64,000 nt of DNA. It comes from Opitutales bacterium. GTDB lineage: Bacteria > Verrucomicrobiota > Verrucomicrobiia > Opitutales > JABSRG01. The translations under genes and the position numbers were made by a program. Location of the stretch: NCBI GenBank assembly GCA_049599475.1, contig JBMYOQ010000007.1, positions 1-64,000 on the forward strand. The letters are read 5' to 3'. The notes under the pieces are model-generated. The model saw only the letters and a list, made by a program, of their open reading frames with translations. It was not told the DNA's origin and searched no databases. Positions 1 to 64,000 of this stretch are shown piece by piece (position 1 is the stretch's first letter; every line of letters begins with the position of its first letter).

Positions 1-33
1 GGTGGAATCAGCAAAGCATGCCGATGAGCGCGC

Positions 34-64
34 AAAAAAAAAAGGCGCCGAGAGGGGCGCCTTT
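34..64 (-). terminator. Rho-independent terminator
   Basis: GGCGCC stem pair with a 10-A run on + (U-tract on -), just downstream of the 98..535 gene. Confidence 0.7.
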
Positions 65-97
65 GTCGAAAAATAGGTGGTTGCCTTGTCGGGCGAA

Positions 98-535
98 CTA
101 CTCGTCGATCTTGAATTCGTCGTGGCCTTCGCCCTTTGAGGCTTTCACGGCGGCCCATGCAGTTTTCGCAGCATCGAAGTCTTTCATAAGGAGAGCTTGT
201 TCGAACTGCACCAGTGCGAGGAGAGTCTTGGTCATCGCGATCTTGTATTTGACCTGATAGGCGTCGGCATCAGCGATAGGAGCGCCGTCGGGGAGCTCGA
301 CTTCGACTTTCTTGGAAAGGACTGCGCCTTCTTGCATGGTTTGGGCTGCGTCGAGGAGTTTTGCCAAATTCTCTTCAGGGGAGCGGATCGCGCGACCTGC
401 TACGCGATAGGCGTCCTGCATTTCTTCCATGAGGTCATGTAGATTGCCTCCAGCATGGGATGTGAGAGGCAGGGCTGAAGTGAGGATCAGCATGCAGAGG
501 GCTGCGAGGCTAGTGCGCTTGGTCGATGTTTTCAT
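98..535 (-). CDS. Exported four-helix protein, cytochrome b562-like
   Basis: Likely start MKTSTKR at 535; Sec signal ending SHA; N-terminal LHDLMEEM (candidate Met ligand) and C-terminal GHDEFK (candidate His ligand). Confidence 0.55.
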   Translation of the reverse strand: MKTSTKRTSLAALCMLILTSALPLTSHAGGNLHDLMEEMQDAYRVAGRAIRSPEENLAKLLDAAQTMQEGAVLSKKVEVELPDGAPIADADAYQVKYKIAMTKTLLALVQFEQALLMKDFDAAKTAWAAVKASKGEGHDEFKIDE

Positions 536-584
536 AGTGAGGGCTGTTTGTTTGATTATTTTGGTTTCGAAGTCCGTAAAGTGG

Positions 585-1484
585 CTAACGGAATAGGTCG
601 AAAAAGGTTTCGTCGCCGTAGACAAGTTCACCGCCGGTGTGCCCTGCAATGGAAACAGCGATTGCGCTGATTGTCAGGCATACCCAAAAGAAAATCTCTA
701 CGGACATGATGCGCTTCTCTTGGCTCCGAGCGAGGTGAGCGATGTAGGCTAGGGTGGCGCTGATAGCGACTCCGACCCCAGACCAGCGATGATTAAATAC
801 ACTCTCGTCGGTATATCCTGATACCTCAGCATGGATCCATCCGCTGGCAACGGATAAAATAGCAATGAATGCTCCGAAAAATAGGCACCAGGATGTGACT
901 GGCCGCGCATTGGGGGTGATTTTCAATAGCTCAGAAAGTGAGGCCAGGAAGGCGATCAAGATGAGAGCGATCGGGAAATGGATGACCAAAACGTGCAGTC
1001 GGCCGAGAGCGATATTGAAGGTGTTTGCAGGTGTCTCGATCTCCTCGACTTCTGGAGGTGCTGGAGCTGAGGCGCTCTCTAGTTTGGGCGCAGGCGCTCC
1101 CGCATTGATCCAGAGTTTTACCAATTCTGCTTCGACCTCGGTAAGAGGCGGGCAATCGCTATCGGGCGGAGGCATGAGAAATTCAGGATCGGGATCCGTG
1201 ACGATGAGATATATCTCTGAATCTTCGGCATTACCTGGAATGATCAGGTCTTCGTCTGCCCGCATGCTCTCGAAATCGAGAACGGTTCCAAATTTTCCCT
1301 TGCTGCGAGAGCGCGAGGTGCCGTCGTGGCATTCGGCGCAGCTACGCTCAAAGATGCGATAGACGGGTAGGGCTGCTTCAACCCCGTCGAATTGGAAAGC
1401 GGGCTCCTGTGCCTGGAGCGCTGAGAAAGATAGCAGGCCGGAAATTTGAATCAGGATAGGGGTGATGAATCTCAAAATGCGCAT
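585..1484 (-). CDS. Planctomycete-type cytochrome c domain fused to a DUF2231-like membrane domain
   Basis: Signal peptide; CAECH heme motif; IIPGNAEDSEIY...MPP...WINAGA; C-terminal LHVLVIHFPIAL, HRWSG and AGHTGGELVYG TM domain. Start 1484 or 1508. Confidence 0.75.
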   Translation of the reverse strand: MRILRFITPILIQISGLLSFSALQAQEPAFQFDGVEAALPVYRIFERSCAECHDGTSRSRSKGKFGTVLDFESMRADEDLIIPGNAEDSEIYLIVTDPDPEFLMPPPDSDCPPLTEVEAELVKLWINAGAPAPKLESASAPAPPEVEEIETPANTFNIALGRLHVLVIHFPIALILIAFLASLSELLKITPNARPVTSWCLFFGAFIAILSVASGWIHAEVSGYTDESVFNHRWSGVGVAISATLAYIAHLARSQEKRIMSVEIFFWVCLTISAIAVSIAGHTGGELVYGDETFFDLFR

Positions 1485-1635
1485 AAATGCGGGCTCTGGG
1501 GAATACATGAATCTAATAGATCTCCTATTACCATCAGGCGGCTTAGTGGAAGCATTAAGTGGCCCGATATTTAAAAACTATGGAAAAAGCTTGAAAGCCT
1601 GGGGCTTGAATAGGATCTTCCAAGGTTTGAAAGAC

Positions 1636-1709
<74 letters not shown>

Positions 1710-1717
1710 TTTCCTCA

Positions 1718-2647
1718 ATGGAGAAATCTGAAAGCCACACAGTGTTGCCCGATGTATGGGCCGAGCGACTCCATCGGTTCGAGGAATTCCTGGCGTTTGA
1801 AGAAAGGCGCTCAAAATACACGGTCCGCAATTACGTGAAGGCTGTAGAAGCGTTTCTTCGGTGGGTCTTCTCAATTAATCCTGGGACAGCTATGAATGCG
1901 CGGCTCGTGCGCAGCTATGTTGTCGAGATGCAAAGGTCTCACGAAAGACGAACGGTGCATAATCACGTCTCAGGCATGCGTGTCTTTTTTAAGTGGCTCC
2001 GGCGTGAAGGTGAAATGGATGAGAATCCGATGCTTGGGGTGCGCTTGCCGAAGCTGGACCGTCCCTTACCGGTTCACCTCACGGAAGTTCAGGTGAAGGC
2101 GCTTCTTGAAGCGCCGATGCAGCTCTCGAGTCAGGAGAAGATCACGCCCTTTGAAGCCTGGCGAGATACGCTGGTGCTCGAGGTCCTCTATGGAGGTGGG
2201 CTGCGCATCAGCGAATTGTGCGGGCTCCTAGTAAAAAATGTAGATGCAAAGGCGGCTGTAGTCCGTGTATTGGGAAAAGGGAATAAGGAGCGGGTGTGCC
2301 CGGTAGGAGCGGTCGCGATTCAGGTGTTTGACCATTATATGCAGCACTACCGTGGGAGTTATGCGATGGACTCCGCTGTATTCATAAAACGAGACGGAGA
2401 GCCTTTGACTCCAAGGGTCATTCAAGCTCGTTTAAAAATCTACCTGAAGTATGCAGATTTACCGATGGATCTGACACCGCATAAGCTGCGGCACTCGTTT
2501 GCGACCCATCTACTCGACCATGGAGCGGACTTGCGCATGGTGCAGAGTATGCTGGGGCACGCGAGCCTGTCATCGACTCAGATCTACACGCATGTTGGAA
2601 TATCTAGGCTCAAAAAAGCGCATGCGCAGGCTCACCCAAGAGCATAG
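1718..2647 (+). CDS. xerC: Tyrosine recombinase, XerC/XerD type
   Basis: GLRISEL, GKGNKER, TPHKLRHSFATHLLDHGADLRMVQSMLGHASLSSTQIYTHV, C-terminal AHPRA; xerC versus xerD is uncertain. Confidence 0.85.
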   Translation: MEKSESHTVLPDVWAERLHRFEEFLAFEERRSKYTVRNYVKAVEAFLRWVFSINPGTAMNARLVRSYVVEMQRSHERRTVHNHVSGMRVFFKWLRREGEMDENPMLGVRLPKLDRPLPVHLTEVQVKALLEAPMQLSSQEKITPFEAWRDTLVLEVLYGGGLRISELCGLLVKNVDAKAAVVRVLGKGNKERVCPVGAVAIQVFDHYMQHYRGSYAMDSAVFIKRDGEPLTPRVIQARLKIYLKYADLPMDLTPHKLRHSFATHLLDHGADLRMVQSMLGHASLSSTQIYTHVGISRLKKAHAQAHPRA

Positions 2648-3028
2648 TTGGCGAAAATTTTTGAGAAATTCACAGTTTCTCGGCAGGATTGCTTTTTGGA
2701 ACCGTATCAGGAGCAGTCGTTTGCCTTATTATGATTTATCAAGAATTCCTAGAATACCTGTTCATGGCGCTCTTCTACGCCATTGCCCCTGTCGTTTTTC
2801 TTTTCAGAATTTTTCTAAGAAATCAGAGAAATTGCCTTTTTTTTTGATTTGGATCGTTCGACCGCTTGAGGTGCTCTGTAATCGCCGATTTCGAGGCGAA
2901 CACCTCAATATCTAGGGGTGAATTTTGTTTCGATATCTACATTTTGTGTAAACGAGGTTAAAAACGGGCTCTAATAACCCTAAGAAGGTTGACAGTTTCC
3001 TGTGGCTCTCGTGATATCCTTAATTCCG

Positions 3029-3631
3029 ATGGATATTACCGACGGGCAGCCAGTTCTTGTTTTAAATCGCGTGTGGCAGGCTGTTAACATTGTAGGCGTT
3101 AAACGCGCTTTTTCGCTTCTGCTTCAGGGGCATGCTCAGGCAATTCACTCGGACACTGGACGATTCGACATCATGGGTGGCGAAGAGTGGGTAGCCTTTT
3201 CAATCGAAAATCCACCACGACCTGGTGCACCTGTTGTGAGGACCGTAAAATATGCTTTGCGGGTTCCGACTGTTTTGATTCTTCGCGAATATGATAAGCT
3301 ACCTGCGCAGGAGGTGAAATTTCACCGGAGAGCGGTGTTTGAGCGCGATAAGCACCATTGTCAGTACTGCGGTAAGCATTTTCACGAGAGTGAGTTGAAT
3401 TTGGACCACGTAATTCCGCGCGACCATGGAGGCAAGACGACGTGGGAAAACATTGTTACCTCGTGTATTCGGTGCAATAGCCGCAAGGCAAACCGACTGC
3501 CCCACGAAGCCAGTATGCATCTTGTGCGTAAGCCAGAGCGTCCGCGCTGGCGTCCATTTGTAAGTACTATTCCCGAGCGTCAGATTAGCGAAGCTTGGAA
3601 ACCTTTCTTAAATAAACTGACTCAAGATTGA
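3029..3631 (+). CDS. HNH endonuclease (McrA-like family)
   Basis: N-terminal VLVLN; RDKHHCQYCG...LDHVIPRDHGGKTTWENIVTSCIRCNSRK; TTGACA at 2989 favours the 3029 start. Confidence 0.9.
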   Translation: MDITDGQPVLVLNRVWQAVNIVGVKRAFSLLLQGHAQAIHSDTGRFDIMGGEEWVAFSIENPPRPGAPVVRTVKYALRVPTVLILREYDKLPAQEVKFHRRAVFERDKHHCQYCGKHFHESELNLDHVIPRDHGGKTTWENIVTSCIRCNSRKANRLPHEASMHLVRKPERPRWRPFVSTIPERQISEAWKPFLNKLTQD

Positions 3632-3664
3632 TTCGGGCGCAGTTCCCGATCAGGGCAATGAGAT

Positions 3665-4051
3665 CTAGGCTGTTGCGCTGCTCTTCTTCGCGTTCTCGAA
3701 TACCCAGAGCGCTTCTTTGAGCGTCTGCTCATTGAAAGGTTTAGAGAGGAAGTCGTTTGCACCCGCGCGAATAGCTGATTGGCGATCCTTCAGCTCATCA
3801 TTGCCCGATAGGAAAAAGATAGGGATGGTGTCCATACCTTCGATTTCGCGAATCTGTCGGCAGGCTTCGACGCCGTTTAGGACGGGCATCGTGTAATCTA
3901 ACAGGATGAGGTCTGGCTTTACTTCGCGAGCCTTCTCAATTGCTTCGAGTCCGTTTTTCGCTGAGGTGCCAGCGTATCCCATTGTCTCGAGAACGGCTAT
4001 TGCCAACTCGATGTTTATACCGTGGTCGTCAGCTACCAAAACTTTTTTCAT
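3665..4051 (-). CDS. Single-domain response regulator (receiver)
   Basis: VLVADD, PDLILLDYTMP, FLSKPF. Confidence 0.92.
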   Translation of the reverse strand: MKKVLVADDHGINIELAIAVLETMGYAGTSAKNGLEAIEKAREVKPDLILLDYTMPVLNGVEACRQIREIEGMDTIPIFFLSGNDELKDRQSAIRAGANDFLSKPFNEQTLKEALWVFENAKKSSATA

Positions 4052-4101
4052 ATTCAGCGGGTCTAAGGGTTCAAATAGGATCGATTGCTTTACGGGCGCA
4101 G

Positions 4102-4128
4102 AAGTCGGTTAATCTGAAGCATTCTTTA
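4102..4128 (-). promoter_or_regulatory. Candidate sigma28 (FliA) promoter for the response regulator
   Basis: TAAA-N15-ACCGACTT on the - strand. Confidence 0.45.
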
Positions 4129-4195
4129 ACCGTATTTGAGAATCGATTTGCCAAACCCAACACTGATGATCCACTTGAGGAGTCACAACTACCCC

Positions 4196-4222
4196 TCATG
4201 AATCGTTCTGAATAGCCGATAC
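4196..4222 (+). promoter_or_regulatory. Candidate sigma28 promoter for the MshEN-like/pilB operon
   Basis: TCAT-N15-GCCGATAC. Confidence 0.45.
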
Positions 4223-4276
4223 TGATTTCTGTGTTAGCTGAATCAGCCGGCCATCATCTGCAAAACACTCTTTTTT

Positions 4277-4789
4277 ATGAATTCTTCCCACGCACTTCTT
4301 GTAAAAGCCAACCGTATGTTGGGGTCGCAGCTTGTGGAGTTGAACCTCATCACCTACGAAGCTCTTGAGAATGCCAACGAGAAATTCCTCGATGCCCTGC
4401 ACGCAAGTGATTCAAAGAACGCGAGTTTACTCCGAATCTTGCTTGCTGAAACTCAAGAACTGAAAGAGCAGGATTTGATCGAAGAACAGGTCGAAAACCA
4501 CGGGCTTTCTCCCTGCTCATTAGAACATATCGGGTTCAGTCCCAGTGATTGGGAACCGGAATTAGTGGACGCATGCTACGCCACGCGAACGATCCCTGTC
4601 GACAAGGTGGAAGAAGTCGTATTCCTGGCTTCTAGCTGTTACTTGAGTCGCCCAGTAAGGGAATTTTGGACCAAGCTTTATGGGGACACCATTGTTTGGC
4701 TGGTGGTACCCTTTGCGCAGATCGAAGAGCGCTTGCAAATGTTTGCTGAGGCACACGCGGATGAATCCACTGAAGCGGAGGCCAAGTAG
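4277..4789 (+). CDS. Stand-alone MshEN/GSPII_N-like domain protein
   Basis: RMLGSQLVELNLITYEALENA resembles the MshEN motif; TIPVDKVEEVVFLASS resembles the GSPII_N beta region; directly upstream of pilB; paralog at 11878. Confidence 0.55.
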   Translation: MNSSHALLVKANRMLGSQLVELNLITYEALENANEKFLDALHASDSKNASLLRILLAETQELKEQDLIEEQVENHGLSPCSLEHIGFSPSDWEPELVDACYATRTIPVDKVEEVVFLASSCYLSRPVREFWTKLYGDTIVWLVVPFAQIEERLQMFAEAHADESTEAEAK

Positions 4790-4838
4790 GGGCTCTGCAT
4801 TCATACTTTTAAATAGGAAACGATTTAGATTTTAAAAC

Positions 4839-6581
4839 ATGGCGCTCGCGAGAATACAGGCAACTATCGTCAATCACTTGATCGATTTGGGAAAGCTCTC
4901 CGAAGAAGATGCAGAGACCATCCTAAGCACAGAGGAAGAACTGGCTGGTGAACAAGTGGACAAGATGCTCATCGAGGAGCACAAAGTCAGCGAGTTTTTC
5001 CTGCTCGTTGCGAAGAGCCGGGCCTTTAATATGTCTCCCTTCAATGCCTCGAAGTATTCGGTAGACGAACATACCTTCGAGAAATTTGATCAGGAGTTTT
5101 GTATCGAGAATCATGTGCTCCCTATAGGTATTGTTGGGGATTACTACGTTGTAGCTGTTTCAAATCCGTTTAATATGCAGCTGAATCAGCGGATTCAGGA
5201 AATTACGGGTCTGAAAGTCAGTATGCTGCTTTCACTTGAGCGGGACATTAGTTCAAAGCTCGAGAAGAAGGAGGAGGTTCCGCAGAGTGCAGACTTTTCC
5301 GATGTCGTCGACGCCTTGGGCGCAGATTTTGAGGAATCGGAGGATTTGGAAGAGACTATGGGGGATGAGGAATCTGCCCCCATCATCCAGCTTGCAAATC
5401 GAATCATTGAGGACGCCTATTATTCGGGCGGATCCGATATTCATATTGATCCCTTTGAGAAGGACACACGGATACGGGTACGTATCGATGGTGTGTTGCA
5501 GGAAAAATTACGCATCCCGTCTAAAGTGTCGGGAGCCCTTATGGCCCGCCTCAAGGTGATGTCTGACCTCGATATTGCTGAGAAGCGACTCCCTCAGGAC
5601 GGACGTATTGTATTCAAGCAATACACACGCAAAAATATCGATGTCGATTTACGTGTATCTACCTCTCCCCTGAATCACGGGGAAGGCGCTGTTATGCGTA
5701 TTCTGGATAAGCAGAAATCTACCTTGCCACTCCCGATGCTTGGTTTCTCAGAGCAAAACTTGGAGATGTATCGTGAGCTCATTCAGCGGCCTTATGGTAT
5801 GATTTTGCACTGCGGCCCTACCGGTTCGGGTAAATCGATGACACTGTATTCGGCGCTCAACGAAATCAATACACCGGACCTCTGTATCAGAACTGCGGAG
5901 GATCCGATCGAGTATACGCTCCCTGGACTCGCCCAGATGCAGATGAACCGCAAGATTGGCCTGACCTTTGCCGCCGCGCTGCGGGCCTTCCTACGTCAAG
6001 ACCCCGACATAATCCTCGTGGGGGAAATTCGAGATAGGGAAACGGCGGGTATCGCGGTTGAGGCAGCGCTTACGGGTCACATGCTATTCTCGACTTTGCA
6101 CACCAACGATGCTCCATCCACAGTTGCGCGTCTCACTGAGATGGGAGTCGAGCCTTTCATGATTTCTGCGTCAATTGTGTGTGTGTGTGCACAGCGTCTC
6201 ATGAGACGGGTAAACAAAAATACCAAGGTCCAATATCAACCCGAGGGCAATGAGCTGGAGATCATTCAGCGGGCTATTGGCTATTCGGGACCCGTCTTTG
6301 GAGCTGGGCCGGAAGATAATCCAATCGGCCCCCCGTACAAAGGGCGTGTGGGTATCCACGAGCTCATGCCAACATCTGAGGAGCTCATTAAGGGTATCAA
6401 TGATGGCTTGGAAGCTGCGAAGCTAAAAGAAGTAGCTATGCGCAATGGTATGAGAACTCTTCACCAAGACAGTATGCTTAAGGTGAAAGAAGGGGTGACC
6501 ACGACTGAAGAAGCTCTCTCCACCGTACCTCCAGATATGGAGGATATCTCAGAATTCGTTGAACAGGAAGCAGCTTCGTAA
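4839..6581 (+). CDS. pilB: Type IV pilus/T2SS assembly ATPase, PilB/GspE family
   Basis: [29 protein letters not shown], Walker [37 protein letters not shown]. Confidence 0.92.
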
Positions 6582-6628
6582 GGTCGGTAGTTTACTTTGA
6601 CTTAGCTCCCTTTTGATGAGCTTGGGCG

Positions 6629-6766
6629 CTAGACTAATTCTCAAAAGTACATTCGTAAACCAAAGGTAGCGGCCGCCGATCCCGGCGGCCGAATATGCGC
6701 TGAAAAGCCGCCGGGGTCGTCGGCTTCTACCAAAATAAACGAAAACACTTTTGAGAACCGATATAG
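6629..6766. mobile_element. MITE-like element (copy 1) carrying an inverted GTAG-REP pair
   Basis: Terminal inverted repeats CTA-N6-TTCTCAAAAGT at both ends; internal GTAG...CTAC palindromic doublet at 6665-6731. Confidence 0.6.
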
Positions 6767-6805
6767 GCTGATGAAGAGAGACGGCGTATGCGACTATGCC
6801 ATACG

Positions 6806-6838
6806 AAAAAAAATGCCTTCCAGCTGACCGGAAGGCAT
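6806..6838 (-). terminator. Rho-independent terminator
   Basis: TGCCTTCC/GGAAGGCA stem with an 8-A run, downstream of the DUF481 gene. Confidence 0.7.
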
Positions 6839-6877
6839 CGAAATGTTCAGAATGAGAATTGTCTCAGATCCGTGGGC

Positions 6878-7912
6878 TTAGTCCCAAGTTAGGCCGAGGC
6901 TGGTATAAATCATTGTATCCAGTTCATCTACACCGGGGCCTGGCTCAGAGACGTAATCATTCTCAACGCCAGCACGAATATTCCACCGGCCTCCGCCGCT
7001 GATAGGCACTTGAACCCATGTGTCGTGTTCGATACGGAAACTGCCAGGATCGTCGAAGGCGGCCAGGAAGTTAACTTCGGTCTCGGTGACGATCAGATTT
7101 TCGAATTCATAGTGATGGAGTAGGCCGAGGTCGAAACCCATGACTTCTTCATCATCAATCGTCGAATACGCAGTGTATTGGTACGCGAGACCGGCGGTTG
7201 TATCCAGATAGTGTTTGGAGTCACCATAAACCTTGTAGGAAAGACCTCCGGCTCCGATCGCTCTTAGATCCACATCTTCGAATTCATCGTTTTCAGCTTC
7301 GGATCTGACAAACCAACCCCATTTCTCCGAGAAGAAGGTCGTGTATCGTGCGCCAATGATTGTTTCACGCTCGGTGGTTACTCCATCTGTTTCCCCGCTC
7401 TCGTGTTGAGCGTAGAGCCGGAGTCTATCCGTAGGGCCTTCCAATTGGGCCTCCAGTGCGATGCGTGCCTCAATTTCTTCAGTGTTTCCCTGGTTGATAC
7501 TCGCGTCTACAGCTGCTCTGAAAAGCCAATTGCGTTGTAAAGCTGCGATGTCTGGATCCATAGCACCCGGGAGCCATGATATGCGGATGTCTTCCTTCGG
7601 GGTCTTTAGGGACCCTTCGCTGCCCTGGACAGAGACCGTTCCAGAGTCATCGGTGCTCACTTTACCAGTTACGGTGTCACCAGATTCCAAGCGAACGGAC
7701 AGGGTGTCTTCGGTGCTAAATGTTTCCACCTGTTCCATCGGGATTTCGAGAGTGCCTGCAAATTCAGTTTCCAGAGTGAGGACTCCGTCTGAGATTCCTG
7801 AAATGGTTCCGACGAGTTTTGAGCCGTTAAAGGTCACAACTTCGTCTGCCAGGAGATGGGCGGTCGACGCAATAGCTGTGATTAAGCTAAGTAAAGCGGT
7901 CTTCTTCTTCAT
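6878..7912 (-). CDS. DUF481-like outer-membrane beta-barrel protein
   Basis: Signal peptide; N-terminal ADEVVTFNGSKLVGTI repeat domain; amphipathic strands; terminal YTSLGLTWD. Confidence 0.75.
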   Translation of the reverse strand: MKKKTALLSLITAIASTAHLLADEVVTFNGSKLVGTISGISDGVLTLETEFAGTLEIPMEQVETFSTEDTLSVRLESGDTVTGKVSTDDSGTVSVQGSEGSLKTPKEDIRISWLPGAMDPDIAALQRNWLFRAAVDASINQGNTEEIEARIALEAQLEGPTDRLRLYAQHESGETDGVTTERETIIGARYTTFFSEKWGWFVRSEAENDEFEDVDLRAIGAGGLSYKVYGDSKHYLDTTAGLAYQYTAYSTIDDEEVMGFDLGLLHHYEFENLIVTETEVNFLAAFDDPGSFRIEHDTWVQVPISGGGRWNIRAGVENDYVSEPGPGVDELDTMIYTSLGLTWD

Positions 7913-8115
7913 GTATGGTGAGAGCTAGTAAGTAGTGTAATTGATCAAATCATAGGAGTAATAGTGGATATTCAAGATCAAGTTCGTGAATTATGGGCGG
8001 GTTTTAGGTTACTACAGTGAGAAAAATGACCTATAGCCGAGGAGTCGCATTATTCGTGCTGCTTAGGGTGACTGGCGCTGACGCCTATTCTGTAATCTGA
8101 AAACTATCTGTTATT

Positions 8116-8580
8116 ATGAAGCTGAGTCATTTTTTCCTCTTCGCTATCCTCACGCTCTCGCTATCGCGAGGACTCCATGCGCACTGCCAGGTACCTTGTG
8201 GTATTTATGGCGATGAGCTAAAGTTTGGTGAGCTGGAACAGCACGTTGAGACGATAGCGAAAGCATCGACTCAGCTGCAGTCCTATGGTGCAAAGAGTGC
8301 ATTGACCGCGCAGGATTTGCAGCAGGTGGCGCGTTGGACGAGTAATAAGGAATCGCACGCCGCAAAGATCATCGACGAAGCGGCAAACTACTTCCTCGCA
8401 CAACGCATTAAACCAGATGCGGAGCATTATGCGGAAAAGCTCGAGCTCCTCCACCATATCATTGTTTTTTCAATGAAGTCCAAGCAACAGGCGGATCCAG
8501 CTGTCGCCAAGACGCTCGGAGAGAAGATTGCTGCGTTCAAGAGGCTCTATCTCGACCACGATCATACGCACAGCCACTAA
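8116..8580 (+). CDS. sodN: Nickel superoxide dismutase with Sec-type signal peptide
   Basis: Ni-hook HCQVPCGIY directly after a hydrophobic signal ending LHA; KESHA, YFLAQRIKP, MKSKQ; His-rich C-terminus. Confidence 0.85.
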   Translation: MKLSHFFLFAILTLSLSRGLHAHCQVPCGIYGDELKFGELEQHVETIAKASTQLQSYGAKSALTAQDLQQVARWTSNKESHAAKIIDEAANYFLAQRIKPDAEHYAEKLELLHHIIVFSMKSKQQADPAVAKTLGEKIAAFKRLYLDHDHTHSH

Positions 8581-8607
8581 GCCTCAATAGATTTGGTTTT
8601 CCGAAGT

Positions 8608-8636
8608 GCCCAGGTTCCAAGTGCCTGGGCTTTTTT
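8608..8636 (+). terminator. Rho-independent terminator
   Basis: GCCCAGG/CCTGGGC stem plus T6 after sodN. Confidence 0.75.
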
Positions 8637-8683
8637 GTGAATAGATTTGTCTTTCTGGCAAATTCGAGAACCGTCCCTTCCCT

Positions 8684-9175
8684 ATGGCAAAACAAGCATG
8701 GTTGATGAAATCGGAACCCGATGTGTTCTCATTTCAAGATCTCCAATCAAGACCTAAGCAGACTGAACCCTGGGATGGGGTGCGCAATTACCAGGCACGC
8801 AATTTTATGCGTGATACCATGAAGATTGGCGATCCCGTCCTCTTCTATCACTCGAATGCGACTCCGCCCGGAGTCGCTGGCCTGGCGAGGATCTCCAGTG
8901 GAGCTCGGCCGGACCTCCTGGCATTCGATAAGAAGAGCAAGTATTTTGACCCCAAGTCGGATCCAGATAATCCCCGCTGGCTGCTGGTCGATGTGACCTT
9001 TGTTGCTGAGTTCCCGCAGTTTGTGTCCTTGGCCACTCTCAAGGAAGATCCGAAGCTTGAAGAGATGTTGGTGACTAAGCGCGGTCAGCGCCTTTCGATT
9101 CAGCCGGTAGAGTGGAAACATCTATTGCGCGTGCTGAAACTGGGAGGGTTGAGCGCCGATTACCTTGCGAGTTAA
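8684..9175 (+). CDS. EVE domain protein
   Basis: WLMKSEPDVFS, WDGVRNYQARNFMR, FYHSN, YFDPKS, RLSIQPV. Confidence 0.92.
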   Translation: MAKQAWLMKSEPDVFSFQDLQSRPKQTEPWDGVRNYQARNFMRDTMKIGDPVLFYHSNATPPGVAGLARISSGARPDLLAFDKKSKYFDPKSDPDNPRWLLVDVTFVAEFPQFVSLATLKEDPKLEEMLVTKRGQRLSIQPVEWKHLLRVLKLGGLSADYLAS

Positions 9176-9226
9176 CGCTTTACGCTAGGGGCGAAAGGTG
9201 TAGGGTCGAGGGTTTCGTCTATACCA

Positions 9227-10819
9227 ATGAGCTCACAATCCATCCTCATCTACGACACGACTTTGCGCGACGGCACCCAGGGAGAAGGGGTGTCTTTTCC
9301 TGTTTCGGCAAAGATTCGAATTGCGGAGCGTTTGGACCAATTTGGGATGGATTACATCGAAGGTGGTTGGCCTGGGTCGAATCCTCGGGACGTCGCGTTT
9401 TTTGAGGAAGCCAAGAAAGTCGATTGGAAGCATTCCAAAATTGTTGCCTTTGGGAGCACGTGCCGAGCAGGTGTAAAGGCTTCCGAGGATGCTCAGATCC
9501 AGCTATTGGTAAATGCTGAGACACCGGCCGTTACTATTTTTGGTAAGACATGGCTGCTTCACATAGAAGAGATCCTCCGGACCACTGCAGAGGAAAATCT
9601 GCGGATGATCGAAGACTCGGTCCAATTCTTGGTGAGTCAGGGACGCGAGGTCATCTATGATGCTGAGCACTTTTTTGACGGTTATAAGGATAATGCTGAA
9701 TACGCTCTCAAGACGCTTGAAGCTGCGGTAAAAGGGGGCGCGTCTACGCTTACGCTCTGTGACACCAACGGTGGGATGATGCTTCAAGAGCTGCGCGATG
9801 TAGTATCCCTTGTCGTTTCAAAATTCCCCGAGGTGCGCGTTGGGATGCATTGTCACAATGATTGCGGGATGGGAGTTGCCCTTTCGCTGGCCGGGGTCGA
9901 AGTAGGCGCATCGCTAGTCCAGGGGACGATGAATGGCTTTGGAGAGCGCAACGGAAACGCTAACCTCACGTCGATCATCCCCAACCTTTCGGAGAAGATG
10001 GGACTTAGCCTGACGAGCTCGGAGAATATGACCAAGCTGCGTGATTTGTCCGTGTTTATCGACGAGACTGCGAACCTGCGCCCAGATCCGCGAGCGGCTT
10101 TCGTCGGGAGCGGTGCATTTGCCCACAAGGGGGGTGTGCATGCAGATGCTGTAGGAAAGGTGAAATCCAGCTACGAGCACATGGAGCCCGAGCGTGTGGG
10201 GAATCATACACGTTTTCTTGTTTCGGATATGTCGGGCCGTTCCAGTCTGATGCTCAAAGCCAAAGAACTCGGTATCGAGCTCGATAAGTCAGCGGCACTC
10301 AAAGATTTTCTCGAAGAATTGAAGGGACGTGAATACCGCGGTTATGAGTATGAAGCGGCGGATGCATCCTTTAAATTGCTCATTCATCAATTCCTGAAAA
10401 ACCGTCCAAAATCCTTTGAGTTGATTCAGTTCCGGACGACTGTTGGGCGCCAAATCGCACTCGACCGCACGGTATCAGAAGCGTCGGTAAAGGTGAGTGT
10501 TCAGGGGGATGAATATCACACGGTAGCGGAAGCGCATGGACCGGTATCTGCGCTCGACCAGGCATTGCGGAAGGCGCTCACGGAATCTTTTCCATTCATC
10601 GAACAGGTTTCGCTTACTGATTTCAAGGTGCGCATCCTGGATAATGCTCTGGGGACGGACGCCATTACGCGCGTCTTGATTGACTCGACGGATGGCGAGA
10701 CAAGCTGGGGAACAGTCGGGGCGAGCGATAATATCATCGATGCCAGCTGGCAGGCTCTGCGTGATTCGATGGAATACAAAATCCTTTTAGAGGAGGAAAA
10801 GGCAGCATCGAGCAGCTAA
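9227..10819 (+). CDS. cimA: Citramalate synthase
   Basis: YDTTLRDGTQGEG, YIEGGWPGSNP, IYDAEHFFDG, HCHND, GERNGNANL, AFAHKGGVH, LeuA-type regulatory C-terminus. Confidence 0.92.
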   Translation: MSSQSILIYDTTLRDGTQGEGVSFPVSAKIRIAERLDQFGMDYIEGGWPGSNPRDVAFFEEAKKVDWKHSKIVAFGSTCRAGVKASEDAQIQLLVNAETPAVTIFGKTWLLHIEEILRTTAEENLRMIEDSVQFLVSQGREVIYDAEHFFDGYKDNAEYALKTLEAAVKGGASTLTLCDTNGGMMLQELRDVVSLVVSKFPEVRVGMHCHNDCGMGVALSLAGVEVGASLVQGTMNGFGERNGNANLTSIIPNLSEKMGLSLTSSENMTKLRDLSVFIDETANLRPDPRAAFVGSGAFAHKGGVHADAVGKVKSSYEHMEPERVGNHTRFLVSDMSGRSSLMLKAKELGIELDKSAALKDFLEELKGREYRGYEYEAADASFKLLIHQFLKNRPKSFELIQFRTTVGRQIALDRTVSEASVKVSVQGDEYHTVAEAHGPVSALDQALRKALTESFPFIEQVSLTDFKVRILDNALGTDAITRVLIDSTDGETSWGTVGASDNIIDASWQALRDSMEYKILLEEEKAASSS

Positions 10820-10835
10820 CTCCGGGGTAACGAAT

Positions 10836-11825
10836 ATGTTCTACGACGAAGTAAAAGTTTTTCTCAAATCTGGAGACGGCGGCGATGGCTCTGCCGCGAT
10901 GCGACGCGCTAAATATATTCCGAAGGGGGGACCCGATGGAGGCGATGGTGGCAAAGGCGGCGATTTAGTTTTGCGCTGTGACGAGAATGTGAGCGATCTG
11001 CGCGATTATCATTTTAAGCCCATTTGGAAAGCGAAGAATGGCGAACAAGGCCGTGGTAAGCAACAGCATGGCAAGGGCGCCCCGCAGCTGATTTTGCGAG
11101 TGCCGGTAGGTACTGTTTTGAGTCGTCTGGAAGATGGAAAAGTCGTCGCCGAGCTCAATAAGCATGGCGAGGAGCGCGTCTTCATGAAGGGAGGCAAAGG
11201 CGGCATGGGTAACATCCATTTCAAGTCGTCGACGAACCAGGCGCCGCGTCAGACGACTCCGGGGGAGCCGGGGCGCGAGGGAGATTTCCTAATGGAGCTC
11301 AAATCGATTGCCGACATCGGCTTGGTGGGATTTCCGAATGCAGGAAAGAGTTCTTTCATTGGGCTGATTACTCACGCTCAGCCCAAGGTGGGGCATTATC
11401 CGTTTACCACTTTGAACCCGAGTATCGGCACAATCGAATATCCGGACTTTTATTCGAAGCTCAAGATGGCGGATATTCCCGGCTTGGTTGAAGGCGCCCA
11501 CGAGAACAAGGGGCTAGGCCATCGATTTTTGAAGCACATTGAACGCTGCAAGACACTCTTGTTTATGGTGGATATGCAGGGTTCGGATGGAAGAGACCCG
11601 CTGGCGGATGTCACGCAATTGCGGAAAGAGTTGGGGAAATTTAATAAAGAGCTTCTCGAGAAACACTGGGTGATTGCCGCAAATAAAATGGACGAACCCG
11701 ATGCTCCGAAAAATCTGCGGAGGATTAAAAGCTCGCGCCGCAAGGTGCCGATTTATCCAATTTCCTGCCTTAGTGAAGAGGGTATTCCTGAGCTGAAACA
11801 GGCTCTCTGGGATTTTTGTAAGTAA
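10836..11825 (+). CDS. obgE: GTPase ObgE/CgtA
   Basis: Gly-rich Obg fold GGPDGGDGGKGG; GFPNAGKS, YPFTTL, DIPG, GLGHRFLKHIER, NKMD. Confidence 0.96.
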   Translation: MFYDEVKVFLKSGDGGDGSAAMRRAKYIPKGGPDGGDGGKGGDLVLRCDENVSDLRDYHFKPIWKAKNGEQGRGKQQHGKGAPQLILRVPVGTVLSRLEDGKVVAELNKHGEERVFMKGGKGGMGNIHFKSSTNQAPRQTTPGEPGREGDFLMELKSIADIGLVGFPNAGKSSFIGLITHAQPKVGHYPFTTLNPSIGTIEYPDFYSKLKMADIPGLVEGAHENKGLGHRFLKHIERCKTLLFMVDMQGSDGRDPLADVTQLRKELGKFNKELLEKHWVIAANKMDEPDAPKNLRRIKSSRRKVPIYPISCLSEEGIPELKQALWDFCK

Positions 11826-11877
11826 AATAGGTTTCCTGGATTATTAAACGGGTGTTGAGGTCGACAATAGACTTAAG

Positions 11878-12360
11878 ATGCCCTCGATTCTTGATCCCCA
11901 CTTGTACCCATTGGCCTTGCGGAGTAATCACTCCCTGGGTGCAGGTCTTGTTGAGCTAGGCCTTATTACCTATTCGGAACTCGACCGTGCTCTTGAATTG
12001 CTTCAGGAGCCGCAATCAGGAGAGTTTCTCGTAGAGCAGTCTCTTATCGAAATCCTAAAAAACGACCTGCGTCTTCTGGACGAGCAGCGGGTTATGGAGT
12101 GTCTGGCGATGTCTGAGGATTTGCAGGTTTATCAAAGCTCGGAACTAGAGGCATTGGAAAGCACTTTGTTTTCGCTGCAGGAGTGTCAGGCTACTTGGAC
12201 TATCCCCTTTGACTGTGTGGACGGTGTGTGGCGCTTGGCGAGTGCCCATTATGTGAGCGCATTTGTTCGATCTTTTTGGAAGGATAGACTCGGTGCGCAG
12301 ATACGTTGGTATATCGCAGACACCCAGAGTATTTCGCGCGCTTTTAGCTTGGTGAGCTGA
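11878..12360 (+). CDS. MshEN/GSPII_N-like protein, paralog of 4277..4789
   Basis: LGAGLVELGLITYSELDRAL, CQATWTIPFD and FWKDRLG align with the 4277 protein. Confidence 0.55.
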   Translation: MPSILDPHLYPLALRSNHSLGAGLVELGLITYSELDRALELLQEPQSGEFLVEQSLIEILKNDLRLLDEQRVMECLAMSEDLQVYQSSELEALESTLFSLQECQATWTIPFDCVDGVWRLASAHYVSAFVRSFWKDRLGAQIRWYIADTQSISRAFSLVS

Positions 12361-12431
12361 CCCAGGGCACTTTCTTTGTGCAGCTGCTTCACAGTTGACC
12401 TTTTTCGTAGGTCATTCAGCCTCCGTCGCTT

Positions 12432-13535
12432 ATGCTTCAGGCCGGAATAGTAGGACTGCCCAACGTGGGCAAAAGTACGCTTTTTAACGCGCTCACCAAA
12501 ACTCGCAAAGCGGAATCTGCGAACTATCCGTTTTGCACGATCGATCCGAATGTCGGGGTGGTGCAGGTCCCAGACCCGCGTTTGCAGCCGCTTGCTGAAC
12601 TGGCAAAGACTTCGACTATCATCCCGGCCGCGATGGAATTCGTGGATATCGCGGGACTGGTAGCAGGGGCTTCAAAAGGAGAAGGGCTGGGAAATAAGTT
12701 TTTGGCCAACATCCGCGAGGTAGATGCGATTGTGCATGTGGTGCGTTGTTTCGATGATGACGATGTGATCCACACTATGGGCGGTGTTGATCCTATCCGT
12801 GATATCGAGATCATCACGACCGAATTGATCTTAGCAGATATTGCATCCATCGAAAGTCAGATCGAAAAGGGGAAAAAGAAGGCGCGTAGTGGGGATAAGG
12901 AGATTATTGCAGCGATTGCTCTGATGGAGCGTCTCCTGCCGCACTTGAATGACATGAAGCCGGCGATTACCCTGGATATGGATGAAGACGAGCAGGCGGT
13001 CTTGAAGCGTATCTTCCTGCTCTCTGCGAAACCTACGCTATTTGCCTGCAATGTAGCGGAGTCGGACTTGGCTGATCCGGAGTCCAATGCCTACGTAAAC
13101 AAAGTGCGTGAGTACGCTACCGAAAATCACGGTGCGCATTCGTGTGTCATCTCGGCGAGTGTTGAGGAGGAGTTAATGGATTTCTCAGAGGAAGAGGCGC
13201 GTGAGTATTTGTCGGATCTGGGAGTTAAGGATTCCGGAGTCTCTCAACTCATTCGGGCTTCGTATGATCTTCTCGGATTGGCGAGCTACTTCACTGCTGG
13301 GGAAAAAGAAGCGCGTGCCTGGACTTTTAAGAAGGGAATGACTGCTCCACAGTGTGCGGGCGTGATTCATACGGATTTTGAGGCTGGGTTCATCAAGGCC
13401 GAAGTGGTCGCCTACGAAGATCTAATTGCTGCGGGAAGTCGTGCGGGCGCGCGAGACGCCGGAAAGCTCCGGCTGGAAGGCAAGGATTACATCTTCCAGG
13501 ACGGAGATGTGACTGAGTTCCGCTTCAGTTCTTAA
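12432..13535 (+). CDS. ychF: Redox-regulated ATPase YchF
   Basis: [52 protein letters not shown]-terminus. Confidence 0.97.
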
Positions 13536-13633
13536 ATCGGTATTAACCGCCACATTGGGTCAAAAGGTAGAAAAAGCTTGTCTGGCCGCACCTGTTGATA
13601 TTTTCTCCTTTGTTTTTTTAAACCATACGGATT

Positions 13634-13807
13634 ATGCCAAGAGAAGTCGTCATTTTAGAGTGCTCCGAAGCACGCAAGGAGAACAAGCCTGTTTCACGCT
13701 ACATGTCTTCCCGCAACCCTAAGTTGCAGACCGAGAAAGTGGAAAAGAAGAAATACAATCCACATCTCAAGCGCCACACGCTTCACAAAGAGATCAAGAA
13801 GAAGTAA
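13634..13807 (+). CDS. rpmG: 50S ribosomal protein L33 (absent from ORF track)
   Basis: Manual translation [57 protein letters not shown]. Confidence 0.95.
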
Positions 13808-13824
13808 TTTCTTCAGAGAATTTC

Positions 13825-13857
13825 AAAAGCCCGATCAGTCATGGTCGGGCTTTTTTT
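13825..13857 (+). terminator. Rho-independent terminator of rpmG
   Basis: GCCCGATCA/TGGTCGGGC stem plus T7. Confidence 0.75.
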
Positions 13858-13876
13858 GTGTTTGTGGCAGGGCATG

Positions 13877-13904
13877 AAAAAAGCAGCTCGGGCGAGCTGC
13901 TTTT
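13877..13904 (-). terminator. Rho-independent terminator of the pilin gene
   Basis: GCAGCTCG/CGAGCTGC stem with A6. Confidence 0.7.
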
Positions 13905-13933
13905 CAAAGTCTATGCTGGCTAGGATTGGCGAC

Positions 13934-14575
13934 TTAATTCCAGGTCGCGATGATTTCACCATTGCCGGCGGAGTAAATCGCGACGGTCGCGTAGACATTG
14001 CCTGACACTGTAGGTGTGTAGGTGTTTCCGTCTTCAATATTTGTTACGCCAGTTGTAAATGCTGAGGCTGGCAGGATGCCGTCCTTGTTCTTGTCCATCA
14101 CGATAACGATATTGGTGTTGTTGAACGCATCGCCGATTTGGTCGGATACATTTCCGGTGCTTAGATCGGTGGCAAAATTGTTCTGGGCAAAGGTCATGAA
14201 CGTCTGACGCTTTGGGTTGAAGCTAGCTGCATCGCCTGCGCCAAGCGGTGTGCCGTTGTAAGAGCGTCCGGTGAGTGCCTTGAAGAGGTGATCGGTGTCC
14301 GTGCTGGAATCTAGGACAAAGATGCTATCTGAGCCCGTAGCGGATGCGTTCCCGCCGAAAGTGGGGTAGTAGCCATACTCGTTTTTGAACTGATTGATGG
14401 CAGTTGCGATCTGATTGAAGAATCCCTTGGACTGTGCGTTCTTTACTTGGTCGGTAGCTATGCCTACCGCAGGGACAAGAATCGCTGCCAGAATCGCGAT
14501 GATTGCCATCACAGTGAGGAGTTCAATGAGCGTAAAGCCTTTTGGAGATTGGGTTTTCGGGGTAATTCGCTTCAT
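13934..14575 (-). CDS. Type IV pilin/pseudopilin (prepilin N-methylation motif)
   Basis: KG|FTLIELLTVMAIIAILAAILVP; FKNEYGYYP; DAFNN. Confidence 0.88.
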   Translation of the reverse strand: MKRITPKTQSPKGFTLIELLTVMAIIAILAAILVPAVGIATDQVKNAQSKGFFNQIATAINQFKNEYGYYPTFGGNASATGSDSIFVLDSSTDTDHLFKALTGRSYNGTPLGAGDAASFNPKRQTFMTFAQNNFATDLSTGNVSDQIGDAFNNTNIVIVMDKNKDGILPASAFTTGVTNIEDGNTYTPTVSGNVYATVAIYSAGNGEIIATWN

Positions 14576-14879
14576 ACAGAGTAGTGTAATTAAATTCTGA
14601 AACGCTGGCGTCGAGCCCGAATACGGATGAATTTCGAGGTAGTTAATTGTTATTCATCGCTTAAGGATTTTGCGTGAATTTTGGAGGTTTATAAAATTGC
14701 AAAAGAAATGCAATAGCATTGCAAAAGACCATCTCTCTTATTCTCTTTTTGTGAAATCGCGGTAAATAAATTAATTAATATTTTTAAGTATCTATCCATC
14801 AGGTGTTTATGGGTTTTTTGATTAACTAGGCATGGCGAGTGTTAATAGAGGGGCAACTTAACCCTTCACTGATTAATCT

Positions 14880-15647
14880 ATGTATTCTGATATTGCCTGC
14901 CCGGCCCCTCAAGCTACTACCCCAGCCCAGCTCACCTCTAAAGCGAGCTCTCTCGTTGAAAAGCACCTACCCATGGTGCGTACAATCGTTCAATCAATGT
15001 GCATGCAGTTCCCCTCTCATGCTGATGTGGAGGAAATGCATAGCTTAGGTGTTATGGGTTTGATTGAAGCGGCGAAGCGTTTTGATGAGAGTCATGGTAG
15101 AACTTTCGAGGTGTATGCGGCGGTACGTATTCGTGGATCAGTTCTTGATGAGTTGCGTAGAATGGACTGGATGCCTCGGACAGCACGTAAGCGTGCCCGT
15201 GAGGTGCAGCGCAAAGTAGCGGAGCTTGAGCAGGAGTTGGGACGCGTTCCGAATGATATCGAGCTGCGTGAGGCTCTTGGTATGGATGTGCGCACTTTCC
15301 GTCGTGTTCAGCGCCAAATCGCACAGTTGAAATTTTTCTCCCTGGATGCTCAAACCTCTGCATCGCAGAAGTCAGAGTCCGACGTGGATCTACACGATGC
15401 TATTCCGGATGAGCGCCAGCCAATCAGCAGTGAAGAGGCTGAGAAAAAGGAGCTCCTGGGCATTATGCAGCAGCACATCGAGCGTCTGCCTGAGCGCTAC
15501 CAGGATATTCTCGGGATGTATTACTTTAAAAACATGCGCCTCTCGGAAATCGCTGATATCTACAAAGTCAGCGAGGCGCGTATTTGCCAAATTCACACTC
15601 AAGCGGTGAAGCGTTTGCGTAGTGCCATGCAAGCTGTTGCGGCATGA
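14880..15647 (+). CDS. fliA: RNA polymerase sigma factor FliA/WhiG (sigma28)
   Basis: GLIEAAKRFD, YAAVRIRGSVLDELRRMDWMPR, SEARICQIH. Confidence 0.93.
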   Translation: MYSDIACPAPQATTPAQLTSKASSLVEKHLPMVRTIVQSMCMQFPSHADVEEMHSLGVMGLIEAAKRFDESHGRTFEVYAAVRIRGSVLDELRRMDWMPRTARKRAREVQRKVAELEQELGRVPNDIELREALGMDVRTFRRVQRQIAQLKFFSLDAQTSASQKSESDVDLHDAIPDERQPISSEEAEKKELLGIMQQHIERLPERYQDILGMYYFKNMRLSEIADIYKVSEARICQIHTQAVKRLRSAMQAVAA

Positions 15648-15673
15648 TTGTCTCGCTTTTCTCGTGAAGCCCT

Positions 15674-15709
15674 AAAAAAAGCCCCTTCAATCGAAGGAGC
15701 TTTTTTTTT
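15674..15709. terminator. Bidirectional Rho-independent terminator
   Basis: A7-GCCCCTTC/GAAGGAGC-T9 between convergent fliA and small basic protein genes. Confidence 0.75.
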
Positions 15710-15729
15710 GAAATAATAAGAAGCGTTGT

Positions 15730-15888
15730 TTACGCGTCTGGCTTAGTCTTTTTGAGACCTACGACGCGGTCGCCATCTTTCCACTGTCCGCGTTTCTTGA
15801 GGAGGCTTACGCGCTCGAAGCGTTTAAGAACAGTGCGTGAAGTTCCAGAGCTAGATGCTCCGACGTTGAAACTATTGTGTTGTGACAT
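15730..15888 (-). CDS. PVC-superphylum small basic protein (absent from ORF track)
   Basis: Manual translation MSQHNSFNVGASSSGTSRTVLKRFERVSLLKKRGQWKDGDRVVGLKKTKPDA matches the recalled family pattern MS.H.S...R.VLKRFER...L...G.W......GL.K. Confidence 0.85.
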   Translation of the reverse strand: MSQHNSFNVGASSSGTSRTVLKRFERVSLLKKRGQWKDGDRVVGLKKTKPDA

Positions 15889-15995
15889 GATGAGTCTTGG
15901 ATTTTGGAAAGCTAAAAACCTTCTAAGAAGTCGTTATTGTCGCCCTCTGTCAATACTCCATTCGTCCGGGCTGATGCTTTGAGGAGAAAATTTGA

Positions 15996-17543
15996 TTACT
16001 TTTCCAATTTGAGCTCGTAGTACTTTTTTACCGTTCGTTGGTCGACCCCGATTGCGCGCGCTGATTGAGCGAATCCTCCTTCGCGGTTCACGGATATTTT
16101 GAAGTAGTGATGTAGAAGCGATTCGTAGGAAAGGTTGCCCTTGAGAAAGTCCTCAACGTAGTCCGGCAGGTTCGGGCCATCCTGGATTGCGTTCTTGAAT
16201 ACGAGCTCCTTTTTGATCTTGTACTCGCCGTGCACCATAATGTTGCGCACACATTGCTCTAGTTCTCGGAAATTGCCCGGCCAAGGGTAGCTGGGAGGGA
16301 CTTCTTTGCGAATCCAGTCCACGGCTTCATCGGTAAGTTGCTCACTGATACTGCCTTCGCCCAACAGGCGTTTCGCTATGAAGCTGACAAGGTTAGGGAG
16401 TTCGTCGGGTTTCTCCTGGAGAATTTCGCGAAGCCCTGAGGTTTCAAGCTGGTCCGAGCATATTCTGAAGAAGAAATCTTCTCGGAAATTTCCCTTTTTT
16501 ATCTCCTCTTCAAGGTTTCGGTTGGTGGCCGTGATGACCTTGCCTTCAAATTGTAGGGTGTCGGTGCCGCCGAGTCTTTGAAACTGCCGGGTCTGTAGTA
16601 CTCGAAGGAGTTTTACTTGGATGCTAGTGTTGGTTTCTCCGATCTCGTCTAAGAAGACGGTGCCGTGCACGCCGCAGCTTTCGAAGTAGCCTTTCTTTTC
16701 GGTTTGAGCTCCGGTAAAGGCGCCTTTTCGGTGACCAAATAATTCGGACTCGATCAGTGTTTCTGAAAGAGCGCTTAGGTTGAGAGGGAAGAAGGACACG
16801 AGGAAGTCCTCCTCAAATAAGGCGGTGGTTGGGTCGTAGGGAATGAAGCGCGATAACCCAATGGCGCGCGCTATCAGCTCTTTACCGGTGCCTGATGGGC
16901 CAGTGATGAGGGTGATGATGTCTCCCATGCGCTCATACAGGCGCGTCTGGTAGCGATAAAAATTGTGGGTGAAAATGGACTCCCAGGTTCGGGCTCTGAG
17001 CGCACGAGTCTGTTCAGAATTTCCGAAGATGGATTGGTGGATGTGGTAGAAGGCGCGTCTTACCTGAAAGAAAACAGCGATTAAGTGCTCATTGTGGAGC
17101 GTGGCCTGTTGAGGGACTCCAATCGGCTGAAGGAATCTGTCCAGATCGTCCCATAGGCGAATCAGGAAGGGGGCGCGGGTTCGTCCATTGCCTCGAAGGT
17201 GAGCCTTGCGGATGTATTGATCGAAGTCGTTGGCGTATTTGTGGAAAACGTAAAACCAAACGCCTTGTTCGTAGAGTTCGAAATCAGGTTGCGGTAGCGG
17301 GGAGCGAGAGCTCTCAATATGCTTAAGGGTCTCATATAGCTGAGTCTTAAGAATTCCCTGTATGGTGCTTACGTTATCGAACTTTCCCTCGTGATCTCCT
17401 GAGGGTGATAGGTAGGCCGTCTTTAAGATATCTTCTTCAATCTCCTTCCGGGTGGATGAGAATGGGTTGCAATAGATCAGGCTTGCTATGGACTTGAGGA
17501 AGGTCCTTTCTGCCGGGCTTAACTGAGTGGGGTTTTCAGGCAT
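15996..17543 (-). CDS. Sigma54-dependent transcriptional activator (bEBP) with a non-receiver N-terminal domain
   Basis: GPSGTGKELIARAI, ESELFGHRKGAFTGA, VFLDEIGE, WPGNFRELEQ, C-terminal HTH; likely start MPENP at 17543. Confidence 0.9.
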   Translation of the reverse strand: MPENPTQLSPAERTFLKSIASLIYCNPFSSTRKEIEEDILKTAYLSPSGDHEGKFDNVSTIQGILKTQLYETLKHIESSRSPLPQPDFELYEQGVWFYVFHKYANDFDQYIRKAHLRGNGRTRAPFLIRLWDDLDRFLQPIGVPQQATLHNEHLIAVFFQVRRAFYHIHQSIFGNSEQTRALRARTWESIFTHNFYRYQTRLYERMGDIITLITGPSGTGKELIARAIGLSRFIPYDPTTALFEEDFLVSFFPLNLSALSETLIESELFGHRKGAFTGAQTEKKGYFESCGVHGTVFLDEIGETNTSIQVKLLRVLQTRQFQRLGGTDTLQFEGKVITATNRNLEEEIKKGNFREDFFFRICSDQLETSGLREILQEKPDELPNLVSFIAKRLLGEGSISEQLTDEAVDWIRKEVPPSYPWPGNFRELEQCVRNIMVHGEYKIKKELVFKNAIQDGPNLPDYVEDFLKGNLSYESLLHHYFKISVNREGGFAQSARAIGVDQRTVKKYYELKLEK

Positions 17544-17623
17544 GAATGAGAGTCTGTCGGGTGGTAAGTCCGCTTTGATTAACACATTAGGTAATGCTAA
17601 GAACATAATTTGTAAACCTTTGG

Positions 17624-19597
17624 ATGATCACTTTGCATCAAATTTCTCTTCGCTTTGGCTCGAAAATCATTCTCTCCTCAGCTCAGGCGGAAATCCTCAA
17701 AGGAGACCGGATCGGTCTCGTTGGGCGCAACGGATCTGGTAAATCGACGCTCTTCAAAATTCTTTTGGGCGATCAGGCGCTCGATGAAGGAGAAACTGTT
17801 TTTGCGCGTGGTGTGAGCTTGGGGTATTTGCCTCAAGATGGAATTGAAGAGCACGGTAAGACTCTGTTTGAGGCCGCGAGTGAAGCGTTTCCGAAGATTT
17901 TGGAGTTACAAGCGCGCCTGGAAGAGCTCAATGTAGAGATTTCTGGCTCGGATAGAGCTCAAGAGGAGCTGTCGAAACTCATTGAGCAGGCGGGAGAGCT
18001 GGAGCATGCGCTGGAAGACTTGGGGGCCGCTACGCTGCGGTCGCGTATCGAAAAAGTCTTTGCAGGTCTGGGGTTCGGTTCGGAGGATATGGAACGGTCC
18101 ACGGACACATTCTCAGGGGGCTGGCAAATGCGGATCGCTTTGGGAAAACTCCTTTTGCAAAATCCGTCTCTACTTCTCTTGGATGAGCCGACCAATCACT
18201 TAGATATTTTGTCGCAGCGATGGCTTGAGAAATTTCTCGTGAATTATGAGGGAGCGCTTCTGGTGATATCGCACGACCGTTCGTTTTTAGATGCTATCAC
18301 AAATCGCACATGGATTATGTCGAGAGGGCGGCTCGATCGGTTCCAGGGTTCGCTCAAGACGGCTCTGGTCGAGCGCGAGCGTATCGAAGCGCAGCGAGAG
18401 CAAGCTCAAGCAAAGCAGCAGAGGGAAATTGAAAGGCAGGAGGCTTTTATTGATCGTTTTCGCTACAAAGCCAGTAAGGCTAACCAGGTGCAGAGTCGTA
18501 TCAAAGCTTTGGATAAAATCGAACGCATTGAGATCGCGGCTGATGAAGATACCGTGCATTTTTCTTTCCCGAAACCCCCTCGGAATAGTCCAAGCCCCAT
18601 CGTGTTAAATAAGGTGAGTAAGGCGTATGGGGAAAACGAAATTTTTCGAAGTCTCGATTTGCGCATCGATGATGGAGATCGCATTGCGATTGTCGGTCCG
18701 AATGGTGCAGGAAAGTCCACCTTGGTGAGGATTTTGGGAGGAGATGAGCCTTTTCAGGCGGGTGAACGTATTCTGGGAATGAATACGCAGCTCACGCTCT
18801 TTGCCCAGCATCAAACTGCTGCGTTGGATCTCGAGTTGACCGCGTTGCAGACGATTGAGGAGGCCGCAGTTTCGAATGGTTCTCGAGGTATGGATCCGCG
18901 AGCTTTGTTGGGAGCTTTTTTATTCAAGGGCGACGATGTGTTTAAGCAAGTGAAGGTGCTCTCGGGGGGCGAACGCAATCGGCTGGCCATGGCCAAAATG
19001 CTTATGCGCTCCGCGAATACAATCATACTCGATGAGCCGACCAATCACTTGGATATGGAGAGTATTGAAGTCTTGCAGCAGGCATTAATTGATTTCCCAG
19101 GGACTCTCATTCTGGTGAGTCACGATCGTAATTTTCTCGACCCAATCGTCTCTAAAGTGATCGAAGTGACTCCGGGGAAAGCTCGAATGCTCACGGGTAA
19201 TGTGTCTGATTATGTCAGAATGCTCGACGAAATGGATACGGCTCTTTCCCGTGGGCGCGCGGAAAGTGCCAAGGGCGTGAGTGGTAATCAGAAGGCGGAT
19301 TCGCTGGATAGTTTATCCAGTAAAGAGCGAAGAAAGTTGATGGCGCAAATACGGCAGAAACTAGCCCCGCTCAAAAAAAAGCATCAGACGCTGGAGAAAC
19401 AGATTTCTGAGATACAGGAAAAGATACAGGGGCGCGAAACGGAAATGATGGATCCGGAATGGTTCAATCAAGGAGAAGCTACAGCCGAGGGTATGAAAGA
19501 ACTCGATACGTGGAAACGCCATCTCGACCGCATCGAAAACGAATGGCTCGAACTCGAAGAAGAAATCGCAGAAAAAGAGTCTGCAATGGGAGGATAG
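17624..19597 (+). CDS. ABC-F family ATP-binding protein
   Basis: Two ABC domains (GRNGSGKS/FSGGWQMR and GPNGAGKS/LSGGERNR), linker FRYKASKANQVQSR, C-terminal coiled coil, no TM. Confidence 0.93.
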   Translation: MITLHQISLRFGSKIILSSAQAEILKGDRIGLVGRNGSGKSTLFKILLGDQALDEGETVFARGVSLGYLPQDGIEEHGKTLFEAASEAFPKILELQARLEELNVEISGSDRAQEELSKLIEQAGELEHALEDLGAATLRSRIEKVFAGLGFGSEDMERSTDTFSGGWQMRIALGKLLLQNPSLLLLDEPTNHLDILSQRWLEKFLVNYEGALLVISHDRSFLDAITNRTWIMSRGRLDRFQGSLKTALVERERIEAQREQAQAKQQREIERQEAFIDRFRYKASKANQVQSRIKALDKIERIEIAADEDTVHFSFPKPPRNSPSPIVLNKVSKAYGENEIFRSLDLRIDDGDRIAIVGPNGAGKSTLVRILGGDEPFQAGERILGMNTQLTLFAQHQTAALDLELTALQTIEEAAVSNGSRGMDPRALLGAFLFKGDDVFKQVKVLSGGERNRLAMAKMLMRSANTIILDEPTNHLDMESIEVLQQALIDFPGTLILVSHDRNFLDPIVSKVIEVTPGKARMLTGNVSDYVRMLDEMDTALSRGRAESAKGVSGNQKADSLDSLSSKERRKLMAQIRQKLAPLKKKHQTLEKQISEIQEKIQGRETEMMDPEWFNQGEATAEGMKELDTWKRHLDRIENEWLELEEEIAEKESAMGG

Positions 19598-19614
19598 TCT
19601 TCGGGCTTGTATTG

Positions 19615-20538
19615 CTATTTTGGTGAGATTTCGTCGACCCCTTCGATCCCAAGGAGCCACGAGAATGCCTTTACCTGGCTATCATAGGGAGGTATTTGAT
19701 GTCCTCCTTCAAAGGACATAATCGCTATGTCTCCGCCATTTTTTTCTAAAATTGCAATGTCGCGTTTAAGGTATCCGTTTGCTGCGCGATCATTATTCCC
19801 GTTTACAATGGCATATTTGATAGGCTGATAGTATTCATCGAGATAGTCTTTGTTTCCAAGCCAGCCGCCATTCCAATAGATTCCTTTCCATGGGCGCTCC
19901 ACCCTGTTGGAAATGCGTACTGCTCGCAAAGCTCCGCCGGAAGTCCCACCTATGAATAAATTCTTGGGCTCATGAGGTATGAGGGTTTCGATGACCGGTA
20001 GGACTTCGCGAAACTTGTCGTATTGCCGCTCTGACTCATCGGAAGTGCGCGTGTTGCCAAAATTGTCAACCGACACAATTACAAGCCCTGTTGCTTCGGC
20101 TGCTTCTATGTGGCGTAGCAAGTATCTTGAGCCCTTCGGACCCGCGCTGAGCAAAAACATCAAGGGGCGATTGGCTGTCCCTATAGAAGAAGAAGGCTCG
20201 TAACAGTGGATGTCATAATCGCTTAGCTTTCCCTGGTAGAATTTGTGGGTATAACGGCCATCTATTCCCGCGAGCATAGCCTGTAGTCGCTCGTTTATCT
20301 CAAGCCATTCTACGAGCCACGCTTGATCAATCGGTGAAAAGTCTTCGAGCCGCCAAGTTGTTTTTTCGCGGGAAGGGGCTTGAAGAATAATCTGATTGGC
20401 TTCTTCGTCGAAGCTTATGAGTTCAGCGAAAACTCGGCCGCCATCGGTAATGTGCCAATTCCTCTCGTTATTATTTGCGACAAGAAGAGATGCTGTCAGC
20501 AACGTGCTAAAAGCTGCGGATGTAAGAATTTTAAACAT
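19615..20538 (-). CDS. Exported alpha/beta-hydrolase with N-terminal SHD1-like domain
   Basis: Signal peptide; [15 protein letters not shown]...[11 protein letters not shown]; nucleophile GGTSGG, NGNND, GGHQ. Confidence 0.6.
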
Positions 20539-20603
20539 ATCTATTAATGGGGGTTTTCGATTACCCCATCACAAAGAAGAATTGGTTTGATTTACATCAA
20601 CAC

Positions 20604-20643
20604 AAAAAAAGAGCGGCACCTTATCGGATACCGCTCTTTTTTT
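20604..20643 (-). terminator. Rho-independent terminator of pnp
   Basis: A7-GAGCGG...CCGCTC-T7. Confidence 0.75.
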
Positions 20644-20662
20644 TGGATTATGGGGTAAAGGA

Positions 20663-22804
<2,142 letters not shown>

Positions 22805-23167
22805 ATTATTGTGTTTATGGGTTCCACCTGAAACGAGAAATGAGGAGTTCGGCGTTTATCTGGCCGCAAAATCTTAATCGCATAGACGCGCTTATCCGGT
22901 GAGGGAAAGGGCGTTTGTATGATTAAGAATCCGCTGCATACAGGTTTTGGGTATTGCCTGCTAGAGAAACGCGAAATCCGCGGTTTCCGCTATTGGGTGA
23001 AATTGGGATGTGGTTGTTGAGAACGAAAAACGGCCAGACCGGGATAGGCCTGACCGTTTGGGTGTTAAATACACTGGGCGATGAGCGTCGCGTTCTTTTG
23101 GGTAAAACAAACGCTCATGGTATTCAAAATCTGGATTCGCAAGTGATGCACCGATGCGGTGAAATGA

Positions 23168-23434
<267 letters not shown>

Positions 23435-23710
23435 TGGGTTTTGTTAATTTCACAATCACTGGAAAAAGCGTGTGCTTCCTCGAAGTCCAGCAAGGTGCCA
23501 GAACTACCGCTTGATTCACCGGGAGGTGAAGGATTGTGGAAGGTGATTCGTGTGAATGCCTTCTAGCGCAAAGAGTTGAGAAAGAGAAATCATTGCGCGT
23601 TTGGCAAGTCTAATTTGAGTTTTTGAGTCCACGACGGAGGCTGAAAGCCGGAGATGGCCTAGCAGAGACGCGAAAAGTTGGACTGGGCGGTCTTTGAAGG
23701 CGTGAAAAGT

Positions 23711-23776
23711 GGTAGCCGCCGACCTCCCGTTTGACATAGCTCACGGCCTCGAGCTTGTCGAGACGGCGGACGGTGG
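23711..23776 (+). repeat. GTAG-type REP interrupted by a second hairpin
   Basis: GGTAGCCGCCGACCTCC identical to 29397, followed by a CCGTTTGACATAGCTC/GAGCTTGTCGAGACGG hairpin. Confidence 0.55.
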
Positions 23777-23886
23777 ACGGAGGCGAAGTCAGAGATGACG
23801 TAGCAAATCTGTGCGAGAGGGGTTTCTTAACTTTCGGTTTTACGGAAAACCGTTTTACCCTCAGAGCAATAAAGCGTTTCGTGCTT

Positions 23887-24729
23887 TTAGCGTGTTTTGT
23901 GGACTCCTTCATCCAGCTTCACCCATTGCTCGATCTGGATATCTTCTGGGCGGAGTTTAGGATCGATCCCCGCTTGCCTGAGGAGGTACTCGTAATTTTG
24001 AGAAATGATGCTTTCCGGGCACTTCTTGAGAAGCGCGCCGATCTGTTTGCGGCGTTGGGTGAAGCAGAAGCGTATCGTCGCTCGCGTGGTCTTGCTCAAT
24101 CGATGTGGTCGCTCGCGACGTTTTAGGACCAGCAGCACGGACCCCACTGCTGGTGGTGGATAAAAGCATTGTGCAGGGACTTTGTGGATGCCGACTTTTT
24201 CGAATGCTAGGGCGACGTCGATCGTCAACGCTCCGACGGATTTGGTCCCGGGCTCCGCGCACAGGCGGTCGGCTGCTTCTTCTTGAAGCATTAGCGAAAG
24301 GGTGGTGGGAAGCTCGCGATCAAGCACGGCATCCATCCAGGGGCTGGTTATGGCATACGGTAGGTTTGCAACTATTTTGAAGGGGGCTTCGCCGGGATCG
24401 AGCATCGCGAGCGGGTGCTCTACAGCGTCGCCATGCATCAGAGTGAAATTTGCATGTTTTGGAGCGAGTTCAGCCTTTAGGTAAGCGTGGAGCGTATTGT
24501 CCTTCTCCACCGCGAAGACCTGCGCTTCTGCTTCGAGCAGGGCGCGCGTCAAGGTGCCGAGGCCGGGTCCCACTTCAACGATACGCTCCCCAGCCTGGAC
24601 ATCGGCCAGCGCCAGGGATTTGCGCGTGATGTTGGCATCCACCAAGAAGTTCTGTCCGAGCTTCTTTTGTGGACTGTGCCCGAGCGATTCGAGTAGGGCT
24701 TTGGTGCTGGTGAGATTCAGGAGCGCCAT
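23887..24729 (-). CDS. rsmA: 16S rRNA adenine dimethyltransferase RsmA/KsgA
   Basis: KKLGQNFL, VEVGPGLGTLT, VANLPY, FTQRRK. Confidence 0.95.
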   Translation of the reverse strand: MALLNLTSTKALLESLGHSPQKKLGQNFLVDANITRKSLALADVQAGERIVEVGPGLGTLTRALLEAEAQVFAVEKDNTLHAYLKAELAPKHANFTLMHGDAVEHPLAMLDPGEAPFKIVANLPYAITSPWMDAVLDRELPTTLSLMLQEEAADRLCAEPGTKSVGALTIDVALAFEKVGIHKVPAQCFYPPPAVGSVLLVLKRRERPHRLSKTTRATIRFCFTQRRKQIGALLKKCPESIISQNYEYLLRQAGIDPKLRPEDIQIEQWVKLDEGVHKTR

Positions 24730-24851
24730 AGATTGCAATCCTTACAATTGGCTGAGATTTGTCTGCGATGCACGCCTTTTGCGGATCTTATCGATACTTG
24801 ATCCTCAGCGTGTATTTCAGCTGAGCCTGTCTTGGCCGACTGTTTAGCTTT

Positions 24852-25649
24852 ATGAAAGAGCTGTTTTTGCTTTTTTTAATTTGTTTATCTGCGCTCACGC
24901 TTGGGAGCGTTGTCCGTGCGGATACTCACATGACTGCTCCCGAGGCTCTGACTTTGCTAAAATCGGGCAATGCGCGTTTTGCTTCGGGAAATGCACTGCA
25001 CCCGCGGGTAAGCTTCTCGCGGATCGGGGAGACTGCGGAAATTGGGCAAAAACCTTACGCCACGGTCCTGGCTGCTTCAGATAGTCGGGTTCCGCTCGAG
25101 GCTATTTTCGATCAAGGAATTGGGGATATTTTTGCAATCCGGGTGCTCGGTAATGTCGTAGATACGGACCAGGCAGGCTCCATCGAGTATGGAATTGCGC
25201 ATCTAAATACCCCGCTACTTGTCGTGCTCGGCAATTCGCAGTGCGAAGCGGTGTCTTCTGTGGCGGAGCGAGTGCCGTTTAGTGGAAATCTGTCGCCGCT
25301 CTTGGAAAACATTGTACCGGCGATTGAACGGGCGGTGCTTCGCCACCCGAGATTAGAAGGGCCCGAACTTTTACCTCACGCCATCGAAGAGAACGTGAGT
25401 CAGTCGATCAGTGACCTCTTGCGGATATCACCTGTTGCTAGCTTGAAGGTAGAGGATGGAGAATTGTTGATCGTGGGGGGAGTCTACCAGGTGGAATCCG
25501 GCCGTATCAAATGGTTGAGCAAGCATCCTCAGGTTCGCATGTTGGAGGAGCGCGGGCGCCAAGCACGTCACCAAGCGGCAGTGGAAGCGGCCGCCGAAGC
25601 TGCTAGAGCTGCAAGGTTACCGAGGCCCAGTAACGCGAAACCGAACTAA
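24852..25649 (+). CDS. Exported beta-class carbonic anhydrase homolog with degenerate Zn ligands
   Basis: LKSGNARF, GQKPYA, ASDSRVP (CxDxR with C>A), GDIFAIRVLGN, GNSQC (HxxC with H>N). Confidence 0.8.
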   Translation: MKELFLLFLICLSALTLGSVVRADTHMTAPEALTLLKSGNARFASGNALHPRVSFSRIGETAEIGQKPYATVLAASDSRVPLEAIFDQGIGDIFAIRVLGNVVDTDQAGSIEYGIAHLNTPLLVVLGNSQCEAVSSVAERVPFSGNLSPLLENIVPAIERAVLRHPRLEGPELLPHAIEENVSQSISDLLRISPVASLKVEDGELLIVGGVYQVESGRIKWLSKHPQVRMLEERGRQARHQAAVEAAAEAARAARLPRPSNAKPN

Positions 25650-25660
25650 ATCTCTCGCTT

Positions 25661-26365
25661 TTAGCTCGTTTTCTTCGGAGCCCGTTTTTTGCCTTTTGGC
25701 TTAGGTTTGTAGGGCTTCTTCGCCTTGAGAATCGTCTCTCGTTCGAAGAAGAGGACATACTTTTCCTTGTAGTAGTCGATCGGGATCCAATCGTAAATCT
25801 CGAGAACCTTATCTGGCTCTACGCCCATGGTTTTGCACTCATCCTGGTAGAGTGAGCCCTTAAGGTAGATCAGGCCATGGTCAATATCCTCCTCGTAGCT
25901 TTTGCGTACGCGGTCCCGGATCCAATCGACGAAAACGGGTAGGCTGGTCACTGCGCGTCCGAGAACCCAGTCATAGTCCTTTTTCACCTCCTCGATGCGC
26001 GTGCGTCGGAGCAGGACGTTTTTTAGCTTTAGCTGAAGTGTAATGCTTTTGAGGACATTGACCTTTTTCTCTAAAGAGTCGACCAGGGTGAATTGCGCAT
26101 TGGGGTGCAAAATCGCCAGGGGAATCCCGGGAAGCCCGCCACCAGTACCGACATCGAGAATCCGTGATCCCTTGGGGAAATGGATGAAGCGGCTGATCGC
26201 GAGAGCATGGAGGAGGTGATGCTCGACGAAATGCTCAGTATCTTTGCGTGAAATTAGGTTTACGCGGGTATTCCAATCCAAGAGAGCCTCTCCGTATGCA
26301 CGCAGTTTGCGCAGCTGTGGAGGCTCGATCTCGGGGAAATGCTGTTCTACCAAGGAAAAATCCAT
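25661..26365 (-). CDS. rsmG: 16S rRNA m7G527 methyltransferase RsmG
   Basis: WNTRVNLISR, LDVGTGGGLPGIPLAI, VDSLEKK, GRAV. Confidence 0.94.
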   Translation of the reverse strand: MDFSLVEQHFPEIEPPQLRKLRAYGEALLDWNTRVNLISRKDTEHFVEHHLLHALAISRFIHFPKGSRILDVGTGGGLPGIPLAILHPNAQFTLVDSLEKKVNVLKSITLQLKLKNVLLRRTRIEEVKKDYDWVLGRAVTSLPVFVDWIRDRVRKSYEEDIDHGLIYLKGSLYQDECKTMGVEPDKVLEIYDWIPIDYYKEKYVLFFERETILKAKKPYKPKPKGKKRAPKKTS

Positions 26366-26515
26366 CGCTGCAGGTTGGTGAGGGTGGGCCACGCAGGCAA
26401 GCCACCTTTCTCGAGAGCTTTTGAGACCCTAGGTATTCAAAGTTAGAGTCCGTTCTTTACAATGGTGTGACGCATTATAGGGTCGTCCGCTTATTTCTCG
26501 CTCCCAGCACCATCG

Positions 26516-27853
26516 ATGAAACAGCGAACTATACTGCGCGAAGCGTCTGTATCCGGTAAGTCTCTACATACCGGAGAGGCCGTTACATTAACTTTAAAAC
26601 CGGCTCCGGAAGACCACGGTATCGTCTTTCGTCGAGTCGACCTTTTCGGCAAACCCGAAATTAGACCTCAGATTGATCTCGTTACAGATTTGGTTCGCCA
26701 AACCACTATTGAGCAGGGACATACGAAACTCCACACCATCGAGCATGTCCTCTCAGCACTCACGGGCTGTGGCATCGATAACGCGATTGTTGAACTGAAT
26801 GCATCAGAGCCTCCCATCATGGACGGTTCCGCGAAGTTCTTCGTGAATATGATCCAGGAAGCGGAGCCCGTGGAGCAATCTAAGGATCGAAATTATATCG
26901 AGTTAAAGGAGCCAATCTCAGTATCCTCCGGAAGCTCTTCGATCATCGCTCTGCCTTACGATGGATTCAAAATCACCTGTACGTCGGCTGATAATCGTGG
27001 TCTCCATAGCCAGCACCTTTCTTTAGAGATCGATCCAGAGACTTACACCTCACAGATCGCGCAAAGCCGCACATTTGTGATCTATGAGGATATTGAAGAG
27101 CTTTTGAAGCTCGGCAAAATCCGTGGTGGTTCATTGGACTCGGCAATCGTTCTCAAGGGGGACAAGATCATGTCCAAGGAACCCTTGCGTTTTCAGGATG
27201 AGCTCGTTCGCCATAAGATGCTCGATATTGTCGGAGATCTCTCGCTGCTGGGTCGACCCTTGAAGGCCCATATCGTAGCGATTCTTCCAGGGCACCGCAT
27301 CAACGCTGATCTCAGTAAGGCTATCCAAAATCGGATCGAAGAGGAGAAAAAAGGAGAAGCTAAACCCAAGAAACCGTCACCTGGAACCACCGTTTTGCAG
27401 ACGGAGAGTGAGTTGGATATACGTCGAGTCTTAGATACGCTTCCCCATAGATATCCATTTGTGATGATTGATCGCGTTGTAAGTTTCGAAGGAGCCGATG
27501 CCCTCACTGCGATCAAAAACGTAACGATCAACGAACCTTATTTCCAGGGCCATTACCCGGGTCGCCCAGTGATGCCCGGTGTGCTTCAGATCGAAGCGAT
27601 GGCTCAGGCTGCGGGGATCCTCTTGCTGCGCAAGACTGCGATGAAAGACAAGTTGGCGTTCTTTATGAGCTGCGATAAGGTGAAATTCCGTCGTCCTGTG
27701 GAACCAGGTGATCAAATTGAGATCAAAGTAGCTTTGACTAAAATCAGAGGAGAAAAAATCGGTATCGCTGAAGGTAAGTGCTTGGTGGGTGGAAAGGTCG
27801 TTTCCAACGCCGAACTCATGTTCACTCTAGCAGACGCGAACGCTTCCGATTGA
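26516..27853 (+). CDS. lpxC: Bifunctional LpxC/FabZ
   Basis: [28 protein letters not shown] (LpxC); [29 protein letters not shown] (FabZ). Confidence 0.96.
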
Positions 27854-27879
27854 TATAACTATTTGCGGAAAAGACCTTC

Positions 27880-28659
27880 ATGGGCGTAGAGATTCATCCA
27901 TCAGCCATTGTCGAAACGGGTGCTGAGCTAGACGACGGCGTGAAAATTGGGGCATTTTGTTATATTGGCCCTGAGGTGAAACTGGGTGCGAATACCGAGG
28001 TGATGCACCACGCTAGCGTTGAGGGAAACACGGTCATGGGCTCGGACTGCCAGGTGTTTCCGTATGCTTACATCGGAGGTAAGACTCAGGATTTAAAATT
28101 CAAGGGAGGTGACCTCGGACTCACTATTGGAGACAGGAATGTATTCCGAGAATACGTCACTGTGCATATGTCGACGATTCCAGGAATTCGCACGACTTTG
28201 GGCGACGATAATAACCTGCTCGCACACAGCCATGTCGCTCATGATTGCACTGTGGGCAGTCATTTGATCATGAGCTCCAATGCTGCCCTAGGAGGGCATT
28301 GTGTGGTAGACGATCACGTCTATATAGCCTTTGCGGTCGGCGTGCTACCGTTTGTCCGAGTGGGGCGCTATGCGATCGCTGGAGCCATGGCAAAAGTGAC
28401 CAAAGACCTGCCACCTTACATGATGGTCGAGGGTGCGCCTGCGAAGGTGCGTACGATCAATAAGGTGCGGCTGGAGCGTGAGGGCTATTCTACGGAAGAT
28501 ATCGATATCGCTCGAAATGTGCACCGCATCTTATACCGCGGTGGAAATAACCGGAGCCAGGCCATTGAAGCGCTGAAAGCTCACCCGAACCAGGAATCTT
28601 GGTTCGTAAAGGGAATGATCGACTTCATCGATGTGGAGTCGAAAATGGGCTGCATGTAG
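27880..28659 (+). CDS. lpxA: UDP-N-acetylglucosamine acyltransferase
   Basis: IHPSAIV, hexapeptide repeats, QDLKFKG, REYVTVH, HVAHDC. Confidence 0.95.
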   Translation: MGVEIHPSAIVETGAELDDGVKIGAFCYIGPEVKLGANTEVMHHASVEGNTVMGSDCQVFPYAYIGGKTQDLKFKGGDLGLTIGDRNVFREYVTVHMSTIPGIRTTLGDDNNLLAHSHVAHDCTVGSHLIMSSNAALGGHCVVDDHVYIAFAVGVLPFVRVGRYAIAGAMAKVTKDLPPYMMVEGAPAKVRTINKVRLEREGYSTEDIDIARNVHRILYRGGNNRSQAIEALKAHPNQESWFVKGMIDFIDVESKMGCM

Positions 28660-28774
28660 CCTCCTGCTAGGTTTTACTTCGTTGGAAAACGGCGCACGCC
28701 GAGAGTGTAAACTCATCAACAAGTGATCGGTTCGCTTGATTCGATATGGATGCTGTGCGAATGGTCTAGGCTCA

Positions 28775-29182
28775 ATGGAAATAGAATACACACTTGGCGG
28801 TGCGCTTGAGGAGGGGGAAGTCGTTTCCCTATATTTGGCCAATGATTGGTCCTCTGCGAGTAAGCCGCAGGAACTATTGAGTGCGCTGCGTAATTCTCAC
28901 TCGCTGGTGACTGCCCGGATTGAAGGTCGATTGGTCGGACTGGGCAATGCGATCTCCGATGGACATTTGGTCGTATATTATCCGCATCTCCTGGTGCATC
29001 CCGATTTTCACCGAAAGGGTATCGGAAAAGGCATGATGCAATTACTGCAAACCCGATATAAAGACTTTCATCAACAAATGCTTACGGCCGACGGTGATGC
29101 GATTGACTTCTATAAAAGCCTAGGCTTCGAACGCGCCGGTAAGACAGAACCCATGTGGGTATACCAAGGCGACGAGCACTGA
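28775..29182 (+). CDS. GNAT family N-acetyltransferase
   Basis: LLVHPDFHRKGIGK, FYKSLGF. Confidence 0.9.
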   Translation: MEIEYTLGGALEEGEVVSLYLANDWSSASKPQELLSALRNSHSLVTARIEGRLVGLGNAISDGHLVVYYPHLLVHPDFHRKGIGKGMMQLLQTRYKDFHQQMLTADGDAIDFYKSLGFERAGKTEPMWVYQGDEH

Positions 29183-29184
29183 AT

Positions 29185-29298
29185 CTAAATTCTTTCTCAA
29201 AATTATTTTCACAAACAAATGGGACGGTTCGCCACTCTTGCGCTTCGAAAGTGTGGGTTTACCGGAATAAACGAAAACACATTTGAGTAACCATCTAT
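29185..29298. mobile_element. MITE-like element (copy 2)
   Basis: TTCTCAAAA...TTTGAG inverted ends; shares AATAAACGAAAACAC.TTTGAG with copy 1 and an internal CCACTC/TTCGAA segment with copy 3. Confidence 0.55.
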
Positions 29299-29396
29299 AC
29301 TTAGCACGAAGGCAGCAGAGCAACAGAGATGCAGCCCTACCCGAATACGCAAGTTTTAAGACAGTCAGACTTTTTCAGGAACCCCTGCTAACAAAT

Positions 29397-29530
29397 GGTA
29401 GCCGCCGACCTCCGGGCGGTGGGGATGGGGGGTTCGCAACTGGTTTACACCTGGAACACGCCCGTTCGGAGAACGAGCACTACCAGTCAGCGATGAGAGT
29501 GAAAGGTATTCACCGACCTCCAGGCGGTGG
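29397..29530. repeat. Cluster of GTAG-type REP elements
   Basis: GGTAGCCGCCGACCTCCGGGCGGTGG (+), inverted partner ending CTACC at 29484, degenerate third copy at 29505. Confidence 0.6.
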
Positions 29531-29560
29531 AGATGCCTTGGGTGTGTGCCTGAAAACCGA

Positions 29561-30958
29561 CTAAGCTCGCATGCTCCATGGGCCGGTGATCGCGAGGGTG
29601 AGCCCGGTGCCCTGGATGTTTACGAATAGGATTTGGCCATCTGGAGAGAAGCAGCAGCCAGCCAGTTCGGAACTATTGTAATTATTTGCAGCGAAATCGA
29701 AACAGGTGCCTTCGGGGGTCACCCCTACCAGCTTGCAAGGGGCCTCTGAATCTTCGGCAATGTATAAGTCTCCCCATGGCGCGACGCACAGGTTGTCACA
29801 GTTTTTCAATACGTCCTTATCTTCACTCTCGAGAAAGAGTTCCACCTTTCCGGGGACCTGTTTTTCCATCGGGGTGCCTTCATAAGGGGACGGCGTGTAC
29901 TTGAATACTTGACCCATGCGAATAGCTCCGCCGTTCGTGCACGCAAAATAGATTTCTCCATCACCATACCACATGCCTTCACCGCGAGCGAAGACCGCAG
30001 CGCCTTTGTCGCGCCCTTGATAGCGAAGGTCATTCTCAGGTGACTCCGGATTCTCGATGTCGATCCAAGATGTTTCGAAAGCGACGTTTTTCGGGAACGG
30101 TTTTGCGCCGGGTTCACTCCAGTTACGCGTATCCCAGCCCTTTACCTCGTTGATTACGAGAGCTTGGAGCTTGCCGCCTTTGTATAGCTTCCCCGGTTCA
30201 TTTGGAATGTAGCGGTAGATCAAGCTGTCCCACACGTCTTCAGTTTCGTAGACGATACCAGACTTCGGATCCACCGCGATCGCTTCGTGACGGAAGCGTC
30301 CCATTTCCTTTAGAGGAATCGGCTTTGCTAGCGTCGGAATCGACGTGACAGGGACTTCGAAATTGTAGCCGTGGTCCGCCTTGTAGTGGGCATCAGCCTT
30401 TTGGTCGGTCTCCTCGCAAGTGACCCATGTGCCCCACGGGGTGGGCCCGCCCGCGCAGTTGTTCTCGGTGCCTGCTAGGCTTAGAAATTCGCTCTCTGTT
30501 TTTCCAGATTTCGGATTGTAAATGAGCGTAGTGGTGCCGCCGATCGCAGGTTTCTTGCCGTCGGCAAAATCGTAAAGGTCGGTGGACGCTACTTTCGTGA
30601 GCAGCTCATTGTTTTCACCGAACGGACTTTTGTCCAATTGATCGGCTCTCAGCTCATGATTGCGGATCAATGCAATGCGTCCATCTTGGAGGCCGAATGC
30701 GGCCATGCCGTCTGGATCTCCTGGAACGATGAGGCCGTCACTCATTTTCTCACCAATGCGTGAGATTACTTTATACGAAAAATTCTTTGGCAAATCGAAG
30801 ATTCCATTCGGATCCTTGATAAGGGGCCCATACCCTGCGGGATTGCTACCGCTCAGGCCAGCATTCAGACGACCGAGACCCATGAAGCCGAGGGAGAGAA
30901 ACCCAGCTTGTTTCATAAATTTGCGACGAGACGTAGGAGATTCCATGAGTAGACCCAT
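29561..30958 (-). CDS. phoX: Tat-exported alkaline phosphatase, PhoX/DUF839 family
   Basis: SRRKFMK Tat motif; DGMAAF, NHE, NCAGGPTPWGTWVTCEE, GRFRHEA, GEG, CDN, ELAGCCFSPDGQILFVNIQ. Confidence 0.9.
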   Translation of the reverse strand: MGLLMESPTSRRKFMKQAGFLSLGFMGLGRLNAGLSGSNPAGYGPLIKDPNGIFDLPKNFSYKVISRIGEKMSDGLIVPGDPDGMAAFGLQDGRIALIRNHELRADQLDKSPFGENNELLTKVASTDLYDFADGKKPAIGGTTTLIYNPKSGKTESEFLSLAGTENNCAGGPTPWGTWVTCEETDQKADAHYKADHGYNFEVPVTSIPTLAKPIPLKEMGRFRHEAIAVDPKSGIVYETEDVWDSLIYRYIPNEPGKLYKGGKLQALVINEVKGWDTRNWSEPGAKPFPKNVAFETSWIDIENPESPENDLRYQGRDKGAAVFARGEGMWYGDGEIYFACTNGGAIRMGQVFKYTPSPYEGTPMEKQVPGKVELFLESEDKDVLKNCDNLCVAPWGDLYIAEDSEAPCKLVGVTPEGTCFDFAANNYNSSELAGCCFSPDGQILFVNIQGTGLTLAITGPWSMRA

Positions 30959-31078
30959 ATGTGCGAATAGGTTATCGGCAAGCAGAGTTCGGCAGTGTTA
31001 CTCAGTTTTCACATTCTTCGCATGTCCCTTGCTTATCAGACCGCTCAGAGTTAGGCGTTTTACTTTCTCGGATTTTTT

Positions 31079-32227
31079 ATGCGACGGTCGATCATTTGGG
31101 TAATTGATAGTTTTGGGTGTGGGGCATTGCCTGATGCCGAAGCTTACGGAGATGTTGGCTCAAATACGGGCTTACACATTTGTGATGCGGTTGGGGGGGC
31201 TCAATGGCCCCACCTGAAGGCTGCAGGCTTGGGTAATGCGGTTGGACTGTTGAAGCAGGCGTGGTCGGGTGTAGATGCTGTGGGCGCACCGGGTTTTAGT
31301 TACGGAGTCATGGCTGAAGCATCACCAGGTAAAGATACGACGACGGGTCATTGGGAGCTTGCGGGTGTTACGCTTGAAAAGTCTTTGCATGTGTTCCCTC
31401 AGTCGGGTCCAGCCTTTCCAGAGTGGCTGCTTGAGAAGGTTTGCGCGGAGTTTGGCTGTGAGATTTTGGGCAACGAGAGCGCCTCGGGTACCGAGATTAT
31501 CAGTCGCTTAGGGGCCGAACACCTGCGAACGGGGGATCCTATCTTCTATACTTCGGCGGATCCTGTAGTGCAGATCGCAGCCCATGAAGATCTATGGCCG
31601 ATTGAGCGACTATATCATTTGTGCTCATTCGTTAGAGAAGCTGTGGATCCGCTCAATGTGGGGCGCGTGATAGCACGGCCCTTCGAGGGGAGAGAAGGCT
31701 CGTTTAAGAGGACACCGCGACGCCGAGATTTTTCGATGCCGGTGCCCGGGGATACCTTGATGGATGACCTCCAGAGGCGAGGGATTGAAACGATCGGAGT
31801 GGGCAAAATAGGTAATATCTTCAACGAACGCGGATTCGACGCCTCTTACCCTGAGAAAGGAAATCCCGCGTGCATTGATAAGACTTTAGCGCTTCTCGAC
31901 GCGCCTGCGGAGAAATCACAGTTCCTATTCGTAAACCTGGTCGATACCGATCAGGAATTTGGGCACCGTCGAGACCCGCAAGGTTACCACGATGCTGTGG
32001 CCGCCATCGATGCCATGATCCCTCGCGTGCTTGATCGACTCGGTCCCGATGATCAATTCATCATCACTGCAGATCATGGTTGCGATCCGACCTTTCGCGG
32101 CACGGATCATACTCGTGAGTACGTGCCCCTCTTAATCTGGAGCTCAGAGCCTACTAGGAATTTGGGTGTGCGTCCGAGCTTTGCCTATGTCGCCGAGCAG
32201 GTGAGGGGCTGGCTGGACTCAAGCTAG
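31079..32227 (+). CDS. deoB: Phosphopentomutase
   Basis: VIDSFGCGALPDA, GKDTTTGHWE, YTSADPV, RVIARPF, FVNLVDTD.EFGHRRD, TADHGCDP, TDHTREYVP. Confidence 0.95.
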   Translation: MRRSIIWVIDSFGCGALPDAEAYGDVGSNTGLHICDAVGGAQWPHLKAAGLGNAVGLLKQAWSGVDAVGAPGFSYGVMAEASPGKDTTTGHWELAGVTLEKSLHVFPQSGPAFPEWLLEKVCAEFGCEILGNESASGTEIISRLGAEHLRTGDPIFYTSADPVVQIAAHEDLWPIERLYHLCSFVREAVDPLNVGRVIARPFEGREGSFKRTPRRRDFSMPVPGDTLMDDLQRRGIETIGVGKIGNIFNERGFDASYPEKGNPACIDKTLALLDAPAEKSQFLFVNLVDTDQEFGHRRDPQGYHDAVAAIDAMIPRVLDRLGPDDQFIITADHGCDPTFRGTDHTREYVPLLIWSSEPTRNLGVRPSFAYVAEQVRGWLDSS

Positions 32228-33937
32228 TTCGGTAACCCGTGGTTTCACGGATGAGATCGCCTTCTTCAACACGGCAAGCTTTACGGGTTTTGAGATGAAG
32301 CCTTTCATGCCGACCTCGCGGCATGCCACTTGGTTGGCCGGTGTGACGGCTGCAGTGATCGCAATGATGGTAGGGCGGTCGTCTGGATTGATGCTTTTTT
32401 CGAAAATCGCTTTGGCTGCTTCAATACCACTCAGATTCGGCATATTCAAATCCATGAAAATGATGTCATAGCGCTCCTTGCTGGCCATTTCGAGAGCCTC
32501 GCTCCCGTCTTCCGCTAGGTCCGATGTGTGGCCTAGACGTTTCAGCATCATGGAAATGACCTTTTGGTTAATCTTATCATCTTCCGCGATCAGAATCTTC
32601 AAGGTGCCGGTCTGGTAAGGTGCTCGGGTAACGCCATCGACCTCGTTGGCTTGGAAGGGCGCTTGAGTTGCAGCATTGATACGCTGTGGGCTTTTCGCGC
32701 GTCGGAGGGAATCGACTATCTTGGAAGGCCGGATGGGGCGGTGGATCTTGGGAACCTGCGAAAATACCGGATCCTTCGTAAATTTACTGTAGGTTGCTTC
32801 ATTGCCTAGGATCACAGTGGGCGTTTCACAGTGTTTGAGCTTTTCGCCCCACTTGTGTTGTTTGTCTGAAGGGCGATCGATCCATCCTGTGTCGAAAAGC
32901 AATACGGTATTGGGCTTCGCAGGAGATACGAGTGTCTCGGCCAGAGCCACTTCCTCGGAGACCCAGGTGAGCTCAATTTCGCTTCGCTCAAAATACTGGC
33001 TGAGGCTTCTCCCTAAGCTGGTACTGAATGTTGCGAGGATGACTGAGGGCGGAGCCGTAAACGGAGTCGGTGTCGTTCGTTTCTCGGGGATTTGCTTAGC
33101 CTCTAGGTTGAAAAAGGGTGCGGTGAATGTGAAGGTGGAGCCCTCGTATTCCTTGCTCTCGGCCTCCAAGCGCCCCCCGATCAATTTACAGACTTTTTGG
33201 CTGATGTAGAGTCCAAACCCACCAAACAGGAAATCCTCTTTGTTGAACGCGTCGGGATCTATGGGGCTGAAAATGCGGGAAAGATGATCTTCAGAAATAC
33301 CGATGCCGGTATCTTTAATCTCGAATAGAAGATGCTGGTTTTCGGATCCTTCATTCTTCTGGGGCGCCACGCGAATTTGGATTTCACCGCTGCGTGTGTA
33401 TTTCGCAGCATTGGAAACGAGGTTTCCAAGGATAAGGCGTATGTGCGATGTGTCTGCTGCGACCGCGGTCGGTAACTCGGGATCGATGAAGAACGTTACC
33501 TCGATTGGTTTTGAGGCCAACATATCTGTCTTATCCTCGATCGTTTCTTCGATGACTTGGGAAATATTAAAACTGCTGATTTCGGACGCTTCGGAGCCCG
33601 TCTCAATACGCGAGTAGTACTGAATGTCTTTGATCAAGCTCAGTAGGTTGTCGCCCGCCAAACGGATCATTTTGACGTTTTCCTTCTGTTGTGAGTTGAG
33701 CTTGGAATCCTCCAAGACAGAAGAGAGCCCGACGATGGAATTGAGCGGCGTACGCATTTCATTCGTTGTCCGAATGAGTAGGCTTTGCAGCGGGTATGTC
33801 TGAGGAGGCGACTCTGTGGTCTTTTCGACGCTTTCGGATTTATCAGACGAATCGGCGGTGTTTCGGCGTGTGAGGAGCACGCCGATAGTGAGGCCGATTA
33901 GGGCCACCAAAAGATAGCTTAAAGTCGAGATGATCAT
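32219..33937 (-). CDS. Hybrid sensor histidine kinase-like protein (H-box His replaced by Asn) with C-terminal receiver
   Basis: One N-terminal TM; TTNEMRTPLNSIVG; NLVSNAAKYT; DTGIGIS; receiver ILIAEDD...FMDLNMP...SKP. Confidence 0.85.
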   Translation of the reverse strand: MIISTLSYLLVALIGLTIGVLLTRRNTADSSDKSESVEKTTESPPQTYPLQSLLIRTTNEMRTPLNSIVGLSSVLEDSKLNSQQKENVKMIRLAGDNLLSLIKDIQYYSRIETGSEASEISSFNISQVIEETIEDKTDMLASKPIEVTFFIDPELPTAVAADTSHIRLILGNLVSNAAKYTRSGEIQIRVAPQKNEGSENQHLLFEIKDTGIGISEDHLSRIFSPIDPDAFNKEDFLFGGFGLYISQKVCKLIGGRLEAESKEYEGSTFTFTAPFFNLEAKQIPEKRTTPTPFTAPPSVILATFSTSLGRSLSQYFERSEIELTWVSEEVALAETLVSPAKPNTVLLFDTGWIDRPSDKQHKWGEKLKHCETPTVILGNEATYSKFTKDPVFSQVPKIHRPIRPSKIVDSLRRAKSPQRINAATQAPFQANEVDGVTRAPYQTGTLKILIAEDDKINQKVISMMLKRLGHTSDLAEDGSEALEMASKERYDIIFMDLNMPNLSGIEAAKAIFEKSINPDDRPTIIAITAAVTPANQVACREVGMKGFISKPVKLAVLKKAISSVKPRVTELA

Positions 33938-34188
33938 TGTTGAATTCTTAAACTTAGCCAAAGCCCGTTAGGGCCCTGGTGGGATTGCATACTGGTTCCA
34001 CAATTCGGCGATACCTTGCTTGCCTGAAGGCTAGTTCGACTAAAGTCGCGATATGATGTGATTTTTGTTCGTATGGATGTGGGATTTTCTGGTAACTCCG
34101 ATGAACTCTTAGATCTTCTGAGAGTCTCTTCGACCTGTTCGCACACTTTTTAATCACATCTCAGGACCCATGGATCCTGGATTCTTGT

Positions 34189-34791
34189 ATGAAAGAACTT
34201 TTAGAAAACGCTGGAATATTCGCCTGGCCTCTGGGTGTTTGCTCTATCTTGGCTTTGACAATAATCGTCGATCGCTTGATCGCCCTTCGTTCAGGGAAGG
34301 TGATGCCGGAGAAACTGGTGCAGCACTTTATCAAAGGAGATATCGAAAACATAGATTCTGATAGCAAGTCTGCCGGGGGGCGTGTGTTGGAATTTTTCAG
34401 GAGTGCAAACCCGGATGCAGAGGGGATCAAAGCCTACGCTCGCCTTGAGGTAGCGCGCATGGAGCGCGGGCTCTTTATTCTCGATATCGTGATCGCCGCA
34501 GCCCCTTTGCTGGGTCTACTAGGTACTGTAACGGGCCTTGTTACGGTATTCGAGAACGTGTCGGCGGAGACCGGCCTGCCGGATCCCTCGGGGTTTATTG
34601 AAGGCGTAGCGCTGGCCCTGACTACCACAATCCTCGGACTCGCGGTGGCGATTCCCGCGCTTGTGGGGAACTCATATCTACATCGCCGAATTGATATTCT
34701 GGCCGCGCGCTTGGAAGTGGCGGTGGAGCGATTGATCGATATCTCGAATCGCCGAACGCAGGTATCAACCGCTAAGGGATCCCAGGAATGA
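34189..34791 (+). CDS. exbB: MotA/TolQ/ExbB proton channel family protein
   Basis: APLLGLLGTVTGL, ALALTTTILGLAVAIPA. Confidence 0.9.
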   Translation: MKELLENAGIFAWPLGVCSILALTIIVDRLIALRSGKVMPEKLVQHFIKGDIENIDSDSKSAGGRVLEFFRSANPDAEGIKAYARLEVARMERGLFILDIVIAAAPLLGLLGTVTGLVTVFENVSAETGLPDPSGFIEGVALALTTTILGLAVAIPALVGNSYLHRRIDILAARLEVAVERLIDISNRRTQVSTAKGSQE

Positions 34792-35195
34792 GTTTGGAGA
34801 CTTCACTACGCCGACGCCGCCGGAATCGGGATCAGATCAATCTGGTGCCGATGGTGGATGTGTTGATGGTCCTGCTGTTTTTCTTCCTGATATCGATGCA
34901 GCTAGGAGATCTCAGAGCCATAAATATCACGTTGCCCAAGATCGAGACTGCGGGTGAAAACGCCGTGGCCGACACTATGATAATCCAGATGAATTTGGAG
35001 GGTGAGATCTTTCTGAATAACGAGCCGATAACCGAGGACGTCCTCGTTGCCGCCGTTAAGGCTCAAGCTTCAGTGCAGCCAGATACTCCAGTTCTCATGG
35101 CGATGGACGAAGGTATAACGATCAAGGATATGACGCGGATTATCGATATCTGCCGCTCGAATGGCCTGCAGAGAGTGAGACTTCAATCTCAGTAG
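34788..35195 (+). CDS. exbD: ExbD/TolR family protein
   Basis: INLVPMVDVLMVLLFFFLI; ATGA overlap with exbB. Confidence 0.9.
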   Translation: MSLETSLRRRRRNRDQINLVPMVDVLMVLLFFFLISMQLGDLRAINITLPKIETAGENAVADTMIIQMNLEGEIFLNNEPITEDVLVAAVKAQASVQPDTPVLMAMDEGITIKDMTRIIDICRSNGLQRVRLQSQ

Positions 35196-35227
35196 AGTAG
35201 ATTCTACAGATCTGATGTAGCTTTCGC

Positions 35228-35254
35228 TCAAGCTCGTGGGTTTTTGGGCGAATT
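35228..35254 (+). promoter_or_regulatory. Candidate sigma28 promoter
   Basis: TCAAG-N14-GGCGAATT, 22 bp before ATG 35277. Confidence 0.4.
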
Positions 35255-35276
35255 CTGTCGATGGATAACTCTATTC

Positions 35277-35852
35277 ATGCGACAAGCCCTGCCCATATTT
35301 CTCACCATTCCCCTGTTTTTCGGGGCTGCGAAATTGTGCGCTCATCCGGGGCACGATGCGCGCTCGCCCATGGCGTGGCTAGGCTTAGGAAAGCATAGCG
35401 ACGATTATCCAGATAAGCATCAAGGCTACCTCGAGGTCGCTCAACCAATGGGGCTGCGATTTAGCAAGACACCCGTTCGCTTCGATCGAGCACGCTTGAT
35501 TCCACTCAATTCGATTGTTCGGGTCGTTGAAATGCCCGAACCTGAGCCGGTTGATTTGCTGCCTCCACCTCCACCCATTGAAGAAGAGGAGGAAATCGAA
35601 ATCCTGATATCTGAGCCTGAAGAGGTGGAGGTCGACAACATGCCCGAGCCGATCGTCCAAGAGGATATCAATTCGATGTATAACGAGGCCGGTATGCTGA
35701 ACCCGGATGATATCTTACTCTATTTACGCGATTTCGAACCTGAAAGTTCGGGTCCGGACAATAGCCAGGAGGCTGGCGGCGCATTCCGCTTCCAGCTACC
35801 AGGAAATACGCCTCCATTACGCGGCGAAGCTACCTTTGAGCGCACACCCTAA
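35277..35852 (+). CDS. Exported Pro/Glu-rich hypothetical protein
   Basis: Signal peptide; PEPEP...PPPPPIEEEEE segment; no recognisable TonB C-terminal domain. Confidence 0.6.
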   Translation: MRQALPIFLTIPLFFGAAKLCAHPGHDARSPMAWLGLGKHSDDYPDKHQGYLEVAQPMGLRFSKTPVRFDRARLIPLNSIVRVVEMPEPEPVDLLPPPPPIEEEEEIEILISEPEEVEVDNMPEPIVQEDINSMYNEAGMLNPDDILLYLRDFEPESSGPDNSQEAGGAFRFQLPGNTPPLRGEATFERTP

Positions 35853-35880
35853 GGCGTATTAACCCAGCCACGATCTCCCC

Positions 35881-37410
35881 ATGATACTTTGCCCACACAT
35901 TAGAATTTGCTTACTCGCACTGTCGTCGGTGTTGTCCACATCGCTTGTGTGGTCGCAAGATTCTCAATCGCAAACCCCGCGGAGTTTTCCGATGAATACG
36001 GTAAAAGACGGGGATGCTACGGAGCTTGAAGCCGGAACTCGTGAGGGGGCCGCTGCATCGTCGGATGAGCTGTCTCCCTATGAGCGCGGATTGCCCAGCA
36101 CCTACGAAAAGCGCGAGGGTGAAAACCCAGATGAGGCTCACGAGATGGTTGAGAACTGGGATGCAGAACATGCCGGAAATGCGTCGGTAGAGGAGGCTGC
36201 GGATGAGTACGAGGCCATGCACACAGGACTCGTGCACCACTACAGTAGCGCACAGGCCAAGGTGGAATTTGAACGTAGAATGCGTCAGGCTGAAGTCGCT
36301 ACAGTGACTCGAGATTTCGATCTCGCTGAGGCCATTTATACATCCATTTTGAAGGAGTTACCCTTGGACGATGAACAGCGGCGTGAAGCCATGTTGGACT
36401 TGGCGACACTTTGTAAATCTCACCGGAAGTATGGACGCATTGTCGTGGTTTATGAAAAGTTCCTGGATCAATTTCCTAGAGACCCCGAGGTGGCTACAAT
36501 CTCTATGGACTTGGGCTTGATCTACCGCTCAATGGGCGCATTTGAGTCGGCGTTGAGGAAATTCTATTCGGTGTTAAACCTCTCATTACTTCTGCCCAAA
36601 GAGCGAATTGATGCCTATCGAGATATATCGACCCGTGCGCAGATCGAGATCGCAGAAACTCATTTTCTCATGGGAGATTACGACCAGGCGGCACGCTTTT
36701 ACGAGCGTCTCTTGCGCCTCGAGTTATCCCCTCAAGAGCGGGCATCTGTTACCTTCCAGTTTGGTTATACGCACTTTTTGAACGACGATTTCCAGAGCAC
36801 AGTTTCCGTACTCAGAGACTACGCGGCGATGTTTCCAGGAGATGAGAAGATCCCGGAATCCCATTATTTATTGGCCGAGGCTTATCGAAGCCTCAATCAA
36901 ATGCAATCCGCCATGCAAGAGGTGTTGACGCTCCTGAAGACAAACGAGGTCGTAGGGGCGCAGAATCCAGCCCTGTGGCTATTCTGGAAGCAGAAGACCG
37001 GGAACCAGCTCGCCAACGCTTTCTATGAACGCGGGGATCACCTCAACGCCTTGAAGATTTACCAAGCGATGACTCCGCTGACTTCTTCGGTCACTTGGCA
37101 GGGCCCCATTATTTACCAAATCGGCCTTTGTTTTGAGCGTCTACGGATGGTGCCTAAGGCGATTGAGGCGTATAACATGTTGGACACTATGGACCAGTGG
37201 GCTGAAGAGGTCGCAAAGATGGAGAAGATGCCGGACGATTTGGCCTTTGTGCAAGAGATGGCGCGTTGGCGGAAAAGCCATCTCGAGTGGAGCCTCGATC
37301 GGGATGGTAAGCTCAATGATTTGTTCAATCGGTCGATCCTCAAAGAACCGGTCACTGAGACCTCTTCTGTGCAACCCGCAGTTGCTCCTCAAGAGCCACA
37401 GTCCTCTTAA
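35881..37410 (+). CDS. Exported tetratricopeptide repeat protein
   Basis: Signal peptide; multiple TPR-like helix pairs (YEKFLDQFPRDP, YLLAEAYRSL, YQIGLCFERL). Confidence 0.8.
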   Translation: MILCPHIRICLLALSSVLSTSLVWSQDSQSQTPRSFPMNTVKDGDATELEAGTREGAAASSDELSPYERGLPSTYEKREGENPDEAHEMVENWDAEHAGNASVEEAADEYEAMHTGLVHHYSSAQAKVEFERRMRQAEVATVTRDFDLAEAIYTSILKELPLDDEQRREAMLDLATLCKSHRKYGRIVVVYEKFLDQFPRDPEVATISMDLGLIYRSMGAFESALRKFYSVLNLSLLLPKERIDAYRDISTRAQIEIAETHFLMGDYDQAARFYERLLRLELSPQERASVTFQFGYTHFLNDDFQSTVSVLRDYAAMFPGDEKIPESHYLLAEAYRSLNQMQSAMQEVLTLLKTNEVVGAQNPALWLFWKQKTGNQLANAFYERGDHLNALKIYQAMTPLTSSVTWQGPIIYQIGLCFERLRMVPKAIEAYNMLDTMDQWAEEVAKMEKMPDDLAFVQEMARWRKSHLEWSLDRDGKLNDLFNRSILKEPVTETSSVQPAVAPQEPQSS

Positions 37411-37429
37411 ATTTTCTCGACCACCTATT

Positions 37430-37813
37430 ATGAATACAACCACGATTCTCGAACATCACCTCGAATTGAGTGAGCAGGTTCACCAGCTCTTACTGGAGGA
37501 AAATACTTTGCTCAAACAAGAGGGCGCGCTCCCCGATTCTAGCTTTTTAGAGCGTAAGCGGTCGCTCCTAGATGAGTTGTCGCATTCGCTCGACGCCGTG
37601 AAAAACATGCGCAGCACCCAAAGCGTATTCTCCGATAGTGAGAAAGAAATGATCCGGACTGCTCAAAACCGTACGATGCAAGGCCTCTATCTCGACCGTG
37701 AGAATGAGCAGCTCTTGCTCAAACACTCGGTGAGTGCGCCGTCGCCAGAGATGAAGCGGACCGTGACGGAAGATCGCTTGAAGGCCGCCTACGGCAAGAA
37801 GTCTGGTTTTTAG
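37430..37813 (+). CDS. FlgN-like flagellar export chaperone
   Basis: Likely start MNTTT at 37430; 127-aa helical protein with LLLEENTLLK, RKRSLLDEL, LDRENEQLL and terminal AYG. Confidence 0.5.
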   Translation: MNTTTILEHHLELSEQVHQLLLEENTLLKQEGALPDSSFLERKRSLLDELSHSLDAVKNMRSTQSVFSDSEKEMIRTAQNRTMQGLYLDRENEQLLLKHSVSAPSPEMKRTVTEDRLKAAYGKKSGF

Positions 37814-37862
37814 GAAAAACCGGCCTCAGAGCTGATTTTTTGAAAAAAAAGTCGGCCAAAGC

Positions 37863-37889
37863 TAAAGTTCGTGAGCAAGGCAGCGACTT
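37863..37889 (+). promoter_or_regulatory. Candidate sigma28 promoter for the flagellin-like gene
   Basis: TAAAGTTC-N11-AGCGACTT. Confidence 0.35.
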
Positions 37890-38153
37890 ACGAAAGTGAC
37901 CCAATATATTCGTATCACTTATTCGTATCAATCATGTTCCTCTGGTCGGCACATTCAAAATGCTTCGAAATTTCCCTGAAGCTTCTTCGGAGAAAAATCG
38001 GTTCATTTCTGAGAAACGATTCCATTGTTGCTACCTGCGTTAGCAGCGATCGCTACTTGGCAAGGAAGCCAGTAGTGCAAGTCGCGACTCATAGGATGGC
38101 TCGATCAGCCCAAACGGTCGTCAGAAGATATTAAACTTACACCTTCTCAGTCT

Positions 38154-38912
38154 ATGTCATTCGAAATTGGCCCAAATCTACACGGGTTCCAAAATCCGTC
38201 CTATCTCAGGGAGGGGCAGGACAAAGCCATAAATAGGGGCAAAGCCCAAGCCCAATCCTCAGAACCAAGCAAAGCCACAGAAAATACCGCTGAGGCTGCT
38301 AAGACGTCTGCATCTGAAATTGAAACTCAGAGCCCGAAAGCGCGCATGAATGCGATCGCTAACCGAGCTTTCGAGAGTCAAAGCATTCAGGAAGAAGTCT
38401 CATTGTTGCAAACCCAGAACGCTGCTTTAGAAGAGGCCCTAGGGGTCCTCGAAAAGCTCGATTCTTTGGTGTCTAACTCAGATGAAGCCTCCGATATCAC
38501 TGAGGCATTCGGCGAGTTAAAGACGTCGCTAGAGTCCATCACAGACGCGTCTTTTAATAATCAGGCCCTCTTTAATGGTGGCGACGACGCAGGTGCGGTG
38601 CCTTTTAACCGGAGCATCCGCAGCTACGGCATATCGCGCCAGGATGTGAAGGAAGCTTTAGATCCCATCATCACCACCGAGGCACTGCAGAATCTTAACC
38701 CCGCATCGGTGAGATCAGCATCGAATGTTCTCAGCGAGATGGCGGGACGTGCCGGTGCCGCTGAATCGCAGATAACCGCAAATGCTATGGCAGTCATTAC
38801 CCAAGGGGATGCTATCGATCTAGGTGCCTTGTCTGGGCGTGTGCGGGAACAGCTCAACGATCAGATTCATGGAAATATCCAACCTGGAAATATTCCGCGG
38901 CTGATCAACTAG
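38154..38912 (+). CDS. Degenerate flagellin-like protein
   Basis: SIQEEVSLLQTQNAALEEALGVLEKL...FGELKTSLESITDASFNNQALFNG resembles the flagellin N-terminal D1 region. Confidence 0.55.
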   Translation: MSFEIGPNLHGFQNPSYLREGQDKAINRGKAQAQSSEPSKATENTAEAAKTSASEIETQSPKARMNAIANRAFESQSIQEEVSLLQTQNAALEEALGVLEKLDSLVSNSDEASDITEAFGELKTSLESITDASFNNQALFNGGDDAGAVPFNRSIRSYGISRQDVKEALDPIITTEALQNLNPASVRSASNVLSEMAGRAGAAESQITANAMAVITQGDAIDLGALSGRVREQLNDQIHGNIQPGNIPRLIN

Positions 38913-38938
38913 AGTCGGATTCAGTCAAGCGGGTGGTC

Positions 38939-38965
38939 TCAAGCCCCAGCACAATCAGCCGATTC
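38939..38965 (+). promoter_or_regulatory. Candidate sigma28 promoter (nearly leaderless)
   Basis: TCAAG-N14-GCCGATTC ending 7 bp before ATG 38973. Confidence 0.55.
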
Positions 38966-38972
38966 ATTATTT

Positions 38973-39539
38973 ATGAGCGAGTTCAATATTCGAGATTTGT
39001 TGGATACACCGCAACCTCCGGTTAAGGTGACTCCGCTGCAATTTCTTCGTGTGTTTGAGCTTGAATGGCTGAAGGAGCTCTCGCGCGTAGAAGACTTTAA
39101 GAAGCGTAATTTTGCGACTCAGCGGATGGCTAACTTCCGTGAGAACATGGCCACTTTGCAGATTTGGGAAACCATTGAAAACGAGGAGGAAATTCACACA
39201 GATTTAGTCTCTACGGTGGAAGCTCAGTTGATTCCTCAAAAAAATGAACTCTATGCGATCCAGTATGTGCTTTGGCACCTGCCCACAGATCGCTCACGGC
39301 GTTTTTTGAGTATCCTCAGTGAATTGGATTATTTGCCAAGCGAAGCTGCACGAGCGGCTGTTATTTTAAACGGTCTCTTAGATGATGAGTACCGTCCATC
39401 TTTGGACATTTCGGAGCTCGCGGATGCCTCGGTTAAGAGCAAGCGAGGTCGATCCATCACCCGGGAGATGCGTGAAGAGTCGGGAGGTGCCATGTCGACG
39501 CGCCTCGCCGAAGAGATCATGGGATTAAAAAAGGAATAA
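38973..39539 (+). CDS. Hypothetical protein
   Basis: 188-aa ORF with plausible composition; no recognised motif. Confidence 0.65.
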   Translation: MSEFNIRDLLDTPQPPVKVTPLQFLRVFELEWLKELSRVEDFKKRNFATQRMANFRENMATLQIWETIENEEEIHTDLVSTVEAQLIPQKNELYAIQYVLWHLPTDRSRRFLSILSELDYLPSEAARAAVILNGLLDDEYRPSLDISELADASVKSKRGRSITREMREESGGAMSTRLAEEIMGLKKE

Positions 39540-39551
39540 TCGTAAAAAACT

Positions 39552-39839
39552 TTGATTCAAATGAAGACCGGAAGGCATTTGAATATTCGCATCGGTGAGG
39601 ATCCCGAAGAGCTCGCGAAGTTAACACGTCCACCGATTATTACGGAGGCAAAGAAGGCTCCCAAAGGAAACCCGTTTCTCGGCATTCATTTTGTCGATTG
39701 CCATGTTTACGGGCGGGTCTACAGGAATAGAGAAGGCACCCACTATGAAGGTGCATGCCCTAAGTGCCGGCGCTCGGTAAAAATTCGTATTGGTCCTAGT
39801 GGATCTACGACCCGCTCCTTCAAAGCGTTCTGCGATTAG
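39552..39839 (+). CDS. Small putative zinc-ribbon protein
   Basis: PFLGIHFVDCHVYGRVYRN...YEGACPKC...IRIGPSG; start may be 39561. Confidence 0.6.
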   Translation: MIQMKTGRHLNIRIGEDPEELAKLTRPPIITEAKKAPKGNPFLGIHFVDCHVYGRVYRNREGTHYEGACPKCRRSVKIRIGPSGSTTRSFKAFCD

Positions 39840-39850
39840 GCGGAAGCTTT

Positions 39851-40435
39851 TTACTGAGAAGGGTATTTGCGCGTCTTCAGCTCGTCGATTTGCGGCTTGA
39901 GCACCTTGTCATAATAGTCGGGCTCGATGCCATGCGAAAGCTGAATGTTCAGATGGCGGGCCATGAATTCTTCGATGGTTTGCCAACCCTCATCGGGGAT
40001 ATTGATCTTCTTTGTATACGCGCAGATCGTAAGGATATTCTCCAGGTTCTGCATGCGAGAAGTCGACTGTAGTATGCGATCGGCCACCTTTAATCGGATT
40101 CCGAGAGCGCTCCGGTCGAGAGGTTTTTTCAAAAAATCATCCACACCGCGTTCCATGGCATAGTGGTAATTACGCTCCTGGTCAGTATTAGCGGTGAGCA
40201 GTATGAAATAGGTGTAATCGGTGTTTGGGCGATTCCGGATCTTATCACAGAGCTCGAGGCCATCCATACCGGGCATCAGCCAGTCGCTCACCACGATGCG
40301 GCTAGGGTTTTCGTCAAACTGCTCCCAGGCACTCTCACCATCGTTGGCCGTGCTCACCTCGTAGCCAAGCTTTTGCAAGTGGCTTTGGAGTAGCTTTTGT
40401 GGGATCGGATTATCTTCGGCGATAAGAACGTTCAT
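39851..40435 (-). CDS. Response regulator with short C-terminal domain
   Basis: VLIAEDN, VSDWLMPGMDGLEL, FLKKP; C-terminal ICAYTKKI...W...LSHGIEPD. Confidence 0.9.
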   Translation of the reverse strand: MNVLIAEDNPIPQKLLQSHLQKLGYEVSTANDGESAWEQFDENPSRIVVSDWLMPGMDGLELCDKIRNRPNTDYTYFILLTANTDQERNYHYAMERGVDDFLKKPLDRSALGIRLKVADRILQSTSRMQNLENILTICAYTKKINIPDEGWQTIEEFMARHLNIQLSHGIEPDYYDKVLKPQIDELKTRKYPSQ

Positions 40436-40497
40436 AGGGTCTCTGAAAGTGTTCTCTAGTGTCTTAAACCGCAATATACGGCAAATTTTAGTCTAAC

Positions 40498-41037
40498 CTA
40501 ACGCTTGGGGCGAAATACCTCAATTTCTGAGGGGTTACATTCGATAACAGGGCCCTCAATGAGTTCAATACAATAGGGGATTGCGGGAAATACAGCCTCC
40601 AAGCATTCACCGATAGCTTTGGGTTTTCCTGGAAGGTTTACGATCAGACCTCTTCCGCGAATACCGGCAGTCTGGCGCGATAGAATCGCAGTGGGCACGT
40701 ATTTCAAAGAGGTTGCACGCATGAGTTCGCCAAAGCCTGGCATCATCTTTTGGCACACCGCCTCGGTGGCTTCAGGTGTGATATCGCGCGGGGAGGGGCC
40801 GGTGCCCCCTGTCGTCACGACGAGGGAGCAGTGCTCATCGTCGATAAACCGGATAAGGGTCTCTTCAATTTGATCCTGCTCATCTGGAATAACAGCATAG
40901 ACGGTCTCGAAGGGAGTGATAATCCACTTGCTGAGAAGGGCTACCGCTGCCTTGCCGGGAATATCTTCGTAGACTCCGGCGCTGGCGCGATCCGAGATGT
41001 TGATGACACCTATTCTTAGGGGAGATGGGGACTTCAT
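40498..41037 (-). CDS. mog: Molybdopterin adenylyltransferase
   Basis: ISDRASAGVYED, TTGGTGPSPRDITPEAT, PGFGELMR, TAILSRQTAGIR, NLPGKPKAI. Confidence 0.95.
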   Translation of the reverse strand: MKSPSPLRIGVINISDRASAGVYEDIPGKAAVALLSKWIITPFETVYAVIPDEQDQIEETLIRFIDDEHCSLVVTTGGTGPSPRDITPEATEAVCQKMMPGFGELMRATSLKYVPTAILSRQTAGIRGRGLIVNLPGKPKAIGECLEAVFPAIPYCIELIEGPVIECNPSEIEVFRPKR

Positions 41038-41043
41038 TACAGG

Positions 41044-41472
41044 TCAGGGGGTATCGAATTCGACAAAGGGTTTGGGCAATAGATCCCTTAAGAGCCAGAC
41101 TTTACTAATCCCTTGTGCGTTACCCGAGAATATTGGGGTCGTGGGTGAGCAAAACTCCGCCATCACCTGAAGACAAAGGGCGCACGGAACGGTCGCTGTG
41201 GGTTCCCCGGTCACGATAACGATACTCTCGATTTCAGGTTTCCCGAATTGGGCACAGGCGGCGAATATCGCGGTGCGCTCAGCGCACATCGTTGCCCCGT
41301 AGCTGGCATTCTCCACATTGCATCCCGGTATGATAGCTGCGCTTCCCTTTATGCGTATCGCAGCGCCGACTTTGAAGCCAGAGTAGGGGGTATACGCATT
41401 CTCTCGAGCTTTGATCGCGACACGCCAAGCTGCTTCTACCTCGGGCGAAATTTCTGTGGTATGGGTACTCAA
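41044..41472 (-). CDS. cdd: Cytidine deaminase (tetrameric type)
   Basis: AYTPYSGFKVGAA, GCNVENASYG, CAERTA, PCALC. Confidence 0.93.
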   Translation of the reverse strand: MSTHTTEISPEVEAAWRVAIKARENAYTPYSGFKVGAAIRIKGSAAIIPGCNVENASYGATMCAERTAIFAACAQFGKPEIESIVIVTGEPTATVPCALCLQVMAEFCSPTTPIFSGNAQGISKVWLLRDLLPKPFVEFDTP

Positions 41473-41481
41473 AAATGAAGC

Positions 41482-42051
41482 CTAGCGTTTAAGAAGAAAC
41501 CCGAAAACAGCGCCGCATCCCCCGCCAACGAGGTGAGCAAACTGGGATACGTTGTCGTCGTTTGCGATAGCTGCAAAAATTTCGCTGCCTCCGTATAGTA
41601 TCGCGACAAGAAGAAAGGTCATTGGAATGGCCCCAGAGCGCATGCCAGAGAGGCTGCTCAGTAGGATCATCATAAAGGCGATACCGCTGGCACCGAGGAG
41701 GCCTCCGCTAGCGAAGACCGAATGGAGGAGCCCAGTTATCAGGGCGGTGATCACTGTCATCCCCAGCATCCGGCCGCTACCATATTTTTCTTCAAGAATG
41801 GGGCCGACCAGAAGGATAATGGTAAAGTTGGAGGCGAAGTGAGCCCAGCTGCCATGACCAATGATGTGGCTGACCCACTGGAAGTAGGCTAGAGGACTGC
41901 TCCAGTCCATGGGCGCGTATACCGTAAACGCCAAGCGGCTTGATGCGCCATCTGTAATCGCCGCAACCACGGTCGCCACAAACACAATAAGGGTGAAAGT
42001 CAGCGTAAACGGTGCGTTGTAGGAAATTTGAATGTTCTTGGGGAACTGCAC
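41482..42051 (-). CDS. Rhomboid family intramembrane serine protease
   Basis: HGSWAHFASN, GASG, AHLVGG; multiple TMs. Confidence 0.88.
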   Translation of the reverse strand: MQFPKNIQISYNAPFTLTFTLIVFVATVVAAITDGASSRLAFTVYAPMDWSSPLAYFQWVSHIIGHGSWAHFASNFTIILLVGPILEEKYGSGRMLGMTVITALITGLLHSVFASGGLLGASGIAFMMILLSSLSGMRSGAIPMTFLLVAILYGGSEIFAAIANDDNVSQFAHLVGGGCGAVFGFLLKR

Positions 42052-42273
42052 TGTCGAAAGTGATTCAGGACCTCATCGAAAAGGCAATAGTGCACCTGCT
42101 AAAAATACGGTTTCGACGTAAAAGTGGTATTGATCGGCAGAGTGAATTGGGTCGAAGTGGCGGGTATAAGCTAGGATCTCGCGTTGACAGATCCTCATCC
42201 GCGTCGATGCTAGAGCGTTAGTTCCTCGAAGCCTCTCGGACCCCATTGAAGGCTAGAGCCTAAGCAGAGCACG

Positions 42274-42289
42274 TGGCATGCAGCTCGCT
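42274..42289 (+). promoter_or_regulatory. Candidate sigma54 (-24/-12) promoter
   Basis: TGGCATGCAGCTCGCT: GG-N10-GC with TGGCA, ending 35 bp upstream of ATG 42325. Confidence 0.55.
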
Positions 42290-42324
42290 AATGGGAACCC
42301 ATCGGCGCCCCGATCAATTGCATC

Positions 42325-44276
42325 ATGGACTTTCAGAGCCAATTTCAAACGGAATTCAAAAACTTAGCACTCAGAGGCAGTAGCCTCGCAGAAGATCTAG
42401 AAGCAGGCCAGGCAGCAACTCCTTTTGGTGATGCATTCCGTCAGCTGAACGATGCCTCGGGCGGTCGGGTCGTAAAAGCTGTGGTTCTTGGCATGGATGC
42501 AGATGCGACAAACGCGGCGCTTTCATGCTTACTGGGTCAAGACTACAATCTGTGCAAAGTGTGCATGCCTTCGCGACTAGGATACAGCGAGATTTCCCTG
42601 CAAGAACGCGGTTTCTTGCTGGAGGATGGCGATCAAAAATTGGAGTTTGATGATGTAGAAGCATTCGCAAGTGCGATTCAGGAGTCCAATGGTCCCTCGG
42701 CTCAGGAGAGAGTCAATTGGATGGACCCTGTGCGTCTCAAAATGAAGGCGCCCGCTCATCTCAGCGGCCTTTGTCTTCTCGTCCCGGATAGTCTGGAGAG
42801 TATCGCGGAGAAGCCCGCATTGCTATCAACCTTAGCAGATCAGACGGACTGGGCCTTCATCGCGGGCTACCCTGATCGCGATTTTTCGGCAGACCAAGTG
42901 ACTCATGTTCAGTTGATTCTGGATCAAGTCGTAGGATTTCAAGGACTGTTGATTCCATCCATGGAAAGGGAATCCGGTGACTCAGTCGCATGGTGGAAGC
43001 GGTTTCGAGCAGGTTTATCCCTCGGGGCTGTGAATACCGAGTCTGATCTACTACCTCGGCGATTAGCGATGCTGACCCATCGTCAGAGTGAGCTACGCCA
43101 ATATATCTTGGAGTCACGGGGTGCAGGAGATTTCAAAACGCATCTGAGACTGCTTAAAGACACTCTCGACCAGCAAGAAAAACAGCTGGCGGGCAAGCGT
43201 CGTATTATCGAAGGAAATGCTGAGGACGGCGTACAAGAGCGAGGTAGCACGCGTAAACAGGGGGACCCCCTACGCAATCGCTTGAAGGAGGATTCCGAGA
43301 GTATCAAATCGGCTGTGGAACGGGATACGAAACGCGATTTATCCCCTGAAGGTGCTCTTCATCAGCCCCTCAAGCAAGCGGCAGATGCATTCTCCGAGGC
43401 GGATATCGAGCAGACCATAAGCGGCTCGAAGATTAAACTGGGAGTGAATGCTGAGACGCGCACTTCCTACGGCACTCTGCTCGCGCAACTAGCCACAAAG
43501 CAAATCGAGGAAGATCAGCAGCTCTTCCAGGAAGGCCTGACAAGCACTCGAGAGTCTGTGGAGACAGAGCTCGAAGCTATTACAGGATTTCGCACTCAAT
43601 TGAATCTAGAGCCCTTGGACATGCGTGAGCTCCGGGATTCGGTTGAGGCTCTGGCATCTCCGGAGATTCAATATCGCGGAGAGATGGATAGACCCACTTT
43701 GATGAAGCGTTTCCAATCTGCCCGAAGTGGTATTATGGGCTTGATGATGGTTGGTATGATTGGGACTGGCTTTGCGGCCCTAAGTGGAGACTCGGAAGCG
43801 GGTGGCGGTGATTTTCGTACAATGCTCTACGTGGCATGATTCCGTTCTTGGTGATAGGTTTTTTCTGGACCTACATTAGCTTCCGTAAAAAGGAGCAGGA
43901 GACCCTTCTGAAAGAAGTAGAAAAGCTACAAACGGGCGTACTTTCTGAATTGCGTCGATTGATGGCCGACATTTTGCGCCAGGCCCAGGGCCAAATTGTG
44001 CAGCACTACAGCAAACAGATTAAAGAAATGCAGAATCAGGTGAGCGCCTCGCTGGAGAGCTTCGAAGAACAGCGCCTCAAAGAGAGCACTGTGAAAAAGA
44101 AGAAGGCTCAGGAGCAAAAGCAGTCGGTCGAGAAGCGCTCGCGTCAACTCAAAGACTTTAAACGCGAGCTTGAGCGGTTGGCCCGTGAATCTGATGGGCT
44201 GGATACGCTTCAACTCAAATGGCTCCAGGACTGGATAGGGCGATTTAATCAGGGAAAACTCCCTCCACTTCAATAG
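42325..44276 (+). pseudogene. Degenerate dynamin-like membrane protein, split by an apparent 1-nt deletion near 43833 (ORFs 42325..43839 and 43836..44276)
   Basis: KAVVLGMDADATNAALSCLLG (G1-like), PAHLSGLCLLVPDSL (G3-like), helical stalk, TM hairpin, C-terminal coiled coil; adding one G at GTGGCATGATT restores MLYVGMIPFLVIGFFWTY. Could instead be two coupled genes or a sequencing error. Confidence 0.5.
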
Positions 44277-44347
44277 GTCCGAGCTGAGCCTGGGCCTACG
44301 CTCGGCGTCCTCAAATTTAAACAACTTACTTCAACCTTATCTAAATC

Positions 44348-46165
44348 ATGGCAAAGCAAAACGAGACAGATTCGACCACGGAACAGGCGAAACAAGCTGC
44401 CTCTGCGGCGAGCGAACAGGCCCAAGCATCCGCCCAAGATGCTAACCTGGCCGCACAGGAAGCTGCTGGATTTAGTGACTTAGCTTCCCAGAGTGCTTCT
44501 ACCGCGGATAGCCTAATGCGGCAAGCCGGCGAAGCGGCATCGTCGGCCGAGACGCAGGCTTTCGAGAGTCGGCAATCCGCCGAGACTGCTCAGCAGGCTT
44601 CTGCAGATGCGATGGACGATGCTGCTGCGAGTGCTTCTAGCGCCCAGGATGCTGCCTTCAAAGCAGGTGCTGCCGAAACTTCAGCGGCGCAGTCCAGTGA
44701 CAGTGCCGACCTCGCAGCTAGCCGAGCTACAGATGCAGGGCAGAGTGCAGATGATTCACAGGCAGCTGCGACGGATGCCACACGATCTGCCCGCGATGCT
44801 GGCGATGCCGCTACAGATGCTCAATCCGAGGCGGAAACTGCCTCGGACTCCGCGACTAGCGCGGAAAACAGCGCAGACTTCGCCGCTCGACAAGCCTCCG
44901 ACGCTTACCGCGCCGCTGAATTCGCCGAAGATCAAGCCAGAGACTCTGCGGCCTATGCCAACTATGCGAGGGAGCAAGCCTACGATGCCGCCGAGTATGC
45001 AGACATTGCTGAACAGCAAGCCGCGGATGCTAAGGACTCTGCTGAGGAGGCATTTGATCAGGCCGAGGCGGCTACTGATTCTGCAGATGAGGCCGCTGAC
45101 CAAGCCACGATCGCTACAGATCAGGCAAAAGCAGCGACAACCCAAGCAGGAATCGCAGAGGAGCAAGCGAAGGCTGCTACCGACTCTGCAGAAGTCGCTG
45201 CAGATCAGGCGGACAAGGCTACAGAATCGGCCAAGGATGCTCATGAGCAGGCTGAATTAGCAGCGGATTCAGCGAGCGAAGCTGCAGACTCTGCAACGAT
45301 CGCATCGGACTACGCGGAAGCCGCCATGTCGTCCAGTGCTGAAGCTGCCGCATTTGCAAAAGATTCTGAAGACGCCAGTGTAGCCAGCCAAGCATCGGCT
45401 GCTGAGTCTGCTGAAGCGGCTAAACTTGCCAAGGAAGAGCTTGCCGATGCAGTAGAAGCGAGTGAGCTGACCGATGAAGAATTAAAGGAAGCCACTGAAG
45501 CGTCGGATCGCGCTCAGGAGGAAATGCGCGAGGCCTCTGATGCTTCCGATGATGCCCAAGCAGAGGCCAAAGAGGCTGCAGAAGCCTCCGATGATGCTCG
45601 CGTGGAAGCTCAAGATGCTGCGGATGCCGCAACGCGTGCTGAATCTGAAGCCAATCAAGCCTCTGCAAGTGCGACTGCGGCAGATGGCTCAGAGGCTTCT
45701 GCCGCCAGCTCTGCCTCTCAGGCCGCGAGTTCAGCCGCGCAGGCTCGGGCCCAGTCAGCCGAGGCGGATAGCGCAGCCAAGATGGCGGAAAGCTATGAGA
45801 AAATGGCCAGCAGTGCATCGAGTACTGCAGAGGACTTTTCCGATGATGCACGCGGATTTGCTGATGTAGCACGACAAGAATACCAGAAAGCCGCGGGTCA
45901 CGCCAGCGACGCCTATGATGAGCTGAAGGATTTGCGCGACCTCAAGCTCGAGGCCGAAGACATTATCGATTTCCTCAAATCTGCGAAGGCCTCTGCTGAG
46001 ACTATGATCAACGAAATCGGCGATTTCCATACACGCGCTGAGGAGGCTGCTCTGAAAGCGGAAGCTGCTGCCGAGCGCGCAGAGCAAGCCGCGAGCACCG
46101 CTGGCGAACATGCCAATGCAGCCGACCGTTGGGCAGACATCGCCAAAGATCAAGCCATGGGCTAG
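44348..46165 (+). CDS. Acidic Ala-rich heptad-repeat (alanine-zipper) coiled-coil protein
   Basis: 605 aa; unbroken AxxAxxx register from about residue 22 to the end; no Pro or Cys; no signal peptide or TM. Confidence 0.8.
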   Translation: MAKQNETDSTTEQAKQAASAASEQAQASAQDANLAAQEAAGFSDLASQSASTADSLMRQAGEAASSAETQAFESRQSAETAQQASADAMDDAAASASSAQDAAFKAGAAETSAAQSSDSADLAASRATDAGQSADDSQAAATDATRSARDAGDAATDAQSEAETASDSATSAENSADFAARQASDAYRAAEFAEDQARDSAAYANYAREQAYDAAEYADIAEQQAADAKDSAEEAFDQAEAATDSADEAADQATIATDQAKAATTQAGIAEEQAKAATDSAEVAADQADKATESAKDAHEQAELAADSASEAADSATIASDYAEAAMSSSAEAAAFAKDSEDASVASQASAAESAEAAKLAKEELADAVEASELTDEELKEATEASDRAQEEMREASDASDDAQAEAKEAAEASDDARVEAQDAADAATRAESEANQASASATAADGSEASAASSASQAASSAAQARAQSAEADSAAKMAESYEKMASSASSTAEDFSDDARGFADVARQEYQKAAGHASDAYDELKDLRDLKLEAEDIIDFLKSAKASAETMINEIGDFHTRAEEAALKAEAAAERAEQAASTAGEHANAADRWADIAKDQAMG

Positions 46166-46192
46166 GCCAGGTAGACTGACACACTCTCACAC

Positions 46193-46501
46193 ATGACACC
46201 CGAAGAAGCATATAGAATTTTAGGCCTCGATCCCTCTGCTACGGAAGCTGAGCGGACCTCGAAAATGAAGGAGCAGCGCGAAGCTCTGGAAGCGAAACTC
46301 GCGCGCGCCCCCACGGCAGGTCTCAAGGAAAAATACCGCAAACATCTTCAGCAATTAGAAACGGCTGCAGAGGTCTTGGAGTCGAGCGAAGATGGATCGT
46401 CTTTACCGACCTTGGCCCCGGAGGCGCCAATTGAGCCACCGAAAGAGGTGGTGCGCAAAGCGCTTGCTCTTGGAAGCGCGTGCTCAAGCGCAGCGAGATA
46501 A
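46193..46501 (+). CDS. J-domain-like protein lacking HPD (probably the N-terminal part of a disrupted fusion with the ankyrin ORF)
   Basis: MTPEEAYRILGLDPSATEAE...LQQLETAAEVL, then a Pro-rich linker. Confidence 0.55.
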   Translation: MTPEEAYRILGLDPSATEAERTSKMKEQREALEAKLARAPTAGLKEKYRKHLQQLETAAEVLESSEDGSSLPTLAPEAPIEPPKEVVRKALALGSACSSAAR

Positions 46502-48059
46502 GCCCAATGTTGAGCGCTGGAAGGCGGAGGTCGCCAAGGAGAATTCTGGAGCTCTTTACGGAGCAGCGGATAAGGGAAATCTCAATGAAGTTCGCGGATT
46601 ACTTCTTGTAGGGGCGAATCCGGATGGAGGTAAATATTCAAAACCTCTTTCGGTGGCCCTACGTAGAGGGCACAATGATATCGCTACATTGCTGCTCAAG
46701 CGTGGGGCTAATCCGACGGATACGTATCCGTGGAGCAGTTTGAGCTCGGGGCGTCCATCTATCGATATGGTGAACGCGCTGCTCGACTCGGGGGCAAATC
46801 CGAATGAGGGCAACGTATTGAATGTGTATCGGACCATTCAAAAGCGAAATGCTTCTGAAGCGCTTAAGGTATTTGATGCGATGCGTGAGGTCGGAGGCAA
46901 TGGCTTCGATGAGGCTTGGTTTGGAAAGCTTATGGTCTTGGCGATGAACACCCGTGATAGAAAACTCATCGATTGGTTGGATGGGGTAGGTGTTACTTTA
47001 AAAGATCCTATGCGTGATTTTTGGGCGCATGAAACAGATGGAGTGTCTACCTTGGCATGGGCTGCTCAGGGGGGCGAATTGGAGTTTTTCAACTATGTGA
47101 AAGAAGCCACCGGAGGCACGCTGATGGAAGGCGAGCGCGCGGGGCAGGAGATCCGTTATGCCATGGCCGGAGGGAATTGGAACATCTACCAATATTTCCT
47201 GGAGCTTGGGCAAGATCCTATGAAATGGGATGACCAATACGTGAAAGATTTTTTCAACAGCGAAACGGGCGGTGGGCTCTGGGAGCTGTATATGGAGAGG
47301 AGCCATGTCGGAGAGCTGGCCGGACCGGTAGGCTTGGCAGTGCTCGGGGGCAATTTGGATATCCTGAAAGATATCCTGGAGCGCGGTGGGGATATTAATG
47401 AATTTTCTTCGTTAGCGTGGCAGGGGCCCGCGGGAAGCATGAATCTTTACCGTCCTTTAGCGGGAGCCTTGGGCGCTATTTGGGGGCCATCCACGGGAGG
47501 CCGGCGCGGGAAACTTTACCATAGGGAAATTGCGGTCTATTTGCTCGATCAAGGGGCCACACCGTTTGTCGATACCGTTACCGGACGCGGAAATCCCTAT
47601 CGCATGGTAACTGAATTTCTGGGAGCAGTTCGCCTGAAGGATCGAGAGCTCGTTAAGCGATTTTTAGATCTTGGTGCCGATCCCCTGTGGGTAGGAGAGC
47701 ATATAGATGAGTCCTCGCATACACCTTATCGGAACGCTGAGCGCTTGGAGCTAAACTGGGCAGTGGACATGATGCGCCCCAAGGTAGAAACTCCCGAATA
47801 CCTCAAGATCGTAGACAATTTTCGAAAAATCGAAGCCGCGCGCGTGGCTTATTTCAAGAAACATCCTAAAAAATGGCAGGGTATCAATTTTGAGGATCTG
47901 TCGAAGGAACCCGAAGGTGCCGAACTAGCAAAAATGGAATCAGTCTTGGGAGAGAATTACGCCAAACGCTTTTCTTATTTGGGCAAGAGCGAACCTTGGG
48001 GGTACGACATTTACGATAAGACTGGCCGGTTTTATTCCATTCCCTTGAGCGAGCTCTGA
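46392..48059 (+). CDS. Ankyrin repeat protein
   Basis: ALYGAADKGNLNEVRGLLLVGANPD, PLSVALRRGHNDIATLLLKRGANP, LAVLGGNLDILKDILERGGDIN; start uncertain. Confidence 0.8.
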   Translation: MDRLYRPWPRRRQLSHRKRWCAKRLLLEARAQAQRDKPNVERWKAEVAKENSGALYGAADKGNLNEVRGLLLVGANPDGGKYSKPLSVALRRGHNDIATLLLKRGANPTDTYPWSSLSSGRPSIDMVNALLDSGANPNEGNVLNVYRTIQKRNASEALKVFDAMREVGGNGFDEAWFGKLMVLAMNTRDRKLIDWLDGVGVTLKDPMRDFWAHETDGVSTLAWAAQGGELEFFNYVKEATGGTLMEGERAGQEIRYAMAGGNWNIYQYFLELGQDPMKWDDQYVKDFFNSETGGGLWELYMERSHVGELAGPVGLAVLGGNLDILKDILERGGDINEFSSLAWQGPAGSMNLYRPLAGALGAIWGPSTGGRRGKLYHREIAVYLLDQGATPFVDTVTGRGNPYRMVTEFLGAVRLKDRELVKRFLDLGADPLWVGEHIDESSHTPYRNAERLELNWAVDMMRPKVETPEYLKIVDNFRKIEAARVAYFKKHPKKWQGINFEDLSKEPEGAELAKMESVLGENYAKRFSYLGKSEPWGYDIYDKTGRFYSIPLSEL

Positions 48060-48076
48060 TCGAAAGAAAGTGAGTT

Positions 48077-48178
48077 CTTTACGGTTTCTCAAAAAGGGTT
48101 CTCGTTTGTTCTGGTAAATCCACTCTTTCGAAAGGGAGGAGTGGCAGGCCGAAAATAGTTTTTGAGCAAGGGGCTAAA
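48077..48178. mobile_element. MITE-like element (copy 3)
   Basis: TTTCTCAAAAA...TTTTTGAGCAA ends; interior GGTAAATCCACTCTTTCGAA resembles the reverse complement of copy 2. Confidence 0.55.
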
Positions 48179-48225
48179 GAGGGTAGGCCTTCGTCGCCTG
48201 TACCCAAGCCTTTGTATTTAGTTTT

Positions 48226-49737
48226 TCAGTACTTTAATTTCAGCGCCTGAAGCTGGCTATATGCATCTGAAAGGTCGGCTGAGCCGTTCTGAGAGAACTG
48301 ACGCTCGACAGAAGCGCCGGTCTTTCCGTCTCGGGCGTGAACGGTGACCCTTCCGGTATCGTCGTACCCCATTTTTATCTCTACCGGGTAGTTTATCTCT
48401 GGGGAGCGTATTGGGCCGAAGCTAAATTTCCCAAGTGACTCAGGAGATGAGAAAGGGTCCTTTCGCTGAAGGATTTCTAACGAAAGTGTATCTTGCGTGC
48501 CATCTTGAGTGTAGACCGTGGTAGAACAATCCGTAGGCACCGGAACGTTCTTTTCGATCATTGGGTGGAAAATCGGTTTATTCTGTTTCCGATCGAAAAT
48601 GCGAATTCCCAGCTCATTCGAAGTCACCATCTGCTTGAGGGGAGGGGCGGCGGTCTTCTTTTGTCCGTGTAATTGCTCGGCGAGAAGTGCTGCGCCGTAG
48701 GCCACGGAAGCGTGGGGCTGAACACGCTTTATCCGGTCAGCAGACAATCCCGACATTGTGCGTGCAGCACGTTCCACACAGGGGACGAGGCTGGAGCCCC
48801 CGGTCAGAACAAGTTCGTCGATATCACTCCAGGTGAGTTGCTGGTGCTCCAGGGCGCGCTCGCAGACTTCTTGGCAGGCCTCCAACCAAGGTTCCGCAGC
48901 GGCTTCGAATTGTTTTCGGGTAAATGTAACCTTGAGCGAGCGGCCTCCTAGGATAAGTGCCTGGCTTATGATTTCCGTGCTGGGGTCGGATAATTGTATC
49001 TTGGCATCCGTGGCAAACATTCGCAGGCGTTGCATCGCTTCTGTGTCCGAGCGAATGTCGCTACGAAATTGTCCCTGATACTGCTCTGCGACGATATCAA
49101 TGATGACTTCGTCAAAATTTTTCCCGCCAATGTTATCCGACCCCTCGGTGGCAATTGCGTAAAGGCCATCCGGGGTTGCCGAAAGAATCGTGGCATCGAA
49201 TGTCCCGCCGCCGATGTCGAAAACGAAGATCAAACGCTCGTCGTTTGAGGAATTTAAGCCGAAATAGGTAGCGGCGGCCAGGGGCTCTTCGACGAGACCT
49301 AAGACGGGAATGTCGGCGAGCCGTCCGGCGTTCACAGTGGCCAGGCGCTGTGCTTCATTGAAATGAGCCGGGACAGTAATCACTGCTCCGGTCATGGACT
49401 CATTGCATGCCGCCTCGGCGTCTTCCTTCAGTTTTTTGAGGATCAAGGCAGATATTGCCTCAGGCGTATATGTGCGTCCCGAAGAGTCGGTAAAGGCAGG
49501 AGGGCCGTCTTCCCCCATGCTCAGTTTTGCAAATCTGCATATAGGGAGCAATGAATCCTCCTCGAGAATATTCTCAACGAGATCTCCAACGACGCATGTT
49601 CCGTCTGCTATGTGAACGACGGATGGGGTCTGGAAGCGTTTAGCGTCCTCTTTGCTGGGGCACAAAGTAGGCGTGCCGGAAGCATTAATGTAGCTGACGA
49701 GCGAAAAGGTGGTTCCGAGATCAATTCCTACAAGCAT
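48226..49737 (-). CDS. Hsp70-family protein (short, not canonical DnaK)
   Basis: GIDLGTTFS, AVITVPAHF, EEPLAAA, VFDIGGGTFD, LVLTGGSSLVP; 503 aa, lacking the helical lid. Confidence 0.9.
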   Translation of the reverse strand: MLVGIDLGTTFSLVSYINASGTPTLCPSKEDAKRFQTPSVVHIADGTCVVGDLVENILEEDSLLPICRFAKLSMGEDGPPAFTDSSGRTYTPEAISALILKKLKEDAEAACNESMTGAVITVPAHFNEAQRLATVNAGRLADIPVLGLVEEPLAAATYFGLNSSNDERLIFVFDIGGGTFDATILSATPDGLYAIATEGSDNIGGKNFDEVIIDIVAEQYQGQFRSDIRSDTEAMQRLRMFATDAKIQLSDPSTEIISQALILGGRSLKVTFTRKQFEAAAEPWLEACQEVCERALEHQQLTWSDIDELVLTGGSSLVPCVERAARTMSGLSADRIKRVQPHASVAYGAALLAEQLHGQKKTAAPPLKQMVTSNELGIRIFDRKQNKPIFHPMIEKNVPVPTDCSTTVYTQDGTQDTLSLEILQRKDPFSSPESLGKFSFGPIRSPEINYPVEIKMGYDDTGRVTVHARDGKTGASVERQFSQNGSADLSDAYSQLQALKLKY

Positions 49738-49775
49738 GTAGCGCGTTTAGGAAATCTGTGTTGGTTTCCGAGACC

Positions 49776-50120
49776 TCAAAAGGGCACGTCGTCTTCTGCT
49801 GAGTAATCCGTGGTGTCTTCTGGAATGGGAGGCTCGTCACCGCCTGATTGCGCCGCTGCGCCTTTCTCGAGTTTCCAGGCATTGAGATTTACATAGTAGC
49901 GACCGTTGTATTCGCGCCCCGCGATATCGAAATGGACGGTCACCTCTTCGCCCTCCTTTACATCGTCGAGCATGGATGTCTTGTCCTTCAAAGCTCCGAA
50001 GCACAGATCCTGCGGATACTTGTCGGGCACAGTTACCACGAATTCACGCTTCGTGAATCCGCTGTTGAAAGTCTGCATATCAAAAATCTTCTTTACGGTA
50101 CCAGAGGTGGAATAAGCCAT
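49776..50120 (-). CDS. DUF3127 family OB-fold protein
   Basis: SGFTKREFVV, KYPQD, GREYNGRYYVNLNAWKL, SSB-like acidic tail DDVPF. Confidence 0.85.
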   Translation of the reverse strand: MAYSTSGTVKKIFDMQTFNSGFTKREFVVTVPDKYPQDLCFGALKDKTSMLDDVKEGEEVTVHFDIAGREYNGRYYVNLNAWKLEKGAAAQSGGDEPPIPEDTTDYSAEDDVPF

Positions 50121-50286
50121 TGGTCTAGCCAAGCAGCTTCACGAAAACTGCCAAGCGCGGAATCGTGAAAAATGAGTTTGCAGGGAATGGGCTAGCCGAA
50201 GTGAGGCTAGGCTCCAGGTGTTCAGAAAAATCATTTTCGATCCAATTGATCGGCTAGAGCCGCATAAAACACCGATACGACACTTA

Positions 50287-52188
50287 CTAGTTGAGGTTTT
50301 CTCCTAAAAACTCGAGCACGCGCTCGTAGTATTTGATCCGGTTTTTCATCGATGCGACACCATGTTGCTCTGCGGGAAGGTAGAGGGTTTCCGGCGTGTT
50401 TCCGGCTGATTTTAGTGCACTCGCCATGTCTCGAGTTTGTTCTACGTCGACAACGCGATCCGCCTTACCATGAGCAAGGAGAACAGGCTTGTTTATTTTG
50501 TGGGCGTTGTGCCTTGGCGAAATTGATCGGATGTAGTTTTGCTCCTCATCGGGATCTCCGAGGATTTCGACCCACTTGTCATAGGCGTAAGTCCCCTGTC
50601 TATGTTTCCAAAACGAATCCTGCCAGTTCTCAATCTGTTCTTCCATATCGAACACTCCCGCATAGGAGATGGAGCACTGGAACAAACCGGGCTCGAACAT
50701 CTGCGCGGCGACGGATGCGTAGCCTCCGAAACTGGCTCCCATGATCGCTAATCGATTACCGTCGATCCACCCTTTCTTCACGAGCTGTTGGGTGCCGTCT
50801 GCGACATCTTTCACCATGTCTTCGAAGTCACCACTATATCTGCCCGAATTCGATCTGCCGTATCCTGAGGATCCTCTAAAGTTTAGCTGAAAGACTGCGT
50901 AGCCTCTGTTTGCGAGCAATTGAACTTCCTCGTCATATCCCCATGTGTCGCGTGACCAGGGGCCCCCATGAACAAGTGCGACCATCGGATAGGGTCCTGC
51001 GCTGGGAGGACCTGGGAGCGTGAGGTAGCTTTGTAGTTGTACGCCATCGCGCATTTTCAGGCCGAGCGCGTATTGTTGATTTAAAAGAGCCTTATCGATG
51101 TCTGAATTCTTCTCTAGCTCAAAAACCAGTGCTTTTTTCGATAGATCGATCACGCGATATATGCCTGGATGCCGATCAGACATCGAGTAAATCAAAATGC
51201 GATTCTTTGATTTAGAAAAACTGGTGATGCGATTGATCGTATCGGGAAACAGTTGGTCTACGGAATTTTGTATGGCTTCCATATCGCGATCGAACCAGAC
51301 GGTAGTAGGTCGTTTCTTATGGTAGTTTAATCCTAAAACTTCACCGGTGTATGGTGATTGTACGAGATAACTCGTATCCCAAATATCGAATTCTTCATCT
51401 GACCACACTTTGGTGACTTCTTGGTTGCCCGTTAGAGAGACGGAAAATAGGGAGGCATTGTTGGCGTCGCTCTCATAGGCGTTTATCCAAAATGTTTTTG
51501 CCTAGCGATCATAGCCGAGCGTTTCATATCGGGTTCCGACATCGTTGAGCTTGTCGAATAGGTGCCACGTCCCTTTCGCTTCATCGTGGTAGTAGACATC
51601 GATTTCTCCTTCCTTGTAAATCACTGAACATGCAAGGTCGCCCTTTCCATCGGACCACCAGCTCAACTGTTTGCCGCCGATTTGATCGGCACTATCTAGT
51701 TTGCGAGTATGACCATTTTTTGCATTAAAGTTTACGGTTCTCGGGTTACCGGAGACTGTTGAGTAGAGTCGTGTGAGCAGAAGACTCTCATCGCCTGGAA
51801 GAGGCTCTAGAATACCCAGTCCATCATACTGATTAAGCATCCTTACTTTACGAGAACCTGCTTTGGCAACGAACAAGCCGCCTGCGTATTTGTTCTTTAA
51901 AAGCAGGTTGAACGCTACCAATTCGTCACTCACCCAGTGTATGGTATTTACATCATCGCTATTGCTGCCTTTTAGCTTCTGAGCATCATTTTTCTCGAGA
52001 TCCCAAATGATTGCATCGATCCGGTCTTTGGATGGGTATTTGAATGCAATGTAGTCTCCATTTGGGGACAACTCGGCCCCAGCAATTGAGTCGGGTTTGA
52101 ACAAGTCCTCTAGCTCCATGGTTTTGGCGCTGCAGTGCAACGCCGCGCAGACTCCAAAGAGGTACAATAGTTTGTTAAAAGTTCTCAT
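50287..52188 (-). pseudogene. S9 family peptidase interrupted by an in-frame TAG at 51502-51504
   Basis: Signal peptide and beta-propeller (LSPNGDYIAF) in 51502..52188; the frame continues after the TAG (AKTFWINAY...) into VHGGPW, NFRGSSGYG, GASFGG, HGKADRVV, EQHG. Confidence 0.8.
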
Positions 52189-52248
52189 AACTTTGTTTCG
52201 GGTTTTAAAGCAATACAGCTAGCTATTCGTCTGCCAAACCTTGGATTC

Positions 52249-53352
52249 TTAACCCAGGCAGCGTATTGCTGTTTCGCGCATTACGGTGTGTTGCTCTGTG
52301 GGTCGGCTGAGGATCTGCTCGAAGGCTTTGGAAAACTCTAATTGGAAGTCGATGAGCTTCTTGAGTTTGAGGCGTTCTGCGGTCTTTGCCAGCATGCCGA
52401 CATACCAGGCGTTTTGCGTGAAAATGTTAAAGCCGCTTTTGGTGTTATCCGATCCGAAAGCAGTTCCATAGCGGCGCTGAGCGGATTCCCAGGAGGATTT
52501 ATCAACACCGCCGCGTGGGCCACCGCTGAGCCGGATGGCCTTGGCGTCGAGCAGGGTGCGGATCTGGATGAGCAGGCGGTTGCGGCCTTGGAGGTTGCTG
52601 ATGAGGCCCCGGGCATCGCTAAATGTGAAGAAATGGCGATCGAGGGCTATCAGTGTTTTCTTGAGATCTAAGGTGTAGAAAGCTTCAGCCGCTTCGAAGA
52701 AATCGGTGTCTCCAAAAACGGGAACATGCTCGTGGATATGTTCTTCGCTCACAGTCCCTCCTGGGCCTACCATGGTGGCCACTTTCGCAGTCTCGTTTTC
52801 GACCACGCGGGCATTGCCGGAAACCTTGGCGATGAGAATTTCGCGCGCGTTTCCGGAGAAGGTGACTTTGGCTTCGTTTGCGATCTTCTCGATCAAAGCA
52901 TAGAGCGGCCCCAGGTTTTTGCCATCGAAAGCTAGGTGGTCGCCTTTACCCTGTTTAAAGAACCATTTGTATCCAGCTCTTCGGCGATCTACGGGGGTCG
53001 CTGAGATGAGTAGGCGAGCGCTTTCACCATCTAGAGTATCTATGGTTGACTTCAGGCGGTCCAGGAGATCTTGAGTTCCTTGGGCGCGGCCTGTTACAGA
53101 GTCGGCAAAAAAGTTAGCGTTGCGGATCCAGACAAGTTTTGCGCCTCCGAAAAGGGACATTGCTTGTAGGCTTCCGACCGCTTGAGATATGACGCTGTCG
53201 ACGTCGCTCACGTTGTTCGCGCGTCCGTCGATGATCTCAATAGAGTATTCATCGGCACCCGTCTCGGCGATCCAGGTATCCCATGTCTCCTTCGCTCGCT
53301 GCGTGAGCAAGTAGTCATCATCGCCGGAATAAAACTGGAATCCATTCGCCAT
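52249..53352 (-). CDS. holA: DNA polymerase III subunit delta
   Basis: FYSGDDDYL, MSLFGGAKLVWIRN, VDRRR, ILIAKVSGNARVVENETAK. Confidence 0.8.
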   Translation of the reverse strand: MANGFQFYSGDDDYLLTQRAKETWDTWIAETGADEYSIEIIDGRANNVSDVDSVISQAVGSLQAMSLFGGAKLVWIRNANFFADSVTGRAQGTQDLLDRLKSTIDTLDGESARLLISATPVDRRRAGYKWFFKQGKGDHLAFDGKNLGPLYALIEKIANEAKVTFSGNAREILIAKVSGNARVVENETAKVATMVGPGGTVSEEHIHEHVPVFGDTDFFEAAEAFYTLDLKKTLIALDRHFFTFSDARGLISNLQGRNRLLIQIRTLLDAKAIRLSGGPRGGVDKSSWESAQRRYGTAFGSDNTKSGFNIFTQNAWYVGMLAKTAERLKLKKLIDFQLEFSKAFEQILSRPTEQHTVMRETAIRCLG

Positions 53353-53426
53353 TAGATCCAGAAGGCTGTGGATCGCTGAGTCGCCGATCAAGGATTAAGG
53401 GGCCGAATGCCGCGAAAACGCTTTTT

Positions 53427-53452
53427 CCACCGTTCGGAGAACCGCGGCTACC
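53427..53452 (-). repeat. GTAG-type REP element
   Basis: Reverse complement GGTAGCCGCGGTTCTCCGAACGGTGG resembles the 29397 and 29484 copies. Confidence 0.55.
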
Positions 53453-53552
53453 CTTATTTTGCTCTGATAGTATCCATATTCGAGCGTCCGTGCTTTTGCT
53501 CCGGCAATTACGGACATAGCTTCCGTTACGCGATCCGTGGACTCCAACAACC

Positions 53553-54611
53553 CTACGAATTGGGTTCTTCTTCTGGAGCTTCGGGCTCGGGCTTTACCAC
53601 AAATTGTTCGAGGCTCTCGGGGAGTTGCTCGAAGTTGAAACTGGTGATTTCCAGAGCGTATTTTGCGAAGATGTCTGTCCAGAGAGGTGATGCTTTGGTT
53701 TGCTCGACGATGAGGTAGGGGGTGCCGGCAGGGATGTCCTCTTGAGGATCCTCGGCTGATTCCTCCGAAGCGTCCGCTTCGTTTTCCTCTTTTTCGGGTG
53801 CTTTTACTTCGGGGCGACGGCCGAATTTGAAGGTGAAGCTTTCGCCGGATTCAAGGGTGACGGAGTAGGTCATCGCGTGTTCCATAGCCTCGGCCACTTC
53901 TGCGTTTCCTATGGGGGCGAGATCCTGGAAGCGGAGATTCGTTAGGCGGCTAAAGGCGGTTTTCAACTCGGTTTGCTCCAGTGCCGATTCAGATCCAGCA
54001 ATAGAGAAATCGGTCTCTGCATTTTCCCTTTCGAATGTGTAGTCTGAATTTGAAATAGCGGTGACGGAATCCCATTCGAAATCCCAGGCGGTGCTCACGG
54101 ACCAGTCTTCGGGATCTGTTTGGATGAAGGGTTTTTCCTCTGCGAGCACTACTTTGCTGCTTCGATCCACTCGAGTGAAGTAGCCTTGAGTGTTGCCTTC
54201 TTTGCCGAAGGAAATGTCGGCGAGCGTTTCTTCTCCCTTTTGGAAGACGACTCGGGTTTTGCCGATGTTGAGCGTTTGGATTCGGTCGGGATTGTCCGTG
54301 ACCGCGCGAATGATTTTAGAGTCTGCAAGCTCGTTCACCAAATCGCTGATCTTGCTGAAATCTGCAGGGAGGCCATAGCGGCCGGGGACGGTCCAATCAT
54401 CGCCACTTTTGGTGATCTCCACAGAAGGGCTGTCTGATTGGTCTTCGAATACTTGAATCGTGTTGGCCTCGGCTATCGTCTGTGTGTCGAGCAGGCCTTC
54501 TCCAACGAGCTCAGATTGGATCGGGCCACCTTTGGACGCTTGGGCGATCCAGAGAATACCTGCGATCACGGCGAGCACTGCGGTTAGTATGCTGATGTTT
54601 TTCAGGTTCAT
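53553..54611 (-). CDS. DUF4340-like membrane-anchored protein
   Basis: N-terminal TM; W.V...YGLPADFSKI; last gene of a GldA/F/G-like operon. Confidence 0.7.
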   Translation of the reverse strand: MNLKNISILTAVLAVIAGILWIAQASKGGPIQSELVGEGLLDTQTIAEANTIQVFEDQSDSPSVEITKSGDDWTVPGRYGLPADFSKISDLVNELADSKIIRAVTDNPDRIQTLNIGKTRVVFQKGEETLADISFGKEGNTQGYFTRVDRSSKVVLAEEKPFIQTDPEDWSVSTAWDFEWDSVTAISNSDYTFERENAETDFSIAGSESALEQTELKTAFSRLTNLRFQDLAPIGNAEVAEAMEHAMTYSVTLESGESFTFKFGRRPEVKAPEKEENEADASEESAEDPQEDIPAGTPYLIVEQTKASPLWTDIFAKYALEITSFNFEQLPESLEQFVVKPEPEAPEEEPNS

Positions 54612-54644
54612 TTTCCGAAATTGGGTAAAGTGTGTAAGTGGGGT

Positions 54645-56540
54645 TTAACTTTCGCGCTTTCCGCGACGTCCGAAGTAGAATGCGCCTAGGGCGAGCACGA
54701 TGACGGGGCCTGCCACCAGGTTTATCGATGCGAGGGTAATCTCGAGGGCTTCGATATCCTCGCGCATGGTTTTGCGGATCTCACGCAGGTTGCTGCGGAG
54801 GTTGGCTTCGTCATTGCGCAGATTTTCTATGGCTTCGAGGACTTCGGGAGTTGCGATTAACAGGCGTTGATCTGCCTGCTGAGATTGTAGCTGCTGGAGC
54901 TGTTGCGTGGTCTCGCGCATCTTGTTTTCAATCTCTTCGGCGGCCGCCTGAAATTTCTCCTGTGCCGCGAGTTCCATTTCCTCAACGCGGGTAAACGTGC
55001 GGAAATTGCTCCCCTTACCTCGAATGCCCATGAGCTGATTGCCTCCGGCGAGGTAGTCGACGATGTTGGAGAAGAACGCCAAGTTGTCATTCATCGGTTG
55101 GTAGGTCTCCATGCCGGGAAGGAAGCTCACGCGCTGGGCGACAAACTGGTCGAAGATCAAGTCCGAGTCACTGAGTACAAAGATCTGCGCATTCTCGGTC
55201 GATTGCACGAAATCCATATCTACCAAGGGCTCGATGGTGAATTGCGTGAGGTCTTCGTCGCCAGTCTCTTCTTCCGGTTTACCTTCAGGAAATGCGGATT
55301 TGAGTGACCCCGAAAACCGTGCGGCGACGACGCGTTGCTCACCATCGGTAAGAATCTGACGCGGCAGTTGCGATGGTTGCACGAACTGTAGGGCGTTGGC
55401 CATCATTTGACCCGAGCGTTCGGAAGTCTTTAGCAGAGCTTCCATTTCGAGGGTAGATTCGGAATTGAGCCCAAGGCTTCCAGCCTCAAAGACCCAGATG
55501 TCCTGAAGCTGTGCCATGATGGGCGATTCGGAGTCTATATCGTTGATCGAAATAAAAGTCGGATTGCGGAATGGGAGACCATTGGCACCTGCACCTGTTT
55601 CCAAACCGTTGACGAGATCTCCGACAACATCGGAGCTCGAGAAATCAATTCCGTAGGCCTCAGTAAGTGCGTCCAGATTACTTGGACTGATCCCAGGAGG
55701 GCCGGCCATTGGATTGCTGGGCTGTTGGCTGAGGCGTTGATATGTGGACGAAGGATCGATCGCGAAGAGGGCAGGGCGACCGTTCATGATGTATTGGTCA
55801 ATAGCGTAAAGGGCGGCTTCTCCCAAAGGCGACGGGTGTATCACTGCCAATACATCGATGTCGTTAGGAATTTCGGTGAGAGATGCTTCCAAGAATTCCA
55901 GGTCGTAGGTGCGCTGAAGCTCTTGAACGATGAGCCATGGTTCGCTGCCTTGCTGGGGCATTCCCATCATTGCTGGCATTTGTGGGGTGCCTTCCATTTC
56001 GCTGAGGCTGGTCAGAATCCCGAGTTTCGGCTTCAGCAGGCGTGTAGACTCGTAGATGATTCGAGAGATATCGTACTCTAGGTAGCTCTCACGCTGCGGC
56101 TGGAAGAAGGGAATGGTGGCCTCTTGGTCTGCCTGAAAGACATGCAGGCCGAGCATGATATTGTCGCCACTGGGCAAAGTCTGGCGATTGAGTCCAATGC
56201 GAATCGCAGCTTCCTCCTCTTCGGTGTCAGGGCGTGGGTCGATCGACTCAAACTCTACCATGGCTCCCCCGATGCGGGCGTATTGACCTAGCAAAGCCTT
56301 CACGCGCTCGGCGAAGTTTTGAAACGATACCGGCAGTCCCTCGGATGACTCCGTGTAATAAAGGCGGATGTAAACAGGTTCTTCCAATTCCTCGAGCAGG
56401 GCACGTGAGCCCTCCGAGAGCGTATATTGATTTTCCGATGTAAGATCCCATTGGCCAGGAATCATCCGGCCAATCCAGTTGAGCAGGACGAAGCAAACGA
56501 GCAACAGTCCCATAAGAATCCATTTTTGTGACTTATTCAT
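54645..56540 (-). CDS. GldG-like ABC transporter auxiliary component
   Basis: WDLTSENQYTLSEGS, EYDISRII, IDQYIMNG, DNLAFFSNIVDYLAG, C-terminal TM. Confidence 0.88.
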   Translation of the reverse strand: MNKSQKWILMGLLLVCFVLLNWIGRMIPGQWDLTSENQYTLSEGSRALLEELEEPVYIRLYYTESSEGLPVSFQNFAERVKALLGQYARIGGAMVEFESIDPRPDTEEEEAAIRIGLNRQTLPSGDNIMLGLHVFQADQEATIPFFQPQRESYLEYDISRIIYESTRLLKPKLGILTSLSEMEGTPQMPAMMGMPQQGSEPWLIVQELQRTYDLEFLEASLTEIPNDIDVLAVIHPSPLGEAALYAIDQYIMNGRPALFAIDPSSTYQRLSQQPSNPMAGPPGISPSNLDALTEAYGIDFSSSDVVGDLVNGLETGAGANGLPFRNPTFISINDIDSESPIMAQLQDIWVFEAGSLGLNSESTLEMEALLKTSERSGQMMANALQFVQPSQLPRQILTDGEQRVVAARFSGSLKSAFPEGKPEEETGDEDLTQFTIEPLVDMDFVQSTENAQIFVLSDSDLIFDQFVAQRVSFLPGMETYQPMNDNLAFFSNIVDYLAGGNQLMGIRGKGSNFRTFTRVEEMELAAQEKFQAAAEEIENKMRETTQQLQQLQSQQADQRLLIATPEVLEAIENLRNDEANLRSNLREIRKTMREDIEALEITLASINLVAGPVIVLALGAFYFGRRGKRES

Positions 56541-56559
56541 TTCTTAGGATAGATGGGTG

Positions 56560-57285
56560 TTAGCGTTCGAGAACCAAGATGTTGATGGACAGACACAGAA
56601 AGGTGACTGCTGCGAAGAAGCAGATACTGCCGGCAGTGATGAGACCCGAGGCCATAAGGTCGAAGTGGTAGGTCACGCTCAGGCTGGAAATCAGTCCGAC
56701 GATTTCGGCGGGCACTTGTAGGTTTTCCAAAAGGGAATTGAAGGGGCCAAAGCCTAGGAGGACCAAAACCAGGCAGATGATAACACTCAGGACGAAGGCA
56801 ATGACCTGGTTTCGCGTGAGCGAAGAGGCGAGGGAACAGATGCTCAAGAAAGCAGCCGCAGTGAATGCCGCGCCTAGGTATCCGCTAAACATCGGGCCTA
56901 AATCTGGAGAACCGAGATAAAAGACGGTCGCCGGGACGGTGAGTGTGAGTGCTAGATTGATCCCAACGAATGCCCACGCTGCCAGGAATTTGCCGATCAC
57001 GGCTTCGGATGGACTGATCGGGCTGGTAAACAGGATTTCCCAGGTCCCTGATCGAATCTCTTCAGACCAGAGGCGCATACCGACCGCGGGGATCTTGAAC
57101 ATGAAGACCCAGGGTAGGAAGGTGAAAAAGATCTCGAGCGAGGCTTGATTCGCGTCGAAAAAACGGCCGATGAACCAGGGCAGGCCCACTGCCGACAAGA
57201 TAAACGCGGCCATGAATACGTAGGCCACTGGCGTGCGGAAATAGCCCATGAATTCACGCCAAAAGATTGCAGAAACTCCGTTCAT
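56560..57285 (-). CDS. ABC-2 permease, GldF-like
   Basis: REFMGYFRTPVAY, PAVGMRLWSEE..SGTWE, GKFLAAW, SSLTRNQVIAF. Confidence 0.9.
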   Translation of the reverse strand: MNGVSAIFWREFMGYFRTPVAYVFMAAFILSAVGLPWFIGRFFDANQASLEIFFTFLPWVFMFKIPAVGMRLWSEEIRSGTWEILFTSPISPSEAVIGKFLAAWAFVGINLALTLTVPATVFYLGSPDLGPMFSGYLGAAFTAAAFLSICSLASSLTRNQVIAFVLSVIICLVLVLLGFGPFNSLLENLQVPAEIVGLISSLSVTYHFDLMASGLITAGSICFFAAVTFLCLSINILVLER

Positions 57286-57315
57286 AATCGTGAAAAGGTT
57301 TTATATGATTGGCAC

Positions 57316-58245
57316 CTACGCGGCGTCTTTTTGGGTCATGCTACGGAAAACATCCTCAAGCCTTGGGCGTGCGAGTTCGACGCGCTCGAGCTGGATCTTC
57401 TTTTCCGTCACGGTCGAAAGCACTTTGCTCTGGATATCCTGACCATCTGCGGGTGAAAGCACGAGAAGCTGTTTCTTGGGGCGGCGGACTTTCTTGATCC
57501 AATTCACGCCCTGAATCGCAGTTTCAAAGGCTTTAAGGGACTCCTCACTGCCCTGAAGGGTAAGCTCGTTATACTGCGGGTGCTTCTTGAGAAGGTCTGC
57601 CGGAGTGGCATCTACCTTTACCGTTCCTCGGTCGATAATGATCACGCGATTACACATCGCGGAAACCTCTTCGAGAATATGCGTTGAAAGGATGATGGCC
57701 TTGTCTTTAGCCATTCCCGAAATCAACTTGCGCACCTCGTCTTTTTGGTTCGGGTCGAGGCCATCGGTGGGCTCATCAAGGATGAGACAGGGTGGATTGT
57801 GCAAGATAGCCTGTGCCAGCCCGACACGTTGGCGGTAGCCCTTACTTAAGGTATCTAGAGTTTGATAGACGAATCCATGCAGGTGGCAGGTCTCAATAGC
57901 CTCTTCGACTTTACTGGATTTCTGAGCCCCCGAAAGGCCACGCATATCTGCGGTAAAATTCAGAAACTCTGAAACGGTCATCTCTGGATAGAGAGGTCCG
58001 GTCTCCGGTAGGTAGCCAAGCTGACTCTTGGCGGATTTCGCTTCGGTCGCGACATTCTTCCCAGCGATGAACGCTTTGCCGGAAGTTGGGCGAAGGAAAC
58101 CGGTGAGCATTTTCATAGTGGTCGACTTCCCGGCGCCGTTGGGGCCGAGGAATCCGAGAATGTCACCTGGGTTTACTTCGAAGCTTACTTGGTTCACTGC
58201 GCGAAAGGCGCCGTAATCTTTGGTAAGGTTTTCTGCTCTTATCAT
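57316..58245 (-). CDS. ABC transporter ATP-binding protein, GldA-like
   Basis: GPNGAGKST, LSKGYRQRVGLAQA, LDEPTDGLDPNQ, STHIL. Confidence 0.93.
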   Translation of the reverse strand: MIRAENLTKDYGAFRAVNQVSFEVNPGDILGFLGPNGAGKSTTMKMLTGFLRPTSGKAFIAGKNVATEAKSAKSQLGYLPETGPLYPEMTVSEFLNFTADMRGLSGAQKSSKVEEAIETCHLHGFVYQTLDTLSKGYRQRVGLAQAILHNPPCLILDEPTDGLDPNQKDEVRKLISGMAKDKAIILSTHILEEVSAMCNRVIIIDRGTVKVDATPADLLKKHPQYNELTLQGSEESLKAFETAIQGVNWIKKVRRPKKQLLVLSPADGQDIQSKVLSTVTEKKIQLERVELARPRLEDVFRSMTQKDAA

Positions 58246-58587
58246 TGGGTATGTAGGGTCACTGAAACGTGGTATTGGACAGATGAAAATTTTCCTGTTC
58301 CGAAAAAAATCAACATTTTCTGTACGTTTTTTATCACCGAACAGACCGTTAGGGATTTTTCTGATTCTTTTTGCGAGTTGAGGCCAGTCGAAAACGAAGC
58401 CTCTTTTCGAAAGTCGCTGTTAGTAATCTATTTACGCGTTTCAGTAACGCTGAATCCCAGTGATAATGGTTTCTTAATACCTGATAATTAGGTGTTTATG
58501 ACAAATTTTTTAAGATTTAATGTTGTGCTTTCTTAAATTTTTTTTACGTTAGAGACAATCAAGCACAACCTCTGCTTTTTGCGAGTT

Positions 58588-58833
58588 ATGGGAAAACACT
58601 TTAGCGAATTAAACGAAAAGATTAAAGCACTCCGTGGAATCAGCATGATCCAACGGACCTGGGCTGATGTAGCCTACATGATGAGTGAGGAAGATCGCTC
58701 ACGCTACCTACTGATGCTAGACACCGCTAAGTTTTTCATGATGCGCAACAACTTTGTCCGTGTGAACCGCGAGTATCGCGTGATCCACAACTTTCTCCAG
58801 ACCGTGCAGTCACGCGGTAAGGATACTGTATAA
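58588..58833 (+). CDS. Small hypothetical protein
   Basis: 81-aa ORF from ATG 58588, after an AT-rich intergenic region and filling the gap before lipB. Confidence 0.55.
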   Translation: MGKHFSELNEKIKALRGISMIQRTWADVAYMMSEEDRSRYLLMLDTAKFFMMRNNFVRVNREYRVIHNFLQTVQSRGKDTV

Positions 58834-58835
58834 CT

Positions 58836-59516
58836 TTATCTCCAACTCTTCTCTCCCTCCAAAGCTCGCCTGAGTCCACTGAAGTGGCAGGCGAGCTTTA
58901 CTTTTGCCTCATTCAGAGTGGGAGCCTGGTCCATTTCTTTGGCCAAAGAGGTGACGGTGCCGTCGGTAATCCCGCAAGGCACGATGCCCGAAAAGTGGCC
59001 TAGGTTGGGATTCACGTTCAATGCGAAGCCGTGGTAGGTGATCCAGCTCTTCACGGCGACACCGATCGCGGCGACTTTGCGCTCACCAAACCAGATGCCT
59101 GTTTTGCCTTCGCGGCGCGTCCCCGATAGGCTAAAATCTGAAAGTGTCTGGATTAACAGGTCTTCAATGGCCCGCAGGACTGCATGAAGATCCCCTCGAG
59201 CTCGTGCATCGCAGATAACATACCCGACAATCTGTCCTGGCCCGTGGTAGGTGACATCTCCTCCGCGATTCGACTTGATGAGCTCAATTCCGTGCTGCTT
59301 GCGCGTGCTCTCATCCCAGATCAGATGCTGCTCAGCACCTTTCCGGGCTCCGAGCGTATACGTTGCAGGATGCTCGAGCAGAGCTAGGGTGTCTGGGCGT
59401 TTTCCCGCTTTGCGTTCCTCGACATATTGAAGCTGTCGAGACAAAGCTTCCGAGTAGTCCACGGTTCCCCAATCTTCGACAATCCACTCGTCTTTGAGCT
59501 GCTCAATTGTATCCAC
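58836..59516 (-). CDS. lipB: Lipoyl(octanoyl) transferase
   Basis: LEHPATYTLG, RGGDVTYHGPGQ, KVAAIG, HGFALN, IVPCG. Confidence 0.95.
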   Translation of the reverse strand: MDTIEQLKDEWIVEDWGTVDYSEALSRQLQYVEERKAGKRPDTLALLEHPATYTLGARKGAEQHLIWDESTRKQHGIELIKSNRGGDVTYHGPGQIVGYVICDARARGDLHAVLRAIEDLLIQTLSDFSLSGTRREGKTGIWFGERKVAAIGVAVKSWITYHGFALNVNPNLGHFSGIVPCGITDGTVTSLAKEMDQAPTLNEAKVKLACHFSGLRRALEGEKSWR

Positions 59517-59602
59517 GGCTAAAGTGTCACCATGTCTCGCCGTGTTTCAAACATGAAACGAGGGCTTGTCCTTCATCAAACGCTACTACAAATTCCGCCG
59601 CG

Positions 59603-60889
59603 ATGCGTGTTCTGCTGACTTCCCATGGCTCCACTGGAGATATTTACCCTGTTATTAGACTGGGACGCGCTCTGGTCGACGCGGGCCACGAGGTAAAGTT
59701 TGCCACGGTTACGCTGTTTAAGGAGGAAATCGAGGCTGCCGGAGTCGAATACGTATATCTGCCCCCAGATTGGGACCAGTCGGGATTTGCCGAGGCGATG
59801 CGCGATCTGGCTCAGGTGAAAGATAACCTCCAACTGTTAAAATCAATTTACGGGGAAGCAGTTCCCTATCTTCAAGAGATCATAACGAATCTCACTGAGC
59901 ACATGCCGTGGTGTGATTTGATGGTGTCCAGCTACGTCTTTTCGCCGCTCAAATCTCTGGCTGATAAATTTCATAAGCCTTTTGCTACGCAGCTGTTTGT
60001 GCATGATTTTATCCCCTCCCGGCGCGTTACTCCGCACCCCATTTGGGGGCTACGAGGTTGGCCGCGGGGAGTGCAGGATGCCTGGAATGCGATGTGGTGG
60101 CGTATCATCGACCGGGTACTCGTGAGTGCGATTCATGAGGTGTTGGGCACTGAGCTCAAGGCCGCGGGTCTAAAACTACCTGAGAGTTTTCTGCAACATC
60201 CGGCAAATTTGAGCCTTGTGACACTCTCCGGTGATCTCTTTCGCCCAGAATTTGAGGAGCATCCGGATCAGTTCCAGTATTCCGGCTACCTGCGCTGGCA
60301 GGCGAAGGAAGATCCCGAGTTGGATAAGGAAGTCGAAGCCTTCACTGAGGGCGAGCCCGTCCCGATTTTAACATTTGGTTCGGTGACTTTCGAAAAACAG
60401 CGCCGCGTGATGTCGCGCTTCATGAAGCATTGGCCCAAAGGCAAAAAGATTATCGTCCAGGAGGGCTGGGCGGGGCTGACTGTTGCTCGACCTCGACCCG
60501 AAATCAAAGTCGTCGGCAAGGTGTCGCACGACCAGTTGTTTAAGCACGCCTCAGTGATCATCCACCACGGAGGATCGGGGACGACGGGAACCGCCTTTCA
60601 CGCCGGGAAGCCACAGATCGTGATTCCGCATTTCGGCGATCAATACTTCTTTGGAGATGAGGTAGAACGCCTCGGCTGCGGTTATCATTTGAAGCGCCGC
60701 CGCTGGCCAGAAAATCTACCGAGCGTAATCCGTAAAATTCACCGGCATACCCGGTTTGCCGATCGAGCTAAAGAAGTCGCCGACATCTTGGCCAAGGAAG
60801 ATGGACCCGGAAATGCCGCTAAGATTCTCGAAAAATACGCCGAAGAAGAGCAGGAGCGGATCGACGAAGCGGTCGGGGAGGAAAGGTAG
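59603..60889 (+). CDS. GT-B fold glycosyltransferase (family 1/28-like)
   Basis: GSTGDIYP, TFGS, IHHGGSGTT, PHFGDQ. Confidence 0.9.
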   Translation: MRVLLTSHGSTGDIYPVIRLGRALVDAGHEVKFATVTLFKEEIEAAGVEYVYLPPDWDQSGFAEAMRDLAQVKDNLQLLKSIYGEAVPYLQEIITNLTEHMPWCDLMVSSYVFSPLKSLADKFHKPFATQLFVHDFIPSRRVTPHPIWGLRGWPRGVQDAWNAMWWRIIDRVLVSAIHEVLGTELKAAGLKLPESFLQHPANLSLVTLSGDLFRPEFEEHPDQFQYSGYLRWQAKEDPELDKEVEAFTEGEPVPILTFGSVTFEKQRRVMSRFMKHWPKGKKIIVQEGWAGLTVARPRPEIKVVGKVSHDQLFKHASVIIHHGGSGTTGTAFHAGKPQIVIPHFGDQYFFGDEVERLGCGYHLKRRRWPENLPSVIRKIHRHTRFADRAKEVADILAKEDGPGNAAKILEKYAEEEQERIDEAVGEER

Positions 60890-60962
60890 TGAAGGATGAA
60901 GGATGAGGGATGAAGGATGAAATTTTAGCGCGTCAGCCTTTCATCCTTCATCCCTCATCCTT
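60890..60962. repeat. Inverted heptamer tandem repeat hairpin
   Basis: (GAAGGAT)2-GAGGGAT-GAAGGAT-GAAA ... TTTCATCCTTCATCCCTCATCCTT between convergent genes. Confidence 0.8.
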
Positions 60963-60968
60963 TAAAAA

Positions 60969-61379
60969 TCACCCAGACTGCAGCCGGATGTCTCGGATCG
61001 CGTCGCATTCCGGGATGGCCTTGATCTTTTTAAGGATCGTCGCCTTCTGAAATAGGATTTCGTTGCGGAGGCTAGCGTTGCTTGTGGCGATGAGTAGGAC
61101 GCCTTGGGTGGTTATTTTCACGGGGCTGCAACGGTGTGCAAAGCGTCCCCCCATGATGTCTCGCCAGTGCTCCATGAGTACCCGTTCTGGTTTGGTTTGC
61201 TCGATGCCATACTGTTTAAACAAAACATCTACCAAGTTCTCGATTTCCATGGTCGACCGCATACGTGCCCGGGTCGGCTTGTAGGACACGCCCTTAAAAT
61301 CCGCGATAGTCTTGATCGCAGATTTTGAGAAGGGCAGGCCGCCTTCGGGGCTATGTTGCGGATTCCTGTTTTGGGACAT
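60969..61379 (-). CDS. DUF721/DciA family protein
   Basis: HWRDIMGGRFAHRCSPVKI...LRNEILFQKATILKKI...IRDIRL. Confidence 0.8.
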   Translation of the reverse strand: MSQNRNPQHSPEGGLPFSKSAIKTIADFKGVSYKPTRARMRSTMEIENLVDVLFKQYGIEQTKPERVLMEHWRDIMGGRFAHRCSPVKITTQGVLLIATSNASLRNEILFQKATILKKIKAIPECDAIRDIRLQSG

Positions 61380-61559
61380 GTAGTGCAGGTGGGTTGAAAA
61401 TACTCCTCAGGCAACTTGTTGGAAGGACAAACGTAAATCGATTCGAGTGTCGCTTGAAATCGGTGAAAGAACTGCTGTAAAAATCTTGCTATGAAAATGC
61501 CTAGCTTTTGTGTCTGATCGAGGCCTTTGCCTAGACTGCAACTTACCAACTGATTCCTA

Positions 61560-62600
61560 ATGAAAAATATAATTCGAGCGTTAAATGTTATTATTGCTGG
61601 TTCGAGCCTAATGTTTGTGGGCTGTGTTACCACGTCCTATACCGAAGCCAATGTTTGGACGGGTTCCGGCTATCGAGATCAGAATATTCGGCACAATGTA
61701 GTGGCAGTATCGACGATAGGCCACGCATCGGAGCAACAGGGGCGTCTCAGTGATTTTGTCATGTTGCGCGGAGCTGAATTGGCGATAGAGCGCGGATACG
61801 AATACATCACTGTTATTGCTTCTGAAGGCTTAGAAGGTGTCGAGCGTGAGGACGTCGGGGGTGATTCTTCTTTTCAATGGGGTGGTCGTGGCGCTGTGGC
61901 AGTCTTTGCGCTCTTGCATGAGCAGCATGCCCATTTTGAAAACGAATTTAATGCTAAACAGTTGGCGGCTACTTTGATTACTCGATGGGGGTTGGACGTA
62001 TCGCCCTCGTCCGGAGCCTTTGATCCAGGGACTGTCGAGCTCGAGGCTGAGTTGTTTCCAGGAATGAATGAACTGCCGGCGAAAGACGCAAAAGACGTCA
62101 TCGTCTTTACCGATCCGACGCTTGCGGGCTTTGAAGGCATATCTATAGGGATGGTCTCTGATTTCGAAAACCCGTTTGTCTCAGATTTTGATCTAGAACT
62201 TGAATTGCGTCGCCTTGCAGCTGAGTCTGGTGCAGATGCTGCAGTTGTTGGCTTTCCCCCTTACGGTCCTGAAGCAATCGTGGAAGCGCCTGCACTTACC
62301 ATGAAAGCGAGCCTTTTGCTCATTCCAGATGCCGCGTTTGGTATCCAGTGGGAGCCGGGCGAACTTGCTCTAAGCAAATATGAAATACGTCGATTTGCTG
62401 AATACAGCCGTGCGGATGATGCAGGGCTGTTGATTGGTGATCGTGTGCTGCAGATCGAAAACGTTGATATGCTGGACACGCTCGCATTCCACAAATTGTG
62501 GTTGAGCTTGAAGCCTGATCAAGAGGTCACCTTTACGGTATCGCGCGAAGGCAAAGAGATGAAGATTAAAGCCCCAGTCACCGGGAATCTGATCAACTAG
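61560..62600 (+). CDS. Lipoprotein with C-terminal PDZ domain
   Basis: Lipobox FVGC; LRGAELAIERGY; SRADDAGLLIGDRVLQIEN...VSREG. Confidence 0.75.
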   Translation: MKNIIRALNVIIAGSSLMFVGCVTTSYTEANVWTGSGYRDQNIRHNVVAVSTIGHASEQQGRLSDFVMLRGAELAIERGYEYITVIASEGLEGVEREDVGGDSSFQWGGRGAVAVFALLHEQHAHFENEFNAKQLAATLITRWGLDVSPSSGAFDPGTVELEAELFPGMNELPAKDAKDVIVFTDPTLAGFEGISIGMVSDFENPFVSDFDLELELRRLAAESGADAAVVGFPPYGPEAIVEAPALTMKASLLLIPDAAFGIQWEPGELALSKYEIRRFAEYSRADDAGLLIGDRVLQIENVDMLDTLAFHKLWLSLKPDQEVTFTVSREGKEMKIKAPVTGNLIN

Positions 62601-62623
62601 AGGAGTCGCCAGAATTTCAAAAG

Positions 62624-62654
62624 AAAAGGTCGCCCGATGATGGGCGACCTTTTT
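62624..62654. terminator. Bidirectional Rho-independent terminator
   Basis: A4-GGTCGCCC/GGGCGACC-T5 between convergent genes. Confidence 0.75.
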
Positions 62655-62678
62655 CGTATTCAAATTTTGCTTACTATT

Positions 62679-64000
62679 TTAGTCTTCGGGAAGAGTTCGA
62701 TCAGCGATGATGCCGAGGAGTTCCGTGAGGAATTCTTCCGGTTTCTTGAGACCCTCGAGTGCTTTATTGGTTCGAGAGTTTACCTTTATGAGCCCTTCTT
62801 CAGCTTCCTTTTTACCCAGTACGAGGAACGTCGGCACTTTGTCTACGTGGCACTTGCGGATCTTCGCTCCTAGTTTGTCGGCAATAGCATCGACCGTTAC
62901 GCGAATCTTAGCAGCCTTTAGGAGCTTTTCGATTTCGCGTGCTTGCGGAACAAGGTCGTCATTCATCGGAAGGATACGCACTTGTTCTGGGGCCAACCAT
63001 ATCGGGAAATTGCCTGCAAAGTGCTCGATCAATACTCCGGTGAAACGCTCAAGCGATCCGAACGGAGCCCGGTGAATCATAACCGGGCGGTGCTTCTCGT
63101 TGTCCGGACCAATGTATGTGAGGTCAAAGCGTTCGGGTAGATTGTAGTCGACTTGAACAGTACCCAACTGCCACTCGCGGCCCAAAACATCTTTGACCAC
63201 GAAATCGATCTTGGGACCATAGAATGCGGCTTCTCCAGGCTCCTCGGTGTATGGGACTCCGAGCTCGCGGACAATTTCGCGAAGCGCGTCTTCTGCTTTG
63301 TCCCAAGATTCGGGTTCGCCGACATACTTTGAGCTGTCAGGATCGCGCAGAGAGACGCGGACGCGGTAGTCACCCATATCTAGGGTTTGGAAAACGGTTT
63401 TGACCAAGTCTAGGCAGCCCCGAATTTCGTCGGCCAGCTGTTCTTCTGTACAGAAAATGTGGGCGTCGTCCTGAGTGAAGCCCCTTACCCGAGTCAGGCC
63501 GTTGAGCTCTCCAGATTGTTCCCAGCGATAAACAGTGCCGAATTCGGCGAGGCGCACGGGTAGGTTGCGATAGCTGTGTGGCTCCGAATCAAAGATCTTG
63601 ATGTGCATCGGGCAGTTCATCGGACGGAGCATAAAACCATCCATTTCACCGCTCTCGAGCTGGCTAGCGTATTCGCCAGCAGTGACACCGCCTTCAGCAA
63701 CTTTGTCAAAATCATCGCGTTCAGGAATCGCTGCGAATTGGCTTTCCTTGTAATAAGGGAAGTGGCCAGACGTGCGGAATAGATCGAGTTTTCCAATGTG
63801 TGGGGTGTAGACGATCCCGTAACCAGCGTTGCGTAATTCCTCGGAGATAAAGTCCGTAAGTGCCTCACGGACAATAGCGCCTGCGGGTTTCCATAGGATC
63901 AGGCCTTGTCCCACCTCACTATCGATTGTGAATAGCCCCAGTTCTTTGCCCAGTTTGCGGTGGTCGCGCTGCTTGGCTTGTTCGAGCTGTTCGAGATAAG
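62679..64000 (-). CDS. thrS: Threonine--tRNA ligase (5' part outside the window)
   Basis: RDHRKLGKEL at the window edge, RPMNCPMH, GLTRVRGFTQDDAH, AFYGPK, IHRAPFGSLERF. Confidence 0.98.
   Translation of the reverse strand, partial: YLEQLEQAKQRDHRKLGKELGLFTIDSEVGQGLILWKPAGAIVREALTDFISEELRNAGYGIVYTPHIGKLDLFRTSGHFPYYKESQFAAIPERDDFDKVAEGGVTAGEYASQLESGEMDGFMLRPMNCPMHIKIFDSEPHSYRNLPVRLAEFGTVYRWEQSGELNGLTRVRGFTQDDAHIFCTEEQLADEIRGCLDLVKTVFQTLDMGDYRVRVSLRDPDSSKYVGEPESWDKAEDALREIVRELGVPYTEEPGEAAFYGPKIDFVVKDVLGREWQLGTVQVDYNLPERFDLTYIGPDNEKHRPVMIHRAPFGSLERFTGVLIEHFAGNFPIWLAPEQVRILPMNDDLVPQAREIEKLLKAAKIRVTVDAIADKLGAKIRKCHVDKVPTFLVLGKKEAEEGLIKVNSRTNKALEGLKKPEEFLTELLGIIADRTLPED

Follow-up and report, generated by a model that had tools for sequence, protein, structure and literature searches.

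The locus raises the question of whether four neighbouring genes, interpreted in the preliminary description as a pseudo-dynamin, an alanine-zipper rod, a J-like/ankyrin protein and a lid-less Hsp70, belong together and, if so, what they might do. They lie in a window of 64,000 nucleotides, the whole stretch of DNA that was analysed (Opitutales bacterium, assembly GCA_049599475.1, contig JBMYOQ010000007.1, positions 1 to 64,000), with the following features:

42274–42289, plus strand: sigma54-like −24/−12 site with two mismatches, not kept in relatives and doubtful.
42325–43839, plus strand: N-terminal part of a GTPase-dead dynamin-like protein (P0001, 504 aa), with neck helix, pseudo-G domain, trunk and first paddle helix.
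43836–44276, plus strand: C-terminal part of the same dynamin gene (P0002, 146 aa), with the remaining paddle and the returning trunk/neck helix; its start lies within the stop of P0001 (ATGA).
44348–46165, plus strand: acidic Ala/Ser-zipper heptad rod of 605 aa with a 14-residue repeat.
46193–46501, plus strand: J-like head without HPD (P0004), the N-terminus of a receptor whose frame is lost before any membrane helix.
46392–48059, plus strand: ORF of ankyrin repeats (P0005), which belongs to that broken receptor gene as its variable outer tip (compare L010).
48226–49737, minus strand: dedicated lid-less Hsp70 (P0006, 503 aa), with intact ATPase motifs and altered J-docking residues and linker.

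The order and strands of the genes are as first described; re-checking of the ORFs gave the same gaps of 71 and 27 bp between the tightly spaced, co-oriented genes, and the Hsp70 gene does converge on the others, across 166 bp. Of the proposed sigma54-like promoter, the site itself is present at 42274, but it is not kept in relatives: none of 19 has a site with at most two mismatches within 300 bp upstream, and 390 such sites occur genome-wide when scored against the −24/−12 consensus, so that sigma54 control was rejected as a feature of the module. Sigma70 and terminator scans of the locus gave signals at or below shuffle levels. The neighbouring peptidase gene in the window contains an in-frame stop.

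The four genes are confirmed as a conserved but rare bacterial module. First, the dynamin gene is present at 29 relative loci, and the 11 with 8 kb or more of DNA downstream form the counted set, all from one phylum, the Verrucomicrobiota, and with close kin included. The J-like gene and an Ala-heptad rod are present in all 11 (the rod in ten by script and in L018 by eye), and the 503-aa lid-less Hsp70 is present in nine; a check set in advance, the co-location of the four genes elsewhere, thus found all four at nine of 11 relative loci, while at L017 there is no Hsp70 within 10 kb on either side. Next, each locus has one GTPase-dead dynamin copy, and the gene order is rearranged between lineages with the membership kept. 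Finally, in a reverse search from the J-like protein, the four genomes with strong matches each contain the dynamin as well as the Hsp70; the single weak-match genome has neither.

Occurrence is patchy, with none of six family members and one of 300 other genomes of the phylum positive. Intact versions of the dynamin are present in the marine Gammaproteobacteria Simiduia and Microbulbifer, and experiments are therefore feasible. The longest contigs of the Hsp70 and dynamin matches are equally sized (45129, 8339 and 101274 bases), which provides a hint, and only that, of co-location outside the Verrucomicrobiota. The plasmids searched gave no match to P0065, the viral contigs none to P0313, and the E. 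coli K-12 chromosome gave no match. No description of the module was found in the main texts of the full-text literature searched; the tables of PMC7159879 and of the diversity-generating retroelement target classification could list such loci.

The predicted structure confirms that the first protein of the module has a dynamin fold, a point set beforehand as decisive for the proposal. The AlphaFold model of the intact relative P0007 (pLDDT 82, pTM 0.54) has a G-domain fold followed by neck, trunk and a paddle of two helices, the dynamin-superfamily layout of the BDLP/IniA/mitofusin class, and Foldseek matched it to BDLP (2j69, E 1.8e-12) and IniA (6j72, E 2.7e-12). The best structural matches are mitofusins (Z 17.5, rmsd 10.5, 339 aligned residues), in a Z ranking that favours truncated constructs and says nothing on function. 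In a PDB sequence search IniA was the sole significant match (E 3e-6, in the C-terminal helix). A hydrophobic hairpin is present in the protein and passes the membrane-helix threshold in P0065 but not in P0007 or P0001/P0002.

The degenerate P-loop noted earlier extends through the family members inspected. From 471 clusters at 50% identity passing E 0.001, the best 150 were inspected, and in these none of the aligned members has GxxxxGK[ST] at the G1 position, nor do any match the G3 or G4 patterns (0/150 each), apart from one loose DxxG in P0120. Pfam found no Dynamin_N in any of 70 relatives and no informative family. The locus defines a family of proteins that have a dynamin fold, lack GTP motifs and escape Pfam. 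A second, active dynamin encoded elsewhere as a partner was rejected: the five genomes searched yielded no full-length active partner and no full-length Dynamin_N match, only P-loop matches of 33–36 residues. IniA deficient in hydrolysis is described in part of PMC6715688 as still deforming membranes.

The rod likewise proved to be the alanine coiled coil of some 83 heptads that had been described: its 605 residues and dominant period of 3.5 (power 17.3 versus 1.9 for the best shuffle) fit about 84 heptads, and two heptad columns are Ala/Ser in 61 of 67 and 66 of 67 positions. Neither a hydrophobic leader nor a membrane helix was seen in the window's rod. Across the loci the rods are acidic Ala-heptad proteins of 358–605 aa with 1–4% glycine.

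The J-like gene normally encodes a membrane receptor that is polymorphic, which the first reading had overlooked. The receptor is single-pass in 34 of 34 cases; it consists of a J-like head, a membrane helix at residue 104–130, a stalk of coiled coil/PEGA and a tip that can be exchanged, and the tips differ among loci (FGE/C-type lectin, Sel1, ankyrin, TonB-C, CXXCXGXG and others). One to five receptor genes occur per locus, often in tandem arrays. The J-like/ankyrin protein of the preliminary description stands insofar as both parts are present, but in the window they occupy different frames, and the ankyrin repeats, which an intact gene at L010 joins to the head and membrane helix, are one of many swappable tips and lie outside the module core. 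At L018, two receptor tips are the targets of a diversity-generating retroelement, because a reverse transcriptase is present (RVT_1, E 1.3e-16) together with a template repeat that differs from the 3′ ends of two receptor genes at template adenines in 17 of 17 and 22 of 23 mismatches. No template repeat was found in L025 (4 kb) or L003. The head may have a J-domain fold: J-domains are its best PDB profile matches, with weak scores (E 0.0099–0.04), and comparison with Atlas DnaJ clusters gave 0.87 by features and TM 0.75–0.79 by structure, under the Atlas naming bar.

The Hsp70 appears as first proposed, lid-less and distinct from the housekeeping proteins. P0006 matches Pfam HSP70 at E 1.5e-84, and its model (pLDDT 90.8) has the actin-fold ATPase and beta-sandwich substrate domain of the family; the chain stops about 20 residues past the beta-sandwich with no helical lid. 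It falls under the curated cut-offs for DnaK (289 bits versus 822) and HscA (236 versus 708), and the subfamily forms a clade of its own, apart from HscC, in a quick tree that was built without HscA. The residues D8, T11, E171, D194, T199, D201, P143 and P419 are kept in all 115 members, and the K70 equivalent, its position set by eye, is invariant in 56 of 56. The linker position L392 is instead Gln in 113 of 115.

The sequences point to the J-like head and this Hsp70 as a private pair, since the HPD motif is kept in none of the heads (0/23) and R167 and Q378 (DnaK numbering), which contact the HPD aspartate in DnaK according to part of PMC8215388, are missing from the Hsp70 (kept in 0/115). 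The genome's own DnaK and HscC retain both residues. In the subfamily the J-docking face has thus changed along with the loss of an otherwise obligatory motif, and this matched loss supports the dedicated chaperone coupling suggested earlier. If the pair works, nature would have provided an orthogonal chaperone switch, on which it could be tested directly if HPD–R167 is the only Hsp70 trigger. An Hsp70 is normally no longer stimulated once HPD is lost, however, and the head may therefore be a binder that does not stimulate.

HPD-less J-like proteins are known in Pam16/Tim16. The head could similarly be an inhibitor or anchor that keeps either the Hsp70 or the dead dynamin switched off as long as the tip is neither engaged nor cleaved, which would agree with the missing HPD in 23 of 23 heads and with a different surface formed by the invariant E33, A39, T41, K47, Y48 and R49; a re-keyed active contact accounts at least as well for the matched changes on the docking face of the Hsp70, and we regard the inhibitory role as very unlikely. 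Another arrangement is suggested by E. coli, in which hscC converges, as in the module, on the genes of its own J proteins DjlB and DjlC with Sel1 genes in between, and by the coevolution of specialised Hsp70s with their J proteins described in part of the literature. By this analogy the tips would send no signal, and the Hsp70 and J-like membrane proteins would serve solely to fold or assemble their clients, be these the dynamin and rod or others in the membrane, or to clear them. Such quality control seems unlikely, as it leaves unexplained the exchangeable, retroelement-mutated tips and the arrays of up to five receptors, and HscC itself keeps R167, Q378 and the lid, falls outside the module clade and has neither dynamin nor rod.

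A signal detected outside the inner membrane is probably converted by the module into membrane remodelling driven by ATP, and we give about even chances to the module being a sporadically distributed, receptor-triggered and Hsp70-powered system for envelope surveillance or against invaders. In favour of this reading are the co-location, the signs of a private pair, the varied and in one locus retroelement-targeted tips, the lack of a full-length active dynamin partner in the five genomes searched, the membrane deformation by hydrolysis-deficient IniA and the patchy occurrence; the weak J-fold scores, the mostly housekeeping flanks, the missing Hsp70 at L017, the weak PADLOC matches and the P-loops required in a two-dynamin defence system speak against it. 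The receptor would have its head in the cytoplasm and its tip in the periplasm; a ligand that is foreign or signals damage would bind the tips and cluster the receptors, and the clustered heads would recruit and stimulate this Hsp70 alone. Its ATP-driven binding and release might then switch how the dead dynamin and rod are assembled at the inner membrane, the ATP cycle substituting for the missing GTP cycle, and would result in sealing, budding or breakdown of the membrane where the signal is sensed. That Hsp70 ATPase activity replaces the lost GTPase, as proposed in the preliminary description, is something we still infer. If the receptors do fire the module, Hsp70 would be both signal transducer and motor for bacterial membrane remodelling. 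More tentatively, this could be a novel type of transmembrane signalling in bacteria: hypervariable receptors would relay their signal by a J-like/Hsp70 pair that is orthogonal and free of HPD, with Hsp70 ATP hydrolysis powering the dead dynamin and a filament-forming rod in a coat cycle that parallels uncoating by auxilin/Hsc70 and seals, sheds or engulfs membrane at the place where the receptors recognise an invader or partner. Parts of PMC4436892 and PMC12798727 describe how J-directed Hsp70 alters membrane-polymer assembly, auxilin/Hsc70 acting on clathrin and chloroplast Hsp70 on VIPP1; these systems are eukaryotic and their polymers unrelated to those of the module, which makes the likeness an analogy only.

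The genes flanking the loci are mostly housekeeping ones (pyruvate dehydrogenase, yidC/yebC) and not defence islands, the exceptions being a type I restriction subunit at L015 and PIN and Dam domains at L018. Such flanks would also suit a machine for cell contact or surface recognition, in which the tips recognise kin, hosts, prey or substrates, the mitofusin-like protein and the rod build tethers, tubes or fusion sites and the Hsp70 recycles the scaffold; the lectin-fold FGE, PEGA and TonB-C domains of the receptors and the fusogenic mitofusins as best structural matches are in line with this. However, the mitofusin ranking carries no functional meaning, by sequence it is the fission protein IniA that comes nearest, the occurrence is very patchy, and receptors anchored in the inner membrane would need a route to the outside that is absent from the locus. 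A contact role therefore appears rather unlikely.

The proposed surveillance module shares elements with several known systems. The earlier comparison with iniBAC holds for the neck/trunk/paddle fold, common to the BDLP/mitofusin class, and for a low-complexity protein in the operon, but fails on the GTPase motifs and gene pairing: iniBAC has two GTPase-domain genes, whereas the module has a single one without G1, G3 and G4 in 150 members, IniB is described as glycine-rich-protein-like, unlike the Ala-heptad rod, and the module adds receptors and a dedicated Hsp70. Eleos/LeoABC also has dynamin-like membrane proteins; PADLOC gave no match for the window's dynamin and weak matches, in the helical half, for two of six intact relatives (LeoBC, E 3.5e-5 and 2.3e-4; LmuB, 1.6e-6). 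Gene splitting occurs naturally there too, but its two consecutive dynamins have working P-loops, which are required for defence, and the main text of the preprint (10.1101/2022.05.11.491447) does not mention Hsp70. The dynamin-like genes of the cyanobacterial 'chaperone clade' adjoin a DnaK-domain gene; they are described as GTPases, with no dead G domain, rod or J-like receptor mentioned in the sections of PMC5827413 consulted. The HSP70-GrpE variants of the GAP1-N2/DO-GTPase conflict systems, in sections of PMC7159879, combine a GTPase-fold core with HSP70 and a DnaJ-fused partner; for conflict systems, that paper also treats enzymes that are inactive and FGS domains diversified by retroelements. 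The HSP70-GrpE variants use another GTPase family with GrpE and GAP1 and are mostly from actinobacteria and firmicutes, whereas the module has a dead dynamin and HPD-less membrane receptors; GAP1, DO-GTPase and GrpE families had no match among the window's module proteins, with 21 neighbouring genes of the loci scanned.

The window's own copy is decaying, as the only receptor detected has lost its anchor and frame: the head and the ankyrin ORF are in different frames, and the membrane helix of intact relatives is in no frame of the region. The dynamin is split into two overlapping ORFs, whereas the other 24 matches of the same search are single chains of 638–687 aa. These two breaks, together with the stop in the peptidase gene, might instead be assembly errors in an ordinary locus, or the cluster a product of chance, and the second break (receptor) is bridged only by a sequencing run that may be the source. 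The first, however, is spanned without a gap by a contig from a second study (43573–43908, depth 2.67), and the four-part membership is conserved, which largely refutes a chance cluster and makes this explanation extremely improbable. The two halves of the dynamin might still be produced as coupled chains, or might not. Stop-codon recoding was rejected as the cause, as the breaks are frame changes and in-frame ORF pairs, of which 70 of 210 were inspected, are mostly ordinary gene junctions.

The module in the window is real and, apparently, undescribed, as no description of it was found in the literature searched, supplements aside. It comprises the following open reading frames:

42325-43839, plus strand, P0001, N-terminal part of a GTPase-dead dynamin-like gene
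43836-44276, plus strand, P0002, C-terminal part of the same gene
44348-46165, plus strand, P0003, Ala/Ser heptad rod
46193-46501, plus strand, P0004, J-like head
46392-48059, plus strand, P0005, ankyrin-repeat ORF
49737-48226, minus strand, P0006, lid-less Hsp70

The intergenic gaps of 71 and 27 bp given in the preliminary description were measured at the same values, and 166 bp separate the converging ends of P0005 and P0006. Only ankyrin repeats and Hsp70 are found as Pfam families among the window's module proteins. Every part of the module is present in one copy in the genome, which encodes an ordinary DnaK elsewhere.

The window's copy is damaged, and intact relatives are therefore the better material for work. 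First, the dynamin-like gene is split, since each of the other 24 matches to P0001 is one continuous chain of 638-687 aa spanning both P0001 and P0002. The split point lies within the second hydrophobic paddle helix, where the P0001 stop overlaps the P0002 start (ATGA), and comparison with the alignment reveals no missing residues. The split is probably real: the sequencing run that is possibly the source matches it in every letter, and a contig of low depth from a different study crosses the break without a gap. Next, the J-like head leaves frame near 46470, a break spanned only by the run that is possibly the source, and the membrane helix of this receptor is encoded in no frame.

The proposal that the four genes occur together is borne out in other genomes. 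Of 29 relative loci with the dynamin gene, 18 break off too early and were left out, and the count covers the 11 whose downstream DNA extends for at least 8 kb; the J-like gene is present in 11/11, the rod in 11/11 (ten by script and L018, where the contig end cuts it, by eye) and the Hsp70 in 9/11, the counted loci being kin and the counts carrying no statistic. Of the two remaining loci, the flank of L009 stops in a fourth receptor gene, and in L017 the Hsp70 was not found within 10 kb. The Opitutales loci mostly follow the window's gene order with a converging Hsp70, and those of Akkermansiaceae run Hsp70, receptor, dynamin and rod in one direction. When 400 further genomes of the order were searched with the J-like profile, five matches resulted; all four genomes with strong matches carry the dynamin and this Hsp70, while the weak-match genome carries neither. 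Flanking genes vary with lineage, and most are housekeeping genes. In L017, the locus without Hsp70, a 1415-aa protein in which ImuB/IMS is fused to DNA polymerase III alpha is encoded upstream of the module (L017:3125-7372).

Both the dynamin fold and the degenerate P-loop claimed for the first protein have held up. The model of an intact relative, P0007, matches BDLP, IniA and a Campylobacter pair (Foldseek E 1.8e-12 to 5.6e-12) as well as mitofusins (structural alignment Z 17.5, rmsd 10.5, 339 residues), the Atlas agrees with the assignment, and IniA is the only significant PDB sequence for a profile of 55 family members (E 3e-6). Walker A, D[TSL]PG and [NT]KxD are absent from the expected places in all 150 sequences, namely P0001 and 149 of 171 fetched relatives (those of 560-770 aa). 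Conservation has shifted instead to an ExGQAxTP-like motif ahead of the G domain (94/150) and a YRGE-like motif ahead of the paddle (121/150). The family is wide but rare: it counts 471 clusters at E 0.001, its named members come from Opitutales, Akkermansiaceae and marine Gammaproteobacteria, and among the searched genomes the gene occurs in 0/6 of the taxonomic family and 1/300 others of the phylum. A search of five genomes turned up an active dynamin partner in none of them. The accompanying rods (n=13) all display a dominant period of 3.5 and a 14-residue repeat, contain 30-37% Ala, carry net charges between -26 and -91 and are 358-605 aa long; each looks like an extended, acidic Ala/Ser zipper of the cytoplasm which, from the helix rise, would span roughly 50-90 nm.

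The Hsp70 is 57-73% identical across module loci and almost fixed in length (501-506 aa), and its model consists of the ATPase domain, the beta-sandwich and one short helix, in line with the lid-less form described earlier. Among 115 Hsp70 sequences (120 listed of 234 matches, minus five outside 490-540 aa; the more distant members are counted by sequence rather than by gene neighbourhood), no substitution occurs at the catalytic and allosteric positions D8, T11, T12, P143, E171, D194, T199, D201 and P419. G mostly replaces D477, 113 sequences have Q in place of L392, and N13 has become F or Y. A passage in PMC8215388 describes bonds from the HPD aspartate to R167 and Q378 of DnaK. These two residues are both present in the genome's own DnaK and in E. 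coli HscC and are kept in 0/115 of the module set, and the HPD motif is found in 0/23 J-like heads, whose best PDB matches are J-domains with weak scores. At the level of sequence, the canonical J-Hsp70 contact is lost on both sides in a matched manner. That the head serves as an inhibitor is very unlikely, and plain dedicated quality control only slightly less so. A quick tree without HscA, subject to a long-branch warning, places the module Hsp70 apart from DnaK and HscC (SH-aLRT 100). The same genome also encodes two adjacent divergent Hsp70-like frames of 610 and 946 aa (G000:C132:895-5633) behind a small membrane-protein frame, unrelated to the module.

The J-like gene encodes a membrane receptor. 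In module-bearing loci, a membrane helix starts at residue 104-130 in all 34 head-initiated ORFs of at least 240 aa, a set without heads truncated by a contig end, without two ORFs whose start lies mid-head and without the weak match. The helix is followed by a coiled coil, in many cases by PEGA repeats, and by a tip that varies between FGE-sulfatase/C-type lectin, Sel1, ankyrin, CXXCXGXG, TonB-C and unknown types; one contig (L051) has as many as five receptor copies. Two receptor genes of L018 flank a reverse transcriptase and a template repeat, and their 3′ ends mismatch the template at adenines in 17/17 and 22/23 cases; the element is recognizable as a diversity-generating retroelement. 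A second template-like stretch lies at the end of its reverse transcriptase gene (4648-4776), and in L025 a reverse transcriptase is directly upstream of the dynamin gene. One of the two retroelement-targeted receptor genes, L018:712-2555, is interrupted by an in-frame stop within its J-like head, which shows that relatives can carry damaged receptors as well. L056:10374-8773, from a genome (G219) that has neither the dead dynamin nor this Hsp70, encodes a weaker J-like head together with a membrane helix, and similar heads appear on Verrucomicrobiota beta-helix proteins in the Atlas; because of these, HPD-less J-like membrane proteins may form a wider class.

The module's four parts are conserved, its dynamin has a dead G domain and its membrane receptors are variable. 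We infer that tip engagement would cluster the J-like heads, that the clustered heads would recruit the private Hsp70, and that its ATP cycle would switch dynamin and rod assembly on the membrane. As reported in part of PMC6715688, hydrolysis-deficient IniA still deforms membranes and cutting requires hydrolysis, which fits a scaffold dependent on an outside energy source. A contact or tube machine is unlikely, and a new signalling principle is a somewhat better, still doubtful, prospect. For surveillance or defence the chances appear even: the hypervariable tips and patchy spread speak for it, whereas the flanks are mostly housekeeping genes, PADLOC gives no support and the tested dynamin defence system needs its P-loops.

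The module is akin to chaperone-coupled membrane and conflict systems, as a variant of them. Sections of PMC5827413 describe cyanobacterial dynamin-like genes beside DnaK-domain genes, and sections of PMC7159879 describe GTPase-HSP70-DnaJ-fusion conflict systems and retroelement-varied FGS domains. By analogy, the module would work like a blend of iniBAC, Eleos, DnaK/HscA/HscC and canonical J proteins, although it belongs to neither iniBAC nor Eleos, its Hsp70 falls outside DnaK/HscA/HscC and its J-like protein outside the canonical J proteins.

In the surroundings of the window's copy, positions 35881-39839 hold a gene for a TPR protein and, after it, small genes lacking annotation; three of the proteins have no Pfam family above cut-off, and one of the small ones, of 252 aa, is flagellin-like by eye. 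The adjoining S9 peptidase gene (52188-50287, minus strand) is divided by one in-frame TAG at about 51504 into ORFs of 228 and 373 aa. Finally, a 40-60 base stretch in the ankyrin-Hsp70 gap (48092-48156) resembles sequence on at least three further contigs of the same run and is possibly a dispersed repeat.
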